In this document: positions 1 through 64,000 of the stretch, one piece after another
How the letters are laid out: the number at the start of each line of letters is the position of its first letter
How positions within the stretch are numbered: the first letter of the stretch is position 1
IMG/VR virus record: IMGVR_UViG_3300027782_000038
Length of the DNA: 64,000 nucleotides
Direction: 5' to 3' (one strand)
From: a virus
Program-made: the position numbers and the translations under genes
Notes under the pieces: generated by a model
Seen by the model: the letters and a program-made list of their open reading frames with translations, nothing else
Database searches by the model: none
What the model was told of the DNA's origin: nothing

Positions 1-1251
1 ACCGATAACTTAGATATAGAAGATGAATTCTCCGTATATCATGCAAAAAAATTTATCGAATCTCTAAACTTACATTCCCGTGGTAGTTCTATTGAAGTGA
101 GGGATTATCAGATTGAAGCTTTCTGTAATGCAATGCAGAAACGGAGAAGGTTATTATTATCACCTACTGCATCAGGTAAATCACTTATCATATATCTAAT
201 ATTCAGACAGTTATTAGATTATCAAAATCTTAAAGGACTTATCATTGTTCCAACCACATCTCTGGTGGAACAACTATATTCAGACTTTAGTGACTATTCA
301 TCTCACAATGGTTTTGATGTTGAAAACAGCGTACACAGAGTATATCAAGGAAAATCTAAAGAGTCAAGCAAAAATTTAATTATTTCTACTTGGCAGTCAT
401 TGTATACTTTACCTAAAGAATATTTCCAACAGTTCGATTATGTAATTGGTGATGAAGCTCACCTATTCAAAGCACAATCTTTGACTTCAATACTAACATC
501 TTGCACTAACACAAAGTACCGTGTAGGACTCACTGGAACGTTGGATGGCACCAAAACACACAAGCTTGTACTAGAAGGATTGTTTGGCACGGTTAAGACC
601 GTTACAACAACCAGAGAATTGATTGATAATCAACAAGTTTCAGATTTTGAAATTAAGTGTTTGGTCTTAAAACATCCAGATGATAAATGTTTAGAACTTA
701 AAGATAAGTCTTACCAAGATGAAATTCAGTATCTTATTGCAAATGAACAACGTAATAAATTCATTAAAAATCTTGCAGTTAGCTTAGGTACAAATACTTT
801 GGTATTATATCAAATGGTTGACAAACATGGCAAAATACTGTATGATATGATAAGACAAACAACAAATATAGGTAATCGTAAAGTTTTCTTTGTCCATGGT
901 GGAACTGAAACTGATGACCGTGAAGAAATTCGTAGAATTATGGAATTAGAAAATGATGCAATCGTTGTGGCTTCTTTCGGTACTTTTAGTACTGGTATTA
1001 ATATTCGTAACTTGCATAACATTATATTTGCATCACCAAGTAAAAGTCGTGTTAGAAACTTGCAATCAATTGGTCGTGGACTTAGACAATCTGAGGGAAA
1101 AACAAAAGCTACTTTGTACGACATTGCAGATGACCTCAGATATAAAAAACACATGAATTTTACGTTAAAACATTTCGTTGAACGGGTAAAGATATATACT
1201 GAGGAGAAGTTCCCATTCAAGATGTATAAAATAGGATTAAAAAATGGATAA
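1..1251 (+). CDS. uvsW: UvsW SF2 helicase (5'-truncated by window edge)
   Basis: Frame open from base 1; PTASGKS Walker A, DEAH, QSIGRGLR motif VI. Confidence 0.93.
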   Translation, partial: TDNLDIEDEFSVYHAKKFIESLNLHSRGSSIEVRDYQIEAFCNAMQKRRRLLLSPTASGKSLIIYLIFRQLLDYQNLKGLIIVPTTSLVEQLYSDFSDYSSHNGFDVENSVHRVYQGKSKESSKNLIISTWQSLYTLPKEYFQQFDYVIGDEAHLFKAQSLTSILTSCTNTKYRVGLTGTLDGTKTHKLVLEGLFGTVKTVTTTRELIDNQQVSDFEIKCLVLKHPDDKCLELKDKSYQDEIQYLIANEQRNKFIKNLAVSLGTNTLVLYQMVDKHGKILYDMIRQTTNIGNRKVFFVHGGTETDDREEIRRIMELENDAIVVASFGTFSTGINIRNLHNIIFASPSKSRVRNLQSIGRGLRQSEGKTKATLYDIADDLRYKKHMNFTLKHFVERVKIYTEEKFPFKMYKIGLKNG

Positions 1252-1618
1252 CATTAAAATAATCAGATTACAGAATGGTGATGATATTATTGGATCAGTT
1301 ATTTTTGAATACGATGAATATTATGTAAAAGAACCAATGTTAGTTGGTATAGAATATGTTGGTAACAAATCTAGTTTAATCATGAGACAATGGTTACCTT
1401 CACAATTAATTAATACAAATGAAATAAAAATAAAAGAAAGAGATGTACTTTTTGTAGTAGAACCTGCTGAAGATTTCTGTGAATACTATACACATACTGT
1501 GGAAAGACTAACTGAGTTGCTTGATTATAAAGAAAAAACAAAGAATATGGATGAAGATCAAATTAGTATTATTATGGATGCATATGAAGAAATGAATCAT
1601 GGAACTATTGTTCATTAG
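1244..1618 (+). CDS. Conserved T4-like hypothetical protein (Sm-like)
   Basis: IIRLQNGDDIIG start, typical of the ORF between uvsW and gp55. Confidence 0.6.
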   Translation: MDNIKIIRLQNGDDIIGSVIFEYDEYYVKEPMLVGIEYVGNKSSLIMRQWLPSQLINTNEIKIKERDVLFVVEPAEDFCEYYTHTVERLTELLDYKEKTKNMDEDQISIIMDAYEEMNHGTIVH

Positions 1619-1642
1619 CATATTCAATGGGGGACATAGAGA

Positions 1643-1671
1643 ACTATACTCTTTGTCAAGCGTTAAGTCAA
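1643..1671 (-). promoter_or_regulatory. Antisense sigma70-type promoter
   Basis: Minus strand TTGACT-N17-TATAGT. Confidence 0.5.
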
Positions 1672-1702
1672 ATTTTAAATAAAGGTATACCACAAAGATA
1701 TT

Positions 1703-2293
1703 ATGGAAAATAATGAAAGTACAATTGTAACAGAAGAACCTGTTGAAATATTACCGGTCAAAAAGAAACCAAAACAGTATGTTAATAATGCAGACTTTAT
1801 GGCTGCCTTGACACATTACAAAGAGTTGAGTGAACAGGCTAAAGAAAGTAAACTTCCTTCTCCTCCTATACCGAATTACATAGGAGAATGTTTTATGAAG
1901 ATTGCCGAAGGGTTATCACATAAACCAAACTTCATTAACTATTCTTACCGTGACGAAATGATTTCGGATGGTATTGAAAACTGTTTGATGTACTTTGACA
2001 ACTTTGATCCATCCAAATCTAGTAATCCATTTGCTTATTTTACCCAAATCATTTACTATGCTTTCCTCAGACGTATACAGAAAGAAAAGAAACAGACCTA
2101 TGTGAAATACAAAGCCACAGAGCAAATGGGTATTTTAGATGAGTTTGAGATGTTGGAAATGGAAGATGGTGGCATGAGACACTTTGAACTCTATGACAAT
2201 ATTGCCGAATTCATTGAAACCTATGAAGAGGCAAAGAAAAACAAAAAAGTGGTAAAGAAACCAAAAGGGCTTGAATCTTTTGTGGAAGAATGA
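1703..2293 (+). CDS. gp55: Late transcription sigma factor gp55
   Basis: YVNN..F, IAEGLSHKPNF, NPFAYFTQI..YAFLRRI. Confidence 0.95.
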   Translation: MENNESTIVTEEPVEILPVKKKPKQYVNNADFMAALTHYKELSEQAKESKLPSPPIPNYIGECFMKIAEGLSHKPNFINYSYRDEMISDGIENCLMYFDNFDPSKSSNPFAYFTQIIYYAFLRRIQKEKKQTYVKYKATEQMGILDEFEMLEMEDGGMRHFELYDNIAEFIETYEEAKKNKKVVKKPKGLESFVEE

Positions 2294-2319
2294 TACACTA
2301 TCATCTTTAGGAGTATATT

Positions 2320-2490
2320 ATGTATAAAGTGACTTACTTACCAGAACCATCTGTATCTCAAATTCTTGCGTTTGAAGAATTCGATTCTTATAGGTCTGCA
2401 ATGTATTTTGCAAACAAATTTCAGGTTGATGGTCTTGTCTTAGAAATCAAATATTATCCAAAAGAAAATAAGAAACTGGATCGCAACTGA
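2320..2490 (+). CDS. Small hypothetical protein
   Basis: AGGAG RBS, 56 codons, TGATG coupling to gp47; absent from ORF track. Confidence 0.6.
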   Translation: MYKVTYLPEPSVSQILAFEEFDSYRSAMYFANKFQVDGLVLEIKYYPKENKKLDRN

Positions 2491-3572
2491 TGAAAGTAGC
2501 AATAATAACGGATCAACATTTTGGTGCTAGAAATGATTCACAACATTTTTTGGATTTTTATGAGAAGTTTTATAAAGAAACATTTTTTCCTAATATTGAG
2601 TCTCATGGCATTACTACCCTACTTATTTTGGGTGATACTTTTGACCGCAGGAAATACGTTAACTTCTATACATTAAAACGTGCCAAAGAAATGTTCTTTG
2701 ATAAACTAGCCGAACTCAATATTGAAGTTCATATGTTGGCTGGTAATCACGACACATATTTTAAAAATACCAATGACGTTAACTCGGTTGACTTATTATT
2801 GCGTGAGTATAATAACATTACAATCATTGATTCACCACAGACTATTCATTTAAACTATGAAGATGTAACCCATGATGTATGCATGATACCATGGATATGT
2901 ACTGAAAATTACGAACAGTCAATGTCTGAGTTAAAAAACACCAGTGCTACATTGTGTATGGGTCACTTAGAAATTGCTGGTTTTACTATGCATCGTGGAA
3001 TGAAATCGGAAGAAGGACTAGATCGTGGAATTTTTAAACGATTCGACATAGTTTTTAGTGGTCATTTTCACCATCGCTCAAGTGATGATAATATACACTA
3101 TCTTGGAAACCCTTACGAAATAACATGGCAGGATTATAACGACAGTCGGGGTTTTCACATCTTCGACTTGGACAGTCGTAACTTGGAGTTTGTTGCAAAT
3201 CCTAATGTAATGTTTCATCGTATTGTTTATGATGATAAGGAAGAATCAATAACGGAAATTAATAATAAAGAACTATCACAATATAAAAACTGCTACGTCA
3301 AAGTTGTCGTTGTTAACAAAACAAATCCTTATCTATTTGATAAGTTTATGAACAATCTTTATAATGTTAACCCAATTGATATTACCATTGCGGAAGACTT
3401 TACTGACTTGACAGAAGGTGTGGAAGATGATATGATAGATCAAGCAGAAGATACTATGACAATCATTTCGAAGTATATTGATGGTATCAAAGAAGAAAAC
3501 CTTGACAACAATAAACTGAAAACTATAATGCGTGAATTATACGTTGAATCATTGAATACAGAACAGGCATGA
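2490..3572 (+). CDS. gp47: Recombination nuclease gp47 (Mre11/SbcD-like)
   Basis: DQHFG, GDTFD, GNHD, GHFH motifs. Confidence 0.95.
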   Translation: MKVAIITDQHFGARNDSQHFLDFYEKFYKETFFPNIESHGITTLLILGDTFDRRKYVNFYTLKRAKEMFFDKLAELNIEVHMLAGNHDTYFKNTNDVNSVDLLLREYNNITIIDSPQTIHLNYEDVTHDVCMIPWICTENYEQSMSELKNTSATLCMGHLEIAGFTMHRGMKSEEGLDRGIFKRFDIVFSGHFHHRSSDDNIHYLGNPYEITWQDYNDSRGFHIFDLDSRNLEFVANPNVMFHRIVYDDKEESITEINNKELSQYKNCYVKVVVVNKTNPYLFDKFMNNLYNVNPIDITIAEDFTDLTEGVEDDMIDQAEDTMTIISKYIDGIKEENLDNNKLKTIMRELYVESLNTEQA

Positions 3573-5284
3573 TAAAATTTGAGAAAGTAAGGTGGCGTAA
3601 TTTTTTAAGTACGGGTGCATCATTTACTGAAATTAGTTTTACAAAATCACCAAACACATTGATTGTTGGACATAATGGTGCCGGCAAGTCTACTATTTTG
3701 GATGCATTGTGTTTCGGTCTGTTTGGTAAACCATTTCGTAAGATAAACAAACCGCAATTATTGAACAGTATTAATCAACAGGCTGCTATAGTTGAGATTG
3801 AGTTCTCTATTGGTCAGAAACAATACAAAGTAATTCGTGGTATTAAACCAAACGTGTTTGAGATTTACTGTAATGGTATTATGATTAATCAAGATGCAAA
3901 AGTGATGGATTACCAAGAGCATCTAGAAAAGTTTATTCTCAAACTAAATTTCAAGTCTTTTACTCAAGTTGTTATTCTTGGTTCGGCATCATTTGTTCCG
4001 TTCATGCAGTTGTCTCCGTCTGATCGTAGAAACATCATTGAGGATTTACTAGACATACAAATCTTTTCGTCTATGAATAGCTTGGTGAAAGAAAAGTTTT
4101 CTGCTATTAAAGACCAGACACAAAAGAACAAGTATGCAATGGATTTAACTGCTGAAAAAATTAAGATGCAGAAAGAATCTATTGAAGAAAATAAGAAACA
4201 TAATGATACTGAAATTAAAAAGAAGAATTCTGAAATTACAGATAGTAATACTCAGATAAAAAAACTTATTGATGATATTGTTTTGATCCAAAAACATATA
4301 GAAGTTCTTGATAGTAAAATTTCTGATAGGTTATCTGTAGAGAAAAAAACTACAAAATTACTACAATTAGAATCTAAGCTTGAATCAAAATTAAAGAAGG
4401 TTGAAAAAGAAGAAAAGTTCTATGAAGAAAACGACAACTGCCCAACCTGCAAACAAGGTATCCTTGACGCCTTCAGACATGAACAGCTTAGTGGAATTAA
4501 TAAGACAAAAGGAGAAGTTGGAGTTGCAATTAAAGATATTGAAAAACAAATCCAAGAATCAAACGAAAGAACACAACAGATACAAAAAATAGTCAAACAT
4601 ATACAAGATCATAATAATGAAATTGTTAAGCATAATTCAACTATTACTGCGGTAAATACATATATTGGTAAGTTACAGAAAGAGATTATTACTTTATCTG
4701 AACGTAAAGATAATCTTGAAGATGAAAATGCCAAGTTGAAAGAATTGCGTGAAGAACTTGGTGCTTTGATTAAAGAACAGGAACATTTATCTGTTGATAA
4801 ACAGTATTACGAATTTGCCTCATCTTTGTTAAAAGATACCGGAATTAAAACCAAAATCATCAGACAGTATTTACCAATCATGAATAAACTGATTAATAAG
4901 TATCTGACTGCAATGGATTTCTTTGTGAACTTTAATATCAATGAATCATTTGAAGAAACAATTAAGAGTAGGCATCGTGATGAGTTTTCTTATGCTAATT
5001 TCTCCGAAGGAGAAAAGATGCGTATTGATTTGGCCTTACTTTTTACATGGCGACAAATAGCCAAGTTAAAGAATTCAACCAATACTAATTTATTGATTTT
5101 AGATGAAGTGTTTGATTCTAGTTTAGATGCAGTTGGTACGGAAGAATTTTTAAAGTTGATACATGAAATGGGTACAGATACAAACATCTTTGTTATCTCA
5201 CACAAGGGTGATTTATTGTTTGATAAGTTTAGATCAGTAATTAAATTTGAGAAGCATAATAATTTTAGTAGGATATCAAAATGA
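3569..5284 (+). CDS. gp46: Recombination ATPase gp46 (Rad50/SbcC-like)
   Basis: GHNGAGKS, CPTC zinc hook, FSEGE signature, LDEVFD. Confidence 0.96.
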   Translation: MIKFEKVRWRNFLSTGASFTEISFTKSPNTLIVGHNGAGKSTILDALCFGLFGKPFRKINKPQLLNSINQQAAIVEIEFSIGQKQYKVIRGIKPNVFEIYCNGIMINQDAKVMDYQEHLEKFILKLNFKSFTQVVILGSASFVPFMQLSPSDRRNIIEDLLDIQIFSSMNSLVKEKFSAIKDQTQKNKYAMDLTAEKIKMQKESIEENKKHNDTEIKKKNSEITDSNTQIKKLIDDIVLIQKHIEVLDSKISDRLSVEKKTTKLLQLESKLESKLKKVEKEEKFYEENDNCPTCKQGILDAFRHEQLSGINKTKGEVGVAIKDIEKQIQESNERTQQIQKIVKHIQDHNNEIVKHNSTITAVNTYIGKLQKEIITLSERKDNLEDENAKLKELREELGALIKEQEHLSVDKQYYEFASSLLKDTGIKTKIIRQYLPIMNKLINKYLTAMDFFVNFNINESFEETIKSRHRDEFSYANFSEGEKMRIDLALLFTWRQIAKLKNSTNTNLLILDEVFDSSLDAVGTEEFLKLIHEMGTDTNIFVISHKGDLLFDKFRSVIKFEKHNNFSRISK

Positions 5285-5853
5285 GTGATGTGATTACCTT
5301 CAATACTGAAGATTTGGCCAAGCCAGTCACAGTAAAAACAGAACCAAAAGTATTCACCTTAGTTGGTGAAGATAACCCGATTTTAAAACAGGTGTTACCT
5401 GAATTTGATTTCAGTAATCCACCTGTTAATCCAAATGAGTTTGCATCAACATTAGTGGAAACTTGTAAATTACATCATGGTATTGGGTTATCTGCCAACC
5501 AATGTGGATTTCCATACCGTGTATTTGTGATGGGTGCTGGTGAAGAATATGTGGCATTTTACAATCCGAATCTGATTGACCAATCAGATAATGAGGTACA
5601 CATCATTGAAGGTTGCCTTTCTTTTCCGTTCTTAGGATTACGGATTACAAGGCCAGAAAGTGTTCAGGTAGAATACCAAGACTTCAATGGTGTTAAACGT
5701 GAGACTACTCTGTATGGCATATCTGCAAGATGTTTTCTGCATGAGCTTGACCATATGAACGGAATCGTGTATACTGAGAGAGTCAAACCCTTGGCATTAG
5801 AATTGGGTCTCAAGAAACGTAATAAATTGATGAAGAAGATTAGACTTAAATAA
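5281..5853 (+). CDS. def: Peptide deformylase
   Basis: GIGLSANQ, EGCLS, HELDH motifs. Confidence 0.95.
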   Translation: MSDVITFNTEDLAKPVTVKTEPKVFTLVGEDNPILKQVLPEFDFSNPPVNPNEFASTLVETCKLHHGIGLSANQCGFPYRVFVMGAGEEYVAFYNPNLIDQSDNEVHIIEGCLSFPFLGLRITRPESVQVEYQDFNGVKRETTLYGISARCFLHELDHMNGIVYTERVKPLALELGLKKRNKLMKKIRLK

Positions 5854-7112
5854 TGGCTACACCACTTGAATTTGTAGAGAAACAATGGCAAGAATGGCAA
5901 GAGACTAATACCGAAACAGAACACGTTGATGTTGAGGTAATGAAAGAAAAACTTATTGCTGATCTAACTTATGCTTCTCAGATGGATGTTCGTGAATATA
6001 CTTTATACCAGAAATGGTGTGAAGTCAAAGAACGTTATCCTGTTCATACTATCAATACACTATTTGGAGAAGAACTTCAGATGGTTGATAGTGAACAAGA
6101 GAAACTCATTAAGGATGTTAAATCTAAATTCTGGATGCCTAAAGATCCAGATGATTATGCCAAATTAAAACCAATTATGGTTCTTTCTAATGGTGATCTT
6201 GCTGAAAGGTGGAATGCCGTTAGAACTTTTTCTTCTACAATGAAGAATAACTCTAATATCGGCCGTAACTTATTTTACACAGTTGTAGATGAAGTTACCG
6301 GCAAGTATCTAGGTGTTATCTGCATTTCTTCTGACTTCTTAGACCTTACACCTAGAGATAACGCAATAGGATGGTCTAGGGACGTTAAGACACAGCAACA
6401 TATGATCAATCATACAGCAATTGGTTCCACCATCGTTCCACTACAACCCTTAGGATTTAATTACATGGGTGGAAAACTATTGGCGCTGATGTGTTTATCT
6501 GATACAGTTCAGAAAGATTGGAAAAGACAATATGGAGATACGTTGGTAGCAGTTACAACTACATCTTTATATGGAAAGACTAAGACTGGAGGACTCTCTC
6601 AGTACGATGGACTTGAACATTGGAACGCTATGGGTTTCTCATCAGGTTCTGTAGCTTTTGAACCATCTAGACAAACTAAGAAATTAGTGTTTAATTGGAT
6701 CAAAGAGAATTATCCACGGAAGTATTTTGAGTGGTGGGAAGCCAAGAATACACAAGGTTTACCACTTAAGCGTGACCACAAAAACCGTTCATTGAATTTT
6801 GCATATGGTAAATTAGAAATACCAAAAAACTTAATTCGTACCGAACATCAACGTGGAATCTATTTTTCACCACTCTATAATAACACCAATGAATTTCTAA
6901 GGAAAGAAATTGGTGATGATCAACTGGTAAAGTCGTTTGATACCAGTGAAGAATCTTTGGCAAATATTTGGAAAACAAAATACGCTAAACCAAGAATTAG
7001 ACAGCTCAAAAAGAAAGATAAAGTATCCTATGAAACATTGTTTTACTCGGATTTAATATTTTTAAGTTGGGAGGAAACAAAATCCAAATACCTAGGACAG
7101 GTTGGTCGCTAA
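5853..7112 (+). CDS. DUF4338/DruA-like protein, copy 1
   Basis: IVPLQPLGFNYMGGKLLA...TTTSLYG...SQY; paralogous to 29739-30848. Confidence 0.6.
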   Translation: MATPLEFVEKQWQEWQETNTETEHVDVEVMKEKLIADLTYASQMDVREYTLYQKWCEVKERYPVHTINTLFGEELQMVDSEQEKLIKDVKSKFWMPKDPDDYAKLKPIMVLSNGDLAERWNAVRTFSSTMKNNSNIGRNLFYTVVDEVTGKYLGVICISSDFLDLTPRDNAIGWSRDVKTQQHMINHTAIGSTIVPLQPLGFNYMGGKLLALMCLSDTVQKDWKRQYGDTLVAVTTTSLYGKTKTGGLSQYDGLEHWNAMGFSSGSVAFEPSRQTKKLVFNWIKENYPRKYFEWWEAKNTQGLPLKRDHKNRSLNFAYGKLEIPKNLIRTEHQRGIYFSPLYNNTNEFLRKEIGDDQLVKSFDTSEESLANIWKTKYAKPRIRQLKKKDKVSYETLFYSDLIFLSWEETKSKYLGQVGR

Positions 7113-7682
7113 TAATTTATTTAACTGCCATTTAGTTAAATTTAACTCTTTCATTGCTTGTCGTTTATGAGTATAAAAAATTCCGTTTATGGTAACCGGT
7201 ATTGCTTTAGGATGATTTTTACCTGATATTGATACTGATAAATTTTTCAAATGAGATTCAGAAAAAGGTTTTCTTTTTTTACCTATTTTTCCTTTTGAAA
7301 TATTTTCACACCAATTCACGGAGTGTTTTCTACCTTTAACCTTATTGGTTCTTTTTTGTATTTGTTCTTTACTATGTTTGAATCCTAAAATACCATCACC
7401 ACCTAAAGTCGAATTGTAACCTTCCGTAAAAGAATTAAATTGTTCTATGAAATAGGCTTCCATAATTTTAAGTGTGTGGTTTCCATCGACTGATTGATAC
7501 ATTAATTCCCAATCAAATTTATCCCAACCATATTTACAAATAGCGTTATAAAATTTGGACTTTGTTTTTTTATGTTGTGATTTGTGGTATCTTTTACGGT
7601 TTGGCCAGTTAGAATCAAAGCCAATATAAACTTTACCATTAATGGTATTTGTGGCTTTATATATTGAATATATACTTGACAT
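7092..7682 (-). mobile_element. Free-standing GIY-YIG homing endonuclease with NUMOD3-like repeats
   Basis: SIYKATNTINGKVYIG, GYNSTLGG. Confidence 0.88.
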
Positions 7683-7795
7683 TAGCTGTGTTTCCTGTTA
7701 AAATATGAACATAGAGTAGGTAGGAGCTCCAACTCCGTGACCTACACCTATTTATGCCACAAGTTGGTAGATAATCAAGTATACCACAGATATGC

Positions 7796-7824
7796 TTGAC
7801 AAAAGACATACATAATGTTATGAT
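7796..7824 (+). promoter_or_regulatory. sigma70-type promoter
   Basis: TTGACA-N17-TATGAT. Confidence 0.65.
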
Positions 7825-7878
7825 ATGTTTACTCGTACTGAAACGAGTTTTAACTTTAATATGATAAGGAATTAAAAA

Positions 7879-8151
7879 ATGACTAAATTATCCGCAAAAG
7901 AAAAAATGTTGAACGCACTTCAGAAAACTGAAGGTTACAACACTTTCACCGTAGCACAAGCGCAACGCCGTTTTGGTATTCAAAATGTATCTGCTCGTAT
8001 TGATGAACTTCGTTCAGAAGGTCATTGCATCTACACTAACACTAAAACTTCACAAGATGGTCGCAAAGTAAGCTTCTATCGTTTGGGTAAACCATCCCGT
8101 GAGATGGTTAAAGCTGCGTCACAAATCGCACGCCACGCTTTCTACGCTTAA
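7879..8151 (+). CDS. Winged-helix DNA-binding protein
   Basis: VSARIDELRSEGHCI...FYRLG helix-turn-helix pattern. Confidence 0.65.
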   Translation: MTKLSAKEKMLNALQKTEGYNTFTVAQAQRRFGIQNVSARIDELRSEGHCIYTNTKTSQDGRKVSFYRLGKPSREMVKAASQIARHAFYA

Positions 8152-8167
8152 TCTTTAGTGGTATTTG

Positions 8168-8196
8168 AGGGAGTCCTAGGACTCCCTTTTTGTTTT
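8168..8196 (+). terminator. Intrinsic terminator
   Basis: AGGGAGTC-loop-GACTCCCT followed by T tract. Confidence 0.8.
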
Positions 8197-8782
8197 ATAA
8201 CCTACGACAGAAATATTTTTTACAATGTTTAGATTTACCGTTAACAACTTTCATCATATTACCCTGATCTAAATTATTTTCTATGCAAAATCTTCTAAGA
8301 TTTCTTATGTTAAAAGTATTACCGGCCGGATCTGTTATTTCCCATTCTTTGGATATTTTATCGCCATATCGTAACATACTTTCAAATAATTTATTTTTGG
8401 TTTCTTGACTTTTAATTTTACCTTTTTGTGCAATGGACATTTTATTTCGAGTTGTTTTGTTTCTAAAAACACCTTTAGTTCCTTCTCCACCATAAGTCAT
8501 GTTATAACCAAAACCAAATTTATAATGTGTATTATCTTGTCTTATAAAATATTCTTCATAATCTTTAATGTGATCTTCATATAATGATTGATAAACTATT
8601 TCTTTATTAAAATTATGCCAACCATATTTTCTTATAGCTCTATGTAAAATTGTATTGTAAGATGGTTGATTTTTATTATAAGATTCTGTATAATGTTGAT
8701 TAAACCTATTTTCGGCGTCATATGAATATCCAAAATAAGATTTATTGTTAATTGTGTTTGTTATTTTGTATATATAAAACAT
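8195..8782 (-). mobile_element. Free-standing GIY-YIG homing endonuclease
   Basis: YIYKITNTINNKSYFG, GYNMTYGGEG; late promoter TATAAATA on minus strand at 8818-8825. Confidence 0.87.
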
Positions 8783-8835
8783 AATTGTTGAATTAATTTA
8801 GAGTAGTATTGATGTATTATTTATAAGGAATATTT

Positions 8836-9654
8836 ATGGAAATTAGTATAAAAACAGAAGAATTAAAAAGTAAATCCATTTTTTGTGCAACACCAATGTA
8901 TGGTGGTATGAACCACGGACTTTACATGAAAGCTTGCCTTGATTTACAAGGTATGTGTATGCAGTATGGTATTCAAATTAAATTCTCATTTTTATTCAAT
9001 GAGTCATTAATTACCCGTGCTAGAAATTATCTCGTAGATGAATTTATTCATCGTTCAGACTGTACACATTTATTGTTTTTAGATTCGGACATTAGCTTTA
9101 ATCCGCAAGATGTTATTGCAATGTTGGCCTTAGATAAAGATGTTATTGGTGGTCCTTATCCAAAGAAAGCCATCAAGTGGCGTTCTGTTGCAAAAGCTTT
9201 AGAAAAGAATCCTCAAATGGATCACTCTATGCTTGAGAAAGTTGCTGGTGATTTCGTATTCAATCCAGTAAAAGGTACTGCACAATTTTCAGTTTCAGAA
9301 CCTTTGTCTGTTCTTGAAATTGGTACTGGTTTCATGATGGTTAAACGTGAAGTCTTTGCTAAGATGACTGAAGAATATCCAACAATTCGATATAAACCAG
9401 ATCATGTTGGCCAAGCAAACTTTGATGGTTCACGTTACATTCACGCTTTCTTTGATACTGTGATTGACACCAAAGAATCTATTACTGGTGGTGGTTCAGA
9501 TCGTTACTTGTCAGAAGATTATATGTTCTGTCAAATGTGGCGTAAAATGGGTGGAGAAATCTTCTTGTGTCCTTGGATGAGAACTGCACACATTGGTACG
9601 TATCACTTCCAAGGTGATATGCCTGCTGTGGCAAATTTTGTCGGAGAAATGTAA
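8836..9654 (+). CDS. Glycosyltransferase-like (GT-A) protein
   Basis: LFLDSD DxD motif, GTGFMM, SEDY.FC. Confidence 0.65.
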   Translation: MEISIKTEELKSKSIFCATPMYGGMNHGLYMKACLDLQGMCMQYGIQIKFSFLFNESLITRARNYLVDEFIHRSDCTHLLFLDSDISFNPQDVIAMLALDKDVIGGPYPKKAIKWRSVAKALEKNPQMDHSMLEKVAGDFVFNPVKGTAQFSVSEPLSVLEIGTGFMMVKREVFAKMTEEYPTIRYKPDHVGQANFDGSRYIHAFFDTVIDTKESITGGGSDRYLSEDYMFCQMWRKMGGEIFLCPWMRTAHIGTYHFQGDMPAVANFVGEM

Positions 9655-10331
9655 TGATTGTGGGTCTTGTCGGTTTCATAGGTTCTGGTAAAGGAACTGC
9701 TGGAGATATCCTAAATGAATTAGGATTTATCAAAGAGAGTTTTGCCGGGTCAGTCAAAGATATCGCCTCCGTTATGTTTGGATGGCCTAGGCACCTACTA
9801 GAAGGTGATACTGATGAGTCCCGCAAATTCAGAGAAGAACCGGATGAAGGATGGTCAAAAAGATTTGGCCGATCTTTTACTCCCCGTGAAGCATTACAAA
9901 AAGTTGGAACAGAAGTCGGCCGTGATTTATTTCACCAAGACTTTTGGGTACAAGCATTAGATGCAAAAGTTGATTTCAAAAAACACTATGTTATTACTGA
10001 TGTTCGTTTTCCAAATGAAATTAATTGGATTCAAGAAAACGGTGGTATCGTAGTTGAAATTCAACGAGGTGAAAATCCTGGGTGGTATGGCAAATTAAAA
10101 GAACTAAAACGCCAAGGATATGAATATGGATTCAGAAAACAAATGATGAATGAATTGGATGTACATGAATCTGAATGGGCTTGGGTCGGTCAAGATATTG
10201 ATTTTAGGATTGACAATAATACCACAAAAGAAGCCTTACAAGATTGCCTCATTGCTGTATTGACAAATCGTTTTGATATGCGTACAATAAGTACATTACA
10301 TAATGGAGAATTAAATGAAGTTATCGAATGA
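9654..10331 (+). CDS. Deoxynucleoside monophosphate kinase (gp1-like)
   Basis: GFIGSGKGT, TPREALQKVGTE, DVRFPNE. Confidence 0.9.
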   Translation: MIVGLVGFIGSGKGTAGDILNELGFIKESFAGSVKDIASVMFGWPRHLLEGDTDESRKFREEPDEGWSKRFGRSFTPREALQKVGTEVGRDLFHQDFWVQALDAKVDFKKHYVITDVRFPNEINWIQENGGIVVEIQRGENPGWYGKLKELKRQGYEYGFRKQMMNELDVHESEWAWVGQDIDFRIDNNTTKEALQDCLIAVLTNRFDMRTISTLHNGELNEVIE

Positions 10332-10992
10332 GTCACTAACAATACTCAAGAACTTTGCCACAATCAATAATGGTATTAAGTTTAGAACAGGACAACGACA
10401 GTCAACTATGGCTGAAACAAAGACTATCTTGGCTACTGCAAATTTAACGGAAGAATTTCCGGTTGACTTTTGTATTCATGATTTGAATCAATTTTTATCA
10501 GTACATAATTCTTTGTATAAAGATGCTGGTGAACTTGAGTTTGATGGTAATAACAATGTTATTTTCAGAAAAGGTCGTTATAACACCACATATCGTATGG
10601 CTGATGAATCACAAATCGTAGTTGCACCAGAAAAAGGTATCAACGTTGATGTGTATGATTTATCTTTTACACTTGTAGCTGAAGATTTAGATTGGGTTTT
10701 GAAAACTGCATCTGTTCTTTCGTTACCAAACATTGCTGTACAATCTGATGGTGAGAAAGTAGAAATCTTTACGTTTGATGGCAAAGATGACTCTAAATCA
10801 AACAACACAATTCAGATTGGTGATGGTAACGGAACTAAATTTAAAGTTGTGTTCAAAACTGATTATTGGAAGATGATTCCCGGAACATATCAGGTTGATG
10901 TTACGCTTAAAGGATTCAGTCGTTTTAAGAATTCAAACGGTGCAATTGAGTATGTGATTGCAATCGAAAAGGATATTTCTTCTTTAGGATAA
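10315..10992 (+). CDS. gp45: Sliding clamp gp45
   Basis: MKLS..LTILKNFATIN, DLNQFLS; synteny with gp44/gp62. Confidence 0.92.
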   Translation: MKLSNESLTILKNFATINNGIKFRTGQRQSTMAETKTILATANLTEEFPVDFCIHDLNQFLSVHNSLYKDAGELEFDGNNNVIFRKGRYNTTYRMADESQIVVAPEKGINVDVYDLSFTLVAEDLDWVLKTASVLSLPNIAVQSDGEKVEIFTFDGKDDSKSNNTIQIGDGNGTKFKVVFKTDYWKMIPGTYQVDVTLKGFSRFKNSNGAIEYVIAIEKDISSLG

Positions 10993-10997
10993 AAACT

Positions 10998-11192
10998 ATG
11001 TTGATTTGGGTAAAAGAGTCAAGGTCGGGTAATCAAATTGCAATTAACACTAAAAATGTTATTGCAGTTTTTGAGGTTATGGATGAGAATGAATCAAAAG
11101 GTAAAACAGCTTTATCATTAAGCAATGGTACTGTTGTTGTTGAGGATTCTCTATTAGAAGTTGTTGCACGAATTAATGTCGGAGAACAATAA
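10998..11192 (+). CDS. Small hypothetical protein (FlbD-like pattern, resembles 21973-22197)
   Basis: IAINTKNVIAV...VEDSLLEVV. Confidence 0.5.
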   Translation: MLIWVKESRSGNQIAINTKNVIAVFEVMDENESKGKTALSLSNGTVVVEDSLLEVVARINVGEQ

Positions 11193-11464
11193 TGGCCGTA
11201 CAGACACTATTCGGTAATTTTACCGATGAACAATTAAAGAACCTCAAAGGTGCAATTGATGAAATGATTGTTGTCATGCACAAGCAGGATGCTTTGAAAC
11301 TTGAAATGAAAGATATCACAGATGCAACTTATGATCTGTTAAAAATCCCTAAGAAAATTCTGCGTAAGATGGCAAGAGTACAATACAAACAATCTTTCCA
11401 AGAAGAAGTTGCTGAATCTAAGGAGTTTGAAGCCTTGTTTGAGGGAATCACGGAGGTTAAATGA
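11192..11464 (+). CDS. Putative dsDNA-binding protein (T4 DsbA-like)
   Basis: Coiled helix plus KILRKMARV; size and position. Confidence 0.5.
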   Translation: MAVQTLFGNFTDEQLKNLKGAIDEMIVVMHKQDALKLEMKDITDATYDLLKIPKKILRKMARVQYKQSFQEEVAESKEFEALFEGITEVK

Positions 11465-11682
11465 GAACTGAACAGGAACAACAAGACTTTGAACAAAAAC
11501 AAAAAGATATTGCCAAAGTACATTCAGATTTAGTTTCAAGAATCGGTACACCAAAAAATTCTGAAGAACAACAATTAATTGATGACTCAGAAAAAAATAT
11601 GAAATCGGCAATGGAGAAACTTGTTTTTGAATATATTGGTCCTGAATTTGTTAAGTTGATGCAGGAAAAAGATAGTAGTTAG
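11461..11682 (+). CDS. Hypothetical protein
   Basis: GGAGG RBS, coupled ORF. Confidence 0.6.
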   Translation: MRTEQEQQDFEQKQKDIAKVHSDLVSRIGTPKNSEEQQLIDDSEKNMKSAMEKLVFEYIGPEFVKLMQEKDSS

Positions 11683-11713
11683 TAAATTATATTTTATATT
11701 ATGGGAGTAGTGA

Positions 11714-12646
11714 ATGAGTCATTTGTTATGGGTGGAGAAGTACCGTCCACATAAAATTGAAGATTGTATTTTACCTGATGCTCTCAAGGCAACTTTTCAA
11801 GAGTATGTAAACCGAAAAGAGATTCCAAACCTTCTTCTTTCTGGTTCTGCTGGTGTAGGTAAAACTACAGTAGCCAAAGCTTTATGTGATGAAATTGGTT
11901 GTGATTATATCGTCATCAACGGTTCAGATGAATCTGGTATTGATGTATTTCGCAACAAGATTAAGAGTTATGCCTCAGCAATGAGTTTCTCTGGTGGTCG
12001 TAAGGTCATTATTATAGATGAAGCGGACTATCTAAATCCAAATTCAACGCAACCTGCGCTGCGTGGTGCAATCGAGGAGGTTGCAGGTAACTGTTCATTC
12101 ATCTTTACTTGTAATTATAAGAATCGTATCATTGATCCAATTCACTCACGTTGTTCTGTGATTGATTTCAAACTGAATGGTTCTAAAGCCAAGATGGCTG
12201 CACAATTCTTTAAACGTGTGGAATGGATTCTTGAACAAGAAAAGGTTCAATACGACAAAGAAGTTGTTGCCGCAGTTATCACAAAACACTTTCCTGATAA
12301 TCGTAGAATTCTAAATGAACTTCAACGGTATTCTGTATCTGGTGTTATTGATAAAGGTATCTTATCTTCAGTTTCAGATGTTCAACTTGGTGAACTGGTT
12401 AAATCTTTACAAAATAAAGATTTTGGAACTACTCGTAAATGGGTAACTTCAAATTTGGATAATGATCCATCCAAGATTTTTCGTAAATTTTATGATGGCC
12501 TTTATGATTTATTGAAACCAAATTCAGTTCCACAGTTGGTTCTGATTCTTGCTAAGTACCAGTATCAGGCAGCATTCGTAGCAGACCACGAAATCAATAT
12601 GATTGCCTGTTTAACAGAAATCATGATTGATTGTGAGTTTAAGTGA
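11714..12646 (+). CDS. gp44: Clamp loader ATPase gp44
   Basis: WVEKYRP, GSAGVGKTT, DEAD, SRC. Confidence 0.96.
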   Translation: MSHLLWVEKYRPHKIEDCILPDALKATFQEYVNRKEIPNLLLSGSAGVGKTTVAKALCDEIGCDYIVINGSDESGIDVFRNKIKSYASAMSFSGGRKVIIIDEADYLNPNSTQPALRGAIEEVAGNCSFIFTCNYKNRIIDPIHSRCSVIDFKLNGSKAKMAAQFFKRVEWILEQEKVQYDKEVVAAVITKHFPDNRRILNELQRYSVSGVIDKGILSSVSDVQLGELVKSLQNKDFGTTRKWVTSNLDNDPSKIFRKFYDGLYDLLKPNSVPQLVLILAKYQYQAAFVADHEINMIACLTEIMIDCEFK

Positions 12647-13035
12647 TGCCTGACTTATTCAAAGAAATTGTACCATCAATTCTACAAACCAAAAAGAATG
12701 TAATCCGTGATGAAATAGACTTGAAAGATTACAAGGCCTTTATGGTCAACCGAGCCTTGTCTTATCATCTAGATTGTATTTTATACGCCAATGAAATGAA
12801 CGTGCATAACCAACTTGATCCGGATATGCAATATTCTTATCTTCTAAATACTATCAGACCAATGAAACGGAAATTTCAACCGTGGCAAAAGGCTGAAGTA
12901 AATAAAGATTTAGAGTGTGTAAAACAGTATTTTGGTTATTCAAATGAAAAAGCTAAAGATGTTTTGCGGATTCTAAATGATGAACAAATCGCTGAAATAA
13001 AAGCAAAAACAAATAAAGGCGGAGTGATCAAGTAA
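12646..13035 (+). CDS. gp62: Clamp loader small subunit gp62
   Basis: FMVNRALS, YFGYSNEKA; follows gp44. Confidence 0.92.
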   Translation: MPDLFKEIVPSILQTKKNVIRDEIDLKDYKAFMVNRALSYHLDCILYANEMNVHNQLDPDMQYSYLLNTIRPMKRKFQPWQKAEVNKDLECVKQYFGYSNEKAKDVLRILNDEQIAEIKAKTNKGGVIK

Positions 13036-13442
13036 TGATTTCAATCTTAGATTTGATTGAAGTTACATTAAACGAAAAAGATGATTTTCTAAAGGTGAGA
13101 GAAACTTTAACTCGTATCGGTGTGGCTTCCAAGAAAGACAAAACACTATACCAATCTTGTCATATTTTACATAAACAAGGTAAGTATTATATTGTACATT
13201 TCAAAGAACTATTTGCTTTGGATGGTAAACCAACTGATATTACCGAAAACGACCTTTCTCGTAGGAATGCCATAGCTAAACTATTGCAGGATTGGGGACT
13301 GGTAAGTATTGTTAATGTGGAAGAATCTGAAGTCCCGGCACCGATATTTTTGTCCCAGGTGAAAATAATTTCTCATAAAGAGAAAGAAGATTGGAATTTA
13401 GTTCCAAAATATAGTATTGGTAAAAAATCCTATATAGCTTGA
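13035..13442 (+). CDS. regA: Translational repressor RegA
   Basis: DDFLKVRETLTRIG, LYQSCHILHKQG, VHFKELF. Confidence 0.96.
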   Translation: MISILDLIEVTLNEKDDFLKVRETLTRIGVASKKDKTLYQSCHILHKQGKYYIVHFKELFALDGKPTDITENDLSRRNAIAKLLQDWGLVSIVNVEESEVPAPIFLSQVKIISHKEKEDWNLVPKYSIGKKSYIA

Positions 13443-13472
13443 CCTGAGTTCCTGAATGTGTTATAAATAGAA

Positions 13473-13506
13473 CTGTAGATGCCTTCGGGGTCTACAGTTT
13501 TTTTTT
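13473..13506 (+). terminator. UUCG-capped hairpin with T tract just after late promoter TATAAATA (13462-13469)
   Basis: CTGTAGA..CC-TTCG-GG..TCTACAG followed by T run. Confidence 0.65.
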
Positions 13507-13534
13507 GACAACTCGCTTAATTTAAGGGGAACTT

Positions 13535-13978
13535 ATGACAAGTTACGACAAACGATTTCCATCTCTGGAAAGCTTCCACAAATCTTTAGATCCTTTCACC
13601 ATTGGTTTTGGTGATACCATTGAAACTTTCCGTCAGGCAGCTGAAGCTGCACAGAAAGCATCAGGATACCCTCCATACAATATCAAAAAAGTTAAAGACA
13701 ACAAATATGTCATAGAAATGGCAGTTGCTGGCTTTGGGAAATCAGATATTGAAATTACCACGGAAGGTAAGAAACTGGTAATCAAAGGTTCTGCAAAAGA
13801 TGAGGAAGGAGAATACCTACACAAAGGTATTGCTAACCGTGGATTTAACCGTGAGTTTACACTTGCTGACAAGGTAGAAATTAAAGATGCCGAATTAGCA
13901 AATGGTATGCTTAAAGTATGGTTGGAAAACATGGTGAAGGCTCAAGAGGTCGTTAGGATGATTACCATTAGAGACTAA
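13535..13978 (+). CDS. Small heat shock protein Hsp20/IbpA-like
   Basis: YPPYNI, AVAGF, YLHKGIANRGF, NGML. Confidence 0.94.
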   Translation: MTSYDKRFPSLESFHKSLDPFTIGFGDTIETFRQAAEAAQKASGYPPYNIKKVKDNKYVIEMAVAGFGKSDIEITTEGKKLVIKGSAKDEEGEYLHKGIANRGFNREFTLADKVEIKDAELANGMLKVWLENMVKAQEVVRMITIRD

Positions 13979-13992
13979 TTGGTAATAATGAG

Positions 13993-14055
13993 TGTTGTTT
14001 TTTAGCAACACTCATCAAAAAATCTATTGACAGGACCTATTATCTATAGTATAAT
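13993..14055 (+). promoter_or_regulatory. Palindrome TGTTG-N8-CAACA plus sigma70 promoter
   Basis: Palindrome 13993-14010; TTGACA(14027)-N17-TATAAT. Confidence 0.75.
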
Positions 14056-14081
14056 AGAGTCTATACTAGTGGAATTATATT

Positions 14082-14759
14082 ATGAAACAAATGAAATCTA
14101 AACAATCCATCTCCCAAATTATTAACGTCTTTAATCAAGATGTTTATTATACTTGTCCTGATTGGCCTTCAAAAGAAATTGAAGGTGTGGAATTTATCGC
14201 CGTCAAAATGAAGTTGAAAGATCCATTTACAAGATGGATGCGGAAAGATTCTTTTAAAAAGGTGAAACAATGAGTAAACTTGACGAAGCAGTACGACAAC
14301 GTAGGTACTTTGATGTTAGTAGTGCATTAGATATTAAATTAGTTAAAAGTTTTTTGATTAAATCTGCTTGGGGAAATACTGGTTGTCCATTTCTTTTAGA
14401 AGAACCTTTTACAAATATTCCAGATATGATTCGTTATAAAATTACCAATGTTTTTTTAGGAATTGAAAATGACAAAGAAACTGTACCTAGTTGAAACTAT
14501 TTCCATGTTTCGTCAACGTTATGTTGTGGAAGCCAAAGAAGAAATGGATGCACTAGATGAAGTTGTAGTGAATGCTAGTTCATATAAAGATGGTTGGCAG
14601 GAGTTTTCACAAAAACATCTAGATGAAGTTATTACATCTTCCCGTGAAATTTCAAAAGAACAGTATTTGGAACTTTACGATAAAGACAATGATTATGTAA
14701 CGGCTTGGTCTGATGATATGAAATTTCGTTATATAAACAAAATTGACTATAAAGATTAA
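14082..14759 (+). CDS. Three small hypothetical ORFs (14082-14273, 14270-14494, about 14469-14759)
   Basis: Overlapping coupled ORFs after an early promoter. Confidence 0.6.
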
Positions 14760-14760
14760 T

Positions 14761-14835
14761 CTGGCGTTCGTATAGTGGACAATACAGTAGGCTTCTACCC
14801 TTCTAACGGGAGTTCGATTCTCTCACGCCGGACCA
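14761..14835 (+). tRNA. tRNA-Arg(TCT)
   Basis: Cloverleaf, loop CTTCTAC, TTCGA, CCA. Confidence 0.88.
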
Positions 14836-14845
14836 AAGGATTATT

Positions 14846-15265
14846 ATGTTAGAATGTTTGATTTTAGGTGATAGTATTGCAGTTGGTACTAAAATGTTTA
14901 TGCCACAATGCGAATTACAAGGCAAAGGTGGAATTAACACATGGCAGTTTAATAAGATGTATCCAGGTAGTTTTTATGCAGATACAGTTATTATTAGTCT
15001 TGGTTCAAACGATCACAAATATGTTAAAAGCTATGATGAACTGTTTGAAATTCGCCAACGTGTCGGTGCTAAAAATGTATTTTGGATTTTACCGCATGGT
15101 AATCTTAAAGCACCACAAAACTTACCAGTTGATGAGATTCAAAAAATTGTACGTAATATAGCCGAATACTATGGTGATACGGTGTTACCTATTCGAGGTA
15201 TTAGTACCGACAATATTCATCCTACGGGTAGTGGTTATAAAGATATTGTAACACGGGTTAAATAA
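14846..15265 (+). CDS. SGNH/GDSL hydrolase-like protein
   Basis: ILGDSIA, LGSND, DNIHP. Confidence 0.8.
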   Translation: MLECLILGDSIAVGTKMFMPQCELQGKGGINTWQFNKMYPGSFYADTVIISLGSNDHKYVKSYDELFEIRQRVGAKNVFWILPHGNLKAPQNLPVDEIQKIVRNIAEYYGDTVLPIRGISTDNIHPTGSGYKDIVTRVK

Positions 15266-15319
15266 TTATGTATAATTAAAAAGAAAGAGATAGAAGATAT
15301 TATAAAAGGTTGTTTTAGT

Positions 15320-15398
15320 GGGCCTATAGCTCAGTCTGGTTAGCAGCAATCGTCTCATAAACGATAGGTCATGGGTTCAAATCCCGTTGGGCCCACCA
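15320..15398 (+). tRNA. tRNA-CAT (probably Ile2, possibly Met)
   Basis: GGGCCTA acceptor, loop CTCATAA, CCA. Confidence 0.88.
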
Positions 15399-15434
15399 AA
15401 ACATCTTTTTAACTAACGCAGTAAAATGATTTTT

Positions 15435-15517
15435 GGGGGTATGGTGAAATTGGTAGACACACTTGGTTTAAGCCCAAACGCTTCGGCATGAGAGTTCGAA
15501 TCTCTCTACCCCCACCA
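15435..15517 (+). tRNA. tRNA-Leu(TAA)
   Basis: Loop TTTAAGC, variable arm, CCA. Confidence 0.9.
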
Positions 15518-15529
15518 AAAGGATATATT

Positions 15530-15958
15530 ATGAAACAAAAATTTATTGATGCGTACATGGATACAGCAAAAAGATTTGCTCAATTATCCACAGCCAGACG
15601 TTTAAAAGTTGGTGCTATCATTGTAAAAGATGATCGTATCATTTCCATTGGATATAATGGAACACCTCCTGGTTGGCATAATGATTGTGAGTATTGGGTT
15701 GAAGATGGTGATTTGGGTTCCGGTTGGAAAACTAGACCAGAAGTAATTCATGCGGAGGCCAATGCCATCGCTAAACTCGCTAAGAGTTCTGAGTCTGGAG
15801 ATGGTTCCACAATGTTCCTGACCCATTCTCCTTGTATGGATTGTGCTAAACAGATATTTACGGCAGGAATTAAGAAAGTTTATTTCGGTAATAATTACCG
15901 TTCTGATGATGGTATCAATTTCTTAAAGAAGTGTAATGTTGATGTTGAAAAGGTTTAA
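15530..15958 (+). CDS. cd: dCMP deaminase
   Basis: HAEANA, PCMDC; true start MKQKF after the tRNA. Confidence 0.93.
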   Translation: MKQKFIDAYMDTAKRFAQLSTARRLKVGAIIVKDDRIISIGYNGTPPGWHNDCEYWVEDGDLGSGWKTRPEVIHAEANAIAKLAKSSESGDGSTMFLTHSPCMDCAKQIFTAGIKKVYFGNNYRSDDGINFLKKCNVDVEKV

Positions 15959-16032
15959 AGATAAATACGTTTGTGTGACGATAACTTGGATATGAAATTA
16001 TTAGGTCAACTTTCTAAAGAGGAGAAAACCTG

Positions 16033-16557
16033 ATGCAATTAAGTATAGTTGGTTGTCCTGATAAAAAACTATTCAGACCATACGTCAAACGTGCAATTTT
16101 ATTTTATGCTGAAGAATTGTTTAGTAAGAAAATGTCAGAAAACGTATTTCTACAAGTTAAATTTAATGCTGAATTAGATGTTTATGGTTACGCTTCCGTT
16201 GAAGATTGTAATAGTAGTGGTAAACCAAGAGAATTTTTAGTAGAAATAAATTCAGAAATTGGTGCACCTGATATTTTAAAAACAATTGCACATGAAATGG
16301 TTCATGTTAAACAATTCCTTTATGGTGAAACCAACGAAACATTAACTCGTTGGAAAGGCATGAAGATATCAAGTGATACTAATTACTATTGTCAACCTTG
16401 GGAAATAGAAGCTCATGGAATGGAAGTTAGTTTGTTCTCAAGGTTTGCAATCAAGGAGAAACTTTGGGACGTATTTGAAGGTGTAAATAATCCGGACGGT
16501 CCGGTAAAACAAACGGATATTGGTTGGAAAGAATCATTTTTGAATAGTACGTTGTAA
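16033..16557 (+). CDS. Zinc metallopeptidase-like protein
   Basis: AHEMVH and PWEIEA. Confidence 0.7.
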   Translation: MQLSIVGCPDKKLFRPYVKRAILFYAEELFSKKMSENVFLQVKFNAELDVYGYASVEDCNSSGKPREFLVEINSEIGAPDILKTIAHEMVHVKQFLYGETNETLTRWKGMKISSDTNYYCQPWEIEAHGMEVSLFSRFAIKEKLWDVFEGVNNPDGPVKQTDIGWKESFLNSTL

Positions 16558-16592
16558 AAATACAACAAGTTTGGTATATATTAAGAAAAATC

Positions 16593-16621
16593 TTGCCTAT
16601 ATACATATATAAGAGTATAAT
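16593..16621 (+). promoter_or_regulatory. sigma70 promoter driving the leader peptide
   Basis: TTGCCT-N17-TATAAT; palindrome copy at 16550-16567. Confidence 0.7.
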
Positions 16622-16657
16622 TGTTATATTGAATGAATTAAAACAAAAGGAAATATC

Positions 16658-16756
16658 GTGTTATCAATACAGAAACCATCCATGCATACAGAGTATCGCA
16701 CACCGAGCAATTGGTCAGCGATTGGCTTTGATTGCGTCCGTGGGGTTTGTGTATAG
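16658..16756 (+). CDS. Candidate attenuator leader peptide, 32 aa, contains all 20 amino acids
   Basis: AAGGA RBS, GTG start, MLSIQKPSMHTEYRTPSNWSAIGFDCVRGVCV*; absent from ORF track. Confidence 0.75.
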   Translation: MLSIQKPSMHTEYRTPSNWSAIGFDCVRGVCV

Positions 16757-16821
16757 TTAGAAAGTAGTTTCCTCTAAATTTACAAACCCCAAGACCTAAA
16801 AAATCTTGGGGTTTTTCTTTT
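16741..16821 (+). terminator. Antiterminator/terminator switch
   Basis: Terminator AAACCCCAAGA(16784-94)/TCTTGGGGTTT(16804-14) plus T tract; competing TGGGGTTTGT(16741-50) pairs ACAAACCCCA(16782-91). Confidence 0.8.
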
Positions 16822-16823
16822 CC

Positions 16824-16885
16824 TGTTGTACAAAAACAACACTTTAGAAAATAGTTGTTGACATAGTGTGTGGAACCTGTATAAT
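16824..16885 (+). promoter_or_regulatory. Palindrome plus sigma70 promoter upstream of the tRNA array
   Basis: TGTTGTACAAAAACAACA; TTGACA(16858)-N16-TATAAT. Confidence 0.7.
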
Positions 16886-16937
16886 AGAGTCTGTTGTGTA
16901 ACAAAACGTTCTTTAAAAATTAGAGTAGTACATATGT

Positions 16938-17013
16938 TGGGGTATCGCCTAGAGGCCTAAGGCATCGGTCTTTGAAATCGAGATCACTGGTTCGAATCCA
17001 GTTACCCCTGCCA
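16938..17013 (+). tRNA. tRNA-Gln(TTG)
   Basis: Loop CTTTGAA, CCA. Confidence 0.9.
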
Positions 17014-17121
17014 TATTGAAGTACATTCAAGGCGTAGCGCACGCTGATATAGTGGACATAGCTAAGCTCTGAACAGGCATTGTTGGCAGGTTCGATTCCT
17101 GCGGAGTGTATTTCAATATGG
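17011..17121 (+). ncRNA. Structured RNA with a T-arm inside a long closing stem
   Basis: CCATATTGAAGTACATTC / GAGTGTATTTCAATATGG enclosing GCAGG-TTCGATT-CCTGC. Confidence 0.5.
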
Positions 17122-17213
17122 TAAGTAAGAATAGACGAAAAGTCACCGGTGAGACTAGATGCTTTGGCAACAGAGCTAGGTTTATTCTTGTCGATCTTGG
17201 CCAATCGACACCA
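17120..17213 (+). ncRNA. Multi-hairpin RNA ending in ACCA
   Basis: AAGAATAGAC/GTTTATTCTT stem, GCTTTG-GCAA-CAGAGC hairpin, TGTCGAT..ATCGACA-CCA. Confidence 0.45.
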
Positions 17214-17235
17214 TATTAATATGGTATTAACAAAT

Positions 17236-17323
17236 GGGTAGGTGGTAGAGTGGTCTATTGCTCCAGTCTTGAAAACTGGCGACTGGAAACGGTCCGTGGG
17301 TTCGAATCCCACCCTGCCCTCCA
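17236..17323 (+). tRNA. tRNA-Ser(TGA)
   Basis: Loop CTTGAAA, long variable arm, CCA. Confidence 0.9.
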
Positions 17324-17374
17324 TTATTGAAAACCAAAATGTACTAAATAAAGTCATACATTTTGGAGATAAAA

Positions 17375-17818
17375 ATGCAAAAAAGATCATCAGCTAGAGA
17401 TTTAGCTATACAGGAAAATAAAAAAACTTATTTAGCTAAACCTTGTAAATCATGCGGTACAAGTGAAAAATATGTAAGTAGTTATAGTTGTGTGAAATGC
17501 AATATTGAAAAGAATTCACATAAATTATTTAATAGTGATTTGATGGAAAAATACAGATCAAAATCAATATTAAATGCAAAAACATATAGGTATCGTTCTA
17601 GAAAAAGAAACCAGATGCCTGATGATGCAGATAAAGAAAAGATATTGGAGTTTTATAAAGAAGCAGAACGATTAACTGAAGAAACAGGAATCTTGTATAG
17701 TGTGGATCATATAATACCTTTATCGAAAGGAGGTCTACACCATCATGATAATTTACAAGTTATCACATTAAGTGAAAATAGTAGAAAGGGGAATAAATTA
17801 TGCCAGCCGTTTTCTTAA
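17375..17818 (+). mobile_element. HNH homing endonuclease
   Basis: CxxC pairs, VDHIIPLSKGGLHHHDNLQ; late promoter-like ACTAAATA at 17343. Confidence 0.88.
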
Positions 17819-18396
17819 CATCAGATAGCCACTTCGGCCACGCCGGTGTTTGTCGTTTTACACACCAAGATACAGGTGTAAAAATTAGACCATGGACAGA
17901 TCCAGATGAAATGGATGAAGCGATGGTCAAACTCTGGAACGAAAAAGTAGGTAAGAATGATAAAGTATATCACCTTGGTGACGTAGTAATTAACCGTAAA
18001 GCTCTTGGTATTATGCGTAGACTTAACGGTGATAAAGTTCTTATTCGTGGTAACCATGATATTTTTCGTGATGATGAATACCGCCAACATTTCAGAGAGC
18101 TTCGTGCTTATCATGTAATGAACGGAATGATTCTTTCACATATTCCACTTCATCCAGATAGTGTAGGTAGATTTGGTACTAACATTCATGGACACCTTCA
18201 TACGAACCGTGTTATGAAGGCGAAAGGAATTAATTATCCGACTGGAGAAATTATCTACAGCGAAACGGAGATTGATCCACGTTATCATTGTGTTTGTGTT
18301 GAACAAACAGATTTTACACCAATTCTTTTTGAAGATGTAATTAAGAGAATTGAAGCACAAGGTGGCAAGGTAGGTTTTCAGAACGGAAATGGGTAG
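17800..18396 (+). CDS. Calcineurin-like metallophosphoesterase
   Basis: DSHFGH, LGD, GNHD, HGHLH. Confidence 0.9.
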   Translation: MPAVFLTSDSHFGHAGVCRFTHQDTGVKIRPWTDPDEMDEAMVKLWNEKVGKNDKVYHLGDVVINRKALGIMRRLNGDKVLIRGNHDIFRDDEYRQHFRELRAYHVMNGMILSHIPLHPDSVGRFGTNIHGHLHTNRVMKAKGINYPTGEIIYSETEIDPRYHCVCVEQTDFTPILFEDVIKRIEAQGGKVGFQNGNG

Positions 18397-18478
18397 TTGG
18401 CCGAGCGGTTAAGGCAAGGGATTGCTAATCCCTCATTGGGAAACCGATGGATAGGTTCGATTCCTATACTACCCGCCA
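18391..18478 (+). tRNA. tRNA-Ser(GCT)
   Basis: Loop TTGCTAA, long variable arm, CCA; overlaps upstream stop codon. Confidence 0.9.
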
Positions 18479-18486
18479 TTTTTAAT

Positions 18487-18564
18487 AGTGCGATGGCTGA
18501 GTGGTCAAAAGCAACGGATTGCAAATCCGTAAAATCGTCAGTTCAAATCTGACTCGCACTTCCA
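18487..18564 (+). tRNA. tRNA-Cys(GCA)
   Basis: Loop TTGCAAA, U73, CCA. Confidence 0.9.
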
Positions 18565-18626
18565 TGTTGTAAGAAAACAACAGATTGTAAAATACTTGTT
18601 GACATATTGTGTGGTTCATGTATAAT
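18565..18626 (+). promoter_or_regulatory. Palindrome plus internal sigma70 promoter
   Basis: TGTTGTAAGAAAACAACA; TTGACA(18599)-N16-TATAAT. Confidence 0.7.
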
Positions 18627-18646
18627 AGAGTCTATTGTTTAGTAAT

Positions 18647-18721
18647 GCACCGTTAGACTTCTGGTGAGGTCACCACCCTTTCAAGGTGGCTAGATGGGAT
18701 CGTAACCCATACGGTGTACCA
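18647..18721 (+). tRNA. tRNA-Glu(TTC)
   Basis: Loop CTTTCAA, atypical T loop, CCA. Confidence 0.85.
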
Positions 18722-18728
18722 GTTTAAT

Positions 18729-18804
18729 GCAGGCATAACTCAACTGGTAGAGTAATCGGCTTTTAACCGATAAGTTGTGAGTTCAAGTCTCACTGCCTGT
18801 ACCA
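18729..18804 (+). tRNA. tRNA-Lys(TTT)
   Basis: Loop CTTTTAA, CCA. Confidence 0.9.
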
Positions 18805-18818
18805 AAGAATTTTTTGGT

Positions 18819-18892
18819 GTGACTATGTTGTAACGGTAGCAACGCAGTTTGTGATTCTGCTAGTCTGGGTTCAACTCCCAGTAGTCACCCCA
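18819..18892 (+). tRNA. tRNA-His(GTG)
   Basis: Loop TTGTGAT, C73, CCA. Confidence 0.87.
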
Positions 18893-18904
18893 AAAAGTTT
18901 TAAT

Positions 18905-18979
18905 GGCTCGTTAGTATAATGGTTATTACAGAGGATTGTCTATCCTCCTATGGGAGTTCGATTCTCCCACGGGTCGCCA
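18905..18979 (+). tRNA. tRNA-Asp(GTC)
   Basis: Loop TTGTCTA, G73, CCA. Confidence 0.88.
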
Positions 18980-18983
18980 AGTT

Positions 18984-19078
18984 TTGCACCTGGCGTAATG
19001 GTAGCGTTACAGGTTAGTATCGAAAGGTATGCCCGAGAGGCGATGCGGGAGGTGCAGGTTCGAATCCTGCGGTGCAAA
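18984..19078 (+). ncRNA. tRNA-like RNA without a canonical anticodon arm
   Basis: TTGCACC/GGTGCAA acceptor, D-loop-like TAATGGTAG, perfect T arm, two small internal hairpins, no CCA. Confidence 0.55.
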
Positions 19079-19088
19079 AAAAGTTTAT

Positions 19089-19172
19089 GCGTTGGATGCT
19101 CTAATGGTAGGGCAGCGGGCTGTAACCCCGTGGTTTTAGGACAAGTAGGTTCGATCCCTACCCAACGCACCA
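19089..19172 (+). tRNA. tRNA-Tyr(GTA)
   Basis: Loop CTGTAAC, variable arm, CCA. Confidence 0.88.
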
Positions 19173-19242
19173 AGTTTTATTTGGAGAACACTTTAATTGT
19201 ATAAATTGTTCAATTTATAAATACTCCAAAAAGGAGTGTGAT

Positions 19243-19806
19243 ATGTGGTCTTGTAAACATTGTAACGAAGAATTTAATTTTATTACGACTAGTGAAAAAG
19301 GTAATCATACTAGATGGTGTGAAAAAAATCCAAATAGAGTTAGTGTTAATCTTTTAAATTCTATAAAAAATAGAATGATCAATAAATTTGGTGATTATAA
19401 AAAATTTGATGTTATTTGTAATGAATGTAATACAATTTTTATTGTAGAAGAAAGATATAAACTTTTTCCTTCAAAAGAAAAATACTTTTGTTCACGAAAC
19501 TGTGCAAATAGTGTTGGTGGTAAAGCTAAAAGAGAAAAGTATGGTTTAACCGGATATGTTTCTATTGCAAAACAATTTTATGAAGAAAAATGTATAGTTT
19601 GTGGTTATGATGAATTAGTTGATGTTCATCATATAAATGGAGATAGGAATAACAATGAAGCAACAAATTTAGTGTTCCTATGTCCAAATCACCATTATCT
19701 TTTACATAGAAAAAAATCAGAAAAAGTTAAACAAGCAATTTCAGAATTTATAGAAAAAAAATGGGGTCAAGGTGTTGATGACGGCACACGAGATTTGCAA
19801 TCTTGA
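19243..19806 (+). mobile_element. HNH homing endonuclease
   Basis: Zinc motifs, DVHHINGDRNNN..NLVFLCPNHH; TATAAATA at 19216. Confidence 0.88.
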
Positions 19807-19837
19807 AGGTAGAGTTTGATTCTCTATGGCTCCACCA
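19763..19837 (+). tRNA. tRNA-Ala(TGC)
   Basis: G3:U70 pair, loop TTTGCAA, CCA. Confidence 0.85.
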
Positions 19838-19859
19838 AGTTTTAAATAGTGTTCTTTGT

Positions 19860-19934
19860 CTGGGTATATTGTCAATCTGGTAGACGGCCTTGTTTGGAAC
19901 GAGGAGGCTGTAGGTTCAAATCCTACTACCCAGA
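19860..19934 (+). tRNA. tRNA-Pro(TGG)
   Basis: Loop TTTGGAA; no encoded CCA. Confidence 0.85.
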
Positions 19935-19947
19935 CAAAGAACATTAT

Positions 19948-20022
19948 GGAAGTATAGCGTAGAGGTAGCGCAGCGCCTTCATACGGCGTAGGTCGTAAGT
20001 TCAAATCTTACTACTTCCACCA
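19948..20022 (+). tRNA. tRNA-Met(CAT)
   Basis: Loop TTCATAC, CCA. Confidence 0.87.
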
Positions 20023-20027
20023 GTTTT

Positions 20028-20102
20028 AGGTCCTTAGTAAAATGAATATTACATTTCGCTACGAACGAAAAAGTGAAGGTTTGATTCCTTCAGGACCTTC
20101 CA
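20028..20102 (+). tRNA. tRNA-Arg(ACG)
   Basis: Loop CTACGAA, CCA. Confidence 0.83.
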
Positions 20103-20176
20103 AGTATTAAATGCTGGGGTGCTCAGAGGAAGAGCAATGTGTTGATCTATACTAAATAAGTATAGGAGAGTAAAAA

Positions 20177-20779
20177 ATGTCAAAATTTCAAATAAAATGT
20201 TGTTGTATTAAATGTAAGATTGAAACTACAACGGGGCAACTTACACGAAATCATAAAGATAAATGTCCGAGTATTAACGTTGTTAAATTTCCTAAAAATA
20301 TAGGAAGAACCGCATGGAATAAAGGATTAACTAAAGAAACTTCTGAATCTTTATCAAAAGCAAGCGAGACTATGAAAAGATTAGGTCACGGTGGGTGGTC
20401 AAAGACAGCTGCTACAAATGGCGGAAAAGCCGGTGGCGGATATAGAGAGAACGCTGGCCGAAGTAAAAAATTCAAAGTAACAGATTCATTCGGAAAAGAA
20501 ACTGTCTTGCAAAGTACATACGAATTAAGATGTAGTGATATATTAAATGAATTAGCAATTAATTGGATTCGTCCAAAAGCGTTAAAATACGATAATAGGA
20601 ATTACTTTGCTGATTTTTACCTGCCAGATTACAATATCTGGCTTGATCCTAAAAATAGTTATAAAGCAAAGCAAGACGAAGAAAAAATAAGAAAAGTGAT
20701 AGAACAAAACAATGTTAAATTATATATTTTGTTAGAAGAACATCTTACTGAAGAATTTATACAACACCTTTGTAGTTAA
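20177..20779 (+). mobile_element. Putative PD-(D/E)xK homing endonuclease
   Basis: AWNKGLTKET, STYE..YFADFYLP..LDPK; ACTAAATA at 20151. Confidence 0.78.
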
Positions 20780-20839
20780 ATGGTATAACAGCCGCTTGAT
20801 AAGCGGCCATTACAAGTTCAATTCTTGTCGAAGGTACCA
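20766..20839 (+). tRNA. tRNA-Ile(GAT)
   Basis: Loop TTGATAA, CCA; overlaps the endonuclease stop. Confidence 0.87.
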
Positions 20840-20845
20840 AGTTTT

Positions 20846-20920
20846 ATCGCTCTAGTGTCAACGGCAGCACAACTGACTCCAAATCAGCTGGTGAGGGTTC
20901 GAATCCTTCGGGCGGTGCCA
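20846..20920 (+). tRNA. tRNA-Trp(CCA)
   Basis: Loop CTCCAAA, CCA. Confidence 0.88.
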
Positions 20921-20928
20921 AGTTTTAA

Positions 20929-21002
20929 GCGGGTATGATGTAAAGGTAACCTGACACCTTGCCAAGGTGTATTTGAGAGTTCGATTCTCTCTACCCGCTC
21001 CA
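20929..21002 (+). tRNA. tRNA-Gly(GCC)
   Basis: Loop TTGCCAA, U73, CCA. Confidence 0.9.
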
Positions 21003-21022
21003 TTTAACAAGGAGAATATATT

Positions 21023-21499
21023 GTGCGTACTATTGATATTCAAGAAGTAAAATCTTTCATCGAGTCTCAGGGTCCTGATACAAAGATTTATATTGGTGGT
21101 GACTCCGAAAGATTTAATCTTGGTAATGTATGGTACGCTGATTACACTCTTGCTATTGTTGTTCATGTGAATGGAAACAATGGTTGTAAAATTTTCGGTG
21201 AAGTTCAACGTGAACGTGATTGGGATGCTAAAAAAGACCGACCACGGATGCGATTAATGAATGAGGTTTATAAGATTGCCGAATTATATTTAAAGTTACA
21301 AGATGTATTAGAAGATCGTGTGGTAGAAGTTCACTTGGACATTAATCCAAACGAAATGCATGGTTCATCTTGTGTTATTAATGAAGCAATAGGTTACATC
21401 AAAGGTATGTGTAATGTTATTCCTTTGGTTAAACCACAAGCGTTTGCTGCTTCTTATGCAGCAGATAGATTGAAGTTTGTTTTAGATAGAGCAGCATAA
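21023..21499 (+). CDS. RNase H-like YkuK/DUF458 family protein
   Basis: IYIGGDS, RLMNEV, EVHLDIN, ASYAAD. Confidence 0.8.
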   Translation: MRTIDIQEVKSFIESQGPDTKIYIGGDSERFNLGNVWYADYTLAIVVHVNGNNGCKIFGEVQRERDWDAKKDRPRMRLMNEVYKIAELYLKLQDVLEDRVVEVHLDINPNEMHGSSCVINEAIGYIKGMCNVIPLVKPQAFAASYAADRLKFVLDRAA

Positions 21500-21500
21500 C

Positions 21501-21575
21501 GGATTCTTAGCACAGCGGTAGTGCGGCTCCCTTACAAGGAGTAGGTCGTAGGTTCAATCCCTACAGAATCCACCA
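21501..21575 (+). tRNA. tRNA-Val(TAC)
   Basis: Loop CTTACAA, CCA. Confidence 0.9.
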
Positions 21576-21580
21576 ATACT

Positions 21581-21656
21581 GCTGACTTAGCTGATGTGGT
21601 CATAGCGGCGGTTTGAAGAACCGTTGAAGTTGGTTCGATTCCAACAGTTAGCACCA
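21581..21656 (+). tRNA. tRNA-Phe(GAA)
   Basis: Loop TTGAAGA, CCA. Confidence 0.88.
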
Positions 21657-21661
21657 GAATT

Positions 21662-21738
21662 GCCTCGGTGACGTAATTGGTAGCCGTGTTGGTCTTAGAA
21701 ACCAAATTCTGTGGGTTCGAGTCCCACCTGAGGCACCA
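21662..21738 (+). tRNA. tRNA-Leu(TAG), short variable loop
   Basis: Loop CTTAGAA, CCA. Confidence 0.87.
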
Positions 21739-21800
21739 AGTTTACCAATATATCACTTGACTTTAAAACTTGAGTGATATATAATAGTATATAAGAGTTA

Positions 21801-21875
21801 GCCCTCATAGTATAATGGCCATTACAGTTGACTTGTAATCATCAAATCCTAGTTCGATTCCAGGTGGGGGCACCA
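21801..21875 (+). tRNA. tRNA-Thr(TGT)
   Basis: Loop CTTGTAA, CCA; preceded by TTGACT..TATAAT promoter at 21757-21785. Confidence 0.87.
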
Positions 21876-21885
21876 AAGTTTTTAT

Positions 21886-21951
21886 GCGGCGTGTTTAGGA
21901 CAGTGAAGGTGACCAACCTGATCTCTAGTGTCGAAACTAGGCGCCGCTCCA
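21886..21951 (+). ncRNA. Miniature or degenerate tRNA-Gly-like RNA (possible ACC anticodon)
   Basis: GCGGCGT/GCGCCGC-T-CCA acceptor, reduced D arm, CTAGT/ACTAG T stem. Confidence 0.55.
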
Positions 21952-21972
21952 GTTTTTTTATTGTGAGATAAT

Positions 21973-22197
21973 ATGTTTGTTAAATTGACCAATGCTAATC
22001 CTGCTTTTTCAGGTAAACCACTTCTTATTAGGAAAGATTTAATTGTGACTGTGTACGAAGGTACACTAACGCATGAGGATACTTCTACTGAATCAGTAAC
22101 GTTTGTTTTTGCACCACCTCATGGTGAGTGGCAAGTTAAAGAAAGTGTTGAAGAAGTATTACGATCATTAAGAATTGCAACAACAAAGTTAGATTGA
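21973..22197 (+). CDS. Small hypothetical protein (FlbD-like pattern)
   Basis: MFVKLT...WQVKESVEEV. Confidence 0.55.
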   Translation: MFVKLTNANPAFSGKPLLIRKDLIVTVYEGTLTHEDTSTESVTFVFAPPHGEWQVKESVEEVLRSLRIATTKLD

Positions 22198-22205
22198 AGT
22201 TTTAT

Positions 22206-22281
22206 TCCCCAGTAGCTCAGTCGGTAGAGCAAAACACTGTTAATGTTTGGGTCATTGGTTCAAGTCCAGTCTGGGGAGCCA
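22206..22281 (+). tRNA. tRNA-Asn(GTT)
   Basis: Loop CTGTTAA, CCA. Confidence 0.9.
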
Positions 22282-22302
22282 TTTTATAAAAAAGGTAGTA
22301 AT

Positions 22303-22500
22303 ATGAAAGCAGTTTTGTCTAGTGTTATATCAGTATTGGCACTTACTGGATGTGTAGTAACAGATCCATATTATGTTCAACCTGTGCCAATATATGTTCA
22401 ACCTAGACCTGTGTATATCGTTCCGCAAGTTCGTTGTTATTATATGCAACAATGGAATGGTTATAAAAGACAATATCAAACTGTTCATATTTGTCGTTAA
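22303..22500 (+). CDS. Small lipoprotein
   Basis: Signal peptide with LTGC lipobox. Confidence 0.7.
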   Translation: MKAVLSSVISVLALTGCVVTDPYYVQPVPIYVQPRPVYIVPQVRCYYMQQWNGYKRQYQTVHICR

Positions 22501-22511
22501 GAAGTAAATAT

Positions 22512-22585
22512 GCGAGATTAGTTTAATGGTAAAACTCCTTCCTTCCAAGTAGGTGTCATCAGTTCGATTCTGATATCTCGCTCCA
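22512..22585 (+). tRNA. tRNA-Gly(TCC)
   Basis: Loop CTTCCAA, U73, CCA. Confidence 0.88.
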
Positions 22586-22606
22586 CTTAATTTATGGAGA
22601 TTTAAT

Positions 22607-22918
22607 ATGGAAATTATTGCTTTAAAATTAATTACAGGTGAAGATGTTTTAGGTGAACTTGAATCTGAAACAGAACTTGTTGTAGTATTATCTAATCCAG
22701 TTGGTATCGCTGTCGTTCGTGGTAAAGACGGTACACCAAATATCGGATTCTCGCCGTTCCCTATTCATGCGGAACAAAAAAAAGACAACTCAATTGTTTT
22801 CTTAAATAAACACGTTGTTTATCATTATATACCAGCTGAAGATTTTATTACAAATTACAAACAAATCTTTGGTTCAGGTATCGTAGTTCCACCCCAAAAA
22901 CAGATTATTACAGGTTAA
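22607..22918 (+). CDS. Conserved Sm-like hypothetical protein
   Basis: LKLITGEDVLG...YKQIFGSGIVVP. Confidence 0.6.
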   Translation: MEIIALKLITGEDVLGELESETELVVVLSNPVGIAVVRGKDGTPNIGFSPFPIHAEQKKDNSIVFLNKHVVYHYIPAEDFITNYKQIFGSGIVVPPQKQIITG

Positions 22919-24216
22919 TGAGCAAATATTATACAAACGTTCAATGTTTCGGTAACAGTATTCTTTACCGAGGCATTATAGACGGTAAACGTGTTAAACA
23001 GAGAATTGATTATTCTCCATCACTTTATCTCCCATCAAGAAAGAATCCACAGGGAAAATTCAAATCACTAACTGGTCTTCCATTAGATCAAAAAGAATTT
23101 GATGATATTCGTGCAGCCAGAGATTTCATCAAGCAATTTGATGGTCTTCCTGGTGCACCTGTCATCTATGGTCAAAATCGTTTTGAGTATGCTTATATTG
23201 CCGATAACAATAAAGGTATGGTTGATTACGATCAGGATAAAATTCTTATCGGTGTAGTTGATATTGAGGTTGGTTCAGAGAATGGTTTTCCTGATCCATA
23301 CCTTGCAAACGAACCAATCACAGCCATTGGCATTAAGTATCTCAATGGTGAAATGGTTGTATTTGGTTGCGGTGATTATGAGAAGAAAGGTACCGAGATT
23401 TACGTCAAATGTAAAGATGAATGGACACTATGCAAAAAGTTTCTAGAATTATGGCAAAAGAAATGTCCAGATATCATCACAGGATGGAACACAAAGTTCT
23501 TTGATATTCCATATCTCATCAATCGTTTTCGTAAGATTCTTGGTGAAGATGATGCTAAGAAATTATCACCATGGAATTACATTGGTGAACGTAAAACCAC
23601 CATTAATGGTAAACAGTTAATTGCCTATGACATGATGGGTGTTGCATCACTTGATTATATTGAACTATACAAATGGTATGCTCCTGGTGGTAAGTCACAA
23701 GAATCATATCGTTTGGATAACATTGCTCAAAATGAATTGGGTGAAGGTAAAATTTCATATGATGAATATGATAACCTACATTCATTGTATCGTTTGAACT
23801 TTCAATTGTTTATTGAATATAACATCAAAGACGTTGAATTGATTGTTAAGTTGGAAGATAAATTAAAGTTACTTGAGATGGCTGTTACTTTGGCCTACGA
23901 TACTAAATCAAACTATGAGGATGTATTTGCACAGACCCGTATGTGGGACGCAATGACTTATTCTTATCTTTTAGAAAAGGATATCATTGTACCACCACGT
24001 ATCATCAAAGAAAAAGATGGTATGTTTGAAGGTGCATACGTTAAAGAAGTACAAGTTGGTGCTCATGATTGGGTTGCCAGCTTTGACCTAAATTCACTTT
24101 ACCCCCACCTTATGATGCAATATTCCATAAGTCCTGAAAATCTTGTGGAAAGAAGTTATATTGAAGATAGAAAACAAAAATTGATCGAGGAGTTAAAGTT
24201 GAGAAATACTAAATAA
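22918..24216 (+). CDS. gp43: DNA polymerase gp43, fragment 1 (exonuclease plus motif A)
   Basis: DIEV, GWN..FDIPY, YNIKDV, SFDLNSLYPH. Confidence 0.93.
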   Translation: MSKYYTNVQCFGNSILYRGIIDGKRVKQRIDYSPSLYLPSRKNPQGKFKSLTGLPLDQKEFDDIRAARDFIKQFDGLPGAPVIYGQNRFEYAYIADNNKGMVDYDQDKILIGVVDIEVGSENGFPDPYLANEPITAIGIKYLNGEMVVFGCGDYEKKGTEIYVKCKDEWTLCKKFLELWQKKCPDIITGWNTKFFDIPYLINRFRKILGEDDAKKLSPWNYIGERKTTINGKQLIAYDMMGVASLDYIELYKWYAPGGKSQESYRLDNIAQNELGEGKISYDEYDNLHSLYRLNFQLFIEYNIKDVELIVKLEDKLKLLEMAVTLAYDTKSNYEDVFAQTRMWDAMTYSYLLEKDIIVPPRIIKEKDGMFEGAYVKEVQVGAHDWVASFDLNSLYPHLMMQYSISPENLVERSYIEDRKQKLIEELKLRNTK

Positions 24217-24245
24217 GTAGATGTGGTTACTTATTAGGAGAATCA

Positions 24246-24779
24246 ATGAAATACAATATTACCAAAGATAAACTCTATGAATTGTTTATTACCAAGAATA
24301 TGAGAAGGAGTGAGGTTGCCGAATATTTTGGTTGTTCGGATGCCAACATTAAAAAATACCTACAAAAATTTGCCATCAAGAAGCCTTTTGATTTAGAATG
24401 TAAGAATAAAGAACGAAAGGCCTTGTTGAATTGCTTACATTGTAATAATGAATATGAAACACAAAAGTTTCGGACTGAAAGTGATAAGTATGATTCAAAA
24501 TATTGTAGTTATTCCTGTGCTCAAAAAAGTAGATATTTGGGTGGCGACCACAAACGTAGAATCAGAAATGAAATTGCTGCAAGGCGTAGAGCAAGAATTC
24601 GTAACCAAACACCAAAATTGAGTAAAGAAGAAAAGAAAAAGTTACAAGAATATTATTTGATTTGTCCTAAAGGACATGAAGTGGATCACATACAAGCAAT
24701 TGCAAAAGGTGGTTTACATCATCCTGATAACTTACAGATATTGACTATGAATGAGAATAGAAAAAAGTGGTGTAAATAA
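24246..24779 (+). mobile_element. HNH endonuclease inserted in gp43
   Basis: EVDHIQAIAKGGLHHPDNLQ; ACTAAATA at 24207; AGGAG RBS. Confidence 0.88.
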
Positions 24780-25105
24780 TGTTTCGTAATGTAAAAGAAT
24801 TAACAACCGAAGAACTACAAAAAGAAATTCAGGCCATAGAATTATTTGAACAAGAAATTGGTAAAGTCAATGTTGAGAATATGTTGAACAAATCTATTGA
24901 TACTTCTTTTCTTGGTCCAATGAAATGCACCATCACACCTAACGGCCAGATGTTTAGAACCGACCATCAAGGTTTCTTACCAAGAATGATGGAAGAAATG
25001 TATGAAGATCGTAAGAAATTTAAAAAGTTGATGCTCAAGGCTCAACAAGAGTATGAGTTAGTTTTAGCGGAGATTGAAAAAAGAAGAGGTTTGCAAGAAA
25101 AATAA
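24779..25105 (+). CDS. gp43: DNA polymerase gp43, fragment 2 (palm linker plus first finger helix)
   Basis: TITPNGQMF..GFLPRMMEEMYEDRKKFKKLML. Confidence 0.85.
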   Translation: MFRNVKELTTEELQKEIQAIELFEQEIGKVNVENMLNKSIDTSFLGPMKCTITPNGQMFRTDHQGFLPRMMEEMYEDRKKFKKLMLKAQQEYELVLAEIEKRRGLQEK

Positions 25106-25140
25106 TACTAAATAGAGCATGGTCTAAAAAAGGATGATAA

Positions 25141-25917
25141 ATGCCCAATCAATTTAGTGTTATAACAAAAGAAATAGAATCTAAATTAAATGAAATAGAA
25201 AGTATGTTGAAAAGTGGATATAGTGTGGGTGAAATTCAAAAAAAATTGATAAAATATAGTTATAGTGGTATATACAATTGTATTCAAAAGAATGGTTTAT
25301 CCAAATATGTTTCCACTAAAAACATAGGAAAAAGCAGAACATATAAGAAAATGTTAGATGATTATGATAATAACCATGAATTAAATTTTGAAACATTAAA
25401 TCAGTTATATAATGTTGATAAAAAAGATTTATATGAAATTGCTAAAATGTTTGGAGTTAGTCCTTCTGGTGTATTATATCGTATGAGAAAATTGGGTTTA
25501 CAGACCCGAAATAAATCGGAAGCTTCTGAAATCCTTTATATGAAAAAACCTGAACTGAGGGAAACTCATCGTAAAAATGCAAATGAAGGTAAAACAGGAA
25601 TATTCAAAAAAGGAAATAATTATTCAAACACTTGGATAGAAATAGCATTTAGGGAATACTGTGAACTACATAATATACAATTTCAACCACAATTTCAAAT
25701 AACAAAAGATACTCATAGATATGATTTTTTAATTGGCAAAAACATCTTAGTTGAACTTGATGGAACATATTGGCACAACAAGCCAAAACAAAAAGAGAAA
25801 GATGTATTACAGGAAGAATATGCAATAAACAACGGTTTTGTTGTATTGAGGATTACCGATAAACAAATAAAAGAAACAAAAGGTGAATGTTTTGAAATCA
25901 TTAAACGATATGTCTGA
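25141..25917 (+). mobile_element. DUF559/Vsr-like endonuclease with HTH, inserted in gp43
   Basis: RYDF...VELDGTYWH...KD...GFVVLRI; ACTAAATA at 25107. Confidence 0.82.
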
Positions 25918-26996
25918 TTCCGAATTGATTAGTTATAAAAATGAACTGGAAAGGAGAGTTGCAAGATATAATAATTTGCAACTTGCGAAAAAGGTGTCAC
26001 TTTAACTCCGCTTACGGTGCTTTGGGTAGTCAGTACTTTCGTTTTTATGATCTGCGTATGGCACTTGGTGTCACTTCTGCTGGCCAACTTTCCATTAGGT
26101 GGATTGAGTCTAAAATTAACAATTGGATGAATAAAATCATTGGATCTAAAGATGTAGATTATGTTATTGCATCTGATACAGATTCCATTTATCTTCGTAT
26201 GGGTGAATTGGTTGACAAGTTTATCAAAGATACATCCGATAAACAAAAAGTAATCTCACTCATGGATAAAATCTGTGAAGAAAAGATTCAACCATTTATT
26301 GATAAGTCTTATGTTGAGTTAGCTGATTACGTTCATGCATATGATCAAAAGATGCAGATGAAGCGTGAAGGACTATCAGACAAAGGTATTTGGACTGCCA
26401 AGAAACGTTATATTCTAAACGTGTATAATAATGAAGGTGTTCAGTATGCAGAACCTAAGATGAAAGTCATGGGTCTTGAAATGGTCAAATCTTCAACACC
26501 AGCTTCTATTCGTGAAAAGATGAAAGAGTCTATTGGTATTATGTTACGTGGTACTGAACAAGATATTCATAAATTCATTGCTGACTTTAGACAAGAATTT
26601 AAAAAGTTACCTGCTGAAGAAATTTCTTTTCCACGTGGACTGAATGGCTTAGCTAAATACTCAGATGCAGTATCATTGTATAAACTTGGTACACCTATTC
26701 ATGTGAAAGGTGCCATTCTCTATAACAATTATTTGAAACAAAACAATCTTACTAAAAAGTATCCACTCATCCAAGAGGGAGAAAAGGTTAAGTTTACCTA
26801 TTTGAAACTACCAAACCATTTTAAAGATATGGTAATTTCATACCCAAGTAGACTTCCTAAAGAATTAGGCCTTGACAAGTACATAGATTATGATGTACAA
26901 TTTGATAAGGCCTTCTTGGAACCAATCAAAGTCATTCTTAATTGTTTGGGTTGGACAACTGAAAAGGTAAACTCACTGGAAGATTTCTTCAAATAA
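25892..26996 (+). CDS. gp43: DNA polymerase gp43, fragment 3 (motifs B and C, thumb); needs a +1 shift at 26000-26005
   Basis: 0 frame ..YNNLQLAKKVSL* continues in +1 frame as NSAYG..DTDS..KKRY; C-terminal clamp-binding SLEDFF. Confidence 0.85.
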
Positions 26997-27018
26997 ATTA
27001 TTTTGATTAAGGTAAATT

Positions 27019-28080
27019 ATGAGTATTCTTGAAAAAATTAAAAAGAACAGCAGTATAAAAGATTCGGCAATTTTATCCAAATCAAAATTCTTTACTGATA
27101 AAGATATGATTCCGACTTCTGTGCCAATTATTAATGTGGCACTAAGTGGTAGATTGGACGGAGGTTTAACACCTGGCCTTACAATGTGGGCTGGTCCATC
27201 AAAACACTTTAAGACAGCATTTAGTTTATTAATGGCCAAATCATATTTGGACAAATATCCAGATGCTGCTCTTTTGTTTTATGATAGTGAATTTGGTACA
27301 CCACAGTCTTACTTCGACACATTTAATATTGATACTGATCGTGTTCTACATACACCCCTTACTGATATTGAACAATTGAAGTCTGATATTATGCAACAAT
27401 TATCCAATGTTACCCGTGGTGATCACCTTATCATTCTTGTTGATTCAATTGGTAACTTAGCATCAAAGAAAGAAGTTGATGATGCTTTAGAAGGTAAAAC
27501 TGTTGCTGATATGACTAGAGCGAAAGCAGTTAAGTCATTATTCAGAATGGTCACACCACATTTATCAATCAAAGACATTCCAATGGTTGTTGTCAATCAT
27601 ACATACAAAGAAATTGGTATGTTCCCGAAAGATATTGTTGGTGGTGGCACAGGTTCGTATTATTCAGCTGATAACATCTTCATTCTTGGTCGACAACAAG
27701 AAAAAGAAGGTACTGAAATTGTTGGTTATAACTTTATTATTAATGTGGAAAAATCTAGATATGTTAAAGAAAAATCTAAAATACCTGTTTCTGTATCTTT
27801 CACTGGTGGCATTAGTCGGTGGTCTGGTTTACTTGATCTTGCACTTGAATCAGGAAATGTTATTAAACCATCAAACGGATGGTATAGCAAGGTCGACCTT
27901 GAAACTGGGGAAGTAGAAGAAAAGAAGTATCGTGAAAAAGATACAGACACTAAAGAATTTTGGATGTCAATTATCACAAGTAAAACCTTCCGTGATTTTG
28001 TAGAAACAAAGTATAAAGTTGCTTCTACTGAAATTATGCAGGGTGGTGAAGAAAACTTATTTGGAGATATGGAATGTTAA
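27019..28080 (+). CDS. uvsX: UvsX RecA-like recombinase
   Basis: AGPSKHFKT, YDSEFG, DSIGNLAS. Confidence 0.96.
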   Translation: MSILEKIKKNSSIKDSAILSKSKFFTDKDMIPTSVPIINVALSGRLDGGLTPGLTMWAGPSKHFKTAFSLLMAKSYLDKYPDAALLFYDSEFGTPQSYFDTFNIDTDRVLHTPLTDIEQLKSDIMQQLSNVTRGDHLIILVDSIGNLASKKEVDDALEGKTVADMTRAKAVKSLFRMVTPHLSIKDIPMVVVNHTYKEIGMFPKDIVGGGTGSYYSADNIFILGRQQEKEGTEIVGYNFIINVEKSRYVKEKSKIPVSVSFTGGISRWSGLLDLALESGNVIKPSNGWYSKVDLETGEVEEKKYREKDTDTKEFWMSIITSKTFRDFVETKYKVASTEIMQGGEENLFGDMEC

Positions 28081-28400
28081 TTGAGGGCATCGACTATTGT
28101 TTCATATATCCAAAAGACGATGCCCAAACGGTACATATTCGTCTTTTGGTTGGTGAATATAAAGATACGGTATTTAAATTTGGAAAAGTAAAATTCGAAG
28201 AAAAGAATGAACAGATGTATTTACTTTTTGCTTATGATGTGTTAGAATCTACTGTATCGAAACCAAAAAAGTTGGAGAAAGATGCCGACTTTAAAAATTA
28301 CATTGGTGACTTGTTGGTTGAAATTATGTCACAAAATATTGAGGAAGAAATAATTGATGAGACTGGAAACGACCATTCTGAAAAATCTGATTTACAATGA
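28074..28400 (+). CDS. Conserved hypothetical protein between uvsX and gp41
   Basis: ORF, synteny. Confidence 0.6.
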   Translation: MLIEGIDYCFIYPKDDAQTVHIRLLVGEYKDTVFKFGKVKFEEKNEQMYLLFAYDVLESTVSKPKKLEKDADFKNYIGDLLVEIMSQNIEEEIIDETGNDHSEKSDLQ

Positions 28401-29742
28401 AGATTACCTAAGAAAAGTATTACCCTTTGTAAAGCCAGAATATTTTCAAGATAAAACCGAACGTACAATCTTTAATGAAATATCATCATTCACAACGACT
28501 TACAATAGTACACCAACGATTGAAGCAATCGGTATTGCCGTCAAAGAAAGGAATTCTTTTTCAGATGATGAAGTGGAGAAGTTACACTCTTATCTTAAAG
28601 AAATTGAAAGTAATAAAGAAACAAGTACCCAAGTACAATGGCTTGTTGATAAGACAGAAAAGTTTTGTCAAGAGAAAGCAATTTACAATGCAGTATTGGG
28701 GTCTATTTCAATTCTCGATGGTAAAGACAAAACAAATGACAAAGGTCAGATTCCCAAGATATTATCAGATGCGTTAGCAATAAGTTTTGATGCAACTGTT
28801 GGTCATGACTATTTGGAAAACTCAGATGAACGGTATGAATTTTATCATAAGACAGAAGAAAGAATTCCATTTGACCTAGAATTTTTCAATAAAATCACCA
28901 AAGGTGGTTTACCAAAGAAAACTCTTAATATCGCATTAGCTGGTACAGGTGTCGGTAAATCTTTGTTTATGTGTCATGTGGCTGCTGGTGCAATGACACA
29001 AGGTAAGAATGTTCTATATATCACTATGGAAATGGCTGAAGAAAAGATTGCGGAACGTATTGATACAAACTTATTGAATGTTACCATTGATGACTTGATG
29101 GAATTACCTAAAGATGTGTATGACAAAAAGGTCAAACGTGTCAGAGATAAAACCACAGGTAAATTGATTATCAAAGAATATCCGACAGCCTCAGCTTCAA
29201 CTATTCACTTCAGGACCCTATTGAATGAACTTAATCTCAAAAAGTCTTTTGTGCCTGATATTATCTTTATTGATTATCTCAACATATGTTGTAGCTCTAG
29301 AATTAAAGCAGGAGCAAACATTAATTCGTACACTTATGTTAAATCAATCGCTGAAGAATTGCGTGGTCTTGCCGTTGAATTCGGAGTACCAATTGTATCT
29401 GCGACACAAACAACACGATCAGGTTTTAGTTCTTCCGATCCAGGACTTGAAGATACAAGCGAGAGTTTTGGTTTGCCTGCCACCGCCGATTTGATGTTTG
29501 CTTTGATTACTTCAGAAGAATTGGAAGGTCTAAATCAAATCATGGTTAAGCAATTGAAAAATCGTTATGCTGATCCAACATATTACAAAAGGTTTACTGT
29601 TGGTATTGATAGATCGAAAATGAGATTGTATGATATTGAACAATCCGGACAATCTGGTATTGCAGATGCAGGCCATACTGGGCCTACAAAACCTAATGCT
29701 CCCGGTTCTACAAAAAAATCATTTGATGGATTTAAAGTATGA
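28357..29742 (+). CDS. gp41: Replicative helicase gp41
   Basis: AGTGVGKS, IDYLNIC, SESFGLPATAD, KNRY. Confidence 0.96.
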   Translation: MRLETTILKNLIYNEDYLRKVLPFVKPEYFQDKTERTIFNEISSFTTTYNSTPTIEAIGIAVKERNSFSDDEVEKLHSYLKEIESNKETSTQVQWLVDKTEKFCQEKAIYNAVLGSISILDGKDKTNDKGQIPKILSDALAISFDATVGHDYLENSDERYEFYHKTEERIPFDLEFFNKITKGGLPKKTLNIALAGTGVGKSLFMCHVAAGAMTQGKNVLYITMEMAEEKIAERIDTNLLNVTIDDLMELPKDVYDKKVKRVRDKTTGKLIIKEYPTASASTIHFRTLLNELNLKKSFVPDIIFIDYLNICCSSRIKAGANINSYTYVKSIAEELRGLAVEFGVPIVSATQTTRSGFSSSDPGLEDTSESFGLPATADLMFALITSEELEGLNQIMVKQLKNRYADPTYYKRFTVGIDRSKMRLYDIEQSGQSGIADAGHTGPTKPNAPGSTKKSFDGFKV

Positions 29743-30848
29743 AGTTAACTACCGAACAGGCTTTATATTGTTCTAAAGTGTTTGATGATTACTTCAGTAA
29801 TATTGGAAGTACTGAAGAATATATGCGTGATGAAAAGTTAAAAAATCTTAGTGATTTACCTTCTACATTATTTCCAATAGAAGATGATTTATTTTCTGAT
29901 TTTTCTATGCATCCAAAAGATATGGATATCACCGTAAGTGAAATTCCAAATACTCAATGGCAATCTTTGGTTGCAATTACTTCATCACATATCAATAAGT
30001 CTCCAGTTGGTAAGAACCTTCAACTGGCAGTCAAAGAAAAGAATTCGGGAAAGATTCTAGGTTTCATTCGTTTAGGTTCACCATTGATCTATATGAAACC
30101 TCGTAATGAATTGCTTGGACAGGTCTGGATTCAACAACCTGATACATCCAAACGATTCAATGATGCTACAGTAATGGGTTTTGTTATTGTACCATCACAG
30201 CCTTTCGGTTTCAACTATCTTGGTGGTAAACTTTTGGCCGCCATTTGTACTAGTCACACCGTCAGAGAAATGTGTAATAAAAAATATGGTATGAATGTAT
30301 GTCTGTTTGAAACCACTAGTTTGTATGGTACAACAAAATCTGTATCACAGTATGATGGTATGAAACCATTTATAAGATTTGGTGGCCTAACAGAATCAGA
30401 CATTGTACCTATGATGCATGGTGAAAGATATCATTCCTTGAAACAATATGTTGAAGATATTGTTGGAGATTTATTACAAGGTGATACTTCAACCACAAGT
30501 AGAAAATTGAGAACATTCACTAAGATTATTGCTCTCACTAAGGCTGCATTAAAAGGAACAACCGAAGGTGATAAGTTCCTTTCAACAATTGAAAATGCCA
30601 AAGAATTAACTGAAAGAAAACGTTATTATACATCAGATTATGGTTTTAAAAATACGATAGATTACATGGCTTGTAGGACAGATACTTTAATTCCTGGTGA
30701 AAATTATCACAAACATGAATTAGGTAATATTGTTGAATGGTGGCGTAATAAAGCTATAAATAGATATGAAACCCTAAAAAATGAGGGTAGATTGAGGACA
30801 GAATTAGAAATCTGGACTTCTGGAAAATATATTCAAATTATTAGGTAA
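29739..30848 (+). CDS. DUF4338/DruA-like protein, copy 2
   Basis: IVPSQPFGFNYLGGKLLA...ETTSLYG...SQYDG. Confidence 0.6.
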   Translation: MKLTTEQALYCSKVFDDYFSNIGSTEEYMRDEKLKNLSDLPSTLFPIEDDLFSDFSMHPKDMDITVSEIPNTQWQSLVAITSSHINKSPVGKNLQLAVKEKNSGKILGFIRLGSPLIYMKPRNELLGQVWIQQPDTSKRFNDATVMGFVIVPSQPFGFNYLGGKLLAAICTSHTVREMCNKKYGMNVCLFETTSLYGTTKSVSQYDGMKPFIRFGGLTESDIVPMMHGERYHSLKQYVEDIVGDLLQGDTSTTSRKLRTFTKIIALTKAALKGTTEGDKFLSTIENAKELTERKRYYTSDYGFKNTIDYMACRTDTLIPGENYHKHELGNIVEWWRNKAINRYETLKNEGRLRTELEIWTSGKYIQIIR

Positions 30849-30852
30849 TATT

Positions 30853-31569
30853 ATGACTGCGACTGTGATTATACCAACAACTGGTGCAACTGAAGTTAGA
30901 AGTGCTATAGAATCCGTATTAAATCAAACATACGACACAATTTGTTATGTTGTATGTGATGGTAACAAATTCAAAAGCAAAACAAAGGTAATCCTTGATG
31001 ATTATCTTGGTAACAAAAATTTAAGAGTTTGTTACCTTCCGGAAAATGTAGGTGCAAATGGTTTCTATGGACACCGTGTATATGCATCATTCACACATTT
31101 AGTAAATACAGAATATGTGATGTACCTAGACCAAGACAATTGGTTGGAAAAAACTCATGTTCAATCCTGTATAGATACAATCATTGATAAAAAACTCCAA
31201 TGGTGTCACTCCCTCAGAAACATTTACGACAAACAATCTAACTTTGTATGTGAAGATAATTGCGAATCACTTGGTAAGTGGATGGCATGGACGAATACAT
31301 ATCATATAGATACTAATACATATTTCTTAAAAAGAGAAATTGCAATTAAATTAGCAAGTGCATGGCATGGTGGTTGGGGACAAGATAGAGTATTTTTACA
31401 AGTAATCAATCAGTATTTTCCACAAACATATAGTTGTACTGGTGAATATACGGTGAATTATCGTGTTGATGGTGGTGAAGGATCAGTTAATAAAGAGTTC
31501 TTCATCAAAGGTAATGAATTTATGATTGACAAATATAATGGAGAATTTCCTTGGAAGAAAAAGATTTAG
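30853..31569 (+). CDS. Glycosyltransferase family 2
   Basis: VIIPT..AIESVLNQT, YLDQD. Confidence 0.85.
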   Translation: MTATVIIPTTGATEVRSAIESVLNQTYDTICYVVCDGNKFKSKTKVILDDYLGNKNLRVCYLPENVGANGFYGHRVYASFTHLVNTEYVMYLDQDNWLEKTHVQSCIDTIIDKKLQWCHSLRNIYDKQSNFVCEDNCESLGKWMAWTNTYHIDTNTYFLKREIAIKLASAWHGGWGQDRVFLQVINQYFPQTYSCTGEYTVNYRVDGGEGSVNKEFFIKGNEFMIDKYNGEFPWKKKI

Positions 31570-32423
31570 TAATTGGTTTCATTACAGATTATACAGACTA
31601 CGGTAAAATAAAACCATATGTGAATTCACTGAATCGTTGTGGATTTACTGGTGATAAGATCATGGTAGTTTACAATATTGGTTACGATATCGTCAACCAA
31701 CTACAACAAGATGGATTTACAGTTATTGGTTTCGAACGTGATGAAATCAATAATAGATTTGTATACAAACAAAAATTTAATGTTGTTGTAAGTAGATTCT
31801 TCCATATTTGGTTTCTACTCAAAGAAATGGAAAAGAAATATCGTTACGTCATATCTGTTGATGTGGCTGATGTTATATTTCAGAAAAACCCTTCAGCCTG
31901 GCTTGCAGAAAACATGAATGGTAAAAAACTTTGTGTTGGTGCTGAGAATCTGAAATATAAAGATGAGTCTTGGGGTATCCACAATATGTACCAATCTTTT
32001 GGTGATATTGCTGCCATCTATATGCAAGATAAACCAATCTATAATGCTGGTACAGTTGCCGGAGAGTTTGACACCTTCTTAGACTTCTGTTATAATATAT
32101 TCTTATTGTGTCAAGGTGCACCTATGGATGTTCCTGGCGGTGGAGGTCCTGACCAAGCTGCATTGAATATATTGTTATCATTAGAACCATATAAATCAAT
32201 TACCAAATTTAATACACATGAAGATGATTGGGCTTGTCAATGTGGTACTACTGTTGATCCAAACAAGATTAATAGTTTCAGACCAAACTTCTTAGTCAAA
32301 ACCGAACCTGTTTGGCGTGATAACGATAGTGTGTATAATAATAAAGATGATAAGTATGTTTTGGTTCATCAATATAATCGTGTTCCGGAATGGAATGAAA
32401 AATTAAGGAAGAAATATGAGTGA
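31551..32423 (+). CDS. Putative glycosyltransferase (GT-A)
   Basis: DVADVIFQ, NAG, DQAALN, HQY. Confidence 0.65.
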   Translation: MEEKDLVIGFITDYTDYGKIKPYVNSLNRCGFTGDKIMVVYNIGYDIVNQLQQDGFTVIGFERDEINNRFVYKQKFNVVVSRFFHIWFLLKEMEKKYRYVISVDVADVIFQKNPSAWLAENMNGKKLCVGAENLKYKDESWGIHNMYQSFGDIAAIYMQDKPIYNAGTVAGEFDTFLDFCYNIFLLCQGAPMDVPGGGGPDQAALNILLSLEPYKSITKFNTHEDDWACQCGTTVDPNKINSFRPNFLVKTEPVWRDNDSVYNNKDDKYVLVHQYNRVPEWNEKLRKKYE

Positions 32424-33060
32424 TGTGATTACATATAATACTGAAACAAATCAATACACTAAACAGGAAGCGCACGTTGATCCATGGGAACATCTAGATG
32501 TTGATGGTTGGGTACAGAAACAAGTTGAGTGGGGTGAAGCAAACCCTTCAGGTCGTGGATTGATTCCTTATCTACAGAAGTTGGGTACTGATCTTGTTGG
32601 TGCAGAGATTGGTGTTTGTCTTGGTGTTACCGCAGAATTAATTCTAAAAGATAAAGACACAAACATTAAAACATACTATGCTGTGGATAATTATCCAACA
32701 TATATTGATTGGAATGATTTACCAATTACAACAGAACGCCAAGAAAGAATTAAATTAAACGCATATAATCGTTTATTCCCGCATGGAGAAGTTGCATTTG
32801 TTTACGAAGATAGTAAAACATTTGCTGAATCTATTGGTGATGAATCATTGGATTTTATCTTCATTGATGCTGATCACACATACGAAGGTGCTTTGCGTGA
32901 CTTCAAACAGTTTTGGCCTAAAGTAAAGAAAGGTGGTATTTTTTCCGGTCATGATTTGAATATACCAACAGTCAATAAAGCAATTCGTGAATTCTTTGGT
33001 GAAAAGGCAAGTAAAATTATTCCTCTAATTGATAACGCTTGGTTATATTATAAGGATTAA
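32416..33060 (+). CDS. SAM-dependent methyltransferase (Methyltransf_24-like)
   Basis: EIGVCLG, DFIFIDADHTYE, GG..SGHD. Confidence 0.85.
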   Translation: MSDVITYNTETNQYTKQEAHVDPWEHLDVDGWVQKQVEWGEANPSGRGLIPYLQKLGTDLVGAEIGVCLGVTAELILKDKDTNIKTYYAVDNYPTYIDWNDLPITTERQERIKLNAYNRLFPHGEVAFVYEDSKTFAESIGDESLDFIFIDADHTYEGALRDFKQFWPKVKKGGIFSGHDLNIPTVNKAIREFFGEKASKIIPLIDNAWLYYKD

Positions 33061-33061
33061 T

Positions 33062-33616
33062 ATGTACTGTTCACAATTGGGTCAGGACAAATTAGTAGAT
33101 GATTACTTAAAAGAAAAAAGAGATGTATATTTTCTAGATATTGGTTGTTGTCATTGGGACTATATGAGCAATACCTGTTTCTTTGAGAAGGTAAGAAATT
33201 GGAAAGGTATTGGTGTTGATTTGATGGAAAAGTATGCCGGTGAGTGGGAACAACATAGACCAAATAGTATATTTCATTTAGGCAATGCAGTTGAAGTTGA
33301 TTATCAGAAATTATTAGATGATAATAATGCACCTATGGTTATTGATTATTTAACCATTGATGTTGATCCACCAACAACACTATCACTTGAAGCCTTATAT
33401 GCAGTTTTTAAATCCAATCGTAAATTTAATGTGATCACTTTTGAAACTGATTATGGTGGTGATGTTGAATGTAACTTCACAAGACCTGGCACCTGTGATG
33501 CATCTAGGGAGTTTTTGATAGATAGGGGTTATAAATTAATCTCTGAAATATATACTAGAAATGATACTTATCATGTAGATGATTTTTGGGTTCATAATTC
33601 AATTATTGAGATATAA
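33062..33616 (+). CDS. FkbM-like methyltransferase
   Basis: SQLGQD, FLDIG, SNT, W.GI.VD, IDYLTIDVD. Confidence 0.75.
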   Translation: MYCSQLGQDKLVDDYLKEKRDVYFLDIGCCHWDYMSNTCFFEKVRNWKGIGVDLMEKYAGEWEQHRPNSIFHLGNAVEVDYQKLLDDNNAPMVIDYLTIDVDPPTTLSLEALYAVFKSNRKFNVITFETDYGGDVECNFTRPGTCDASREFLIDRGYKLISEIYTRNDTYHVDDFWVHNSIIEI

Positions 33617-33617
33617 A

Positions 33618-34613
33618 ATGAAAAAATATAAAAAGATTATTGTTTGGGGTGCAAAGCAAGATACTGGTCACACTCACGCTTTCATTCATGGTGCTATTGT
33701 TCGTGCTGCAAAAGCAATGGGCATTGAAACTTATTGGTTAGACAATCGTGATAATGTGACTGAAGAATTTTTTAATGATGCTATCATCATTACAGAACAA
33801 TGGTTAGCATTTTATAATGGTTATAGTAATAATTTACCATTAAATAAAACTTCTTGTTATCTTGTGCATTATCTCGGAAATAAAGGTAATGTTGAGGGAA
33901 ATCCTGGTGCAGAAATGTATCTAGGTAAAGTTGGTAAGTTGATTGATTTTAGATTTACTGCCGAACATGGTTGGGGTGTGAATGGTGAAATTGATAAGAA
34001 TTATGCTTACATTTTCGACAAGAAAAATTACGAAGCATTTAATGATGTTTCTTATTATGAGGCAAATAGTTTTGATTATGATCGTTTCTATTCTATTTGG
34101 GCAACAGACTTGTTACCTGAAGAAATAAATTTCGATCATAGATTTACTCCACAACAACGTAGAGCTTTCTTCTGTGGTACTATACGTCAAGATAATGCAC
34201 CTGTGTTTGAGAATTTTGTTAAGAAATGTGAACAACATCAAATTCCATTTCTATACAGTACACCGTTCCAAAATCCGTTGTCTACAGAGGATGTTAGGAA
34301 AGCAGTTGTAGAATCATTGTTGCCCTTGGATTGCAGACCAGCAAATCATTTAGCAAATGGATACATTGCTTGTCGTACAATCAAGAACGTAAGTTACGGT
34401 GCTTTGGGTATGACTAACTCAAAATCAATTTATGATTTCTTTGAAGGTGAGATTGCATACGCTGCGGATTCAGGTGATTTATTCGATGTTGCAATGGAAA
34501 TGCAGAACGACCAAAAGACCAAAGATTTGATTTTGAATCAGATGAAACGAATTAAAGAACAACATACATACATTAACAGAGTGAACGATATTATTAAGGC
34601 GGCGGAGATTTGA
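33618..34613 (+). CDS. Putative glycosyltransferase (GT-B-like)
   Basis: Cluster context; C-terminal HTYINRV pattern. Confidence 0.5.
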   Translation: MKKYKKIIVWGAKQDTGHTHAFIHGAIVRAAKAMGIETYWLDNRDNVTEEFFNDAIIITEQWLAFYNGYSNNLPLNKTSCYLVHYLGNKGNVEGNPGAEMYLGKVGKLIDFRFTAEHGWGVNGEIDKNYAYIFDKKNYEAFNDVSYYEANSFDYDRFYSIWATDLLPEEINFDHRFTPQQRRAFFCGTIRQDNAPVFENFVKKCEQHQIPFLYSTPFQNPLSTEDVRKAVVESLLPLDCRPANHLANGYIACRTIKNVSYGALGMTNSKSIYDFFEGEIAYAADSGDLFDVAMEMQNDQKTKDLILNQMKRIKEQHTYINRVNDIIKAAEI

Positions 34614-34614
34614 T

Positions 34615-35478
34615 ATGAAAATTTTGATTACAGGTCATATGGGTTTTGTTGGTAAATACTTCATGCGTAAGTACAAAGACCATGACATTACAGGTATTGA
34701 TATTAAAGAAGGTAATGATTGTCGTGATTTCTTTAAGACTGATGATAACCACTACGACATGATTATTCATTTGGCTGCTATCGTTGGTGGTCGTGAAACA
34801 ATTGAAAATAATCCATTATCAGTAGCAACAGATTTAGCAATTGATTCTGATATGATGCAATGGGCATTGAGAACAAAACCAAAACGAGTTATTTATTTTT
34901 CATCTTCTGCTGCATATCCGATTCATATACAAGAACATGGCGGCTTTAGATTACGTGAATCAGACATTAAATTAAATGATATTAGAAATCCTGATTTAAC
35001 ATATGGTTGGGCTAAATTGACAGGTGAGTATTGCTTACAATTCCTACAAGAAAAAGGAATTCGTGTTCATGTATTCAGACCATTTAGTGGCTATGGTACA
35101 GACCAAGACTTGTCATATCCATTCCCATCATTCATCAAACGAGCAAATGATTTAATGAACCCATTTGATATTTGGGGTGATGGCAATCAAGTTCGTGATT
35201 TCATTCATATGCAAGATATTGTGGATGCTGTTGATGAGGCAATCAAGCAAGATATTCAAGGACCTGTAAATCTTGGTTCTGGTAATGCAACATCATTCAA
35301 TAAATTGAAAGAAATTGTTTGTGGTATTCGAGGATATAATCCAGAAGTTAATCACATCGAAACAGCACCAGTTGGTGTGATGTATCGTGTTGCATATCCA
35401 AATAAAATGTTATCTTTTTATAAACCAAAAATTAATTTGTATGATGGAATTTCTCGTGCATTGAGGGGTGAAATTTAA
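34615..35478 (+). CDS. NAD-dependent epimerase/dehydratase
   Basis: TGHMGFVG, HLAA, YGWAK, GDGNQVRDF. Confidence 0.92.
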   Translation: MKILITGHMGFVGKYFMRKYKDHDITGIDIKEGNDCRDFFKTDDNHYDMIIHLAAIVGGRETIENNPLSVATDLAIDSDMMQWALRTKPKRVIYFSSSAAYPIHIQEHGGFRLRESDIKLNDIRNPDLTYGWAKLTGEYCLQFLQEKGIRVHVFRPFSGYGTDQDLSYPFPSFIKRANDLMNPFDIWGDGNQVRDFIHMQDIVDAVDEAIKQDIQGPVNLGSGNATSFNKLKEIVCGIRGYNPEVNHIETAPVGVMYRVAYPNKMLSFYKPKINLYDGISRALRGEI

Positions 35479-36083
35479 TGGAATTCATTTATAATACAGC
35501 TAATGCGTCCATTGTAAAGAAATCCCAGAATAAAATAATTGACATTGGTTCTGGTCCACATCCAAAACCTGATGCAGATGTTCTTATGGACATTCACCAA
35601 TGGGGTAATGTAAATTGTTTACATAATCTAATGGACACTCCTTATCCATTTGAAGATAATACTTTTGAGAAAGCATACATGGGTGATGTAGTCGAACACA
35701 TTTCCATTTTTGATATTAATAGAGTATTAACCGAAGTCTGTCGTATACTAAAACCTGGTGCAACACTAGAAGTTACTGTACCTGATATGGACTGGATTAT
35801 AGAAAGACTTTATAAAAAAGATTGGAATCACCATGCTAATGTTGATTGGTTGAACCCAACAGATGATCCATGGAAAAATGCTTTATCTTATTTGTTCGGT
35901 GGGTTTCATAATAAAGATGAATACAAACTAGAAGGAATGGGACACCTTAACGCATTTAATCAAAAATCACTCAAAGAATTATTAGAAAATAATGGATTTA
36001 TTGATTGTGACCGTCATCCTGATATGAGAAATCCTGAACCTGCTAGAATGTCAGTTCTTAAAATGGTATGCAAGAAAGCATGA
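35478..36083 (+). CDS. SAM-dependent methyltransferase
   Basis: DIGSG, PFEDNTF, VEH, RILKPG. Confidence 0.85.
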   Translation: MEFIYNTANASIVKKSQNKIIDIGSGPHPKPDADVLMDIHQWGNVNCLHNLMDTPYPFEDNTFEKAYMGDVVEHISIFDINRVLTEVCRILKPGATLEVTVPDMDWIIERLYKKDWNHHANVDWLNPTDDPWKNALSYLFGGFHNKDEYKLEGMGHLNAFNQKSLKELLENNGFIDCDRHPDMRNPEPARMSVLKMVCKKA

Positions 36084-37042
36084 AAATATTATTTGTAGTA
36101 CATCGTTATGCACCTTATCCTGGTGGCTCAGAATATAATGTTCAAAGAACAGCTGAAGAATGTGTTCGCCGTGGCATTGAAGTCACTGTTGTTGCCGGTG
36201 AACATAAAGGAGATTTAAATGGAGTTACTGTTACTTCTGGTGTTAATCCTGATGACTTTGACCTTATTGTAATACATGGTGGTGATGTTTCTGTTCAGAA
36301 TCTATTTCTACAGAATATTAACAATTTCAAGGCACCAGTCCTTTATTGGTTAATCAAGCCATCAGAAAGTCCAATCTGTTTGCAAGCATTAAAAGACGCA
36401 AAATATATTGGCTGTTCTACAGAAGAAGATTGGGAACACGTTGAGAAATGGGGTGTTAAAGATAAGTCATATAAGATTGCATACGGTATCAAAGAAGAAG
36501 ATGCTGGTACAGTTGGAATATTCAAGAAAAAGTATGGTATTGCTGATGATGTAAAAATGTTCTTATCTTGTGGCGGTTATTGGCCTAATAAGAGAATGAA
36601 AGAATTGGCATCAGCATTTAAAGAAGCAAATCTTGAAAATGCAGTTCTTGTAACAACAGGTTATGACAATCGACACGATTTAATGCCAGAAGCCTCACAT
36701 AATGTTATTCCTTTGATGATTGAAGATCCATCGGAAATCAAAGATGCCATGGCCGATGCATATTGTTATATTATGAATTCTGATGCAGAGGGTTTTGGGC
36801 TTGTTTTATTGGAATCCATGTTAAATTGTACACCTTGGATTTCTCGTAATATTGCTGGTGCAAAATTGATGAGTGATTATGGTTGTGTGTATGATACTGA
36901 AGAAGATTTGACTCTTATTCTTAAACTTTGGCAAGAAGATGGATGGGGTCTTACCCGAACTGATGCGGCATATGATTTTGTTACTGAAAATAACTTAATT
37001 AAAAATACGGTAGATGATATACTTAAAATAATAAATATATAA
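36080..37042 (+). CDS. Glycosyltransferase family 4
   Basis: GGSE, EGFGLVLLESM. Confidence 0.88.
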   Translation: MKILFVVHRYAPYPGGSEYNVQRTAEECVRRGIEVTVVAGEHKGDLNGVTVTSGVNPDDFDLIVIHGGDVSVQNLFLQNINNFKAPVLYWLIKPSESPICLQALKDAKYIGCSTEEDWEHVEKWGVKDKSYKIAYGIKEEDAGTVGIFKKKYGIADDVKMFLSCGGYWPNKRMKELASAFKEANLENAVLVTTGYDNRHDLMPEASHNVIPLMIEDPSEIKDAMADAYCYIMNSDAEGFGLVLLESMLNCTPWISRNIAGAKLMSDYGCVYDTEEDLTLILKLWQEDGWGLTRTDAAYDFVTENNLIKNTVDDILKIINI

Positions 37043-37103
37043 ATAAGTCAAACATCCGTTTTCTTAAAGCAACCATAGTGTGTTGCAAGTCTGAAAGGAA
37101 ATC

Positions 37104-38283
37104 ATGAAATCATTTATAACTTTTCTAAAAGAATCTACCGAAGGTGAGGAAGGTGCCAAACTAAAGCATATTCACCATGCGGAAGATCGTCCTCTCATGC
37201 ACGGTGCTGCTGGTTTTGAACACGCTCATGCCGCTTTAATGAAAGCTCACGAACATATCAAACGTGGTGAACATCATTCTGGTCTTACCATGAAATATGA
37301 TGGTTCACCTTCTATTGTTTTTGGTCATCACCCAACTACTGGTAAGTTTTTTGTTGCATCTAAGTCAGCATTTAACAAAACACCAAAAATCAACTATACA
37401 CACAAAGATATCGAAAAAAATCATGGTCATGCACCAGGATTGGTCAGTAAACTGAAGGATTCTTTAGATCATTTACCTAAAGTTGCACCAAAGAAAGGTG
37501 TGTATCAAGGTGATGTAATGTTCTCACATGGAGATGTTCATAGTCATGAGTAAAGTATCTTTCACCCCAAATACCATCACTTATACGGCTAAGGGTCCTG
37601 AAGCCGATAAGATCAAACGTGCTAAAGTTGGTGTTGTTGTACATACACAATATCACGGAAAAGACCTTGATTCAATGAGAGCTGATCCACATCCGGATAC
37701 AGAAAAATTTAAACAACATCCGGATGTTTGGCATAAATCAGCAGAACATGATACTAGTAAAGTTCATTATGCTAAAAAGGCACAAGATACATTTCAACAT
37801 CATATGGATGCAGCAAAAGACATTCACGAAAAGCACGGCCATGAAATGTATGCTGCTACAGAAAGACACCAAGGTGATGCAGGTCATTTGTCAACATATA
37901 TAAATCACACAGTTCGTACAGGTGAAAAACCTACGGCTGCTGGTTTACAAAAACATATCATGGGTAAACATATCCGTGAAGCTGAAAAAGTTAAGACTGA
38001 TGCATCAAAAGAAAAGAAATTGACTGCTGGTAAAGAACACGTTGAACATATTGAACAAAATAAAAAACATTACAATAATTTGTTGAATATGCACGGACAT
38101 TTACAGAAAGCAAAAGATGTTCTAGTTCACACACTCAACCAACATGAAGGTGGTTTAGAACATGATATTAGTGGTAAAAAAACACAACCTGAAGGTTTTG
38201 TTGTACACCATGATAATGAACCAACCAAACTAGTAAATCGTAAAGAATTTGCAAGAGCTAACTTATTAAAGGTGCGTAAATGA
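37104..38283 (+). CDS. His-rich ligase-like nucleotidyltransferase (DUF6267-like), broken into 37104-37553 and about 37546-38283
   Basis: KYDG in first part; EGFVV and KLV in second; late promoter TATAAATA at 37038. Confidence 0.6.
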
Positions 38284-39242
38284 TAACATTTAAATCATAT
38301 CTGTTAGAAGGTCGGGGTATACTAACTGCTTCAGGTGTTACTGGTGAAGATCATAAAAAAAGATATATTGATCCTCATGTAGGTTCAAAAACACCCACTC
38401 ACGTTTTAGCAAAAGAACATGATGATATTCCAGCAGGTTCGGCCGTAAAAATTCATAAAGTCGAACATATAAATGGTAAAATACACGTTCATGCTGAAGA
38501 TGAGACTGGAAATCATCATGTAATTCCTATTTCTAAATTACATAAACCTGGTGATCAACCTAAAAATAAAGGTCATGAATACGAATCTAAATTTGTTGAA
38601 AGATTGAAAAAACATAAAATTATGCCTAAACATTTATCTGGAGCTGGTTCAACTAGCGGCACTGATTTTTCTGTTCATAATAAGAAAAAAGGAACTTTTA
38701 CTACAGGTACAGTTTCCGGTCACTTATTGAATGGTGAAACTAAAAATGGCACTACTGCCGCAATGGGACAATTAACAATACATCATGACAGTGAAAAAGG
38801 TTGGCATATTAAAGATTCTCAAAGAGCTAAACGTCCAGAATATGCAAAACATATTGAGAAATCTGGTATATTGAAACACATGAATAAACACGAACCTGAA
38901 CCTGAGAAATCTGAAACTACAGCTAGTGGTCGTACAAAGTCAATTGAAATTAAACATCCAAATTTACATCCAGCTGAAGCTTATTTAAAAGATCATCATG
39001 TCCATGTGTTACAAGTAGGTGGCCACGGAACTTATAAAGTTGGTGAAAAAGATGAAACTGGTCACGGTTTACCATCAATTTCAGGTAAAGGTAAGTGGAG
39101 AATCAGAGAAAAACAAAAGGGCAATAAGAGTGCTAGAACTGTGGCTTTCCATCCCGATGGTGTTAAAGGTTTAAATAAGAGTCATGTTGATTTAGATAAA
39201 GATGAAGATTTACATAAATTTAAAAAGACATTAGGACATTAA
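38280..39242 (+). CDS. His-rich hypothetical protein, possible PD-(D/E)xK fold
   Basis: YE..F...TDF...GETK pattern. Confidence 0.45.
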   Translation: MITFKSYLLEGRGILTASGVTGEDHKKRYIDPHVGSKTPTHVLAKEHDDIPAGSAVKIHKVEHINGKIHVHAEDETGNHHVIPISKLHKPGDQPKNKGHEYESKFVERLKKHKIMPKHLSGAGSTSGTDFSVHNKKKGTFTTGTVSGHLLNGETKNGTTAAMGQLTIHHDSEKGWHIKDSQRAKRPEYAKHIEKSGILKHMNKHEPEPEKSETTASGRTKSIEIKHPNLHPAEAYLKDHHVHVLQVGGHGTYKVGEKDETGHGLPSISGKGKWRIREKQKGNKSARTVAFHPDGVKGLNKSHVDLDKDEDLHKFKKTLGH

Positions 39243-39247
39243 AATTA

Positions 39248-41401
39248 ATGAAATCATTCCTACAGTTGGTTGAGGAACAAGACAAGGCACATAAACCTGT
39301 GGTGATGGCATTCGGTCGTATGAATCCACCTACCACGGGTCACCTGAAACTTATTGATAAAGTTCGTGAAGTTGCAAAAAAACAAAAAGCAGAACATACT
39401 GTTATTGTATCACATTCACAAGATAGTAAGAAGAATCCTTTATCTGGTGAACAGAAAGTAAAACATCTGAAAAGATATTCACCAGGTACTAATTTTGACA
39501 CTTCAAGTAAAGAACACCCATCAATATTTCATCATGCTGCCAAATTACACGCAGCTGGACATGATCATTTGACGGTTGTTGCTGGTTCAGATCGTGTTAA
39601 AGAATTCCATGATGCACTACACAAATATAATGGTGTTCATGGCAAACATGGTTATTACAATTTCAAAAAGATTTCGGTAGTTTCTGCTGGGGCTCGTGAT
39701 CCTGATGCTGAAGGTGCGGAAGGTATGTCTGGTACTAAGATGCGTGAACATGCCAAGAATAATGATTTTAATTCTTTCCGTCAAGGTGTTCCTTCACACG
39801 TTCCAGACAAACACGCTAAAGAATTGATGCATGATACTCGTAAGGGTATGGGTTTGCATGAAGATGTGAATCGTGGTCGATTTAAAGCAATATTTGTTAC
39901 TGGTGGTCCTGGTTCAGGTAAAGATATTATCATTCGTGAATCTATTGCTGAATCACGCATTGTAGAATTGAATTTCATTCAAGCATTTGACTATCTAACC
40001 GACAAACAAAAATTATCAGAAAAATCAAATGATTACCGTAGAGAGTCGATTCGTACCCGTGGTCCATTGATTGTTAATGGACCTGCTGATGATGTAGATA
40101 AAATATCTTATATCAAAGAAGAATTGGAAGAACTTGGTTATGATACCATGATGGTATTTGTTAATACATCAAATGAAACAAGCAAAGTACGTAATTCCTT
40201 ATTATCTAGAATGATGTCAGAATCCGTCAGACAGGATAAGTGGATGAAATCACAAGAAAATGGTGATTTTTTCATGGAAAAATTTAGTACCTTCATTTCC
40301 TTTGACAATACAGGAAACATAGATACTATAGAAGAAGATATCACTAATGTTTATCAATCTACCAAAATGTTTTTGGATGAGAAAGACCTTAATGAATCTG
40401 CATCAACATGGTTGGATAGAAATTTAAACATCAATGATAAAATTAATTCATTGTTCAAGGAAAACAAAAATGTTAAAGAAAATGCTAAAGAAAATTCTAA
40501 ATCTATTCAGAAAGCAAACCTCAGAACCAAAGGCTGTGGAAAACACAGATTCCTTGCCGACAGCACCTGTAAAGGTTGTCTTGCAGTCAGAGGTCCAGCA
40601 GACGTTACGCCAGACAACAGAGGTGGTGCAACCGGTCCTTACGGAGACTCCATCAAAGGCAACACATTCCCGAGAAAAAACCCCAACGGAACAACCTACA
40701 CCTTCGGTGCAGGAGCAGGCGTCTACGCCGAAGCCAAAACGCCAACGATCAAAGTCAGTCCGACACCCAAAGAGTTCAACTTCCAAAAAGACGCAAACAC
40801 GGAAAGATTAAAGAAATTTGGTGATAAGTCACTAAGTGCATCTCGTGTTGGTAAACCCTCAGGTATTGGTCCTGAATATGATACCCGTGCTGGTGGCCAA
40901 GGTGCTGCAGCAGGTGCAGGTTTAGGTCTACAAACATATAGTGAATCTCAGGAATATAGTAACGCACAACCATCCAGTGCAGCATTGCCAGGTAGTTCTG
41001 CATTACAACCAAACCCACTTAGTAATAGTTATGATGTAAAAAAAGACTTTTCTAGTTTCAGAAAGAAAATTAAAAAAGAAGCCATTGATGATCCAGGAGC
41101 AAACGATATGGGTGTATATGGTGTTCTTGGTGGTGCAGGAAATAAGGAAGGCATGGATACTTACAAAGATCCTATGCGTAACATCGGTATCACTATTAAA
41201 AAGAAAAAAAAGTTCAATGAGGACCATGTAAAAGAATTAGAAAATGGTTTACATGAATTAGATAAATATACCTATCAGTCTATCAATAAATTAATGCAAT
41301 CTATAGCAAAAAGACATGATATAACGGGTAAAGATTTACATGATGATTTTAAAGATAAGCACAATAAAACTCCTGATGATTGGATCAAGAACAAAAAATG
41401 A
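39248..41401 (+). CDS. Cytidylyltransferase-like (HIGH) domain fused to a P-loop kinase domain
   Basis: FGRMNPPTTGH, GSDR, SGTKMR; GGPGSGKD. Confidence 0.8.
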   Translation: MKSFLQLVEEQDKAHKPVVMAFGRMNPPTTGHLKLIDKVREVAKKQKAEHTVIVSHSQDSKKNPLSGEQKVKHLKRYSPGTNFDTSSKEHPSIFHHAAKLHAAGHDHLTVVAGSDRVKEFHDALHKYNGVHGKHGYYNFKKISVVSAGARDPDAEGAEGMSGTKMREHAKNNDFNSFRQGVPSHVPDKHAKELMHDTRKGMGLHEDVNRGRFKAIFVTGGPGSGKDIIIRESIAESRIVELNFIQAFDYLTDKQKLSEKSNDYRRESIRTRGPLIVNGPADDVDKISYIKEELEELGYDTMMVFVNTSNETSKVRNSLLSRMMSESVRQDKWMKSQENGDFFMEKFSTFISFDNTGNIDTIEEDITNVYQSTKMFLDEKDLNESASTWLDRNLNINDKINSLFKENKNVKENAKENSKSIQKANLRTKGCGKHRFLADSTCKGCLAVRGPADVTPDNRGGATGPYGDSIKGNTFPRKNPNGTTYTFGAGAGVYAEAKTPTIKVSPTPKEFNFQKDANTERLKKFGDKSLSASRVGKPSGIGPEYDTRAGGQGAAAGAGLGLQTYSESQEYSNAQPSSAALPGSSALQPNPLSNSYDVKKDFSSFRKKIKKEAIDDPGANDMGVYGVLGGAGNKEGMDTYKDPMRNIGITIKKKKKFNEDHVKELENGLHELDKYTYQSINKLMQSIAKRHDITGKDLHDDFKDKHNKTPDDWIKNKK

Positions 41402-41652
41402 AATCATTTAAAAATTATCTTGAAGAAGATTTACGACAATGGTTCAAGCAAAAATGGGTTCGCATGGACACCAAAGGAAATATTAAAGGTGATTGTGCTA
41501 GAGAACCCGGTGAAGGTAAGCCAAAATGTTTACCTCAAGCGAAAGCACAAGCTTTAGGTAAAGAAGGTCGTGCTTCTGCTGCTCAAAGAAAACGTAGAGA
41601 AGATCCTAATCCGGAACGGCGTGGTAAACCAATTAACGTTAGCACAAAATAA
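41398..41652 (+). CDS. Small basic putative internal virion protein
   Basis: MKSFKNYLEE leader; LRQWFKQKWV, KPKCLP. Confidence 0.6.
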   Translation: MKSFKNYLEEDLRQWFKQKWVRMDTKGNIKGDCAREPGEGKPKCLPQAKAQALGKEGRASAAQRKRREDPNPERRGKPINVSTK

Positions 41653-41653
41653 C

Positions 41654-42727
41654 ATGAAAAAATTTAAAGAATTTAAAGAAATTATATCAGAAAAAAATGT
41701 TCCCACTAGTCCAGAAAAATGGGCTCGGGCAAAAGCAGCTGCTAAATCCAAGTTTGCTGTTTATCCTTCTGCTTACGCAAATGGTTGGGCATCTAAAAAA
41801 TATAAGTCAATGGGTGGTGGATGGAGAAGTACCCAAGAAGAAGTTGAATTGGAAGAAATTTACCATGATCCTTGGAAAGATAAACATTTTGGTCCGACAA
41901 AAGTAATCAAACAAAAATATAAAGTTAAGACAGATACCAAAACATATAATGTTAAAGCTGACAGTGAAAAACACGCACATGAATTGGTAACCAATCATGC
42001 TCCGGGTTCCAAAATTGTTTCTATTGAACATAAAGGTCGCTTCATGGAACAAGTTGAAGAAAAAGATGATGGGGATGATTTACCAGAACATGAAGTGGAA
42101 GTATTTGATTATGATACAAACTACTTTCATATATGTCCTTCTGCTACTAAATTATACAAAGATATTGAAGATAAAGTAGAACCTGAAGATCATGATTTAT
42201 TTGAAGGCATGGCAAAACTACAAGATTGTATTTTCTTTATTGAACAACATTTGACAGAAAAAAAAGGTTCTGCAAAAGAAGATGACATGGGTTATCTTTT
42301 GATGGCACAGAATATCAAAGACCAACTCGACCTTATGCTTTCTATGACAACTCCTGAAATGCGTATGGAACACGGATACCTACAAGGTCATATTGAGGTA
42401 ATTAAAGAACTTCTTGATTGGGAAAACCGCAAAGAAGAATTAGATGAACAATATGAATGGTTAGAAGAATCTGCTGCATGGAAAAGAAAAGAAGGTAAAA
42501 GTCCCACTGGAGGATTAAATGCAAAAGGTATCGCTTCTTACCGTAGAGAAAATCCTGGTTCAAAATTAAGTATGGCCGTTACAGGTAAAGTAAAAGCAGG
42601 AAGTAAAGCAGCTAAAAGAAGAAAGTCATTTTGTGCTAGGATGGGTGGTATGCCTGGTCCAATGAAAAAACCCAATGGTGAACCAACAAGAAAATCACTT
42701 GCTCTAAGCAAGTGGAAATGCAGATAA
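41654..42727 (+). CDS. Modular putative internal virion protein
   Basis: YPSAYANGW module and AWKRKEGK..RRKSFCARM module joined by acidic linkers. Confidence 0.6.
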   Translation: MKKFKEFKEIISEKNVPTSPEKWARAKAAAKSKFAVYPSAYANGWASKKYKSMGGGWRSTQEEVELEEIYHDPWKDKHFGPTKVIKQKYKVKTDTKTYNVKADSEKHAHELVTNHAPGSKIVSIEHKGRFMEQVEEKDDGDDLPEHEVEVFDYDTNYFHICPSATKLYKDIEDKVEPEDHDLFEGMAKLQDCIFFIEQHLTEKKGSAKEDDMGYLLMAQNIKDQLDLMLSMTTPEMRMEHGYLQGHIEVIKELLDWENRKEELDEQYEWLEESAAWKRKEGKSPTGGLNAKGIASYRRENPGSKLSMAVTGKVKAGSKAAKRRKSFCARMGGMPGPMKKPNGEPTRKSLALSKWKCR

Positions 42728-42740
42728 CAGGAGAATTATA

Positions 42741-44549
42741 ATGTTTGCAAAAGACAAAGTATCACAATCAATGGTAGACGCAGTAAATTCCGTATTAATG
42801 GAAAAGAAAATGCATGATGTTGAACTAGATGAAACTGGTCTACGTAAAGCTGCATATGCTGCACACAAATCAGGTCAAACTCATTTTGAATTTCAGGGTA
42901 AAACTTATCCAGTAAAAGTTCAAGGTAAAAACATTATGGCCGGTGAATCAGTTGATGAAGCCTCTGTCAAAGTACCTACCAAAACAGGTACAATGGTTTA
43001 TGGTGGAGCTAAAGGTGGTTCTGGTAAAGCATATCTACAACAAAAATATGGTGATGATCTTGCTGACGTTCACGGTCCTTCAGATAAAGACCTAGAAGCA
43101 ATTAAGCACGAAAAGAAAAAGAAAAAAGAAGTTGAAGAAGATTTCAATATTGAAGATTTCTCATTGGAAGAAATTCAAGATTTCATGCAAACTGAAGAAT
43201 ACTACCAATTGGATGAATTGAGTAAAGACACTCTCAAAAGATATATTCCTACTGCGGCCGCAGATTTAAGTAAAAAAGGCATTAATGCTGGTATTGATGC
43301 TAAATCTGGTAAAACTGGCGTAACAAAAGCATATGGTGATCATTTTCAAAAAAGATATCGTGGTATTCTTAAAGCAACTAATAAATTAGCTAAAGAAGAA
43401 GTAGAAGGTGTGAATGAAGGTCTAATGAAAACTATTGGTGGTATTCTTGGTGGCAAAAAAGAAAAATCAACAGAAAAATCAACAAATCTTTTTGATCAAC
43501 CTGATGTCAAGAAAGACACAAAAGATTATTTGAAGAAATCTGCCAAACAACCAAATGGTCCAAATACAGTTAAAAATATTTTTTCAAAAGAAGAAAATAC
43601 TTCATTTGCTTACCGTCTACTACAAAGTATTAGAGAAGGTAAGGGTAATCAACCACAAGAAACATTCACCGACAACAATATTGGTGAAGCCGGTGTTGAT
43701 CCTTCAGTTAAAACAACAGATACACTTTCTGGTCGTAAACCTGGTGGTAAATTAAATCAACATGGTCCTGATCCTAAGATTAAATTGAAATCTGAAGAAA
43801 AAGAGGAAGATGAAGGCCATGAAGATGAGAAAGAAGATAAAAAACTTATCAAGAAAATGGTTAAGTCTGATTGCGTGAAAGAAGAAGATGTTACTGAAGC
43901 AATGGATACCCGTGCTGACGTACCTGCTTTCTTACGCAAACAACGTGGTGACAAACCTTTGACTCCTGATGAAGTTAAAGCAAAGAAACCAGACACAAGA
44001 TCAGCTCCAGGTAATGTTAAAGAGGCTGAGGAAAAAGAACCTCCTTTTGCTGGCCCTTATACAAAATCAAAAGGTACTGTTACAGACAAATCTGGTGCAA
44101 AACATACTCCAATGTCCCGTGTTAAAGATTTAGCTCGCCAATCAATGAAGAAAGTTAAGACTGAAACTTTGATGGGTACGGCTGGTGCAACTTCAGAATC
44201 AGTTGAAGAATTGGATGAATTGAATGATAAAACCGTGGCTTCCTATATCAGTAAAAGAATGACAGGTGTATTGGGTGGAGAATATAAACGGGGCCAAAAA
44301 GATCAAGAGGCAAAATCCCGTACAGGTGGTTTTAATCCATTTGATGCGAAAGCACATAAACGAAAAGAAGGATTAAAAAGAGCTGTTGGTCGTTTAGCTA
44401 AAGAAGAAGTTGAAGAACTTGATGAAGATGCTATGTTGGATGTTTATCTAAAGTCTAGAGGCCTTAATCCTGCAACTATACCTACAGACAAAAAGATTGC
44501 ATATGCAAAAGGCTCAGATTTTCTGAGATGGAAGCAAAATCATTCTTAA
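42741..44549 (+). CDS. Charged, modular putative internal head protein
   Basis: Repeated LDE and LAKEEVE linkers. Confidence 0.55.
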   Translation: MFAKDKVSQSMVDAVNSVLMEKKMHDVELDETGLRKAAYAAHKSGQTHFEFQGKTYPVKVQGKNIMAGESVDEASVKVPTKTGTMVYGGAKGGSGKAYLQQKYGDDLADVHGPSDKDLEAIKHEKKKKKEVEEDFNIEDFSLEEIQDFMQTEEYYQLDELSKDTLKRYIPTAAADLSKKGINAGIDAKSGKTGVTKAYGDHFQKRYRGILKATNKLAKEEVEGVNEGLMKTIGGILGGKKEKSTEKSTNLFDQPDVKKDTKDYLKKSAKQPNGPNTVKNIFSKEENTSFAYRLLQSIREGKGNQPQETFTDNNIGEAGVDPSVKTTDTLSGRKPGGKLNQHGPDPKIKLKSEEKEEDEGHEDEKEDKKLIKKMVKSDCVKEEDVTEAMDTRADVPAFLRKQRGDKPLTPDEVKAKKPDTRSAPGNVKEAEEKEPPFAGPYTKSKGTVTDKSGAKHTPMSRVKDLARQSMKKVKTETLMGTAGATSESVEELDELNDKTVASYISKRMTGVLGGEYKRGQKDQEAKSRTGGFNPFDAKAHKRKEGLKRAVGRLAKEEVEELDEDAMLDVYLKSRGLNPATIPTDKKIAYAKGSDFLRWKQNHS

Positions 44550-44562
44550 TAAGAAAAAATAT

Positions 44563-45039
44563 ATGTCTAAGAAACTAAAAGATTTTATTAAGAAGAATCC
44601 TGAACCAGCTGGCGGAACAAATAATAATCCAAGCCAGTTGGGACAGTATTCATCAAAATATAATATCAGTGAAGCTCCCACATTGGATCGTTATCTATTA
44701 TCAAGAGGTATAGATCCAAAACGGACTGCACTTTCAACAAAGATTGGTCACTCTAAATCTTCGTTGTTTATGAAATGGAAAAATGATCATCAATTTGAAG
44801 AAGTTGAACAGACTTATGGTAAAAAATCAAAGATAAGCAAAGAATCATCAATTGGTGAAAATAAACCATCGGCTGCTTCAACCTTAACTGGCGGTAAAAC
44901 ATTAACAGGTAATTCTAGAGATAATGTTGAAATTGATCCGATGATGAAAACCAATAAACCAGATCAACCATTAAAAGATAGTACTGAAAAGAAGAAAAAC
45001 TTTAGTGGTCTCAGAAAAGAATTAAAGATAAATAGGTAA
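44563..45039 (+). CDS. Hypothetical protein
   Basis: Shares LD.YL.SRG..P....KI...K...F..WK module with the end of the upstream ORF. Confidence 0.55.
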   Translation: MSKKLKDFIKKNPEPAGGTNNNPSQLGQYSSKYNISEAPTLDRYLLSRGIDPKRTALSTKIGHSKSSLFMKWKNDHQFEEVEQTYGKKSKISKESSIGENKPSAASTLTGGKTLTGNSRDNVEIDPMMKTNKPDQPLKDSTEKKKNFSGLRKELKINR

Positions 45040-45066
45040 CATAACCCAAGGTTAAAGGAGATAGAA

Positions 45067-45720
45067 ATGGCTTTATGGGGAACTACAGATGCTGCTAACA
45101 GCAAACCAATACTTCCGGTAGAAAGAGAAGTCGTATCAATTACATCATTAGTAACACAAAACGCAACTATTGCAACCGCTAACACAATTACGTTTCAAAA
45201 AATTGCTGGTTCCAATTCTATTCCTTCAAACATTATTGTTGGATCTTTTGTTTATTCATTAGATGCAAACAATGCTGTTTCTAGGTATACTGATGGTACT
45301 ATCATTACTCAAAATGAAGTTGCTTTCTTTAAATCAAATAATAGGGTCGTTGCAGTCGATAGTGCTAATAGTACTGTTAGATTAGCAAATACATTAGTTG
45401 CAGTTTTAGCTAATAACTCGACTGTTTGGTTTGCAAATTTGATCACATACAAAGCAAACACACAAGCTAATACTTATTACTTAGATACAGTTTTGATGAC
45501 ACCCGGTCGTGTTGCTAATAACAGAACTTCATCGGCCTCACCAGCTGTAGCTAACATTGGTAATATGAATCAAGGTTGGGTACACGTTCAAAAGAAAACT
45601 AATGGTGGCGATGGTGCTGTGCGTTATATAACTGAAACATTGGTTGCACTTGCTAATACATCAGCTGCTAATACTGCATCTGGTAATACAAGTTTTGGTA
45701 GATTTGTTTCTGGTCTTTAA
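45067..45720 (+). CDS. Putative structural protein
   Basis: MALWG start, A/N/T-rich, GWV..ETLVA. Confidence 0.55.
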   Translation: MALWGTTDAANSKPILPVEREVVSITSLVTQNATIATANTITFQKIAGSNSIPSNIIVGSFVYSLDANNAVSRYTDGTIITQNEVAFFKSNNRVVAVDSANSTVRLANTLVAVLANNSTVWFANLITYKANTQANTYYLDTVLMTPGRVANNRTSSASPAVANIGNMNQGWVHVQKKTNGGDGAVRYITETLVALANTSAANTASGNTSFGRFVSGL

Positions 45721-45772
45721 TTAAATTTAAATAAATTATGAAAAAATAATATGATTATTACTGATGTGAAAT

Positions 45773-46159
45773 ATGTTTGATGACTTAAATGAAGATAATT
45801 TTCTGATTTATGCGATAAAATGTTATATCGCTCCAAATTATATAATGTCTGAATTTGAAGGTGATCTTAAAAGAACAAAATATCTTAAAAGATTATTTCG
45901 TAGATATAAGGTCACCAAATCAATTAAAGAACGATTGATATTAAATCACATTATTTTGTTGAATAATGTTTTTGGTCCAGAAGCAACATCAAGGATATTA
46001 TTCTACAAGATAGATGAAAGAGATTATGACATTCTGAAAACTTTTCTGATATATCTTAATATTATGCCAGAAACAGTTTTTAACATAAATGGTAAAAACA
46101 TATACTCTACTGATATTCCAGTGGATTTACAAGCGGCCGAGATATTAAGAAAAATATGA
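45773..46159 (+). CDS. Conserved T4-like hypothetical protein
   Basis: EF..DLKR.KYLKRL, ERLILNHII.L.NVFG. Confidence 0.65.
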   Translation: MFDDLNEDNFLIYAIKCYIAPNYIMSEFEGDLKRTKYLKRLFRRYKVTKSIKERLILNHIILLNNVFGPEATSRILFYKIDERDYDILKTFLIYLNIMPETVFNINGKNIYSTDIPVDLQAAEILRKI

Positions 46160-46674
46160 TAAAATTCAAACAATACTTAGAAGAAGCCGATAAGAAAGAT
46201 ACAGTCACAGTTGATATTCCTTTACTGATTCGTTTACTTGAACTCGCACGTGAAGATATCAAGTCTGATATGGATTTACATCGTGTTGTTGAACGACTCA
46301 TTGATATTCGTAATAAAGGCATACTAACAATGGATGATTATGATTTCATTGCACATATCAAAGAAGAATTTGTTAATGAACACATTGTTAAAGTCGGAGA
46401 TCAATATAGATTAGTATCAAAAAGTACAGGTAAAAATCTAGGAACATATCCTTCAAAGTCCGGCGCAGAAAAACGTGAAAAACAAGTTCAGTATTTCAAG
46501 CATATAGGTGAAGATGGTATTGCTGCAACAGGACCAACAAATGTAAATGTAGTAGGTGGTGGTGCTATAGCAGGTACAGGCGGGCTAGGTGGTGAACCTG
46601 GTGTTAATTTACGTAATCGTAAAAAACAAAATCCAATTGTAATGGCTATGGGAAAAAGGAAAGCACTAGAATAA
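46156..46674 (+). CDS. Putative internal virion protein
   Basis: MIKFKQYLEE leader; GKNLGTY..AEKREKQVQYFKH. Confidence 0.55.
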   Translation: MIKFKQYLEEADKKDTVTVDIPLLIRLLELAREDIKSDMDLHRVVERLIDIRNKGILTMDDYDFIAHIKEEFVNEHIVKVGDQYRLVSKSTGKNLGTYPSKSGAEKREKQVQYFKHIGEDGIAATGPTNVNVVGGGAIAGTGGLGGEPGVNLRNRKKQNPIVMAMGKRKALE

Positions 46675-46685
46675 CATAAATTGGA

Positions 46686-47126
46686 GTGAATATGTGGATT
46701 TTAAGTTGGTTGCCCGAATTTGTATTTCATTTGATTTTAACAATAGGACTTTTAGGACTAATTTCTAGTTTTTTACTAGGTTTAATTCCCTTTGTAAATA
46801 CATATAAAATTCCTATACAGATTGTTTCAATACTTTTACTAGTTATTGGAATATGGTTTGAAGGTGTAATTTGTACAAATAAGGCTTGGGAACAAAAAGT
46901 ATCTCAATTAGAGCTTAAATTAGCTCAAGCGGAAAAACTCTCATCTGATTTGAATACTCAATTGGTTGAACAGATGTTTGAGAATGAAAAGAAATTGATT
47001 GAGTTAGTGAATGAAAACAAAAAATATCTTAATTCTGTTAGAGTTAAGGTTGATAATGAATGTAAGATTGGTCCAGAAGTTATAAATCTACATAACTCCT
47101 CAGCAAAGAACAAGGCAATCAAATGA
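46686..47126 (+). CDS. Putative i-spanin (Rz-like)
   Basis: N-terminal transmembrane helices plus coiled coil; overlaps lipoprotein gene. Confidence 0.6.
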   Translation: MNMWILSWLPEFVFHLILTIGLLGLISSFLLGLIPFVNTYKIPIQIVSILLLVIGIWFEGVICTNKAWEQKVSQLELKLAQAEKLSSDLNTQLVEQMFENEKKLIELVNENKKYLNSVRVKVDNECKIGPEVINLHNSSAKNKAIK

Positions 47127-47380
47127 AATATTTGATTATTTGTTTATCCCTACTAGTAACTGGTTGTGTAATGCCAGTCAAACAAAACTTTCCATCCGTA
47201 CCAAAAACTTTCTTAGAACAACCACAAGAGTTGAAAGAAGTTCCCGAAAACTCATCATTTTCAAATATGTTAGATATTGTACTGGACAATTATGGTTCAT
47301 ATTACATAGTTTCAGAAAGACTAACTGCATGGCAAAATTGGTACAAACAGCAAAAACAAATATTTGAGGCAATAAAATGA
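47123..47380 (+). CDS. Putative o-spanin (Rz1-like lipoprotein)
   Basis: VTGC lipobox, Pro-rich segment. Confidence 0.65.
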   Translation: MKYLIICLSLLVTGCVMPVKQNFPSVPKTFLEQPQELKEVPENSSFSNMLDIVLDNYGSYYIVSERLTAWQNWYKQQKQIFEAIK

Positions 47381-47985
47381 TTACATCTGATAAATTAAAA
47401 CAATTCATACCAGATAATAAACATATAGATGAATGGTGTGTTTCTTTAAATAATATACTTCCAAATTACGATATTAACACAGGCAAGAGAATATCCATGT
47501 TTCTTGCTCAATGTGCCCATGAATCCGGAAACTTCAATACCTTATCTGAAAATCTTTATTATAGATCACAAGCATTGATGCGTACTTGGCCTTCTAGATT
47601 TCCAACAGCAATGATAGCCGATCAATATGCAATGCAGCCGGAGAAGATTGCAAATCGTGCTTATGCTGATCGTATGGGTAATGGAAATGAAGCGTCTGGA
47701 GACGGTTGGAGATATCGTGGAAAAGGTTTAATTCAAGTTACTGGACATGACAATACTGTTAACTTTGCTAAGTCAAAAGATATGACAGTTGAACAAGCTA
47801 TAACCTATCTACTCACATATGACGGTGCCGTGGAGTCTGCTTGTTGGTACTGGAAAGTAAACAATATAAATCCATGGTGTGATGTTGAGGATGTAAAAAA
47901 AGTTACACAAATCATTAATGGTGGATACAATGGTTTGGATGATAGGATTAATAAATATAGTAGAGCAATTGAAATCTTTGGATAA
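47377..47985 (+). CDS. GH19 chitinase-like endolysin
   Basis: FLAQCAHES, ENL, YRGKGLIQVTG, INGG.NGL.DR. Confidence 0.92.
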   Translation: MITSDKLKQFIPDNKHIDEWCVSLNNILPNYDINTGKRISMFLAQCAHESGNFNTLSENLYYRSQALMRTWPSRFPTAMIADQYAMQPEKIANRAYADRMGNGNEASGDGWRYRGKGLIQVTGHDNTVNFAKSKDMTVEQAITYLLTYDGAVESACWYWKVNNINPWCDVEDVKKVTQIINGGYNGLDDRINKYSRAIEIFG

Positions 47986-48258
47986 TTGATAATGCCGATT
48001 AAAATTGTAAAAGAATTACTGACAGGAAGAGATAATCAGACCCACGATATAGCAAGATGGTCCTGGATGATTACAACTGTTGTTATAATTATCGGCGCTT
48101 CATATAACGCATTTTATACCAACTCATTTGGAGTTAGAGAATTTGCGGAATCTATAGGTATTATTGCTGGTGCTCATGGTGCAGCAGTTTTTATGAAAAA
48201 AGATTCTGAACCTGCACCAGTTCCCCTTGAACAAAATATGGTTGAAAATAAAAAATGA
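47986..48258 (+). CDS. Small membrane protein, possible holin
   Basis: Two hydrophobic segments; follows the endolysin. Confidence 0.5.
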   Translation: MIMPIKIVKELLTGRDNQTHDIARWSWMITTVVIIIGASYNAFYTNSFGVREFAESIGIIAGAHGAAVFMKKDSEPAPVPLEQNMVENKK

Positions 48259-48686
48259 CAGATTCGAATCGAGATGACGTAGAAGTTAAAATAGATATTG
48301 GTGTCTTAAAGACCCAAGTTTTGACGTTATCATCTCTTTGCAATAAGATGGATACCGTCATTGAAAAACTTATCGAACAACAAGAAAGGTATATCGGAAA
48401 AGTTTACACAGATATGGAAACACGTAGAAAAGAAACGGAAGCTGATATTGGTGAGATTCATGGTCGTATTGATACCGTCCTCGATAAAGTTCAAAGTACC
48501 GAACTTAGAATTATGGATGAAATAAAATCTCTCCGTAATGATATGTTTAAACATAATAAAGAAGAAAAAGAAGCTTTTGAGAAATTAAATCAATGGAAAT
48601 GGATGATTGCTGGTGGTATACTAGTGCTTTCATGGTTGATTTCTCACATAAATTTTGATACAATACTACATATACCCCTGAAGTAA
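48255..48686 (+). CDS. Coiled-coil protein with C-terminal transmembrane helix
   Basis: Heptad pattern, WKWMIAGG then hydrophobic tail. Confidence 0.55.
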   Translation: MTDSNRDDVEVKIDIGVLKTQVLTLSSLCNKMDTVIEKLIEQQERYIGKVYTDMETRRKETEADIGEIHGRIDTVLDKVQSTELRIMDEIKSLRNDMFKHNKEEKEAFEKLNQWKWMIAGGILVLSWLISHINFDTILHIPLK

Positions 48687-48715
48687 TTTAATTCTTCTTA
48701 TTATAATACTATATT

Positions 48716-49726
48716 ATGAGCATTTTCATCGACAGGTCTTTCCTGTTACGTATGTCCCCTAAATTGGATAGGTTCGCCAAGAAAAAAGACGACCTATACA
48801 ATTTCAGATGTCCGCTCTGTGGCGACTCACAGAAAAATAAAACAAAATCCCGTGGTTACGTTTACCGTAAGAAAAATGACTATTTCTATATGTGTCATAA
48901 TTGCGGTGTCAGTACAACTTTTTACAATTTCATAAAACTGTTAGATGCTGGACTATTGGCTGAATACCAACTTGAGAGATATAAAAATGGCGAAACTGGA
49001 AATAACAATTACCCGAAACCAAGTTTTGATGAGGTTAATACAGAAAAACCAGTATTCAGAGAAAAGTTACAACTTCCCACGATTGAGTCATTACAGGAAG
49101 GTCACTTTGCTAAACAATATGTACAAAAAAGAAAGATCCCTGAAAGCTACTTCACCAATCTTTATTATGCAGAAGATTTCAAAGAATTCGTTGAAAGCTT
49201 TGGTATACAAAAAGAGTTATTGGCTGGAGATAAACGACTCATTATCCCGTTCTATGATGAAGAAAAAAATCTCATCGCTTTTCAAGGTCGTGCTTTAGGA
49301 GAGTCTAAGTTACGGTATATCACAGTCAAGTTACATGATGATAATAAGAAGTTATTTGGACTTGATAGGATCAACCAGGAAGAAAAGATATATGTAGTTG
49401 AAGGGCCAATAGACTCAATGTTCCTAGACAATTCTGTAGCTACCTGTGATTCACATTTAGAAGCTGCATCAGAAGTTTTGAATAGATCGAATTTGGTATT
49501 GGTATTTGATAATGAACCTCGTAATAAAGAAATAGTTAGACAGATAGAACGTGCCATTGATAACCATTTTAACGTGGTAATCTGGCCTGAAATGATTGAA
49601 GAAAAAGATATTAATGATATGATACTTGCTGGCTTTACATCGGATGATATTAACGATATAATAGACAATCATACATATCAAAACCTTAGAGCAAAATTAG
49701 AATTTATGAATTGGAAAAAAATATGA
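48716..49726 (+). CDS. gp61: DNA primase gp61
   Basis: RCPLCGDS, CHNC, EGPIDS, DNEPRN. Confidence 0.95.
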   Translation: MSIFIDRSFLLRMSPKLDRFAKKKDDLYNFRCPLCGDSQKNKTKSRGYVYRKKNDYFYMCHNCGVSTTFYNFIKLLDAGLLAEYQLERYKNGETGNNNYPKPSFDEVNTEKPVFREKLQLPTIESLQEGHFAKQYVQKRKIPESYFTNLYYAEDFKEFVESFGIQKELLAGDKRLIIPFYDEEKNLIAFQGRALGESKLRYITVKLHDDNKKLFGLDRINQEEKIYVVEGPIDSMFLDNSVATCDSHLEAASEVLNRSNLVLVFDNEPRNKEIVRQIERAIDNHFNVVIWPEMIEEKDINDMILAGFTSDDINDIIDNHTYQNLRAKLEFMNWKKI

Positions 49727-50382
49727 AAGTGAAATTAATTTCATCAACACAAGGTGTGGATGGCAAAAACCTACTAGAACAGGTTGCTTATGCAGCAAGA
49801 GTATCAAACCCAGCAAACCAGGACAACGATGGAACTGCTGAAAAGTTAGTTCGTTATCTAATCAAACATCAACATTGGTCACCACTAGAAATGGTCAATG
49901 TCTGCCTAGAGATTGAAACAACAAGAGATATTGCACGACAGATTCTCCGTCACCGATCATTTTCATTCCAAGAATTTAGTCAGCGTTATGCTGTGGCTGA
50001 TTTAGGATGGGAGTTAAAAGAAACTAGACTACAAGACACTAAAAATCGCCAGAATAGTATTGCCGTAACCGGAACAACCTTAACTGAACAGAATCTAATG
50101 GAACAATGGAAATGGAAACAAGAAGAAGTTATTTCCGCTGTTGAACATTCATATAAATGGGCTATTACGAATGGTATCGCCAAAGAACAAGCTCGGGCTG
50201 TACTACCAGAAGGCATTACACTAAGCAGATTATACATGAACGGAACCTTGCGTTCCTGGGTGCACTATATACAACTACGAAGTGGAGTGGAAACACAAAA
50301 AGAACACCGTGAGGTTGCTCTTGCTTGTGCTGATGCGATTGAACCTATTTTCCCAATGATTAAGGAATATGTGAATGTATAA
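49723..50382 (+). CDS. thyX: Flavin-dependent thymidylate synthase
   Basis: HWSPLE, QILRHRSFSFQEFSQRY. Confidence 0.95.
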   Translation: MKVKLISSTQGVDGKNLLEQVAYAARVSNPANQDNDGTAEKLVRYLIKHQHWSPLEMVNVCLEIETTRDIARQILRHRSFSFQEFSQRYAVADLGWELKETRLQDTKNRQNSIAVTGTTLTEQNLMEQWKWKQEEVISAVEHSYKWAITNGIAKEQARAVLPEGITLSRLYMNGTLRSWVHYIQLRSGVETQKEHREVALACADAIEPIFPMIKEYVNV

Positions 50383-50722
50383 TGATGTTGTGAAGTTTAT
50401 TGAAGCGTGTGAACAAGAAAAATCGGAAGATAATCAATGGTTGTATTCAAATTTAATTCAAGAAGAATATGATGAATTTATAAATGCGATTCATTCAGAA
50501 GATGATATAGAACAACTTGATGCTTGCATGGACATGATTTGGGTTATTCTTGGTTTCTGTTACATGAAAGGTTATAATGTCAAAGGTGCATGGGACGAAG
50601 TTGCACGTTCAAATCTTAGTAAAATAAATCCAGAAACAGGTAAAGTAATTAAAAGAGAAGATGGTAAAGTGTTGAAGCCTGAAGGCTGGACACCGCCGCA
50701 ATTAGAACAATTCACAAAATAA
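50375..50722 (+). CDS. MazG-like NTP pyrophosphohydrolase
   Basis: LIQEEYDE, D..MD, SNLSK, DGKVLKP. Confidence 0.85.
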   Translation: MYNDVVKFIEACEQEKSEDNQWLYSNLIQEEYDEFINAIHSEDDIEQLDACMDMIWVILGFCYMKGYNVKGAWDEVARSNLSKINPETGKVIKREDGKVLKPEGWTPPQLEQFTK

Positions 50723-50735
50723 GAATAAGGTAATT

Positions 50736-52538
50736 ATGGAATACTTAGGTATCAATATAGATTTAGAAAGAGATAAATTATTTGATGTGTTGGGCATTAA
50801 ACGATTACAAGAATCGTACATGAGAGAAGATGAAACATCACCACAACAACGATTCGCTTTTGTTTCTAAAGCATTTGGGAGCAATCCAGATCATGCACAA
50901 AGATTATACGATTACAGTAGCAAACATTGGCTCTCTTATTCTACTCCCATTCTTTCTTTTGGTCGCTCTAAGCGTGGGTTGCCTATCAGTTGTTTTCTCA
51001 ATTATATTGAAGATACTGCGGAGGGATTAGTTGATAACCTATCAGAAACTAATTGGCTTTCTATGTTCGGCGGCGGTGTTGGTATTGGTTTTGGTATTCG
51101 CTCTGCCGATGATAAGTCTACAGGTGTTATGCCTCATCTTAAAATGTATGATGCAAGTTCTCTTGCTTATCGTCAAGGTCGTACTCGCCGTGGTTCTTAC
51201 GCCGCTTATCTTGATATTTCTCATCCTGATGTTATTTCATTCTTGGAGATGCGAAAACCGACAGGAGACCAAAATGTAAGGTGTTTGAATCTACATCACG
51301 GTATCAATATTCCAGATGCTTTCATGCAGATCATTGAGAACTGTATGGTTGATCCTGATGCAAATGATGATTGGAACTTAGTTGATCCAGCATCAAGCGA
51401 AATTCGTGAAACTGTATCAGCTAAAATGTTATGGCAGATGATTATGGAATTGCGTATGCATACCGGTGAACCATATCTACATTTTATTGATAGAAGTAAT
51501 GAACATCTTCCGCAATGGTTGAAAGACAAAGGTTTAAAAGTAAATCAATCTAATTTATGTTCTGAAATTATTTTACCTACTAACGAACAACGTACTGCTG
51601 TATGTTGTTTGTCCAGTCTCAATTTAGAGACCTATGATGAATGGAAAGATGAACCACTATTTCTCAAAGATGTGGCAGAAATGCTTGATAATGTTCTTCA
51701 GTATTTTATTGATAATGCTCCAAGTCAAATATCCAGAGCTAAATATTCTGCCGAACGTGAGCGAAGCATTGGTGTTGGCGCTCTTGGTTTTCACGCTTAT
51801 TTACAAAAGAATGGCATTGCTTTTGAAGGAGTAATGGCCAAAATTGCAAACAAGAAAATTTTTAGTTCAATCAGAAAAGGATTAGACGATGCTAATATTC
51901 AACTTGGAAAAGAACGGGGTGAAGCTCCTGACGCTGTGGGTACTGGTTTTCGTTTTAGTCATGTTATGGCCATTGCTCCTAATGCCAGTTCTTCCATTAT
52001 TATGGGTAATACTAGCCCTAGCATTGAACCTTATCGGGCTAACGCTTACCGTCAAGATACTTTGTCAGGTTCTTTCTTAAATAAGAACAAATGGTTGGAT
52101 GAATTAATTCAAAATAAATTGGCTAATGAATTGAATGAAATTAGTTCTGATGAATATGATGATATTTGGTCATCAATCATTGCTAATGACGGTTCAGTAC
52201 AACATTTAGATATTCTAGATGAAAATGAAAAGTATGTGTATAAGACAGCATTGGAAATTGATCAACGTTGGGTTATTGAACTTGCTGCTGATAGACAAGA
52301 ATATATTGACCAAGCACAATCATTAAATGTATTCGTTAGACCTGATGCAAATATTAAATATCTTCATGCTATTCATTTTATGGCATGGAAAAAAGGATTG
52401 AAAACTTTATATTACTTACGTTCTGAAAAGATTGGTAAAGCAGATAAAGTATCAAAGAAAATTGAACGTCAAGTTATTAAAGAACTTGATATGACACAAT
52501 TAGCACAAGGCAATGATTGTATTGCTTGCGAGGGTTAA
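50736..52538 (+). CDS. nrdA: Ribonucleotide reductase class Ia alpha subunit
   Basis: PISCF, SNLCSEI, APNASSS, YY, C-terminal CIAC. Confidence 0.96.
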   Translation: MEYLGINIDLERDKLFDVLGIKRLQESYMREDETSPQQRFAFVSKAFGSNPDHAQRLYDYSSKHWLSYSTPILSFGRSKRGLPISCFLNYIEDTAEGLVDNLSETNWLSMFGGGVGIGFGIRSADDKSTGVMPHLKMYDASSLAYRQGRTRRGSYAAYLDISHPDVISFLEMRKPTGDQNVRCLNLHHGINIPDAFMQIIENCMVDPDANDDWNLVDPASSEIRETVSAKMLWQMIMELRMHTGEPYLHFIDRSNEHLPQWLKDKGLKVNQSNLCSEIILPTNEQRTAVCCLSSLNLETYDEWKDEPLFLKDVAEMLDNVLQYFIDNAPSQISRAKYSAERERSIGVGALGFHAYLQKNGIAFEGVMAKIANKKIFSSIRKGLDDANIQLGKERGEAPDAVGTGFRFSHVMAIAPNASSSIIMGNTSPSIEPYRANAYRQDTLSGSFLNKNKWLDELIQNKLANELNEISSDEYDDIWSSIIANDGSVQHLDILDENEKYVYKTALEIDQRWVIELAADRQEYIDQAQSLNVFVRPDANIKYLHAIHFMAWKKGLKTLYYLRSEKIGKADKVSKKIERQVIKELDMTQLAQGNDCIACEG

Positions 52539-53525
52539 ATGATTAAGAAGATTGATAGTAAATTAACAGATACACGGGATAGTTTTAAACCGTTTAGTTA
52601 TCCGTGGGCTTATGACGCATGGTTGAAGCATGAACAATCTCACTGGCTTCACACAGAAGTACCAATGAATGAGGACGTAAAAGACTGGAAAAAGAAACTT
52701 ACCAAGGAAGAAAAACAATTCCTGACACACATCTTCCGTTTCTTTACTCAAGGTGATATTGATGTGGCTGGTGGATATGTAAAAAATTATCTTCCTTATT
52801 TTTCACAACCAGAAGTTCGTATGATGCTTCTAGGATTCGCCGCCAGAGAGGCGTTACACGTTGCTGCTTACTCACACCTCATTGAGACACTTGGCCTGCC
52901 TGACACCACTTATAATGAGTTCCTAGCATATCAGGAGATGAAAGATAAACACGATTATGTCCTGGCCATTTCCGATAAGAATGGTACCAAAGAAAACACA
53001 GCATTACATATTGCTGTATTCTCAGCCTTCACTGAAGGTATGCAATTGTTTAGTTCCTTTGTTATGTTGTTAAACTTCCCTCGACATGGTAAAATGATAG
53101 GCATGGGTCAGATTGTTACTTGGTCAATTGTTGATGAAACAATGCACGCCGAGAATATGATTAAATTGTTCAGAACATATATCAATGAAAACAGAGAAAT
53201 CTGGAATGATGAATTGAAATCAAATATCTACACCATTGCAGAAAAAATGGTTGAACTTGAAGATAGATTTATTGATCTGGCTTTTGGTTTGACTGAAATG
53301 GAAGGTCTAACAATTGATGAGTTGAAAAAGTATATTAGATATATAGCAGATAGACGATTGATTAGCCTAGGAATGAAAGGCATTTTCAAAGTTAAACGTA
53401 ATCCTCTACCGTGGGTTGAGGAAATGATCAATGCACCTACACATACTAATTTCTTTGAAAACAGAGCAACCGATTATGCAAAAGGTGCTCAATCAGGTGA
53501 TTGGAGTGACGTTTGGGCTAATTAA
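52539..53525 (+). CDS. nrdB: Ribonucleotide reductase beta subunit
   Basis: EALH..AY, EG..LF, DETMH, NFFE. Confidence 0.96.
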   Translation: MIKKIDSKLTDTRDSFKPFSYPWAYDAWLKHEQSHWLHTEVPMNEDVKDWKKKLTKEEKQFLTHIFRFFTQGDIDVAGGYVKNYLPYFSQPEVRMMLLGFAAREALHVAAYSHLIETLGLPDTTYNEFLAYQEMKDKHDYVLAISDKNGTKENTALHIAVFSAFTEGMQLFSSFVMLLNFPRHGKMIGMGQIVTWSIVDETMHAENMIKLFRTYINENREIWNDELKSNIYTIAEKMVELEDRFIDLAFGLTEMEGLTIDELKKYIRYIADRRLISLGMKGIFKVKRNPLPWVEEMINAPTHTNFFENRATDYAKGAQSGDWSDVWAN

Positions 53526-53542
53526 AAATAATAAGGAAGAAT

Positions 53543-53728
53543 ATGACGCCTAAGACAGTATCGGGAGATTGTGGAAATTGCGAGTCCACATTTCAAATAG
53601 AATATATGCAAGAATTTGTATCGGAAGAATATCCAGAACACTGCCCATTCTGCGGCGAATCAATAGACGATTTATCTGAAGAATATATAGAAGATGATGA
53701 CTCTAATGATGAAGAAGAATGGGACTGA
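53543..53728 (+). CDS. Small zinc-ribbon protein
   Basis: CGNC...CPFCG, acidic tail. Confidence 0.7.
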   Translation: MTPKTVSGDCGNCESTFQIEYMQEFVSEEYPEHCPFCGESIDDLSEEYIEDDDSNDEEEWD

Positions 53729-54153
53729 ACTGGATATTTCAAGATAAAGAATTTACGGAAGACTTGGTTGGTGATAACATAGGGTTCGTCTATGTGATTA
53801 CAAATCTGACGAATAAAAGAAAATACGTAGGCAAGAAATTATTTCATTCTGCCAAAACCAAACAAGTCAAAGGTAAAAAGAAACGTTATAAAGTTCCAAG
53901 TGATTGGAAAACTTATTATGGTTCTAATGAAGAATTGAAGAAAGATGTTAAAGAAATGGGTGAAGATAATTTCATCCGTGAGATTTTACATCTTTGTAAA
54001 TCTAAAGGTGAATGTTCTTATTTGGAAGCAAAGGAACAATTTAATCGTAATGTAATGGAAGGTGATGAATATTACAACGTATGGATTATGGTACGGGTAA
54101 GAAAATCACATATTAAGGACTATAATGCTAGAATTTCTCAAAGAAGTAGCTGA
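53719..54153 (+). CDS. GIY-YIG endonuclease (DenA/EndoII-like)
   Basis: GFVY.IT..KYVGKK, W..YYGS, YLE, YYN. Confidence 0.8.
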   Translation: MGLNWIFQDKEFTEDLVGDNIGFVYVITNLTNKRKYVGKKLFHSAKTKQVKGKKKRYKVPSDWKTYYGSNEELKKDVKEMGEDNFIREILHLCKSKGECSYLEAKEQFNRNVMEGDEYYNVWIMVRVRKSHIKDYNARISQRSS

Positions 54154-54466
54154 ATCGGATTATGATACAATATTTTTTGTACCAGGACCAGAAGAAGATT
54201 CGGTTCAAGTAGAAGGCAGTCAGTATAAAGACCGTGGTGTAAAAGTTGGTGGCAGCAATCTAGGAGATGAATTTCATATTATTCTATTCAAAGAAGATGA
54301 AGATGGTAAACCCTGTGAATTGGATAAATTTGATGCCATTCTTGGTGAACCATTGGAATACATTTCAGTATTAATACCAATGGACTGGTATGGTATAGTT
54401 TGTAGAAAAACAACAACTTCTGGTAAATTTGTTAAGAATTTGTTTGACAACCTTGTAAATGTATGA
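54125..54466 (+). CDS. Hypothetical protein
   Basis: Coupled ORF. Confidence 0.55.
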   Translation: MLEFLKEVAESDYDTIFFVPGPEEDSVQVEGSQYKDRGVKVGGSNLGDEFHIILFKEDEDGKPCELDKFDAILGEPLEYISVLIPMDWYGIVCRKTTTSGKFVKNLFDNLVNV

Positions 54467-54505
54467 TATGATGGTAGTTCGTTGAAACTTTAAAGTTTAA
54501 TTATC

Positions 54506-55357
54506 ATGATTCTCATTGATCTAAATCAAGTAATACTAGCCGGTTTGATGGCTCAAATTTCCAAACAAAAAAATGTAAAGTTGGAAGAAGATTTAATTCG
54601 TCATATGGTTCTAAACATTATTCGTACACATATAAACAAATTTCGTAATGAATATGGTGAAGTTGTATTGTGTTGTGACAATCGAAAATACTGGCGGAAA
54701 GAATTCTTTCCTTTCTACAAAGCACACCGCAAAGCAGCCAGAGAAAAATCAGACCTTGATTGGCATCTAATTTTCGATATGCTTGGTAAATTCAAGCAAG
54801 AATTAAAAGATAATTTTCCATACAAAGTCATTGATGTTGACGGTGCGGAAGCCGATGATGTTATTGGCACTCTCGTACCTATGTTTGCAGATAAAGAAAA
54901 GATGTTAATTCTTTCTAGTGATGGTGATTTTCTACAACTGCAAAAATATGGAAGCAATGTCAAACAATATAATCCTTCATTGAAGAAATATATTAAGTCT
55001 GAAAATCCATTGTTGGAATTAAAAGAGAAAATTATCCGTGGTGATAAAGGAGATGGCATTCCAAACATCTTTTCACCATCAGATTGTTTCGTTCGTGATT
55101 TACGTCAAAAAGCTATCACAAAGGGTGTATTAGACAAATACCTAAACGAACACTATGGTGATTGGCAGGATGAAAATGCAAGAGTTGGTTTTTCTCGTAA
55201 TCAAACACTTATTGATTTAAGTTTGATTCCTGGTGACATAAAGCAGAAAATAATAAATACTTTTGATGAAACCAAACCGGCAACCAAACAAAAGATGTTA
55301 AACTACTTTATTGAAAAGAAACTTAAAAATTTAATGGATGTAATTGAGGAATTTTAA
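54506..55357 (+). CDS. rnh: T4-type RNase H / 5'-3' exonuclease
   Basis: YWRK..YK..R, EADD, SSDGDF.QL, GDKGDGIPN. Confidence 0.94.
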   Translation: MILIDLNQVILAGLMAQISKQKNVKLEEDLIRHMVLNIIRTHINKFRNEYGEVVLCCDNRKYWRKEFFPFYKAHRKAAREKSDLDWHLIFDMLGKFKQELKDNFPYKVIDVDGAEADDVIGTLVPMFADKEKMLILSSDGDFLQLQKYGSNVKQYNPSLKKYIKSENPLLELKEKIIRGDKGDGIPNIFSPSDCFVRDLRQKAITKGVLDKYLNEHYGDWQDENARVGFSRNQTLIDLSLIPGDIKQKIINTFDETKPATKQKMLNYFIEKKLKNLMDVIEEF

Positions 55358-55779
55358 TGAAAAATATGTATGAAGTATTCGATGAGTTTGAAGAAGCTAC
55401 ATCAAAGAAAGAACGGTTGCAGGTAATAGAAAAAAACTTATCACAAACACTAGTACAAGTATTACAATTAACATTTCATCCAGATTATCAATGGTTGATT
55501 AATGAATTACCAGAAAATTACATAATACCTGATACATTACCTGGAATGTCTAGAGAACAATTATCTTTACAGATTAGAAAGTTGTATTTGTTTCGTAAAG
55601 GTGAACCAACAGCTGAAAAGTTGACACCAGAGAAACGTAATCAACTTTTATTACAGATGTTAGAGTCATTAGAACCTCGTGAAGCAGAAGTTGTTGTCGG
55701 TATTTTCAAAAAAGATTTGGGTGTTAAAGGTTTAACATACAAATTTGTTAAAGAAGCCTTTCCCAATTTACTGCCATAA
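55357..55779 (+). CDS. Conserved T4-like hypothetical protein downstream of rnh
   Basis: KR..LLLQMLESL...EAE...AFP.LLP. Confidence 0.65.
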   Translation: MKNMYEVFDEFEEATSKKERLQVIEKNLSQTLVQVLQLTFHPDYQWLINELPENYIIPDTLPGMSREQLSLQIRKLYLFRKGEPTAEKLTPEKRNQLLLQMLESLEPREAEVVVGIFKKDLGVKGLTYKFVKEAFPNLLP

Positions 55780-55988
55780 AAAGATAGGAGATTAAACAAA
55801 GTGACGAAGTTCGTAGGCAAGTTTCGTAAACATAAAGACTATAGAGATGATTACGATTACGCAAAAGATTACCTAAATGTTAAAAAGGTTAGAAGTGAAC
55901 ATACTGAGGTTCGCAAACAGTTGAGAGAAAAAAACTGGGAAGAGGAGTATGTTAAGGAATTCGGGAATGAGGAAGAACGAACATAATC

Positions 55989-56051
55989 TGTTGTTTTTTT
56001 ACAACATTCTGAGACCTGTCTATTGACAGGTTTTTTTATTTGTGTTACAAT
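55989..56051 (+). promoter_or_regulatory. Palindrome plus sigma70 promoter
   Basis: TGTTGTTTTTTTACAACA; TTGACA(56023)-N17-TACAAT. Confidence 0.7.
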
Positions 56052-56077
56052 GGTATATACTTATTGGAGATATTATT

Positions 56078-56455
56078 ATGATGGTATATGGCAAAATTCC
56101 AAAATCCAAAATTCGCAAAGTTACTAAAAAAGTGCAAGAACAGCATGATGAATGGTTAAAAACACATCAACCAAAAGTCATAGTTACTAAATCCTTCAAA
56201 AAACCGTTATCAAGACACCTTCCGAGGGTACCAGTTGGTCGTGAAACGCCAAATTACCCATCCTTAGCGACAAATTTTTCGGGAGCACTCACAAAATCTG
56301 GAATTATGAAGGAATATCATCTAATGACAGCTGATGAGCGAAAGAAAATTGATGATCTTGGTATGTGTGTTGCACCGTTACACAAAGGTAATTACATATA
56401 TGTTACTGAAGGTATGAATCCTGCTGGTTTTGGCAGAAAAAATGAGGTATTATGA
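56078..56455 (+). CDS. Hypothetical protein
   Basis: GGAG RBS; APLHKGNY motif. Confidence 0.6.
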   Translation: MMVYGKIPKSKIRKVTKKVQEQHDEWLKTHQPKVIVTKSFKKPLSRHLPRVPVGRETPNYPSLATNFSGALTKSGIMKEYHLMTADERKKIDDLGMCVAPLHKGNYIYVTEGMNPAGFGRKNEVL

Positions 56456-56604
56456 TGAAGAAAATAAATTTTACAATAAAGTTAGAGCGTCCTCATTGCA
56501 GGACACCTATTCCTGCTCGTCAAAAGCATAAAATTGACACTAAGTACACTCGTAAACCTAAACACAGGAGAAAGAGTGATGATACCAAATTGGTCCAAGA
56601 GTGA
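56455..56604 (+). CDS. Small basic peptide, weakly ArfA-like
   Basis: GAGG RBS; ..KHKIDTKYTRKPKH..; absent from ORF track. Confidence 0.45.
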   Translation: MKKINFTIKLERPHCRTPIPARQKHKIDTKYTRKPKHRRKSDDTKLVQE

Positions 56605-56858
56605 ATGGCGTGAAATGAGCGAATATCTGTCTAAATTGCCCGCAAAAAAACTAACGGATGAACAAAAATTCTTTAAAGCTTTGATAAAAGCTAAAGAATC
56701 CGGTAAACTTTATCAAAATGATCAAGAACATCAATTACACTAAAGGTAAAAAATGCATTACGAATGGAAAATGTTAGAAACGATTATTCGTCAATGGGCT
56801 GTTTTGTCTGGATTTGAAAAAGATTATGAAGAATATAGAAAACTCAAAGAAACAACTG

Positions 56859-57035
56859 ATGCAAAGTAATACCTACACAGCAAATGTTGTTAGTATTGAA
56901 TCTAACGGTGATGCAATCCTTGAACTTCCTCAAAAATTGTGTGATACAATGGGTTGGGGTGAAGGAACTATACTCGACATTTCCACGGAAGTTGGAACTG
57001 GTGCAATAATTATAAAAGAAGTTAAAAATGTGTAG
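56859..57035 (+). CDS. AbrB/SpoVT-like DNA-binding protein
   Basis: GDAILELP..LCDTMGWGEGTIL. Confidence 0.7.
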   Translation: MQSNTYTANVVSIESNGDAILELPQKLCDTMGWGEGTILDISTEVGTGAIIIKEVKNV

Positions 57036-57037
57036 GA

Positions 57038-57100
57038 TGTTGTATAAAAACAACAGTTATACAAATATTGCTTGACAGAAATCACGGTTCATGAGATAAT
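57038..57100 (+). promoter_or_regulatory. Palindrome plus sigma70 promoter
   Basis: TGTTGTATAAAAACAACA; TTGACA(57072)-N17-GATAAT. Confidence 0.7.
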
Positions 57101-57123
57101 AGTACATCTACTGGAGAAATTAC

Positions 57124-59316
57124 ATGGAATTAATTCAATCTAAATCATTACTTGCCAAATTGATGGCAACCGAAAACTTGATTGTTGAGCAACGCAACGT
57201 ATCTACCGCATCTTTTAATGTTAAAGATCGTGTTCTCACTTTGCCAATTTTAGATAAAGATATTTCTGCCGAACTTTACGATTTATTGGTTGGGCATGAG
57301 GTCGGCCACGCTTTATGGACGGATCAAGAATTGCTCCTCCGTGGTATTGATTTGAAAATTGCACGTTCTGTACTGAATGTGATTGAAGATGTTCGTATCG
57401 AACGAAAAATCAAAAACAAATATCCTGGTATCCGGACATCTTTCATTAAAGGTTACCGTGAACTTATTGCGAAAGACTTTTTTGGTACTGCCGGTCTTGA
57501 CTTAAACGATCTTAATTATATTGATCGTGTCAACCTGTATTCTAAAGGTGGCGCAAATGCCGGTATTAAATTCATTGAGGTTGAACGTGACCTATTGAAA
57601 GAAATTGAATCTACCGAAACACCGGATGATGTTATTGTCGTTGCTAAAAAAGTAATGGAATACCTGAAAGAAGAAAAAGAGGAAAAAGAGAAACAGAATC
57701 CAAAACAGGAAAATGATCAATCTGATGATGAATTGGAAGAATCTAATTCCGATTATGATGATGAATCTGATTATGGTGATGAAGATGAAGATCAAAACCA
57801 ATCTTCTTCCAATTCTGAATTTGGTGAAGAAGAAGGTGATGAATCGGAAACCGATAATTTGGGTTCACAAGCTGATACTGGTGATAAAGAAGAATCGGAA
57901 CAACAGGAAAGTACCGGTAGCGAAGCTGGTAGAAAAAATGAAGAATTGAAATCACATACTGATGAAAATTTCCGTCAGAATGAAAATAAATTGTATGTTG
58001 ATGACAAACGTGTTTACTACTATGGTAATGTTCCTAACATTCCAACCAAAGATGTAATTGTTTCACATAAAGTTTTGTGGAATCGTTATCGTGAATTTTT
58101 TGTTGATTTAGAGAAAAACAGATATTACACTGGAAATGGTCATGACCATAGTGATGCATTGAAGAACTTCCAAAAGTTGCGTACTGAAGCAAATAAAGTT
58201 GTTTCATACTTAGCTAAAGAATTCGAATTGCGTAAAAATGCAGATCAAATGAAACGGGCTTCTGTTTCTAAGACAGGCGATCTTAATATGAATAGAATTT
58301 TCTCATATAAGTTTAGTGAGGATATTTTTAAGAAGATCACCGTTATTCCTGGTGGTAAATCACATGGTTTGGTTATGTTTATTGATTGGTCTGGTTCTAT
58401 GAGTGACCACCTTCAAAACACCATGAAACAATTGATTAACTTGGTTATGTTTTGCAAGAAGGTTAATATTCCATATGAAGTATATGCTTTCACAGATAAC
58501 TATGACGATAACTTCCAAATAGAAAGAAAAGTCGGTGATATTTGTGTTGGTGATTTCAAATTGTTGAATATTTTATCAAGCAAAATGTCAGCATCAGATT
58601 TTTCATATGCTGCATCAGCTCTTGTTCGTTACAGTTCATCAAGACGTAATGTTATTTGGCCTTCATGGTTTTGTCTAGGTGGTACTCCACTAAATGAAGC
58701 CGTCATGGCAGCAATGAATGTTGTACCTGAATTTCAGAAAGCATATAAGCTTCAAGTTGTTAATACCGTATTCTTGACTGATGGTGAAGGTGCAAATAAT
58801 TATAACATTTGGACGGAGAATCCTAATCCCGGCGGCGCCTTGTACGAAGGATTCGGAGATACAAATTCATCATCTAATTATAGATGGACTCGTTACTTGA
58901 CGATTCGTGATCCAATCACAAAAAATCAGCAAGTTGCTGGATCTGATTCCAATCGGGTTTTGACTTCACATTTTATTAAGTTGTTGAAAGCTCGCACCAA
59001 CAGTAATATCGTTGGTTTCTATGTATTGTCTGGTCGTGAACTTGGTCGTAATTTGTATTCTTTCTTTGGTTCTGCAGCAGATAATTCAAAACTGAAAGCT
59101 ACTTTCCGTAAAGAAAAGAGTTTAACGGTTACTTCATCAGGATTTGATGAATACTATTTGCTTCGTTCTGAAGGTCTAGATACGGAAGAAGATACTGAAT
59201 TGGAAGTAAAAGAAAATGCCACAACCCGTGGTTTGGTTTCTGCCTTCACTAAGTTTTCTGGTGGACGCCAATCAAGTCGTGTTGTTTTAAATCGTTTTAT
59301 TAATATGATTGCCTAA
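57124..59316 (+). CDS. CobT-like protein: HExxH peptidase domain, acidic linker, vWA domain
   Basis: HEVGH, NVIEDVRIE, DWSGS MIDAS, GGTP, LTDGE. Confidence 0.85.
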   Translation: MELIQSKSLLAKLMATENLIVEQRNVSTASFNVKDRVLTLPILDKDISAELYDLLVGHEVGHALWTDQELLLRGIDLKIARSVLNVIEDVRIERKIKNKYPGIRTSFIKGYRELIAKDFFGTAGLDLNDLNYIDRVNLYSKGGANAGIKFIEVERDLLKEIESTETPDDVIVVAKKVMEYLKEEKEEKEKQNPKQENDQSDDELEESNSDYDDESDYGDEDEDQNQSSSNSEFGEEEGDESETDNLGSQADTGDKEESEQQESTGSEAGRKNEELKSHTDENFRQNENKLYVDDKRVYYYGNVPNIPTKDVIVSHKVLWNRYREFFVDLEKNRYYTGNGHDHSDALKNFQKLRTEANKVVSYLAKEFELRKNADQMKRASVSKTGDLNMNRIFSYKFSEDIFKKITVIPGGKSHGLVMFIDWSGSMSDHLQNTMKQLINLVMFCKKVNIPYEVYAFTDNYDDNFQIERKVGDICVGDFKLLNILSSKMSASDFSYAASALVRYSSSRRNVIWPSWFCLGGTPLNEAVMAAMNVVPEFQKAYKLQVVNTVFLTDGEGANNYNIWTENPNPGGALYEGFGDTNSSSNYRWTRYLTIRDPITKNQQVAGSDSNRVLTSHFIKLLKARTNSNIVGFYVLSGRELGRNLYSFFGSAADNSKLKATFRKEKSLTVTSSGFDEYYLLRSEGLDTEEDTELEVKENATTRGLVSAFTKFSGGRQSSRVVLNRFINMIA

Positions 59317-59519
59317 AAAGGAAAAAATATGTTTAAAGAAATTGCAGCAGAAAACAAACGTGTTCGTATTGAACAGTCTGATATAGGTTATTCGGTAACT
59401 TTTTATATGGATAACCGATTGATGAATAAATCTACCGTTCAGTCATTACATGAAGCCAATGAACTTGCCGATCAGTTTATTGAAGATAACATTTCACCAA
59501 CTTTGTTGAATGAAGCGTC

Positions 59520-59804
59520 ATGATTGAGTTTGATGACCAGACTAGGGAAGCCTTGTTAATTACACAGGAAGAATGTGCTGAAGTAACACAGGCTATCTCT
59601 AAAGTATTCCGTTTTGGATTTGATTCCGTTTGGCCAATTGATGATTCATCTCCAAATAACAAGGAACGGTTGGAAGAAGAAGTTGGTGATCTTCTTGCCA
59701 TGATTGACATCCTTGTGGAGAAGTGTATAATATCAGATTGGAATGTCAATCAAGCAAGACATAAAAAGAGACAGAAATTAACCATGTGGTCTGGCATCAA
59801 ATGA
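59520..59804 (+). CDS. MazG-like protein
   Basis: EECAEV.QA.SK..RFG, EEVGDL. Confidence 0.75.
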   Translation: MIEFDDQTREALLITQEECAEVTQAISKVFRFGFDSVWPIDDSSPNNKERLEEEVGDLLAMIDILVEKCIISDWNVNQARHKKRQKLTMWSGIK

Positions 59805-59921
59805 ATATTCATGAATTAATTAATTTTTTACATCGTGTTTGGTGTTGGATACCGCATGATAATCCGGTTAGAAACGAAGTAAAAGAACTAATCAATAGAT
59901 TAAAATCACAGATTAATTAAA

Positions 59922-60092
59922 TTAAGAGTAAAATGCACTTTTCATTGTATAACGTTCATACTCTTTAAGAATCCGTTCAACGTCAGCAGGAGAGGTTGGG
60001 CGTTTTGAGGCAACATATAAGTCGAGGCGTGACTGTAAAATCTCAGAATTAATGTTGAATAGTTTGTTAAGTAGCCTAAGAAATGTTTTCAT
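59922..60092 (-). CDS. Small late protein, DUF3563-like
   Basis: AAGGA RBS, TATAAATA on minus strand at 60124-60131; LDLYVASKRPTSPADVER. Confidence 0.55.
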   Translation of the reverse strand: MKTFLRLLNKLFNINSEILQSRLDLYVASKRPTSPADVERILKEYERYTMKSAFYS

Positions 60093-60352
60093 TTGAAGTC
60101 CTTTGTTGTTTATGATATACTTTTATTTATAAGATAATTAGTGTAACTACTAATGTATTTAAAATTATTTTTAAGAAAATATGAAATCTCAATCTGCTTT
60201 GTATGGTAAATTTAAAAAAGAATTTATAGGTCCAATTTTACCTAGAAAGATAGCTAGAGAACGTGGTATTGGTTTTGGTGTTCCTATGCCTGCTGATAAA
60301 CCACCAAGATGCGATAAAAAAGATAAGAATTTTAAAATTTAATGAGGAAATT

Positions 60353-60613
60353 ATGATTAATGTATTAAAAAATAATGTAGCAGTTGAGTTGATTGAAAAA
60401 GAGAAGGTAACGGCTTCTGGTCTCATTCTTTCGGCCGCCGATCCAACTGAAGCCAACAAAGGTATCGTAATTGCTGTTGGACCTGATGTTACTTCCGTTC
60501 AGGTAGGTGATATTGTTTTGCCCAATTGGAATGGAAATACTGGTAAATTCACACATGAAGATCAAGACCTTTGGATTATTCCAGAGAAACAGATCGTTGG
60601 TATATTCGATTAG
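60353..60613 (+). CDS. groES: Co-chaperonin GroES-like
   Basis: TASGLIL, G.VIAVGP, V.VGD.V. Confidence 0.88.
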   Translation: MINVLKNNVAVELIEKEKVTASGLILSAADPTEANKGIVIAVGPDVTSVQVGDIVLPNWNGNTGKFTHEDQDLWIIPEKQIVGIFD

Positions 60614-60620
60614 AGGTTAT

Positions 60621-63600
60621 TATGGACGTAACGGTAGAAGAAAAATTCTTACATTGTATTAATTTGGTTTCTAAATTAAGTAGATCAATCAACAACAATA
60701 CAAGAGTATCCTTTCAGTTGAAATTGCTAGTTGATGAACTTGTTAAACTTAGTATAGAATATGACGAAGGTCCTAAACTTGCTGATCCCACAAAACCACT
60801 TCATGGTTTATATGATGACCACAAGATGGATTATGGTGTCCCTTTACCTGAGAAGGATATTTCATGGCTGACACAGACGAAGTAAACGAAATAAAAAAAC
60901 CAGTAAAACAGAAGGTTGAGTATGACGGTTATTACCGTATTGATTCAACCACTCGTGATGGTAAAGTTGTGCACATATATTGTCGTGGCCATCAATTGAA
61001 ATCATGGTTAAATTTTGAGAATTCAATGAGCTCCATCATATTGTCGGAGTATCACCAGGTGACAGAAATGGAATATATGGATCATCATTGGACGGCTTAT
61101 GCTTATCCTATTGATGAAGAAACTGTAACTGTTCATATTAAACAACCAGTAGAGAAACCTTTGGTCGTACAGAAACAGAAAGTTCCAAAGAATAATATCA
61201 AGACAAAGAAAAAAGTATCTAAGACTGATCGTAATATCGGTGATCTTTCCGAATTTATGAAAAAATAAACAAAAGTATTTTAAATGTTAACAAAATATAA
61301 AAGAACTTCTAAAAAGACAGGTAACTTCAGTAGAAGAACAAGGACAATTAACGCTAATGGTCGTGTAACTGAATCTTTTTCGTATAAGACACCTGGTAAA
61401 AATGGAGTAAGAAGAACTGTATCAACAAATAATAAGAGTGGTGCTGTTAAAACTACAATAACATCATTCAGTAGTAATGGATGGACTCAAGTAAGAACGA
61501 ATACAACGAATACACAAAGTAAAAAGTCTAATGGAAATTCTGTAAAATTTTTGTCTCCATCGGAAACTGGAGCACTTGCAATTTTATTACTAGTTGTAAT
61601 TATTATTTGTTTTATTGTTTATTATTTTTATTGGATAATAGTAGCTTCTGTATGGGCATTAGTATTTTATACAGTATGCAAAGTGTTCGATAAACATCAA
61701 AAAAGACTTGATGATGAGCATAACAGCAGAATTTTTTACGAACCTTATATTAACAAAGATGATTGAAATGAAACAACTAGAAATACAATTTTTCTGGCCA
61801 CTAACAGAACAGATTCCCATGGATCTAGACTTTACCGAATCTGATCGGTATGCCGAAGAACTCAGAGAAGAAAAGTTGAAGAAACAAGCAAGAGAGAGTG
61901 TTGTCTGTAATATTGGTCCCACCACCACGACATGGGGAATGCCAACGATGCCTTCATTGGTTATCAATGGTAAAGATACAATTAGTTACCTGAATGTGGG
62001 TAATACTAAACTTGGTTTGAACAGTATTCCAAAGTGGTATCAGAAATTATTATATAAATTATTGGGTTTTTCATGGAGTAAGAAATAAAATGGGAATGTT
62101 TGACCAGTTATATTACAAAGACGTAGAGTATCAGACCAAAGATACTCCAGATCAAGCCTTATCGAATTACAAGATTGAAGCGGATCAGGATTCTGGTCAT
62201 GAGTATCTGTGGTTGGAACATTGTGATACTGAATGGATCAAAGATGAAGGTCATATCTTTGGTGCTTACTTACAAGAATCTAATCATCATTGGGTACGGT
62301 GTGATGACTTTGATGGTAATATTGTATTCTATCGTAATACAGATAGGACGTATAAGAAATGGAATCAATACTCTGCTCTCTTTATGAACGGTAGAATGAT
62401 TAAACTTACTAAGTGGGAAGGTGCTGATTATGAATGAACGAATTAGAGAACTTGCTGAACAGGCTGGTATCACAACCAATTTGAATACTGATTACTTTGA
62501 ACGAGATATCAACAAATGGATTGACTATTATTCGGAAAAGTTCGCCGAGTTAATTATTAAACAATGCTGTGATGCTGCCGATGACTGGTATGAAAATCAA
62601 TATATGATTCATTGTGATCCTGCTCAACATATTAGAGATAATTTCGGAGTTGAAGAATGATTAAACTATCAATTAAAGATTTGAAAAAGATCAAAGATAT
62701 TGTTAATGAACTTGGTATAGAGGAGTTTACTCTTAAACAAGAAAGTGTAAGTGGTATTGGATCAATATTGATCTTGGAGTGTGGAACATTTGTTGCAGAT
62801 TATCCTGCCACAATTGTGGTTGAAGTTAACGGTGTGGAGGCTTGGTGATGAACGAACAATTACAGGAATTTTATAGACAAGCAATACAATCCACTAATAC
62901 GGATGAATGCCTTGATATGCCAAATAAACAGGTACAAAGGTTGATTCTAACAAAGTATGCTGAATTGATTGGGAAAGAATATCTTGACTGTATTGATATT
63001 ATGGAAAAGATTGCTAATAGTTCTAACGCCAGTATTCCTGAAAACTATGACAAATACACCTATCTTAAAACATTAGATGATCTGAAAGGTTTATTGAAAG
63101 TACACTTTGGAGTTGAAGGATGAACCAAGAAGAATTGAAGAAAGACTACTCACTCCCATGTGTGGTATATTATATTATTGCTAATAAAAATTTCAGACAA
63201 GTATACACTATTGATGACATTGAGAAACCATCAGAAGAACTTTTTGATTGGCATGTGTGTGATTTGATGACTTTGGGTAGATCAATCCCAGAATATGAAG
63301 ATTGGGCTAGAGGATATATGGAAATGGCTTTGGAGAATAAGCAAAAAAATGCTGGATATTTACTTACATTAGAAAAGTTTTCGATAACATCATTTGACGA
63401 TATTGAGACATTTTTTGATGAAAATTGTGATAATCTAGCATTTCAGTATTTTGCTGATGATAGGCTTAATAACTATTTTGAGATTATAAAATGAATCAAG
63501 ATAGGGGCGAAGAATGACCCGTAGAGCAATTAAACTGCAAGGTACTGATACCGTACTAGAGTTATCCAAGTTTGCCACGCCAAAGACCGACAAAGAGTTT

Positions 63601-63926
63601 ATTCATTTAGACAAACTGCCTGACGGAACATGGAGATTACTGTATAATGTAGTTGGTACTGATATTAAGAATGTTTCTGCATTAACCATTGTGAGAGAAG
63701 AATGACCTTTATGTCCTTTGAAGAATACAAAGCGATTTTTCCTCCATCCGAAGAAATGGTAGAAGGAATAACCTATGAAGTCCTGAGAAACAAATACTAT
63801 GATGGGCACGAATTGACTACTGACCAGATTAAAGGTCGGATTGCTTGTGATATAGAAGTAATTCTCAGATATGACTACGAAGTACTAAAGAAAGTAGTCG
63901 AGGGAAAAAACACTGGAAGTCTCTGA
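60621..63926 (+). CDS. Run of about 11 small hypothetical ORFs, including a membrane protein at 61284-61766
   Basis: Tightly coupled ORFs, no recognisable motifs. Confidence 0.5.
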
Positions 63927-63998
63927 GGACCTCCTGGAAATCCTCCGGGAAATCCTCCGGGAAAAAATCTGGAGACCTCTGGGACCTCCTGAAAAAAA
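63915..63998. repeat. GC-rich short direct repeats
   Basis: CCTCC(T/G)GGAAA three times; GGACCTCCTG twice. Confidence 0.6.
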
Positions 63999-64000
63999 TT

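Follow-up and report, generated by a model that had tools for sequence, protein, structure and literature searches.

A conserved leader element before the tRNA array of an uncultured T4-like phage: a candidate ribosome-mediated attenuator whose ORF holds all 20 amino acids

We analyzed a 64,000-nt stretch of viral DNA (hereafter the window; IMG/VR record IMGVR_UViG_3300027782_000038), which comes from an uncultured T4-like phage of fresh water. The runs containing the region are lake and freshwater metagenomes. The UvsX of this phage, for which a contig as long as 157 kb is on record, is only 58-65% identical to that of its nearest cultured relatives. The element described here lies between a 174-aa gene (16033-16557), which has no Pfam family, and a tRNA array. 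The features are as follows:

16550-16567, no strand: operator-like palindrome upstream of the leader promoter; function putative
16593-16621, + strand: sigma-70-like leader promoter, match 10/12
16647-16651, + strand: Shine-Dalgarno-like site AAGGA, 6 nt before the GTG
16658-16756, + strand: leader ORF of 32 codons with all 20 amino acids, GTG start, TAG stop
16667-16752, + strand: long hairpin of the untranslated leader, -36.1 kcal/mol, z -2.7
16741-16751, + strand: antiterminator segment, codons 28-32, pairing with 16781-16791
16784-16821, + strand: intrinsic terminator with an 11-bp stem, 9-nt loop and U tract
16824-16885, + strand: palindrome and perfect-consensus promoter directly 3' of the terminator; possible bypass
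16938-22585, + strand: tRNA array, 21 ARAGORN tRNAs plus a tRNA-Ala(UGC) starting at 19763

The original prediction, made from the sequence without database searches, had described a promoter, a Shine-Dalgarno-like site, a 32-codon ORF with every amino acid, a 10-nt complement and a terminator, and all are present as described; the 10 nt at 16741-16750 form an exact reverse complement to 16782-16791. A generic terminator scan missed the hairpin at 16784-16821 because its 9-nt loop exceeds the limit of 8. The leader promoter contains the motif GC[CA]TATATA (16595-16603), which occurs once in the window, recurs in many relatives' leader promoters and may be a promoter-class element. Palindromes resembling GTTGT-N6-ACAAC occur six times in the window (13993, 16550, 16824, 18565, 55989 and 57038), also preceding the promoters at 14027, 16858 and 18599 and two others. 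They sit about 25-35 nt 5' of sigma-70-like promoters, are present in relatives too, and are candidate sites for a phage regulator.

The downstream array comprises 22 tRNAs serving all 20 amino acids (tRNA-Ala(UGC) was detected by Rfam); between the tRNA genes lie HNH, phosphoesterase and RNase H-like genes. Inside it are sigma-70-like promoters at 18599 (12/12) and 21757 (11/12), and late-promoter-like TAAATA sites at 17344, 19217 and 20152. The tRNA genes at 14761, 15320 and 15435 lie upstream of the element and outside it. We note several other features of this region. Two stem-closed spacer RNAs without an Rfam family (17014-17120 and 17116-17217) lie 3' of tRNA-Gln; the first has a T-arm-like loop and a 17-bp closing stem that starts at the tRNA CCA. 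A tRNA-like element at 18984-19078 (Rfam, 39 bits) has an irregular anticodon arm and a long variable region, and is not called by default ARAGORN. Beyond the array, the DNA polymerase is carried in three ORFs (22918-26996) split by two endonuclease-like genes; the ends and beginnings of the pieces carry short charged helical extensions, and the polymerase of the closest relative (L367) is split too.

Two sequence characteristics of a leader-peptide attenuator are met: (i) a short ORF with a start signal lies between a promoter and the genes to be regulated; and (ii) the antiterminator and terminator exclude each other on folding. The antiterminator is an 11-bp helix (16741-16751/16781-16791; segment -18.7 kcal/mol), and the terminator is an 11-bp helix (16784-16794/16804-16814; -15.2 kcal/mol) followed by a U tract to 16821.

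Similar leaders were first found in protein-anchored loci. We then searched with a DNA pattern that comprised the antiterminator and terminator only, with neither an ORF nor a tRNA in the pattern. This returned 164 unique matches, 142 of them with enough flank, and a tRNA lay within 300 nt in 104 of the 142. An ORF of 20-50 codons stopping 5-27 nt after the antiterminator start accompanied 99 of 107 tRNA-linked matches, compared with 5 of 22 unlinked ones; most of the eight linked exceptions have a leader-like ORF whose stop is slightly further out. Leader starts were picked by start signal and not by amino-acid diversity. Many of these leaders are apparently leaderless, with an ATG 6-7 nt after the -10 box; the window's subfamily uses a Shine-Dalgarno site, similar ones preceding its GTG and ATG starts. 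At 60% identity, the 107 tRNA-linked leaders form 36 clusters. At one arm position that the search had left free, the tRNA-linked matches carry 68 T-A, 19 C-G, one T-G and no C-A, whereas the unlinked matches show all four states (11, 2, 7 and 4, respectively). The C-G variant comes from only three clusters; the protein-anchored loci supply further compensated variants of the arms, such as GGGGTC/GACCCC and GAGGTT/AACCTC. Covarying arms and an open frame with amino-acid diversity were the checks in relatives that the original prediction had proposed, and both came out in its favor, the second through these frames together with the amino-acid counts given below. In the closest relative, whose UvsX is about 92% identical, the same leader has a 3-nt in-frame deletion that keeps all 20 amino acids.

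Protein-anchored loci with arrays of five or fewer tRNAs mostly lack such a leader, and two larger arrays (L421 and L428) also showed none. In bacterial genomes, the DNA pattern found no chromosomal tRNA operon with this leader, which, for one narrow pattern, is no proof of absence; its matches there were only amino-acid leaders and one phage contig that is probably misbinned (L339). Among cultured phages, a protein search with the 32-aa leader gave no meaningful match, and at the DNA level the region was unmatched beyond single tRNAs. The leader had no Rfam match, either at the gathering threshold or with E relaxed to 5, and identity with a T-box riboswitch, whose marks are a stem I specifier and a T-box antiterminator bulge, was thereby ruled out. 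Five other phage loci (L166, L217, L232, L244 and L273) carry a separate leader-terminator type before tRNA-Pro, with leaders that lack the all-20 pattern. At three more (L030, L045 and L399), a terminator precedes tRNA-Trp or tRNA-Glu and the antiterminator match falls at the 3' end of an apparently ordinary gene.

To model the effect of ribosome position we used a truncated transcript, that is, the RNA just before the terminator 3' arm emerges. With a ribosome at codons 2 to 25-27 the antiterminator was formed, and with a ribosome at the stop codon it was abolished. Without any ribosome, it formed in 35 of 36 lineages; this co-transcriptional model is partly circular because the search pattern included the pairing. 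When the full leader is folded to equilibrium, the terminator prevails for the majority of stall positions; the switch must therefore be kinetic, and we rejected the full-length equilibrium model, which keeps the terminator in most states, as wrong for such a switch. The RNAalifold consensus of the family is the antiterminator, and the 16667-16752 hairpin is absent from it. Leader hairpins in the family have a median z of -1.4, and 12 of 36 lineages fall below -2; from modeling, the hairpin of the window might be a pause element or an anti-antiterminator, through which a leader without translation might terminate instead of reading through. In all 107 leaders the stop codon lies 7-26 nt 3' of the first antiterminator base, 85 of them having it at 9-14 nt, within a selection that itself allowed 5-27 nt. 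With exclusive 11-bp helices here and a stop that adjoins the antiterminator across relatives, the attenuator geometry first proposed holds. As far as geometry and modeling alone can tell, a ribosome at the stop would mask the antiterminator and an earlier stall would leave it free.

We next consider what the leader encodes. All 20 amino acids are reached by residue 27; 11 occur once, the maximum is four occurrences and there are no runs, so the tandem control-codon criterion of a classical trp/his/phe-type attenuator is not met. The chance of all 20 in 32 codons is 0.0034 if amino acids are used uniformly and 0.0005 if they follow the frequencies of the phage. The leader is the only one of 647 short ORFs in the window to hold all 20, and because of this number its significance within the single window is borderline and the content could be chance. 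Judged on family data, it is non-random: among clusters of at least 31 codons, 19 of 28 have all 20 amino acids, whereas windows of phage proteins give an expectation of 0.13, and none of the alternative frames reaches 20. Median identity to the window leader is 34%, and close pairs differ by 128 non-synonymous and 83 synonymous codon changes. The peptide thus drifts while its amino-acid set stays, which means that selection is on the set and not on the peptide. The last five to seven codons lie beneath the antiterminator or next to it. This leaves 18-20 amino acids open to sensing, the number varying with the ribosome footprint; the sensing zone spans approximately codons 2-25/27, with Cys26 and Val27 borderline.

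Codon choice in the leader is also biased. The GC-ending codons pointed out in the original prediction are there (GC3 14/32; ORF GC 46%, window 34%), but the bias is better seen as a leaning toward wobble-read codons. Leaders of the family favor GAG, CAG, CGC, GCG and CCG, and also GAT, TTT, TAT and AAT; with these U-ending Asp, Phe, Tyr and Asn codons enriched too, we rejected GC-ending as the whole explanation. In two-codon boxes the favored codon is the one that the phage anticodon reads by wobble. Its excess is seen in 28 of 32 lineages; for His and Lys there is no such bias, and Cys runs in the opposite direction. AT pressure cannot be the source of the G-ending part of the bias, and AT mutation pressure could still account for the U-ending part. 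We infer that slower codons may sharpen sensing.

We compared leaders with the arrays behind them at 27 loci whose arrays are apparently complete. The more amino acids an array serves, the more its leader has in the sensing zone (rho 0.80). Where the tRNA for an amino acid is in the array, the zone contains that amino acid in 357 of 388 cases (92%), as against 75 of 152 (49%) where the tRNA is absent. Permutation of arrays gives a p-value of 5e-5, and the association holds within the 13 small arrays too, although these p-values are optimistic and overstate independence, because the lineages are related. Small arrays come with short leaders that leave out the amino acids they do not serve; those of 22-25 codons typically lack Gln and Asp, and often Ala. 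There are mismatches: in 3 of 10 small arrays the Glu tRNA has no counterpart in the leader, and most short leaders carry Phe, Ile and Lys codons near their start without matching tRNAs. Across the compared loci, then, the leader set tracks the tRNA set, as expected if control codons reflect what the regulated genes make, and the leader in the window holds all 20 because its array serves all 20. The original prediction had the leader polling nearly the whole charged-tRNA pool; the all-20 leader fits, but content follows the phage's own array instead.

A further case comes from a cultured phage. Stenotrophomonas phage Moby (MN095772.1) has an unannotated 27-codon ORF (80483-80566) upstream of an annotated terminator at 80597-80619 (element 80483-80619; L479, L481). 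Its sensing zone contains 13 amino acids, all belonging to the tRNA block behind the terminator, and lacks Pro, Thr, Ile, Arg and His, whose tRNAs are outside that block. By this sequence comparison, Moby is an independent case of the leader-array match; the switch there remains a candidate, and its antiterminator overlaps just ~3 bp of the terminator. The Moby leader lies 3' of a late-promoter-like site and has a 10-nt complement to the terminator arm, and 16 Stenotrophomonas phage records share its region at 98-100% identity. No leader was found in the regions scanned of Stenotrophomonas phage DLP6, which has 37 tRNAs. In Xanthomonas phage BUDD (ON758385.1, 152659-152540; L476), a 39-codon leader has 18 amino acids, a strong terminator lies 321 nt before the main tRNA array, and the antiterminator match is only 5 nt.

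We think it probable that the element is a ribosome-stalling transcription attenuator that exerts codon-specific negative feedback on tRNA supply, with translation, termination and read-through all inferred. RNA polymerase would begin near 16628, and a ribosome would follow onto the leader. If every codon is read promptly, the ribosome would reach 16741-16751 before the terminator is made; with the antiterminator covered, the terminator would fold and transcription would end at ~16820. A stall at any of codons 2 to ~26 would let the antiterminator capture the terminator 5' arm, giving read-through into the array, and fresh tRNAs would then relieve the stall. With about one codon per array-served amino acid, often wobble-read, the leader would therefore report the loss of any replaceable tRNA. 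A caution is that one codon per amino acid may stall the ribosome too briefly. The only RNA evidence consists of assembled low-depth contigs (X3 and X21), which speak neither for nor against this, because they cannot show starts, ends or levels.

The same single codons without runs would also suit a true translation-coupled attenuator that gauges in general how fast elongation runs or how available ribosomes are, responding to the summed delay over ~25 codons or to failed initiation. Formation of the antiterminator without a ribosome in the truncated-transcript model points the same way, since any translation block could then give read-through too. However, such a gauge would not need the rare Trp, Cys and His codons, nor would it have reason to drop Gln, Asp, Cys and Val in front of arrays without those tRNAs, and we regard it as unlikely, if not to be discarded.

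Another reading accepts a true attenuator in the family but has the window phage largely bypass it, its array being driven by the promoters at 16858, 18599 and 21757 and by late promoters. The original prediction had itself raised these three promoters as a caveat, and they score 12/12, 12/12 and 11/12; the one at 16858, ~40 nt after the terminator, may bypass the switch in this phage. It is variable between phages, though. Of the 107 homologues, 54 have fewer than 45 nt between the terminator and the first tRNA, 30 have no good promoter there and 23 have a comparable one, so that a bypass promoter is absent from ~78% of homologues. It is absent from L367 too, and for most family members transcription has no evident way into the first genes of the array except through the switch. 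In the window, the leader, helices and all-20 content are intact and nearly identical to those of L367, where this promoter is missing, and the operator-like palindrome of the 16858 promoter may mean that it is repressed or early-only, for which there are no functional data. We consider a predominant bypass improbable. A last reading takes the ORF either as the gene of a functional small peptide or as incidental to a structured RNA, and the hairpin as a plain terminator of upstream early genes. It draws on the stable hairpin of the window leader and a short conserved Tyr-Arg motif, but is very hard to reconcile with a sequence that drifts while the amino-acid set, the place of the stop and the pairing of the arms persist, and with the absence of a consensus leader structure.

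For the attenuator with codon-specific feedback, the trigger would be cleavage or depletion of host tRNAs; this is an inference, and there are no expression data. We likewise only infer that single codons and a tRNA output suit severe tRNA loss (anticodon nucleases, host tRNA decay) better than mild amino-acid hunger. Phage tRNAs counter tRNA-cutting defenses in a manner dependent on expression level (PMC11555353; PMC10264068), and phage tRNA regions resupply the depleted pool in T5 against retron-Eco7 and in T1 and T7 against PrrC170 (PMC11555353). For those regions a strong promoter was described and attenuation was not mentioned. We tentatively suggest, as an idea nearly as apt to hold as to fail, that tRNA arrays behind such leaders are an inducible counter-defense: one test codon per tRNA would reveal the destruction of any single species, whether through host anticodon nucleases or tRNA decay, and turn on its replacement, with leader and array evolving together as tRNA genes come and go. 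Why phages carry tRNAs has been an open question for more than 50 years (PMC10264068). If the attenuator reading is true, phage tRNAs are a response to tRNA shortage and not a fixed codon supplement, and the leader codons are a list of the shortages that the phage is selected to detect.

Attenuators with multivalent leaders are known at thrL and ilvL, and pheM-pheST is an attenuator of phenylalanyl-tRNA synthetase. The latter is alike in placing attenuation on a component of the translation apparatus, and differs in responding to a single amino acid and in having a synthetase, not tRNAs, as its output. T-box riboswitches also use a terminator/antiterminator switch governed by tRNA status, but bind uncharged tRNA directly and have no leader ORF. 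Leaders of Polynucleobacter leuA (L354, L441-L470) resemble those of the phages in being apparently leaderless, with an ATG ~6-7 nt after the -10 and 22-30 codons, and in having a G-run antiterminator near the stop and a CCCC/GGGG terminator; they differ in being Leu-rich and in preceding a biosynthetic gene. From these sequences they could be a source or a convergence, and homology is not established. In the literature that we searched, which did not cover most subscription journals, there was no description of attenuation of phage tRNA genes. The closest likeness is to the leader-peptide transcription attenuators of amino-acid operons, of which pheL-pheA is one (PMC3082878). Like pheL, trpL, hisL and leuL, the phage element has a short leader ORF, an antiterminator under the last codons and an overlapping terminator, and a stall would favor read-through; it differs in that it would control phage tRNA genes and that it has about one codon each for up to 20 amino acids in place of runs for one to three. 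The 1:2 pause hairpin of classical attenuators, which keeps polymerase and ribosome in step, did not emerge as a conserved structure in the RNAalifold consensus, strong though the hairpin of the window leader is. On this comparative evidence the element is real and conserved, and as ribosome-mediated attenuation with a tRNA-gene output, which the papers searched do not describe, it would take attenuation beyond amino-acid genes, to tRNA genes, and beyond one to three amino acids, to all twenty.

Follow-up and report, generated by a model that had tools for sequence, protein, structure and literature searches.

In the attenuators of amino-acid operons (trpL, hisL, pheL, and the multivalent thr and ilvGMEDA; for a survey of pheL see PMC3082878), a short translated leader, in which one amino acid or a small number of them recur in runs, governs genes for biosynthetic enzymes. 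In mycobacteria, the whiB7 switch answers a shortage of many amino acids, tRNAs, and synthetases, the coding sequence of its upstream ORF (uORF) setting the spectrum (PMC10274678). The trn operon of Anabaena holds about 26 supplementary tRNA genes, which are expressed under impaired translation (PMC8421152, PMC10272220). A tRNA array unit has been defined as at least 20 tRNA genes at a density of at least 2 per kb (PMC4758250), and composite terminator/early-promoter cassettes of T4-like phages, the PeSLs, are known to mark, as mobile elements, the borders of variable regions (PMC4122927, PMC2839356). In this study, we have analyzed a stretch of 64,000 nucleotides (hereafter, the window) from an uncultured freshwater T4-like phage (IMG/VR record IMGVR_UViG_3300027782_000038), in which the gap between regA and the DNA polymerase gene (gene 43) is the site of a tRNA region. 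We propose, with a confidence slightly better than even, that the tRNA array is expressed by two routes, from early promoters and through a ribosome-mediated attenuator, the latter not being the sole switch.

ARAGORN recognizes 24 tRNA genes, every one of them on the + strand: three upstream and 21 between 16938 and 22585, exactly the limits given to the array in the original prediction. The array begins with tRNA-Gln (ttg; 16938–17013) and continues with Ser (tga; 17236–17323), Ser (gct) and Cys (gca) (18391–18564), Glu (ttc), Lys (ttt), His (gtg), and Asp (gtc) (18647–18979), Tyr (gta; 19089–19172), Ala (tgc; 19763–19837), Pro (tgg), an elongator-like Met (cat), and Arg (acg) (19860–20102), Ile (gat), Trp (cca), and Gly (gcc) (20766–21002), Val (tac), Phe (gaa), and Leu (tag) (21501–21738), Thr (tgt; 21801–21875), Asn (gtt; 22206–22281), and Gly (tcc; 22512–22585). 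ARAGORN and Rfam both recognize all of these apart from Tyr and Ala. In the case of Tyr, the related Sec model takes the Rfam match (38.6 bits), while ARAGORN calls a tRNA-Tyr, and the gene shares 92% identity with a tRNA-Tyr annotated in a phage. The Ala gene is absent from the ARAGORN calls and is found by Rfam (RF00005, 19763–19834), where its 39.2 bits exceed the cut-off of 29. Visual inspection shows a TGC anticodon, a G3:U70 pair, and a CCA end contained in the gene; the Ala-tgc genes of relatives can be aligned with it, and the replacements in its D loop (G19 to A) and T loop (C56 to T) look like a paired change. It is the weakest of the 22, the remaining Rfam tRNA scores being 41–71 bits. 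The 21 ARAGORN calls together with the Rfam match for Ala uphold the predicted count of 22 canonical tRNAs for 20 amino acids, every one of these being served by one or more elongator tRNAs (20/20), provided that the atypical Ala gene is functional. With 22 genes in 5,648 bp (3.9 per kb), the region is a tRNA array unit as defined above. Neither tRNA with a cat anticodon, here or upstream, has the features that we take to mark an initiator, both having a G1:C72 pair and lacking a GGG/CCC anticodon stem, and the set thus serves elongation only.

Two further tRNA-like elements on the same strand cannot decode. The first, at 18984–19078 (95 nt; Rfam 39.3 bits), has acceptor, D, and T arms and is not a canonical tRNA, 41 nt standing where the 17-nt anticodon arm belongs; it is precisely missing in a strain variant, in which 18979 is joined to 19087. 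The second, at 17023–17111, is weakly tRNA-like, with a T-arm-like GGTTCGATTCC, and strain variants without it exist; it gives no RF00005 match and no ARAGORN call, its best Rfam match being tRNA-Sec at 13.4 bits. Interspersed with the tRNA genes, and also on the + strand, are ORFs for an HNH endonuclease-like protein (17363–17818), a phosphoesterase (17800–18396), an HNH-like protein (19243–19806; the ORF runs at its 3' end into the first part of tRNA-Ala), an endonuclease-like protein (20177–20779), and an RNaseH-like protein (PF04308; 21023–21499), as well as two small ORFs among the Thr, Asn, and Gly tRNAs (within 21801–22585).

The upstream trio consists of tRNA-Arg (tct; 14761–14835, Rfam 50.5 bits), a tRNA with a cat anticodon (15320–15398), and tRNA-Leu (taa; 15435–15517), all on the + strand and each recognized by ARAGORN and Rfam. 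By what we assume to be the identity rules of TilS, the cat tRNA is probably tRNA-Ile2 (C4:G69, C5:G68; non-initiator). That the trio reads AT-rich codons, as had been predicted, agrees with their heavy use by the phage, AGA making up 36% of Arg, TTA 35% of Leu, and ATA 20% of Ile codons.

Between the trio and the array lies a candidate attenuator, all of its elements being on the + strand. A promoter-like site (TTGCCT-N17-TATAAT, 10/12; 16593–16621), accompanied by a one-mismatch palindrome at 16551–16566 and represented by 11–12/12 promoters at this position in relatives, precedes a leader ORF of 32 codons (16658–16756) with a GTG start, AAGGA 6 nt upstream of it, and a TAG stop. The leader contains all 20 amino acids, most of them in single copy, unlike the runs of regulatory codons in classical attenuators; its sole Leu codon (TTA) and one of its Ile codons (ATA) are read by tRNAs of the upstream trio. 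Its last codons form the 5' strand of the antiterminator (region 2, 16738–16752), with the stop codon 2 nt beyond. Region 3 (16780–16794) pairs either with region 2, yielding an antiterminator of −17.6 kcal/mol by duplex fold and −18.7 kcal/mol as a local centroid, or with 16804–16814, as part of an intrinsic terminator with an 11-bp stem, a 9-nt loop, and a T-run (16784–16821). The fold z-score of the leader region is −4.8. Contigs from RNA libraries overlay parts of the region, and contigs cannot reveal starts, ends, or read-through.

An nhmmer search places the leader element at about 63 IMG/VR loci. Of 40 distinct sequences, 38 have the antiterminator duplex, with a median of −19.6 kcal/mol and a z of −3.8; the 5' strand of the duplex ends −8 to +4 nt from the stop codon, and the helix overlaps the 5' arm of the terminator by at least 7 nt. 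There are 24 distinct versions of the helix, multi-base compensatory ones among them. The terminator itself has −12 to −15 kcal/mol in 38/40 relatives. Pairing between regions 1 and 2 (an anti-antiterminator) is possible in all members, with a median of −13.5 kcal/mol, a value that shuffled sequences reach equally well. Terminator, competing antiterminator, and conservation thus bear out the existence of a 20-amino-acid leader with an attenuator.

These folds could also belong to a structured RNA switch, riboswitch or T-box-like, for which a ligand or tRNA would be the direct signal, the open frame being a by-product. The conserved hairpin core (GTATCGC...GCGAT), the alternative terminator and antiterminator, and the strongly negative fold z-score would suit such a switch. 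We nevertheless regard it as highly improbable: a search of the leader region against Rfam gave no family at E<=1; four of the five variable sites in the 14-codon leader core are synonymous third positions; the start codon, the Shine–Dalgarno sequence or leaderless promoter spacing, and the placement of the stop codon are all conserved in the family; and completeness in amino acids has no meaning in a non-coding RNA.

This completeness is a property of the family. Among 37 distinct leader peptides, mostly of 32–41 residues, 35 contain 19–20 amino-acid types against about 15 expected, where the chance per peptide is about 0.6–3.6% for at least 19 types and about 4e-4 to 1.6e-3 for 20 in 32 residues. 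At loci with sufficient downstream sequence, where arrays reach up to 29 tRNAs, leaders of 19–20 types accompany arrays of 23–29 tRNAs, and short or absent leaders accompany small ones. Eleven distinct short leaders, of 22–25 amino acids, occur in relatives with 3–14 tRNAs; their terminator directly abuts the first tRNA, and they contain 85% of the amino-acid types of their own array (permutation p=0.0003), although the members are related, so that the counts and the p-value overstate independence. The co-occurrence across phages that the original prediction suggested examining is seen as a tracking of the two repertoires; L044 departs from it, a 19-type leader there going with just eight tRNAs.

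The same comparison bears on whether the element is a PeSL module boundary and nothing else, the small ORF being either a conserved micro-gene with no link to it or a frame that is open by chance, with no sensing of translation. The known T4-like mobile cassettes offer a precedent, the cassette described below is repeated and strain-polymorphic and sits in the regA–gene 43 gap, and two relatives (L014 and L048) have terminator and promoter alone, the leader missing. We find this explanation unlikely, as it leaves unaccounted for the 19–20 amino-acid types across the family, the overlap of the antiterminator with both the end of the ORF and the terminator arm, together with its compensatory changes, and the correspondence between the short leaders and their arrays, along with the position of these leaders right beside the first tRNA.

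The distribution of promoters, all on the + strand, argues for a contribution beyond the attenuator. Between terminator and array lies a cassette (16824–16885) composed of a palindrome (16824–16841) and a promoter, TTGACA-N16-TATAAT (16858–16885), which matches the consensus at 12/12 positions and stands 40 nt past the terminator and 52 nt ahead of tRNA-Gln. A second cassette of palindrome and TTGACA-N16-TATAAT (18565–18626, promoter at 18599), about 83% identical to the first, precedes tRNA-Glu, and a third promoter within the array (TTGACT-N17-TATAAT, 11/12; 21757–21785) precedes tRNA-Thr. The trio unit is headed by an early-type cassette, TGTTG-N8-CAACA followed by TTGACA-N17-TATAAT (13993–14055), and the palindrome is common to the cassettes at 13993, 16824, and 18565. 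Perfect TTGACA-N16/17-TATAAT sites number six in the window, on the + strand only, against 0.1 expected. Of 40 relatives, 33 also have a promoter of at least 10/12 in the interval from the terminator to tRNA-Gln. In the subclade of L076, L181, L144, and L044, no promoter of at least 11/12 lies between terminator and array; L181, L144, and L044 have none of this strength anywhere in the array, and in L076 the first comes only after 22 of the 25 tRNAs. A contig about 98% identical to the window (DNA run X4) joins 16822 to 16907 and is thus without the 16824–16885 cassette. A promoter therefore stands before the regulated genes in the window, and none does in this subclade, at the short-leader loci, or in the strain variant. 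By its layout (a repeated stem-loop with an early promoter at an indel boundary), the cassette is of the PeSL kind, and probably the cassette-free arrangement is the older one, the promoter cassette having been inserted as a mobile element like the PeSLs.

The original prediction went further, taking the trio as constitutive and the 22 downstream genes as an inducible replacement set, silent until the attenuator is relieved. The complete array and the real attenuator are in its favor, and it suits the promoter-free relatives L181, L144, and L076, the short-leader loci, and the cassette-free strain variant. In the window, we consider this strict division quite unlikely: there is a 12/12 promoter between terminator and tRNA-Gln, with two further ones in the array; the trio is under the same promoter class; and its location varies among relatives, Arg-tct, Leu-taa, and a cat tRNA lying within the downstream array in L076, L122, and L088. 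Of that proposal, the complete array and the leader stand, and the separation of the two sets does not. A promoter of the same palindrome-plus-consensus type, at 14027, precedes the trio, so that both sets look co-regulated, judging by sequence, and co-regulation is what the original prediction had itself named as counting against it.

We therefore return to expression by two routes. In the first, suggested by the promoter sequences, the early-type sigma-70 promoters at 16858 and 18599, with the 11/12 promoter at 21757, would drive the tRNAs of the array, and that at 14027, of the same type, the upstream trio. In the second, transcripts from 16593 or 14027 would run into the putative ribosome-mediated attenuator. 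A ribosome at the leader stop codon would mask the antiterminator strand, so that the terminator forms; one stalled earlier, when a tRNA is scarce, cleaved, or uncharged, would leave that strand free, allowing the antiterminator to form and transcription to read through into the array. In the classical geometry, a stalled ribosome could free region 2 only up to about codon 23 of 32, and the window's leader has its Phe, Asp, Cys, and Val codons only after that point, so that sensing of all 20 amino acids is not fully explained. Since strong promoters also serve the tRNA genes directly, the switch probably supplements tRNA production rather than being its only on-switch; most likely, the predicted attenuator adds demand-driven tRNA synthesis atop or after the early promoters. 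Given the consensus promoter directly downstream, the share of read-through may be small. Where the intervening cassette is absent, in relatives and in the near-identical strain, the array is, on the predicted structures, directly gated by the attenuator.

Our literature search found no published description of phage tRNA arrays behind a repertoire-matched leader attenuator. As in other large phage tRNA clusters (PMC6409571, PMC4758250), the phage is large and lytic and has at least 20 tRNAs at more than 2 per kb, with homing-endonuclease genes among them. The Anabaena trn operon is likewise a long supplementary tRNA array induced by translational stress, but it is controlled by a protein repressor, TrcR, and resides on a cellular megaplasmid, whereas here a leader peptide would act in a phage genome. 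PeSL cassettes share the stem-loop or terminator beside a consensus early promoter, the repetition in the genome, the hyperplastic region, and the indels between close strains (PMC4122927, PMC2839356); neither a translated leader nor a competing antiterminator is part of their published descriptions, and in the phage cassette it is the palindrome TGTTG-N8-CAACA, not a terminator, that accompanies the promoter. The whiB7 element resembles the antitermination coupled to a uORF proposed here (PMC10274678), but its uORF is enriched in alanine and controls a bacterial transcription factor, whereas the phage leader includes the full set of amino acids and is followed by tRNA genes. With amino-acid operon attenuators (PMC3082878), the phage element shares a short leader, presumably translated, an intrinsic terminator, a mutually exclusive antiterminator, and a stop codon that lets the ribosome mask the antiterminator strand. 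It differs from them in carrying a near-single copy of all 20 amino acids instead of runs of one or a few, in preceding tRNA genes instead of biosynthetic enzymes, and, in the window, in having a strong promoter between the attenuator and the genes.

The array at 16938-22585 was predicted to hold 22 tRNA genes for all 20 amino acids, and this gene content is correct. ARAGORN finds 24 tRNAs in the window, all on the + strand, three of them upstream (Arg-tct, a cat tRNA and Leu-taa, together the upstream trio) and 21 in the array; Rfam confirms them and adds two further matches over its cut-off (19763-19834 and 18984-19078), the first being tRNA-Ala (+ strand, TGC anticodon, G3:U70, encoded CCA), the twenty-second array gene. 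This tRNA-Ala can be aligned with the Ala-tgc genes of relatives, among which it has no close sequence counterpart, and its two odd positions, G19->A and C56->T, look from the sequence like a paired change. The 3' end of an HNH-like ORF (in the 19243-19837 stretch) overlaps the first 44 nt of this atypical gene, which suggests that a homing-endonuclease insertion reshaped its 5' half. Neither cat tRNA has initiator-like features; the one at 15320 carries C4:G69 and C5:G68, presumably TilS determinants, so that its identity as Ile2 is plausible. The array is broken up by two HNH-like genes, an endonuclease-like gene, a calcineurin-like phosphoesterase (phrog_547, 17800-18396) and a PF04308 RNaseH-like protein (21023-21499), the last two being possible RNA end-healing or processing enzymes.

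The source of this DNA is an uncultured T4-like phage, whose gp43-type DNA polymerase shares no more than 47% identity with its homologues in cyanomyoviruses and pelagiphage HTVC008M. Near and distant DNA searches of 50,697 deposited phage records returned no relatives, the hits being confined to isolated tRNAs, with none for the leader; freshwater and lake metagenomes contain near-identical DNA. The tRNA region occupies the whole gap from regA (13035-13442), which, like the adjacent clamp-loader gene, we take to be such by eye from the translations, to gene 43 (from 22918). The polymerase frame stops at 24216, with a gene for an HNH endonuclease next to it (24246-24779), and the polymerase is thus split. 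Contigs identical to parts of the region occur in two lake metatranscriptome runs, where DNA carry-over is possible and contigs cannot show transcript ends or read-through.

In front of the array lies a leader ORF (16658-16756; GTG start, AAGGA 6 nt upstream) of 32 residues containing all 20 amino acids, followed by a terminator with an 11-bp stem and a T-run (16784-16821). The last leader codons (16738-16752, region 2) can alternatively pair with 16780-16794, which takes in the 5' arm of the terminator, and the leader stop codon starts 2 nt past the region 2 strand. The arrangement is the classical one: a ribosome that has reached the stop codon would mask region 2 and allow the terminator to form, while one held up earlier in the leader would leave region 2 free for the antiterminator. 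In the standard geometry region 2 can be freed only from about the first 23 codons, and Phe, Asp, Cys and Val, found only in the later part of the leader, would be poorly sensed. The phage's own genes make little use of several leader codons (CGC, GCG and AGC, each 4% of its family; GGG, 2%; TCC, 8%; GTC, 9%), which could reflect RNA-structure needs or a tuning of sensitivity.

The probability of such a leader is about 4e-4 to 1.6e-3 per ORF and the window holds 295 small ORFs, among which one with all 20 amino acids could be luck; relatives were therefore examined. The exact 19-mer leader pattern has zero matches in IMG/VR, and related loci were gathered with a 14-mer of the leader and through relatives of the 174-aa gene upstream of it (16033-16557). 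This gene is conserved, with at least 394 IMG/VR relatives; it has no Pfam match and falls in two PHROGs, both of unknown function. An nhmmer profile places the leader element in about 63 IMG/VR loci, and 35 of the 37 distinct leader peptides, mostly of 32-41 residues, contain 19-20 amino-acid types, where about 15 would be expected. This leader is real. His, Gln, Lys, Cys and Ala change place between subfamilies, suggesting from sequence comparison that the presence of an amino acid is conserved rather than its place, and in the 14-codon leader core synonymous third positions make up 4 of 5 variable sites. A strong antiterminator (median -19.6 kcal/mol, z -3.8) is found in 38 of 40 distinct sequences, ending between -8 and +4 nt from the stop codon and sharing at least 7 nt with the terminator arm; its helix exists in 24 distinct versions, some with multi-base compensatory changes. 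As MAFFT misaligns the terminator arms, pairs were counted sequence by sequence. The 1:2 pairing can form in all members, yet no better than in shuffled sequences. In several subfamilies (loci L100, L091, L137, L161, L008, L063 and others) the leader ATG lies 6-7 nt after a TATAAT with TTGACA 17 nt upstream, so that the leader mRNA would be leaderless; other subfamilies have a GGAG Shine-Dalgarno instead.

The co-occurrence of leaders and arrays across phages, which the original prediction singled out for comparison, is supported by a series of loci with no, a short or a full leader. Wherever a leader-bearing locus has room downstream, a large array follows, beginning with tRNA-Gln and containing as many as 29 genes for 19-20 amino-acid types, whereas relatives of the 174-aa gene without a full-type leader have 1-14 tRNAs. 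Among these, some (L014, L048) carry the terminator and promoter only, and others have a short leader (22-25 codons) built on the same terminator/antiterminator plan, the terminator abutting the first tRNA. In 11 distinct cases with untruncated arrays, the short leaders contain 85% of the amino-acid types of their own array, Glu being the consistent miss, and the match to the own array is better than to permuted arrays (p=0.0003, an upper estimate of significance since the members are related). The exception is locus L044 (5666-7597), in which a 19-type leader precedes just 8 tRNAs and then non-tRNA DNA, probably owing to a recent deletion of most of the array.

The control of the array in this phage is less simple. 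Perfect TTGACA-N16/17-TATAAT promoters occur at six sites in the window, all on the + strand, against 0.1 expected. One of them (12/12; 16858-16885, +) lies between the terminator and tRNA-Gln and another (18599, +) before tRNA-Glu, and an 11/12 promoter precedes tRNA-Thr (21757); judged by sequence, the array has expression routes that bypass the attenuator. The promoters at 16858 and 18599 share an upstream TGTTG-N8-CAACA palindrome with that at 14027, which heads the unit containing the upstream trio, and trio and array thus appear to belong to one promoter class. The palindrome is present at 13993, 16824, 18565, 55989 and 57038, with a one-mismatch copy at 16551; it precedes the -35 box of consensus promoters by 16 bp and looks like a putative operator or PeSL stem-loop of an early regulon, the tRNA promoters among its members. 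CCTATATA was rejected as a phage-specific promoter word (2 matches, 1.6 expected).

A promoter of at least 10/12 stands at the same place between terminator and tRNA-Gln in 33 of 40 distinct relatives, most of which have more inside the array. The subclade with the leader closest to the window's (loci L076, L181, L144 and L044) has a 12/12 promoter in front of the leader and none of at least 11/12 between terminator and tRNA-Gln. No promoter of this quality was found anywhere in the arrays of L181, L144 and L044, and in L076 the first comes only after 22 of the 25 tRNAs, with a 9/12 cassette before Glu. Furthermore, in a contig about 98% identical from a DNA run, 16822 is joined to 16907, exactly the cassette of palindrome and promoter being missing. 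In T4-like phages, terminator-plus-early-promoter cassettes known as PeSLs are mobile within hyperplastic regions (PMC4122927). Given this mobility and the labile arrangement, we read the promoter cassette as a later, mobile addition to what would be an older array gated directly by the attenuator.

The original prediction thus stands in matching a complete array to a complete leader, and gives way, for this phage, in its clean division between a constitutive trio and an inducible array. Against a strict two-tier scheme are also the poor sensing of Phe, Asp, Cys and Val, the use in the leader of TTA as the sole Leu codon and of ATA as one Ile codon, both decoded by upstream tRNAs, and the unconserved position of the trio: in relatives, Arg-tct is often upstream, usually with a cat tRNA, and Leu-taa mostly at the array's distal end. 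Because the array has strong promoters of its own, the picture of an inducible replacement set holds cleanly only in some relatives.

Two tRNA-like elements also lie within the array, neither with a close sequence counterpart among relatives. The 95-nt element at 18984-19078, between tRNA-Asp and tRNA-Tyr, combines canonical acceptor, D and T arms with two small hairpins (41 nt) in place of the 17-nt anticodon arm, so that decoding is impossible. It is precisely absent from a related strain, which has GTTTTA instead. A tRNA in decay is one possible explanation, a decoy or processing element another. The other, weak element (17023-17111, with a GGTTCGATTCC T-arm; variable segment 17028-17217) lies between tRNA-Gln and tRNA-Ser and is replaced or absent in strain variants of two DNA runs. 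Several relatives keep the motif GTTCTTTAAAAATT-N-AGTAGTA (16908-16932 in the window; 8815-8838 and 9390-9413 in L076) at a distance of 5-30 nt in front of the tRNA that comes first after a promoter or terminator; it is not enriched across the window as a whole, and might, with some doubt, be a processing site. TCTNTAAAAATT, conserved directly upstream of the first tRNA, was discarded as a general promoter motif (7 matches, 8.3 expected).

Phage tRNA arrays are usually seen as supplementing codon usage or as standing in for host tRNAs that degradation or defence nucleases have removed. Tentatively, and with slightly less than even confidence, we propose that the arrays of this freshwater T4-like phage clade lie under leaders that list their own amino-acid repertoire and sense depleted tRNAs, a control that mobile early-promoter cassettes would then have bypassed repeatedly. 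Leaders would range from about 22 codons for 3-14 tRNAs to an all-20 peptide of 32-41 codons for full sets. The phage would gauge, one codon at a time, how well the infected cell can decode, and would answer the depletion of any tRNA, through host shut-off or anticodon-nuclease defences for instance, with a larger supply of its own. If so, an amino-acid-listing leader would sense the tRNA pool in a simple and general way and put trp-style attenuation to a new use. The series of absent, short and full leaders, with or without the promoter cassette, offers ready-made natural constructs for testing this idea.

Four things are added by the present analysis: verification of the array, its internal promoters, the polymorphism of the cassette and the graded series of leaders. 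We found no publication on leader-peptide control of tRNA genes, nor on leader or attenuator control of those of phages, in a search that was thin on subscription journals. The mechanism proposed for the window's leader is that of known leader-peptide attenuators. In function it comes closest to the whiB7 uORF switch, whose response to a scarcity of many amino acids, tRNAs and synthetases depends on the uORF sequence (PMC10274678). As regards the output, the nearest analogue is the trn operon of Anabaena, a 26-gene array that is induced by translational stress, its control being exerted by the repressor TrcR (PMC10272220, PMC8421152).

Follow-up and report, generated by a model that had tools for sequence, protein, structure and literature searches.

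To our knowledge, a nuclease gene and a recoding signal are combined in only one well-studied cassette, that of T4 mobA and the gene 60 bypass, the origin and purpose of which are debated. This bypass has been called unique. For Aeromonas phage Aeh1, a split of nrdA into nrdA-a and nrdA-b by mobE was reportedly described by Friedrich in 2007. The T4 gene 39/mobA/gene 60 cassette, with its 50-nt translational bypass, goes back to Bonocora et al. 2011 (cited in PMC5009743), and tails that rescue the nuclease-split gene have been described for the MobA element (bioRxiv 10.1101/2022.08.31.505936). Element-derived tails also rescue the nuclease-split NrdA of Aeh1, and were shown to be essential for its activity and for assembly of the tetramer and holoenzyme (Crona 2011, PMC3045599). 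Nuclease splitting of essential phage genes and their rescue by cassette-derived tails are therefore already known, with the docking-tail idea established for Aeh1 NrdA/MobE and for T4 topoisomerase/MobA, and the tag idea alone adds further instances.

Here we describe the DNA polymerase gene gp43 of a freshwater T4-like phage, located in a window of 64,000 nucleotides (the whole stretch of DNA that was analysed). This gene has probably been invaded twice by homing-endonuclease cassettes that contain neither intron nor intein, its frame being restored by a +1 shift and its three chains assembling non-covalently. Two aspects are new. One is a replicative polymerase that would be built from three chains, one of them a mini-subunit of 108 residues, an arrangement that forms a lineage comprising at least 9 B-like protein clusters. 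The other is a conserved, putative RF2-type +1 frameshift site at the 3' edge of a nuclease cassette, within a catalytic motif.

Layout of the split polymerase gene

The order on the + strand is fragment A, an HNH gene, fragment B, an EDxHD/Vsr-like (DUF559) gene and fragment C (Table 1). An earlier note on this DNA had described a three-part gp43 split by HNH and DUF559-like nucleases. The coordinates proved correct, and in 74 relatives one uninterrupted ORF crosses both break points, but fragment C is not a single ORF: the third piece ends at 26996, as claimed, but it consists of two ORFs in different frames that are joined only via a +1 shift at CTT TAA C. That close relatives have an unbroken host gene is one of the features that the present gp43 shares with genes in pieces of the Aeh1 nrdA/mobE type. 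The spacers, which had been put at 35 nt or less, measure 29 nt at break 1 and 35 nt at break 2, and the ATG of fragment B overlaps the HNH stop codon (TAATG). The native residues of fragment B constitute a beta-hairpin and the first finger helix, and the stand-alone B-like relatives are 104-107 aa long.

Table 1. Coordinates of the gp43 pieces, the cassettes with their nuclease genes and tails, and the shift site
Feature	Position	Strand	Details
gp43 fragment A, 432 aa	22918..24216	+	N-terminal and exonuclease domains, start of the palm with motif A (SFDLNSLYPH)
Cassette 1	about 24148-24859		~20 codons past motif A
C-terminal tail of A (CTE1), residues 411-432, ERSYIEDRKQKLIEELKLRNTK	24148..24213	+	delimited by profile alignment
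HNH free-standing homing endonuclease gene, 177 aa	24246..24779	+	PHROG HNH families, E 2e-12; weak Pfam HNH match
gp43 fragment B, 108 aa	24779..25105	+	27-residue head, 66 native residues, tail of ~15 residues
N-terminal tail of B (NTE1), MFRNVKELTTEELQKEIQAIELFEQEI	24779..24859	+	27 added residues, not in intact gp43
Cassette 2	about 25058-26003		located at the finger tip
C-terminal tail of B (CTE2), LVLAEIEKRRGLQEK	25058..25102	+	extends first finger helix beyond native tip
EDxHD/Vsr-like (DUF559) free-standing homing endonuclease gene, 258 aa	25141..25917	+	Pfam DUF559, E 9e-6
Fragment C, first ORF, 31 codons from conserved ATG	25910..26005	+	ends ...QLAKKVSL, then TAA at 26003-26005
Invariant 32-nt block with +1 site	25977..26008	+	AGGTG 25992-25996, 3-nt spacer, CTT 26000-26002, TAA 26003-26005, C 26006
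Fragment C, second ORF, 330 aa from NSAYGALG	26004..26996	+	rest of motif B, palm with motif C, thumb

Two mobile nuclease cassettes

Cassette 1 would provide fragment A with a C-terminal helix and a stop codon and fragment B with a start codon and a 27-residue helix, in addition to the HNH gene, which is preceded by an AGGAG ribosome-binding site within the 29-nt spacer. This gene is 77-95% identical across 20 contigs, compared to just 63-90% for gp43. Across gp43 backgrounds of 65-90% identity, the HNH gene is 88-95% and the tails of the cassette are 74-100% identical, apart from the A tail in L013 and L106 (56%). Since the HNH gene and the tails are more alike than the gp43 backgrounds around them, cassette 1 is mobile. 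It is also present, as a nuclease remnant, in a gp43 of just 42% identity.

Cassette 2 would provide fragment B with a helical extension and a stop codon, bring in the EDxHD/Vsr-like nuclease gene, and supply fragment C with a start codon and its re-coded first 31 codons, and its 3' edge would carry a one-base insertion immediately 5' of NSAYG in motif B. Judged by its sequence, the break-2 nuclease belongs to the EDxHD (Vsr-like) homing endonucleases: a two-sequence profile matches PDB 3R3P, the catalytic domain of I-Bth0305I (E 8e-6), and E205, D207, H212 and D221 are invariant. The N-terminal part contains helix-turn-helix-like modules, and relatives with 55-71% identity occupy the same site. 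The first ORF of fragment C and the end of the nuclease ORF overlap (ATGTCTGA); TTG at 25892 and GTG at 25883 are alternative starts of the former. The stretch from this ORF's ATG to its stop is 74-97% identical among shift-bearing contigs, and just 48-58% identical to relatives that are closer in downstream gp43. The sequence 5' of the shift site thus tracks the cassette and the sequence 3' of it tracks the host gene, indicating that cassette 2, mobile as well, ends at the shift site.

Tails and proposed assembly of the three chains

The earlier note had proposed that the two nucleases share a splicing-free strategy, based on matching helical tags at both breaks. The nucleases are indeed unrelated, there is no intron or intein, and the tags are cassette-derived, conserved and predicted to be helical, but those at the two breaks are unlike each other. 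The C-terminal tags of the upstream fragments, said to be similar, are not, as 4884 of 5000 composition shuffles score as high (p 0.98), and neither are the N-terminal tags of the downstream fragments (2007 of 5000, p 0.40). Alignment to intact gp43 delimited extensions that are absent from intact homologs, although fewer than had been claimed. By profile alignment, ~8 residues were added to fragment A, 27 to the head of B and ~10-15 to the tail of B, whereas the head of C is mostly a native finger helix, with a match to intact homologs that none of 5000 shuffles reached. What had been taken for an added tag pair at break 2 is largely a native pair of finger helices.

The added residues of CTE1 follow a diverged native helix of 14 residues, and CTE2 has the family consensus YEN-VLxExEKRG(L/I) and also accompanies a GIY-YIG sister cassette. 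Absence from intact homologs and inheritance with the cassette are clear for both break-1 tails and, at break 2, for the tail of B. The break-1 tails are under purifying selection, with a dN/dS of about 0.25 (0.23 for CTE1, which is conserved in 17 contigs, and 0.27 for NTE1). The tails are predicted to be helical. An AF2 model of A alone places a helix at 412-430 with moderate confidence, the palm part at 363-409 having low confidence, and the model of fragment B (mean pLDDT 82) contains a helix at 10-29, a hairpin at 50-60 and a helix at 66-107.

The three chains, of 432, 108 and about 361 aa, would assemble without covalent joining by means of native interfaces, in particular where the finger helices run antiparallel at break 2, and the cassette-derived tails probably help in this, by analogy with Aeh1 NrdA. 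"Docking" may be the wrong picture, since the NrdA tails are dispensable for binding of the halves to each other and needed only for higher-order assembly and activity (PMC3045599). This finding would also suit an explanation in which the tails have no role and are side effects of the positions that the stop and start codons of the cassettes happen to occupy, with assembly depending on native polymerase interfaces alone, as would the native antiparallel helix pair at break 2, the essentially native head of C, and the lack of a motif common to the tags of the two breaks. We consider this unlikely, because the dN/dS of the tails (0.23-0.27) is as low as that of the adjoining native core, their length and helical character are kept in at least 17 contigs, and they survive loss of the nuclease (L111-113, L130, L132 and L143), even in the gp43 of 42% identity. 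In L111-113, NTE1 is retained next to an HNH gene that has been reduced to a remnant of 33 aa.

A putative +1 frameshift site inside motif B

Reading into NSAYG of motif B requires a +1 shift at 26000-26006, within the sequence AGGTG-TCA-CTT-TAA-C (25992-26006), after which AAC (26004-26006) is the next codon. Of 100 related loci, the 99 without cassette 2 are in frame and the sole locus with this cassette is shifted. The best 80 relatives all read ...CTN AAY... in frame, as do loci with only the HNH gene. The shift thus occurs only alongside the head region of cassette 2, and the break in sequence identity coincides with the site. The surrounding block, ...GCGAAAAAGGTGTC[A/T]CTTTAACTC, is present in the window, L129, L130/131/134, L132, L133, L135, L143, L144 and L145. 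Synonymous diversity in the 9 codons 5' of the shift is 0.155, compared to 0.771 for the same codons in 80 unshifted relatives. Both the split and the shift persist after nuclease loss in L130 and L132, and in L143 the nuclease gene is broken. AGGTG codes for a conserved Lys-Val, and its conservation is partly due to the protein sequence.

The site fits the rules for RF2 (PMC5009743), with CUU_U, a stop codon followed by C and an internal Shine-Dalgarno-like sequence 3 nt upstream, and combines conservation with constraint at the nucleotide level across diverged relatives. We infer that ribosomes would regain the frame by a release-factor-2-type +1 slip, in which the Leu-tRNA would move from CUU to UUU at the weak UAA-C stop, aided by the upstream Shine-Dalgarno-like AGGUG. 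The product would have the native KKVSL-NSAYG, and the trans-frame peptide predicted for the 25970-26030 region is VSLNSAYGALGSQYFR. Since both release factors recognize UAA, this stop codon may be a stronger one than UGA in prfB.

The short ORF might instead encode a separate peptide of 31-40 residues and the long ORF start by itself, which would result in four chains with the motif B lysine provided in trans. Gene callers do report the two ORFs separately in related contigs, and the window has a +1-frame ATG at 25941. However, a search for a conserved start codon of the second ORF in the +1 frame of the shift-bearing contigs found none; in L132, L133 and L135 this frame contains a stop and alternative starts that are only weak. 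A cut between KKVSL and NSAYG would moreover disrupt a catalytic helix, and all three signals of an RF2 shift are present, so that four chains seem improbable.

It is harder still to believe that the frame break arose from faulty sequencing or assembly, or that a recent mutation has inactivated a polymerase gene in decay. The break is a single extra T within a short T run, as an error might be, but at least 11 contigs, obtained from different samples, share this extra base within an identical 32-nt block; their gp43 backgrounds are 48-97% identical, and their flanks differ at most third codon positions. Native motif B is preserved in both frames, and the neighbouring genes uvsX and gp41 are intact. 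A programmed +1 shift accounts for the site best.

Splicing that rejoins the pieces, at the RNA level by a cryptic intron or at the protein level by a split intein, would be in keeping with nucleases in polymerase genes usually residing in introns or inteins, with Vsr-like nucleases between split-intein halves in "fractured genes" (PMC2677866) and with the group I intron in 43B of Aeromonas phage 25, but has next to no credibility here, as the spacers are too short for an intron core, an Rfam search of 22500-27500 for group I and II introns gave no match at E up to 1, a Pfam search of every piece found no intein or Hint domain, both as the earlier note had anticipated, and the tails of 8-27 residues are much shorter than intein halves.

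A possible self-immunity device

At this site, nucleases occur together with three interruptions of motif B: the one-base shift, a 9-nt insert (GGT-TAG-TTA-GGT) in the same motif of the GIY-YIG sister cassette, and the group I intron of phage 25. It is conceivable, and we offer it as a tentative proposal, that the one-base insertion is a self-immunity device that breaks the nuclease target in the highly conserved DNA of motif B while the programmed +1 shift keeps the protein unchanged, and that recoding signals are a recurrent mobile answer to the invasion of essential genes. The tolerance of EDxHD nucleases for most single substitutions (PMC3239194) would explain why an insertion was chosen instead of silent changes. 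If true, this would add two more examples to the T4 gene 60 bypass, with the present locus as a second, simpler nuclease-plus-recoding system and the sister cassette with its stop-containing insert as the third. Whether recoding inserts exist to shield conserved DNA from the nuclease that the cassette itself encodes thereby becomes a directly testable question.

Comparison with known systems

As in Aeh1 nrdA, where mobE is an HNH gene, a nuclease fractures an essential gene without intron or intein, and the fragments carry unique tails derived from the insertion. The nrdA gene is in two pieces, without recoding, and the role of its tails has been shown, whereas gp43 is in three pieces with recoding and a tail role that we infer. 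The 43A/43B genes of Aeromonas phages 25, 31 and 44RR (PMC2988022; NC_008208; Petrov, Karam et al.) encode the same enzyme and are split where break 2 lies, at the tip of the fingers, but into two pieces instead of three, with no break after motif A. The nuclease gene between 43A and 43B of phage 25 is seg-like (GIY-YIG), and a group I intron after NSLYGAL, instead of a one-base shift, interrupts motif B DNA just downstream of the split. We also considered an intron-encoded homing endonuclease and found neither an intron core nor spacers of sufficient length.

The "fractured genes" of marine metagenomes (Dassa et al. 2009, PMC2677866) similarly have free-standing Vsr-like or GIY-YIG nucleases between the halves of replication genes, with a nuclease ORF that overlaps the downstream half and can disappear. 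Their halves carry split inteins that perform protein splicing, with just one intein-less case mentioned; no split inteins flank the nucleases of gp43, the tails of which show no Hint/intein match. I-Bth0305I, the EDxHD prototype (PMC3239194; PDB 3R3P), likewise has a C-terminal Vsr-like nuclease domain with E, D, H and D, is phage-borne and targets a replication or recombination gene, but its N-terminal DNA-binding part differs. With prfB (PMC5009743), the putative shift site shares the CUU_U shift codon, the in-frame stop followed by C, the Shine-Dalgarno-like sequence 3 nt upstream, and a short first ORF with a product that is useless alone. The prfB stop is UGA, and with UAA there is no obvious RF2 feedback; unlike prfB, the +1 site lies in a phage polymerase gene and is carried by a mobile nuclease cassette.

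The nearest counterpart is the T4 pairing of mobA and the gene 60 bypass, in which nuclease, tails and recoding site also travel together. A coding gap of 50 nt with matched GGA take-off and landing codons, as in gene 60, was looked for and not found; the locus has a one-base insertion at CTT TAA C. Because of this, cassette 2 would resemble the T4 cassette in its working but is not a member of that type. The host gene is topoisomerase and the nuclease an HNH protein, MobA, in T4, versus DNA polymerase and an EDxHD/Vsr-like nuclease here; the recoding is a 50-nt hop versus a one-base, RF2-type +1 shift, and the tails are about 44 versus about 10-27 residues long. In both phages, an essential replication gene is interrupted by a free-standing nuclease; the upstream piece gains a C-terminal tail, and the downstream piece an N-terminal tail and a homologous stretch that has been re-coded. 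The nuclease ORF overlaps at its end with the ORF of the downstream piece, and the recoding site follows shortly downstream, at the 3' edge of the cassette. In both, the split and the recoding outlive the nuclease, which can be exchanged for one of another family.

Organization of the split gp43 gene

The gp43 gene in the window is broken into pieces by nuclease genes, as the earlier note had claimed; in 74 IMG/VR relatives a single ORF spans both break points, break 1 between the upstream fragment A and the middle fragment B, and break 2 between B and the downstream fragment C. Pfam matched A to DNA_pol_B_exo1 and DNA_pol_B, and B and the last piece to DNA_pol_B. The DNA at the junctions leaves 29 nt between A and the HNH ORF, including an AGGAG ribosome-binding site, and 35 nt between B and the DUF559-like ORF. 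That the breaks hold neither introns nor inteins stood as well: an Rfam search gave no intron even at E values up to 1, its sole match being a tRNA, and none of the gp43 pieces matched an intein/Hint Pfam family. The hairpin ahead of the HNH start was weak (-6.6 kcal/mol, z -1.55). The reading of the third piece as a single ORF had to be abandoned, since it consists of two frames: a short ORF from a conserved start codon, ending in ...QLAKKVSL and a TAA stop, and a +1 frame in which NSAYGALG picks up. To read the canonical motif B (KxxxNSxYG) across both frames, one base must be skipped in CTT-T-AAC, and the predicted trans-frame junction peptide of fragment C is VSLNSAYGALGSQYFR.

Coordinates of the gp43 region in the window and of loci in related metagenomic contigs (L numbers)
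Feature	Sequence	Position	Details
tRNA-Leu(TAG)	window	21662-21738	
tRNA-Asn(GTT)	window	22206-22281	
tRNA matched by Rfam	window	22512-22582	
gp43 fragment A	window	22918-24216	432 aa; ORF list
Motif just before the A tail	window	24112-24140	
Hairpin ahead of HNH start	window	24214-24233	
HNH ORF	window	24246-24779	ORF list
gp43 fragment B	window	24779-25105	108 aa; ATG shares TAATG with HNH stop; ORF list
DUF559-like ORF	window	25141-25917	ORF list
Start of short ORF of C	window	25910	ATG (or TTG 25892)
Stop of short ORF of C	window	26003-26005	TAA
+1 frame of C	window	from 26004	
gp43 last part	window	end at 26996	ORF list
gp43 with HNH remnant	L111-L113	2739-5504	
Additional DNA between HNH gene and B	L096	4531-5572	
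Motif B with insert	L141	1232-1249	also in L140 and L142
Motif B with insert	L147	3891-3925	minus strand
gp43 with oxygenase gene	L146	437-2365	
gp43 with two HNH genes	L105	1655-5991	

Break positions were set by a profile of the native stretch from uninterrupted relatives. Break 1 lies between native columns 37 and 38, approximately 20 residues past motif A, and break 2 at the fingers tip. Alignment to intact gp43, proposed as a check of the added residues, located additions at the end of A (a strongly diverged native helix plus ~8 added residues), the start of B (27 residues) and the end of B (~10-15 residues), whereas the start of C is mostly native and matches the second finger helix with a score that 0 of 5000 shuffles equalled. 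A Megablast search with the region matched no isolated phage, and close relatives of either nuclease were absent among isolates. By gp43, the nearest isolates are cyanophages and Pelagibacter phage HTVC008M (46-60% amino-acid identity); IMG/VR holds many relatives, with identities up to 85%. A partial B-like protein (P0023, 86% identity) is labelled at NCBI as derived from a Candidatus Fonsibacter MAG, a hint that the host may be freshwater SAR11, which fits the presence of HTVC008M among the closest isolates.

Tails and heads at the two breaks

The C-terminal extensions of the upstream fragments (tails) and the N-terminal starts of the downstream fragments (heads) had been described as matching tags. 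Their similarity is no better than that of same-composition shuffles, 4884 of 5000 reaching the observed score for tail against tail and 2007 of 5000 for head against head. What the tags at the two breaks have in common is their predicted helical character. The AlphaFold2 (AF2) model of B (mean pLDDT 82) contains a helix at 10-29, corresponding to the head, a beta-hairpin at 50-60 and a long helix at 66-107, the latter being the finger helix continuous with the tail. The A tail was modelled as a helix (412-430) with moderate confidence, and residues 363-409 of A, an orphaned portion of the palm, were poorly modelled, as expected from an incomplete domain. A complex prediction for A residues 399-432 and B residues 1-30, with each supplied as an alignment and without controls, scored 0.12 against a mark of 0.32, and gives no evidence either way. 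The idea that direct duplication of the native segment, followed by divergence, gave rise to the tail and head of a break was tested as well. At break 2, 11 of 2000 shuffles reached the DNA local alignment score and 711 of 5000 the protein score; break 1 gave no signal (210 of 2000 and 3513 of 5000, respectively).

The tails of cassette 1, which comprises the HNH gene and the tails at break 1, are under purifying selection; they are conserved in 17 contigs, and their dN/dS values (0.23 and 0.27) are on a par with that of the adjoining native core.

Cassette 1

The HNH gene was found in 20 contigs at 77-95% identity, and always at break 1. When segments were compared, the HNH gene was 88-95% identical and the tails 74-100%, except in L013 and L106, whose A tail was 56% identical; over residues 1-300 of A the same contigs were only 65-90% identical. 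Cassette 1, like cassette 2 at break 2, is mobile and carries its tails along. The break 1 tails outlast the nuclease: L111-L113 have a divergent gp43, with A only 42% identical, that is broken at break 1 and retains an HNH remnant of 33 residues and a recognisably homologous B head (MWKDVRKMSREEIAEELDALK...), and in L143-L145 A adjoins B with HNH wholly absent. All alleles with an intact HNH cassette carry QY[S/C]ISPEN just before the tail (QYSISPEN in 16 of 17), compared to QYNISPET in alleles without it, which may mark a co-conversion tract or a change in the target of the HNH nuclease. Several contigs (L096, L094, L097, L100, L102 and L040) contain 100-1040 nt of additional DNA between the HNH gene and B.

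Cassette 2 and the +1 frameshift site

The cassette 2 nuclease matches Pfam DUF559 and PDB 3R3P, the I-Bth0305I catalytic domain (E 8e-6, two-sequence profile), and E, D, H and D are all present in it, which identifies it by sequence as an EDxHD/Vsr-like homing endonuclease. Relatives with 55-71% identity occupy the same location in L083/L133, L135, L144 and L145. A metagenome scan with the nuclease alignment gave only distant C-terminal domains among the matches listed, with poor patterns.

All 80 best relatives are in frame at the shift site (...TCN CTN AAY TCN...). A pattern search for the shifted form returned seven IMG/VR stretches, representing five distinct sequences, and B-like protein look-ups added three further contigs with the shift. 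All share an identical block, ...GCGAAAAAGGTGTC[A/T]CTTTAACTC. In the flanks most third positions of codons vary, and the identity of gp43 to that of the window is 48% to 97%. Synonymous diversity in the nine codons ahead of the shift was 0.155, compared to 0.46-0.71 elsewhere in the same sequences and 0.771 for these codons in 80 shift-free relatives. Over the 31 codons ahead of the site, contigs with the shift share 74-97% identity, and identity elsewhere is 48-58%. L095 is 88-91% identical past the site and 52% ahead of it, and L129 is 97% identical ahead and 70-75% past it. Since upstream codons track the cassette and downstream codons the host gene, the shift site forms the 3' edge of cassette 2. 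Loci with a deleted nuclease retain both shift and split, either with the last ~15 nuclease codons (L130/131/134) or with none (L132), and the same applies to L143, in which the nuclease gene is broken. The genes next to gp43 are intact, which rules out general sequence noise. The +1 shift in the sequence is real and belongs to cassette 2.

The site follows the RF2 rules (PMC5009743): its shift codon is CUU_U, the base after the stop is C, and an internal Shine-Dalgarno-like AGGUG lies 3 nt upstream. There was no conserved start codon in the +1 frame upstream of NSAYG, no conserved RNA structure past the site (-4.5 kcal/mol, no covariation), and, among 24 tRNAs, no four-base-anticodon phage tRNA able to read CTTT. 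The phage encodes a tRNA-Leu(TAG) that would read the CUU shift codon, and a tRNA-Asn(GTT) for the first +1 codon.

Alternative contents of the breaks

Stand-alone B-like proteins of 104-107 residues with head and tail form at least nine protein clusters (59-89% identity), and the genomic contexts retrieved for them are three-piece genes. Break 2 is a hot spot whose contents vary from locus to locus: the EDxHD nuclease with the shift; a GIY-YIG nuclease with a 9-nt insert in motif B (GGT TAG TTA GGT; L140-142 and, independently, L147); and a 2OG-Fe(II) oxygenase gene without recoding (L146).

In the second of these, a GIY-YIG-like nuclease of 234 residues replaces the EDxHD one and the +1 site is absent. 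Motif B reads ...NSAYGALG-TAG-TTA-GGT-SQYF, where two GGT codons enclose an in-frame TAG. The insert is conserved in two architectures, and between these the flanking DNA shows synonymous differences. By its layout, it looks like a short stop-hop (a take-off Gly codon followed by UAG, cf. gene 60) or a readthrough site. In the three-piece gp43 of L146, the oxygenase gene separates B from C, 16 residues of HNH remain ahead of B, and the frameshift is absent. L105 carries a different three-piece gp43: A1 (142 aa, stopping just past DIEV of Exo I), an HNH gene of 275 residues, A2 (353 aa), the 186-residue HNH gene and a fused B-C. Its A1 tail (GDGQYANIP) and A2 head (IEIKLSDIGQYNND) resemble one native strand that was copied and has diverged.

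Comparison with known systems

In NrdA of phage Aeh1, tails arising from nuclease insertion rescue the split gene and are essential for activity, yet not for binding of the halves (PMC3045599). The earlier note's observation is confirmed in part: split and tails are real, the tags do not match, and the third piece calls for a frameshift. Its interpretation is partly supported and was known beforehand in general form. The Vsr-like nuclease between gene halves recalls the 'fractured genes' (PMC2677866), which depend on split inteins, absent from this gp43. In Aeromonas phage 25, gp43 is likewise split where break 2 lies, at the finger tip; 43A extends to native column ~104 and then a short tail, and 43B has an annotated group I intron directly past NSLYGAL of motif B.

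The MobA cassette, which divided the T4 topoisomerase gene into genes 39 and 60, added one C-terminal and one N-terminal tail, together with a stretch of re-coded homologous sequence and a 50-nt bypass; the bypass reportedly shields the DNA from MobA and is retained after nuclease loss, MobA is sometimes swapped for Vsr-like or GIY-YIG genes, and the cassette was called unique by its authors (bioRxiv 10.1101/2022.08.31.505936; PMC5009743). Cassette 2 is laid out in the same way, except that a one-base shift takes the place of the bypass. I-Bth0305I has a ~60 bp footprint and tolerates most single substitutions (PMC3239194), which fits the proposal that perhaps only an insertion could render motif B DNA immune to the nuclease. 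Literature searches found no report of a gp43 frameshift at this site, nor of a three-piece gp43. The more notable content of this locus is a nuclease cassette with a conserved RF2-type +1 site in the catalytic motif of a replicative polymerase, and cassette 2 with this site is a novel variation on the mobA/gene 60 theme.
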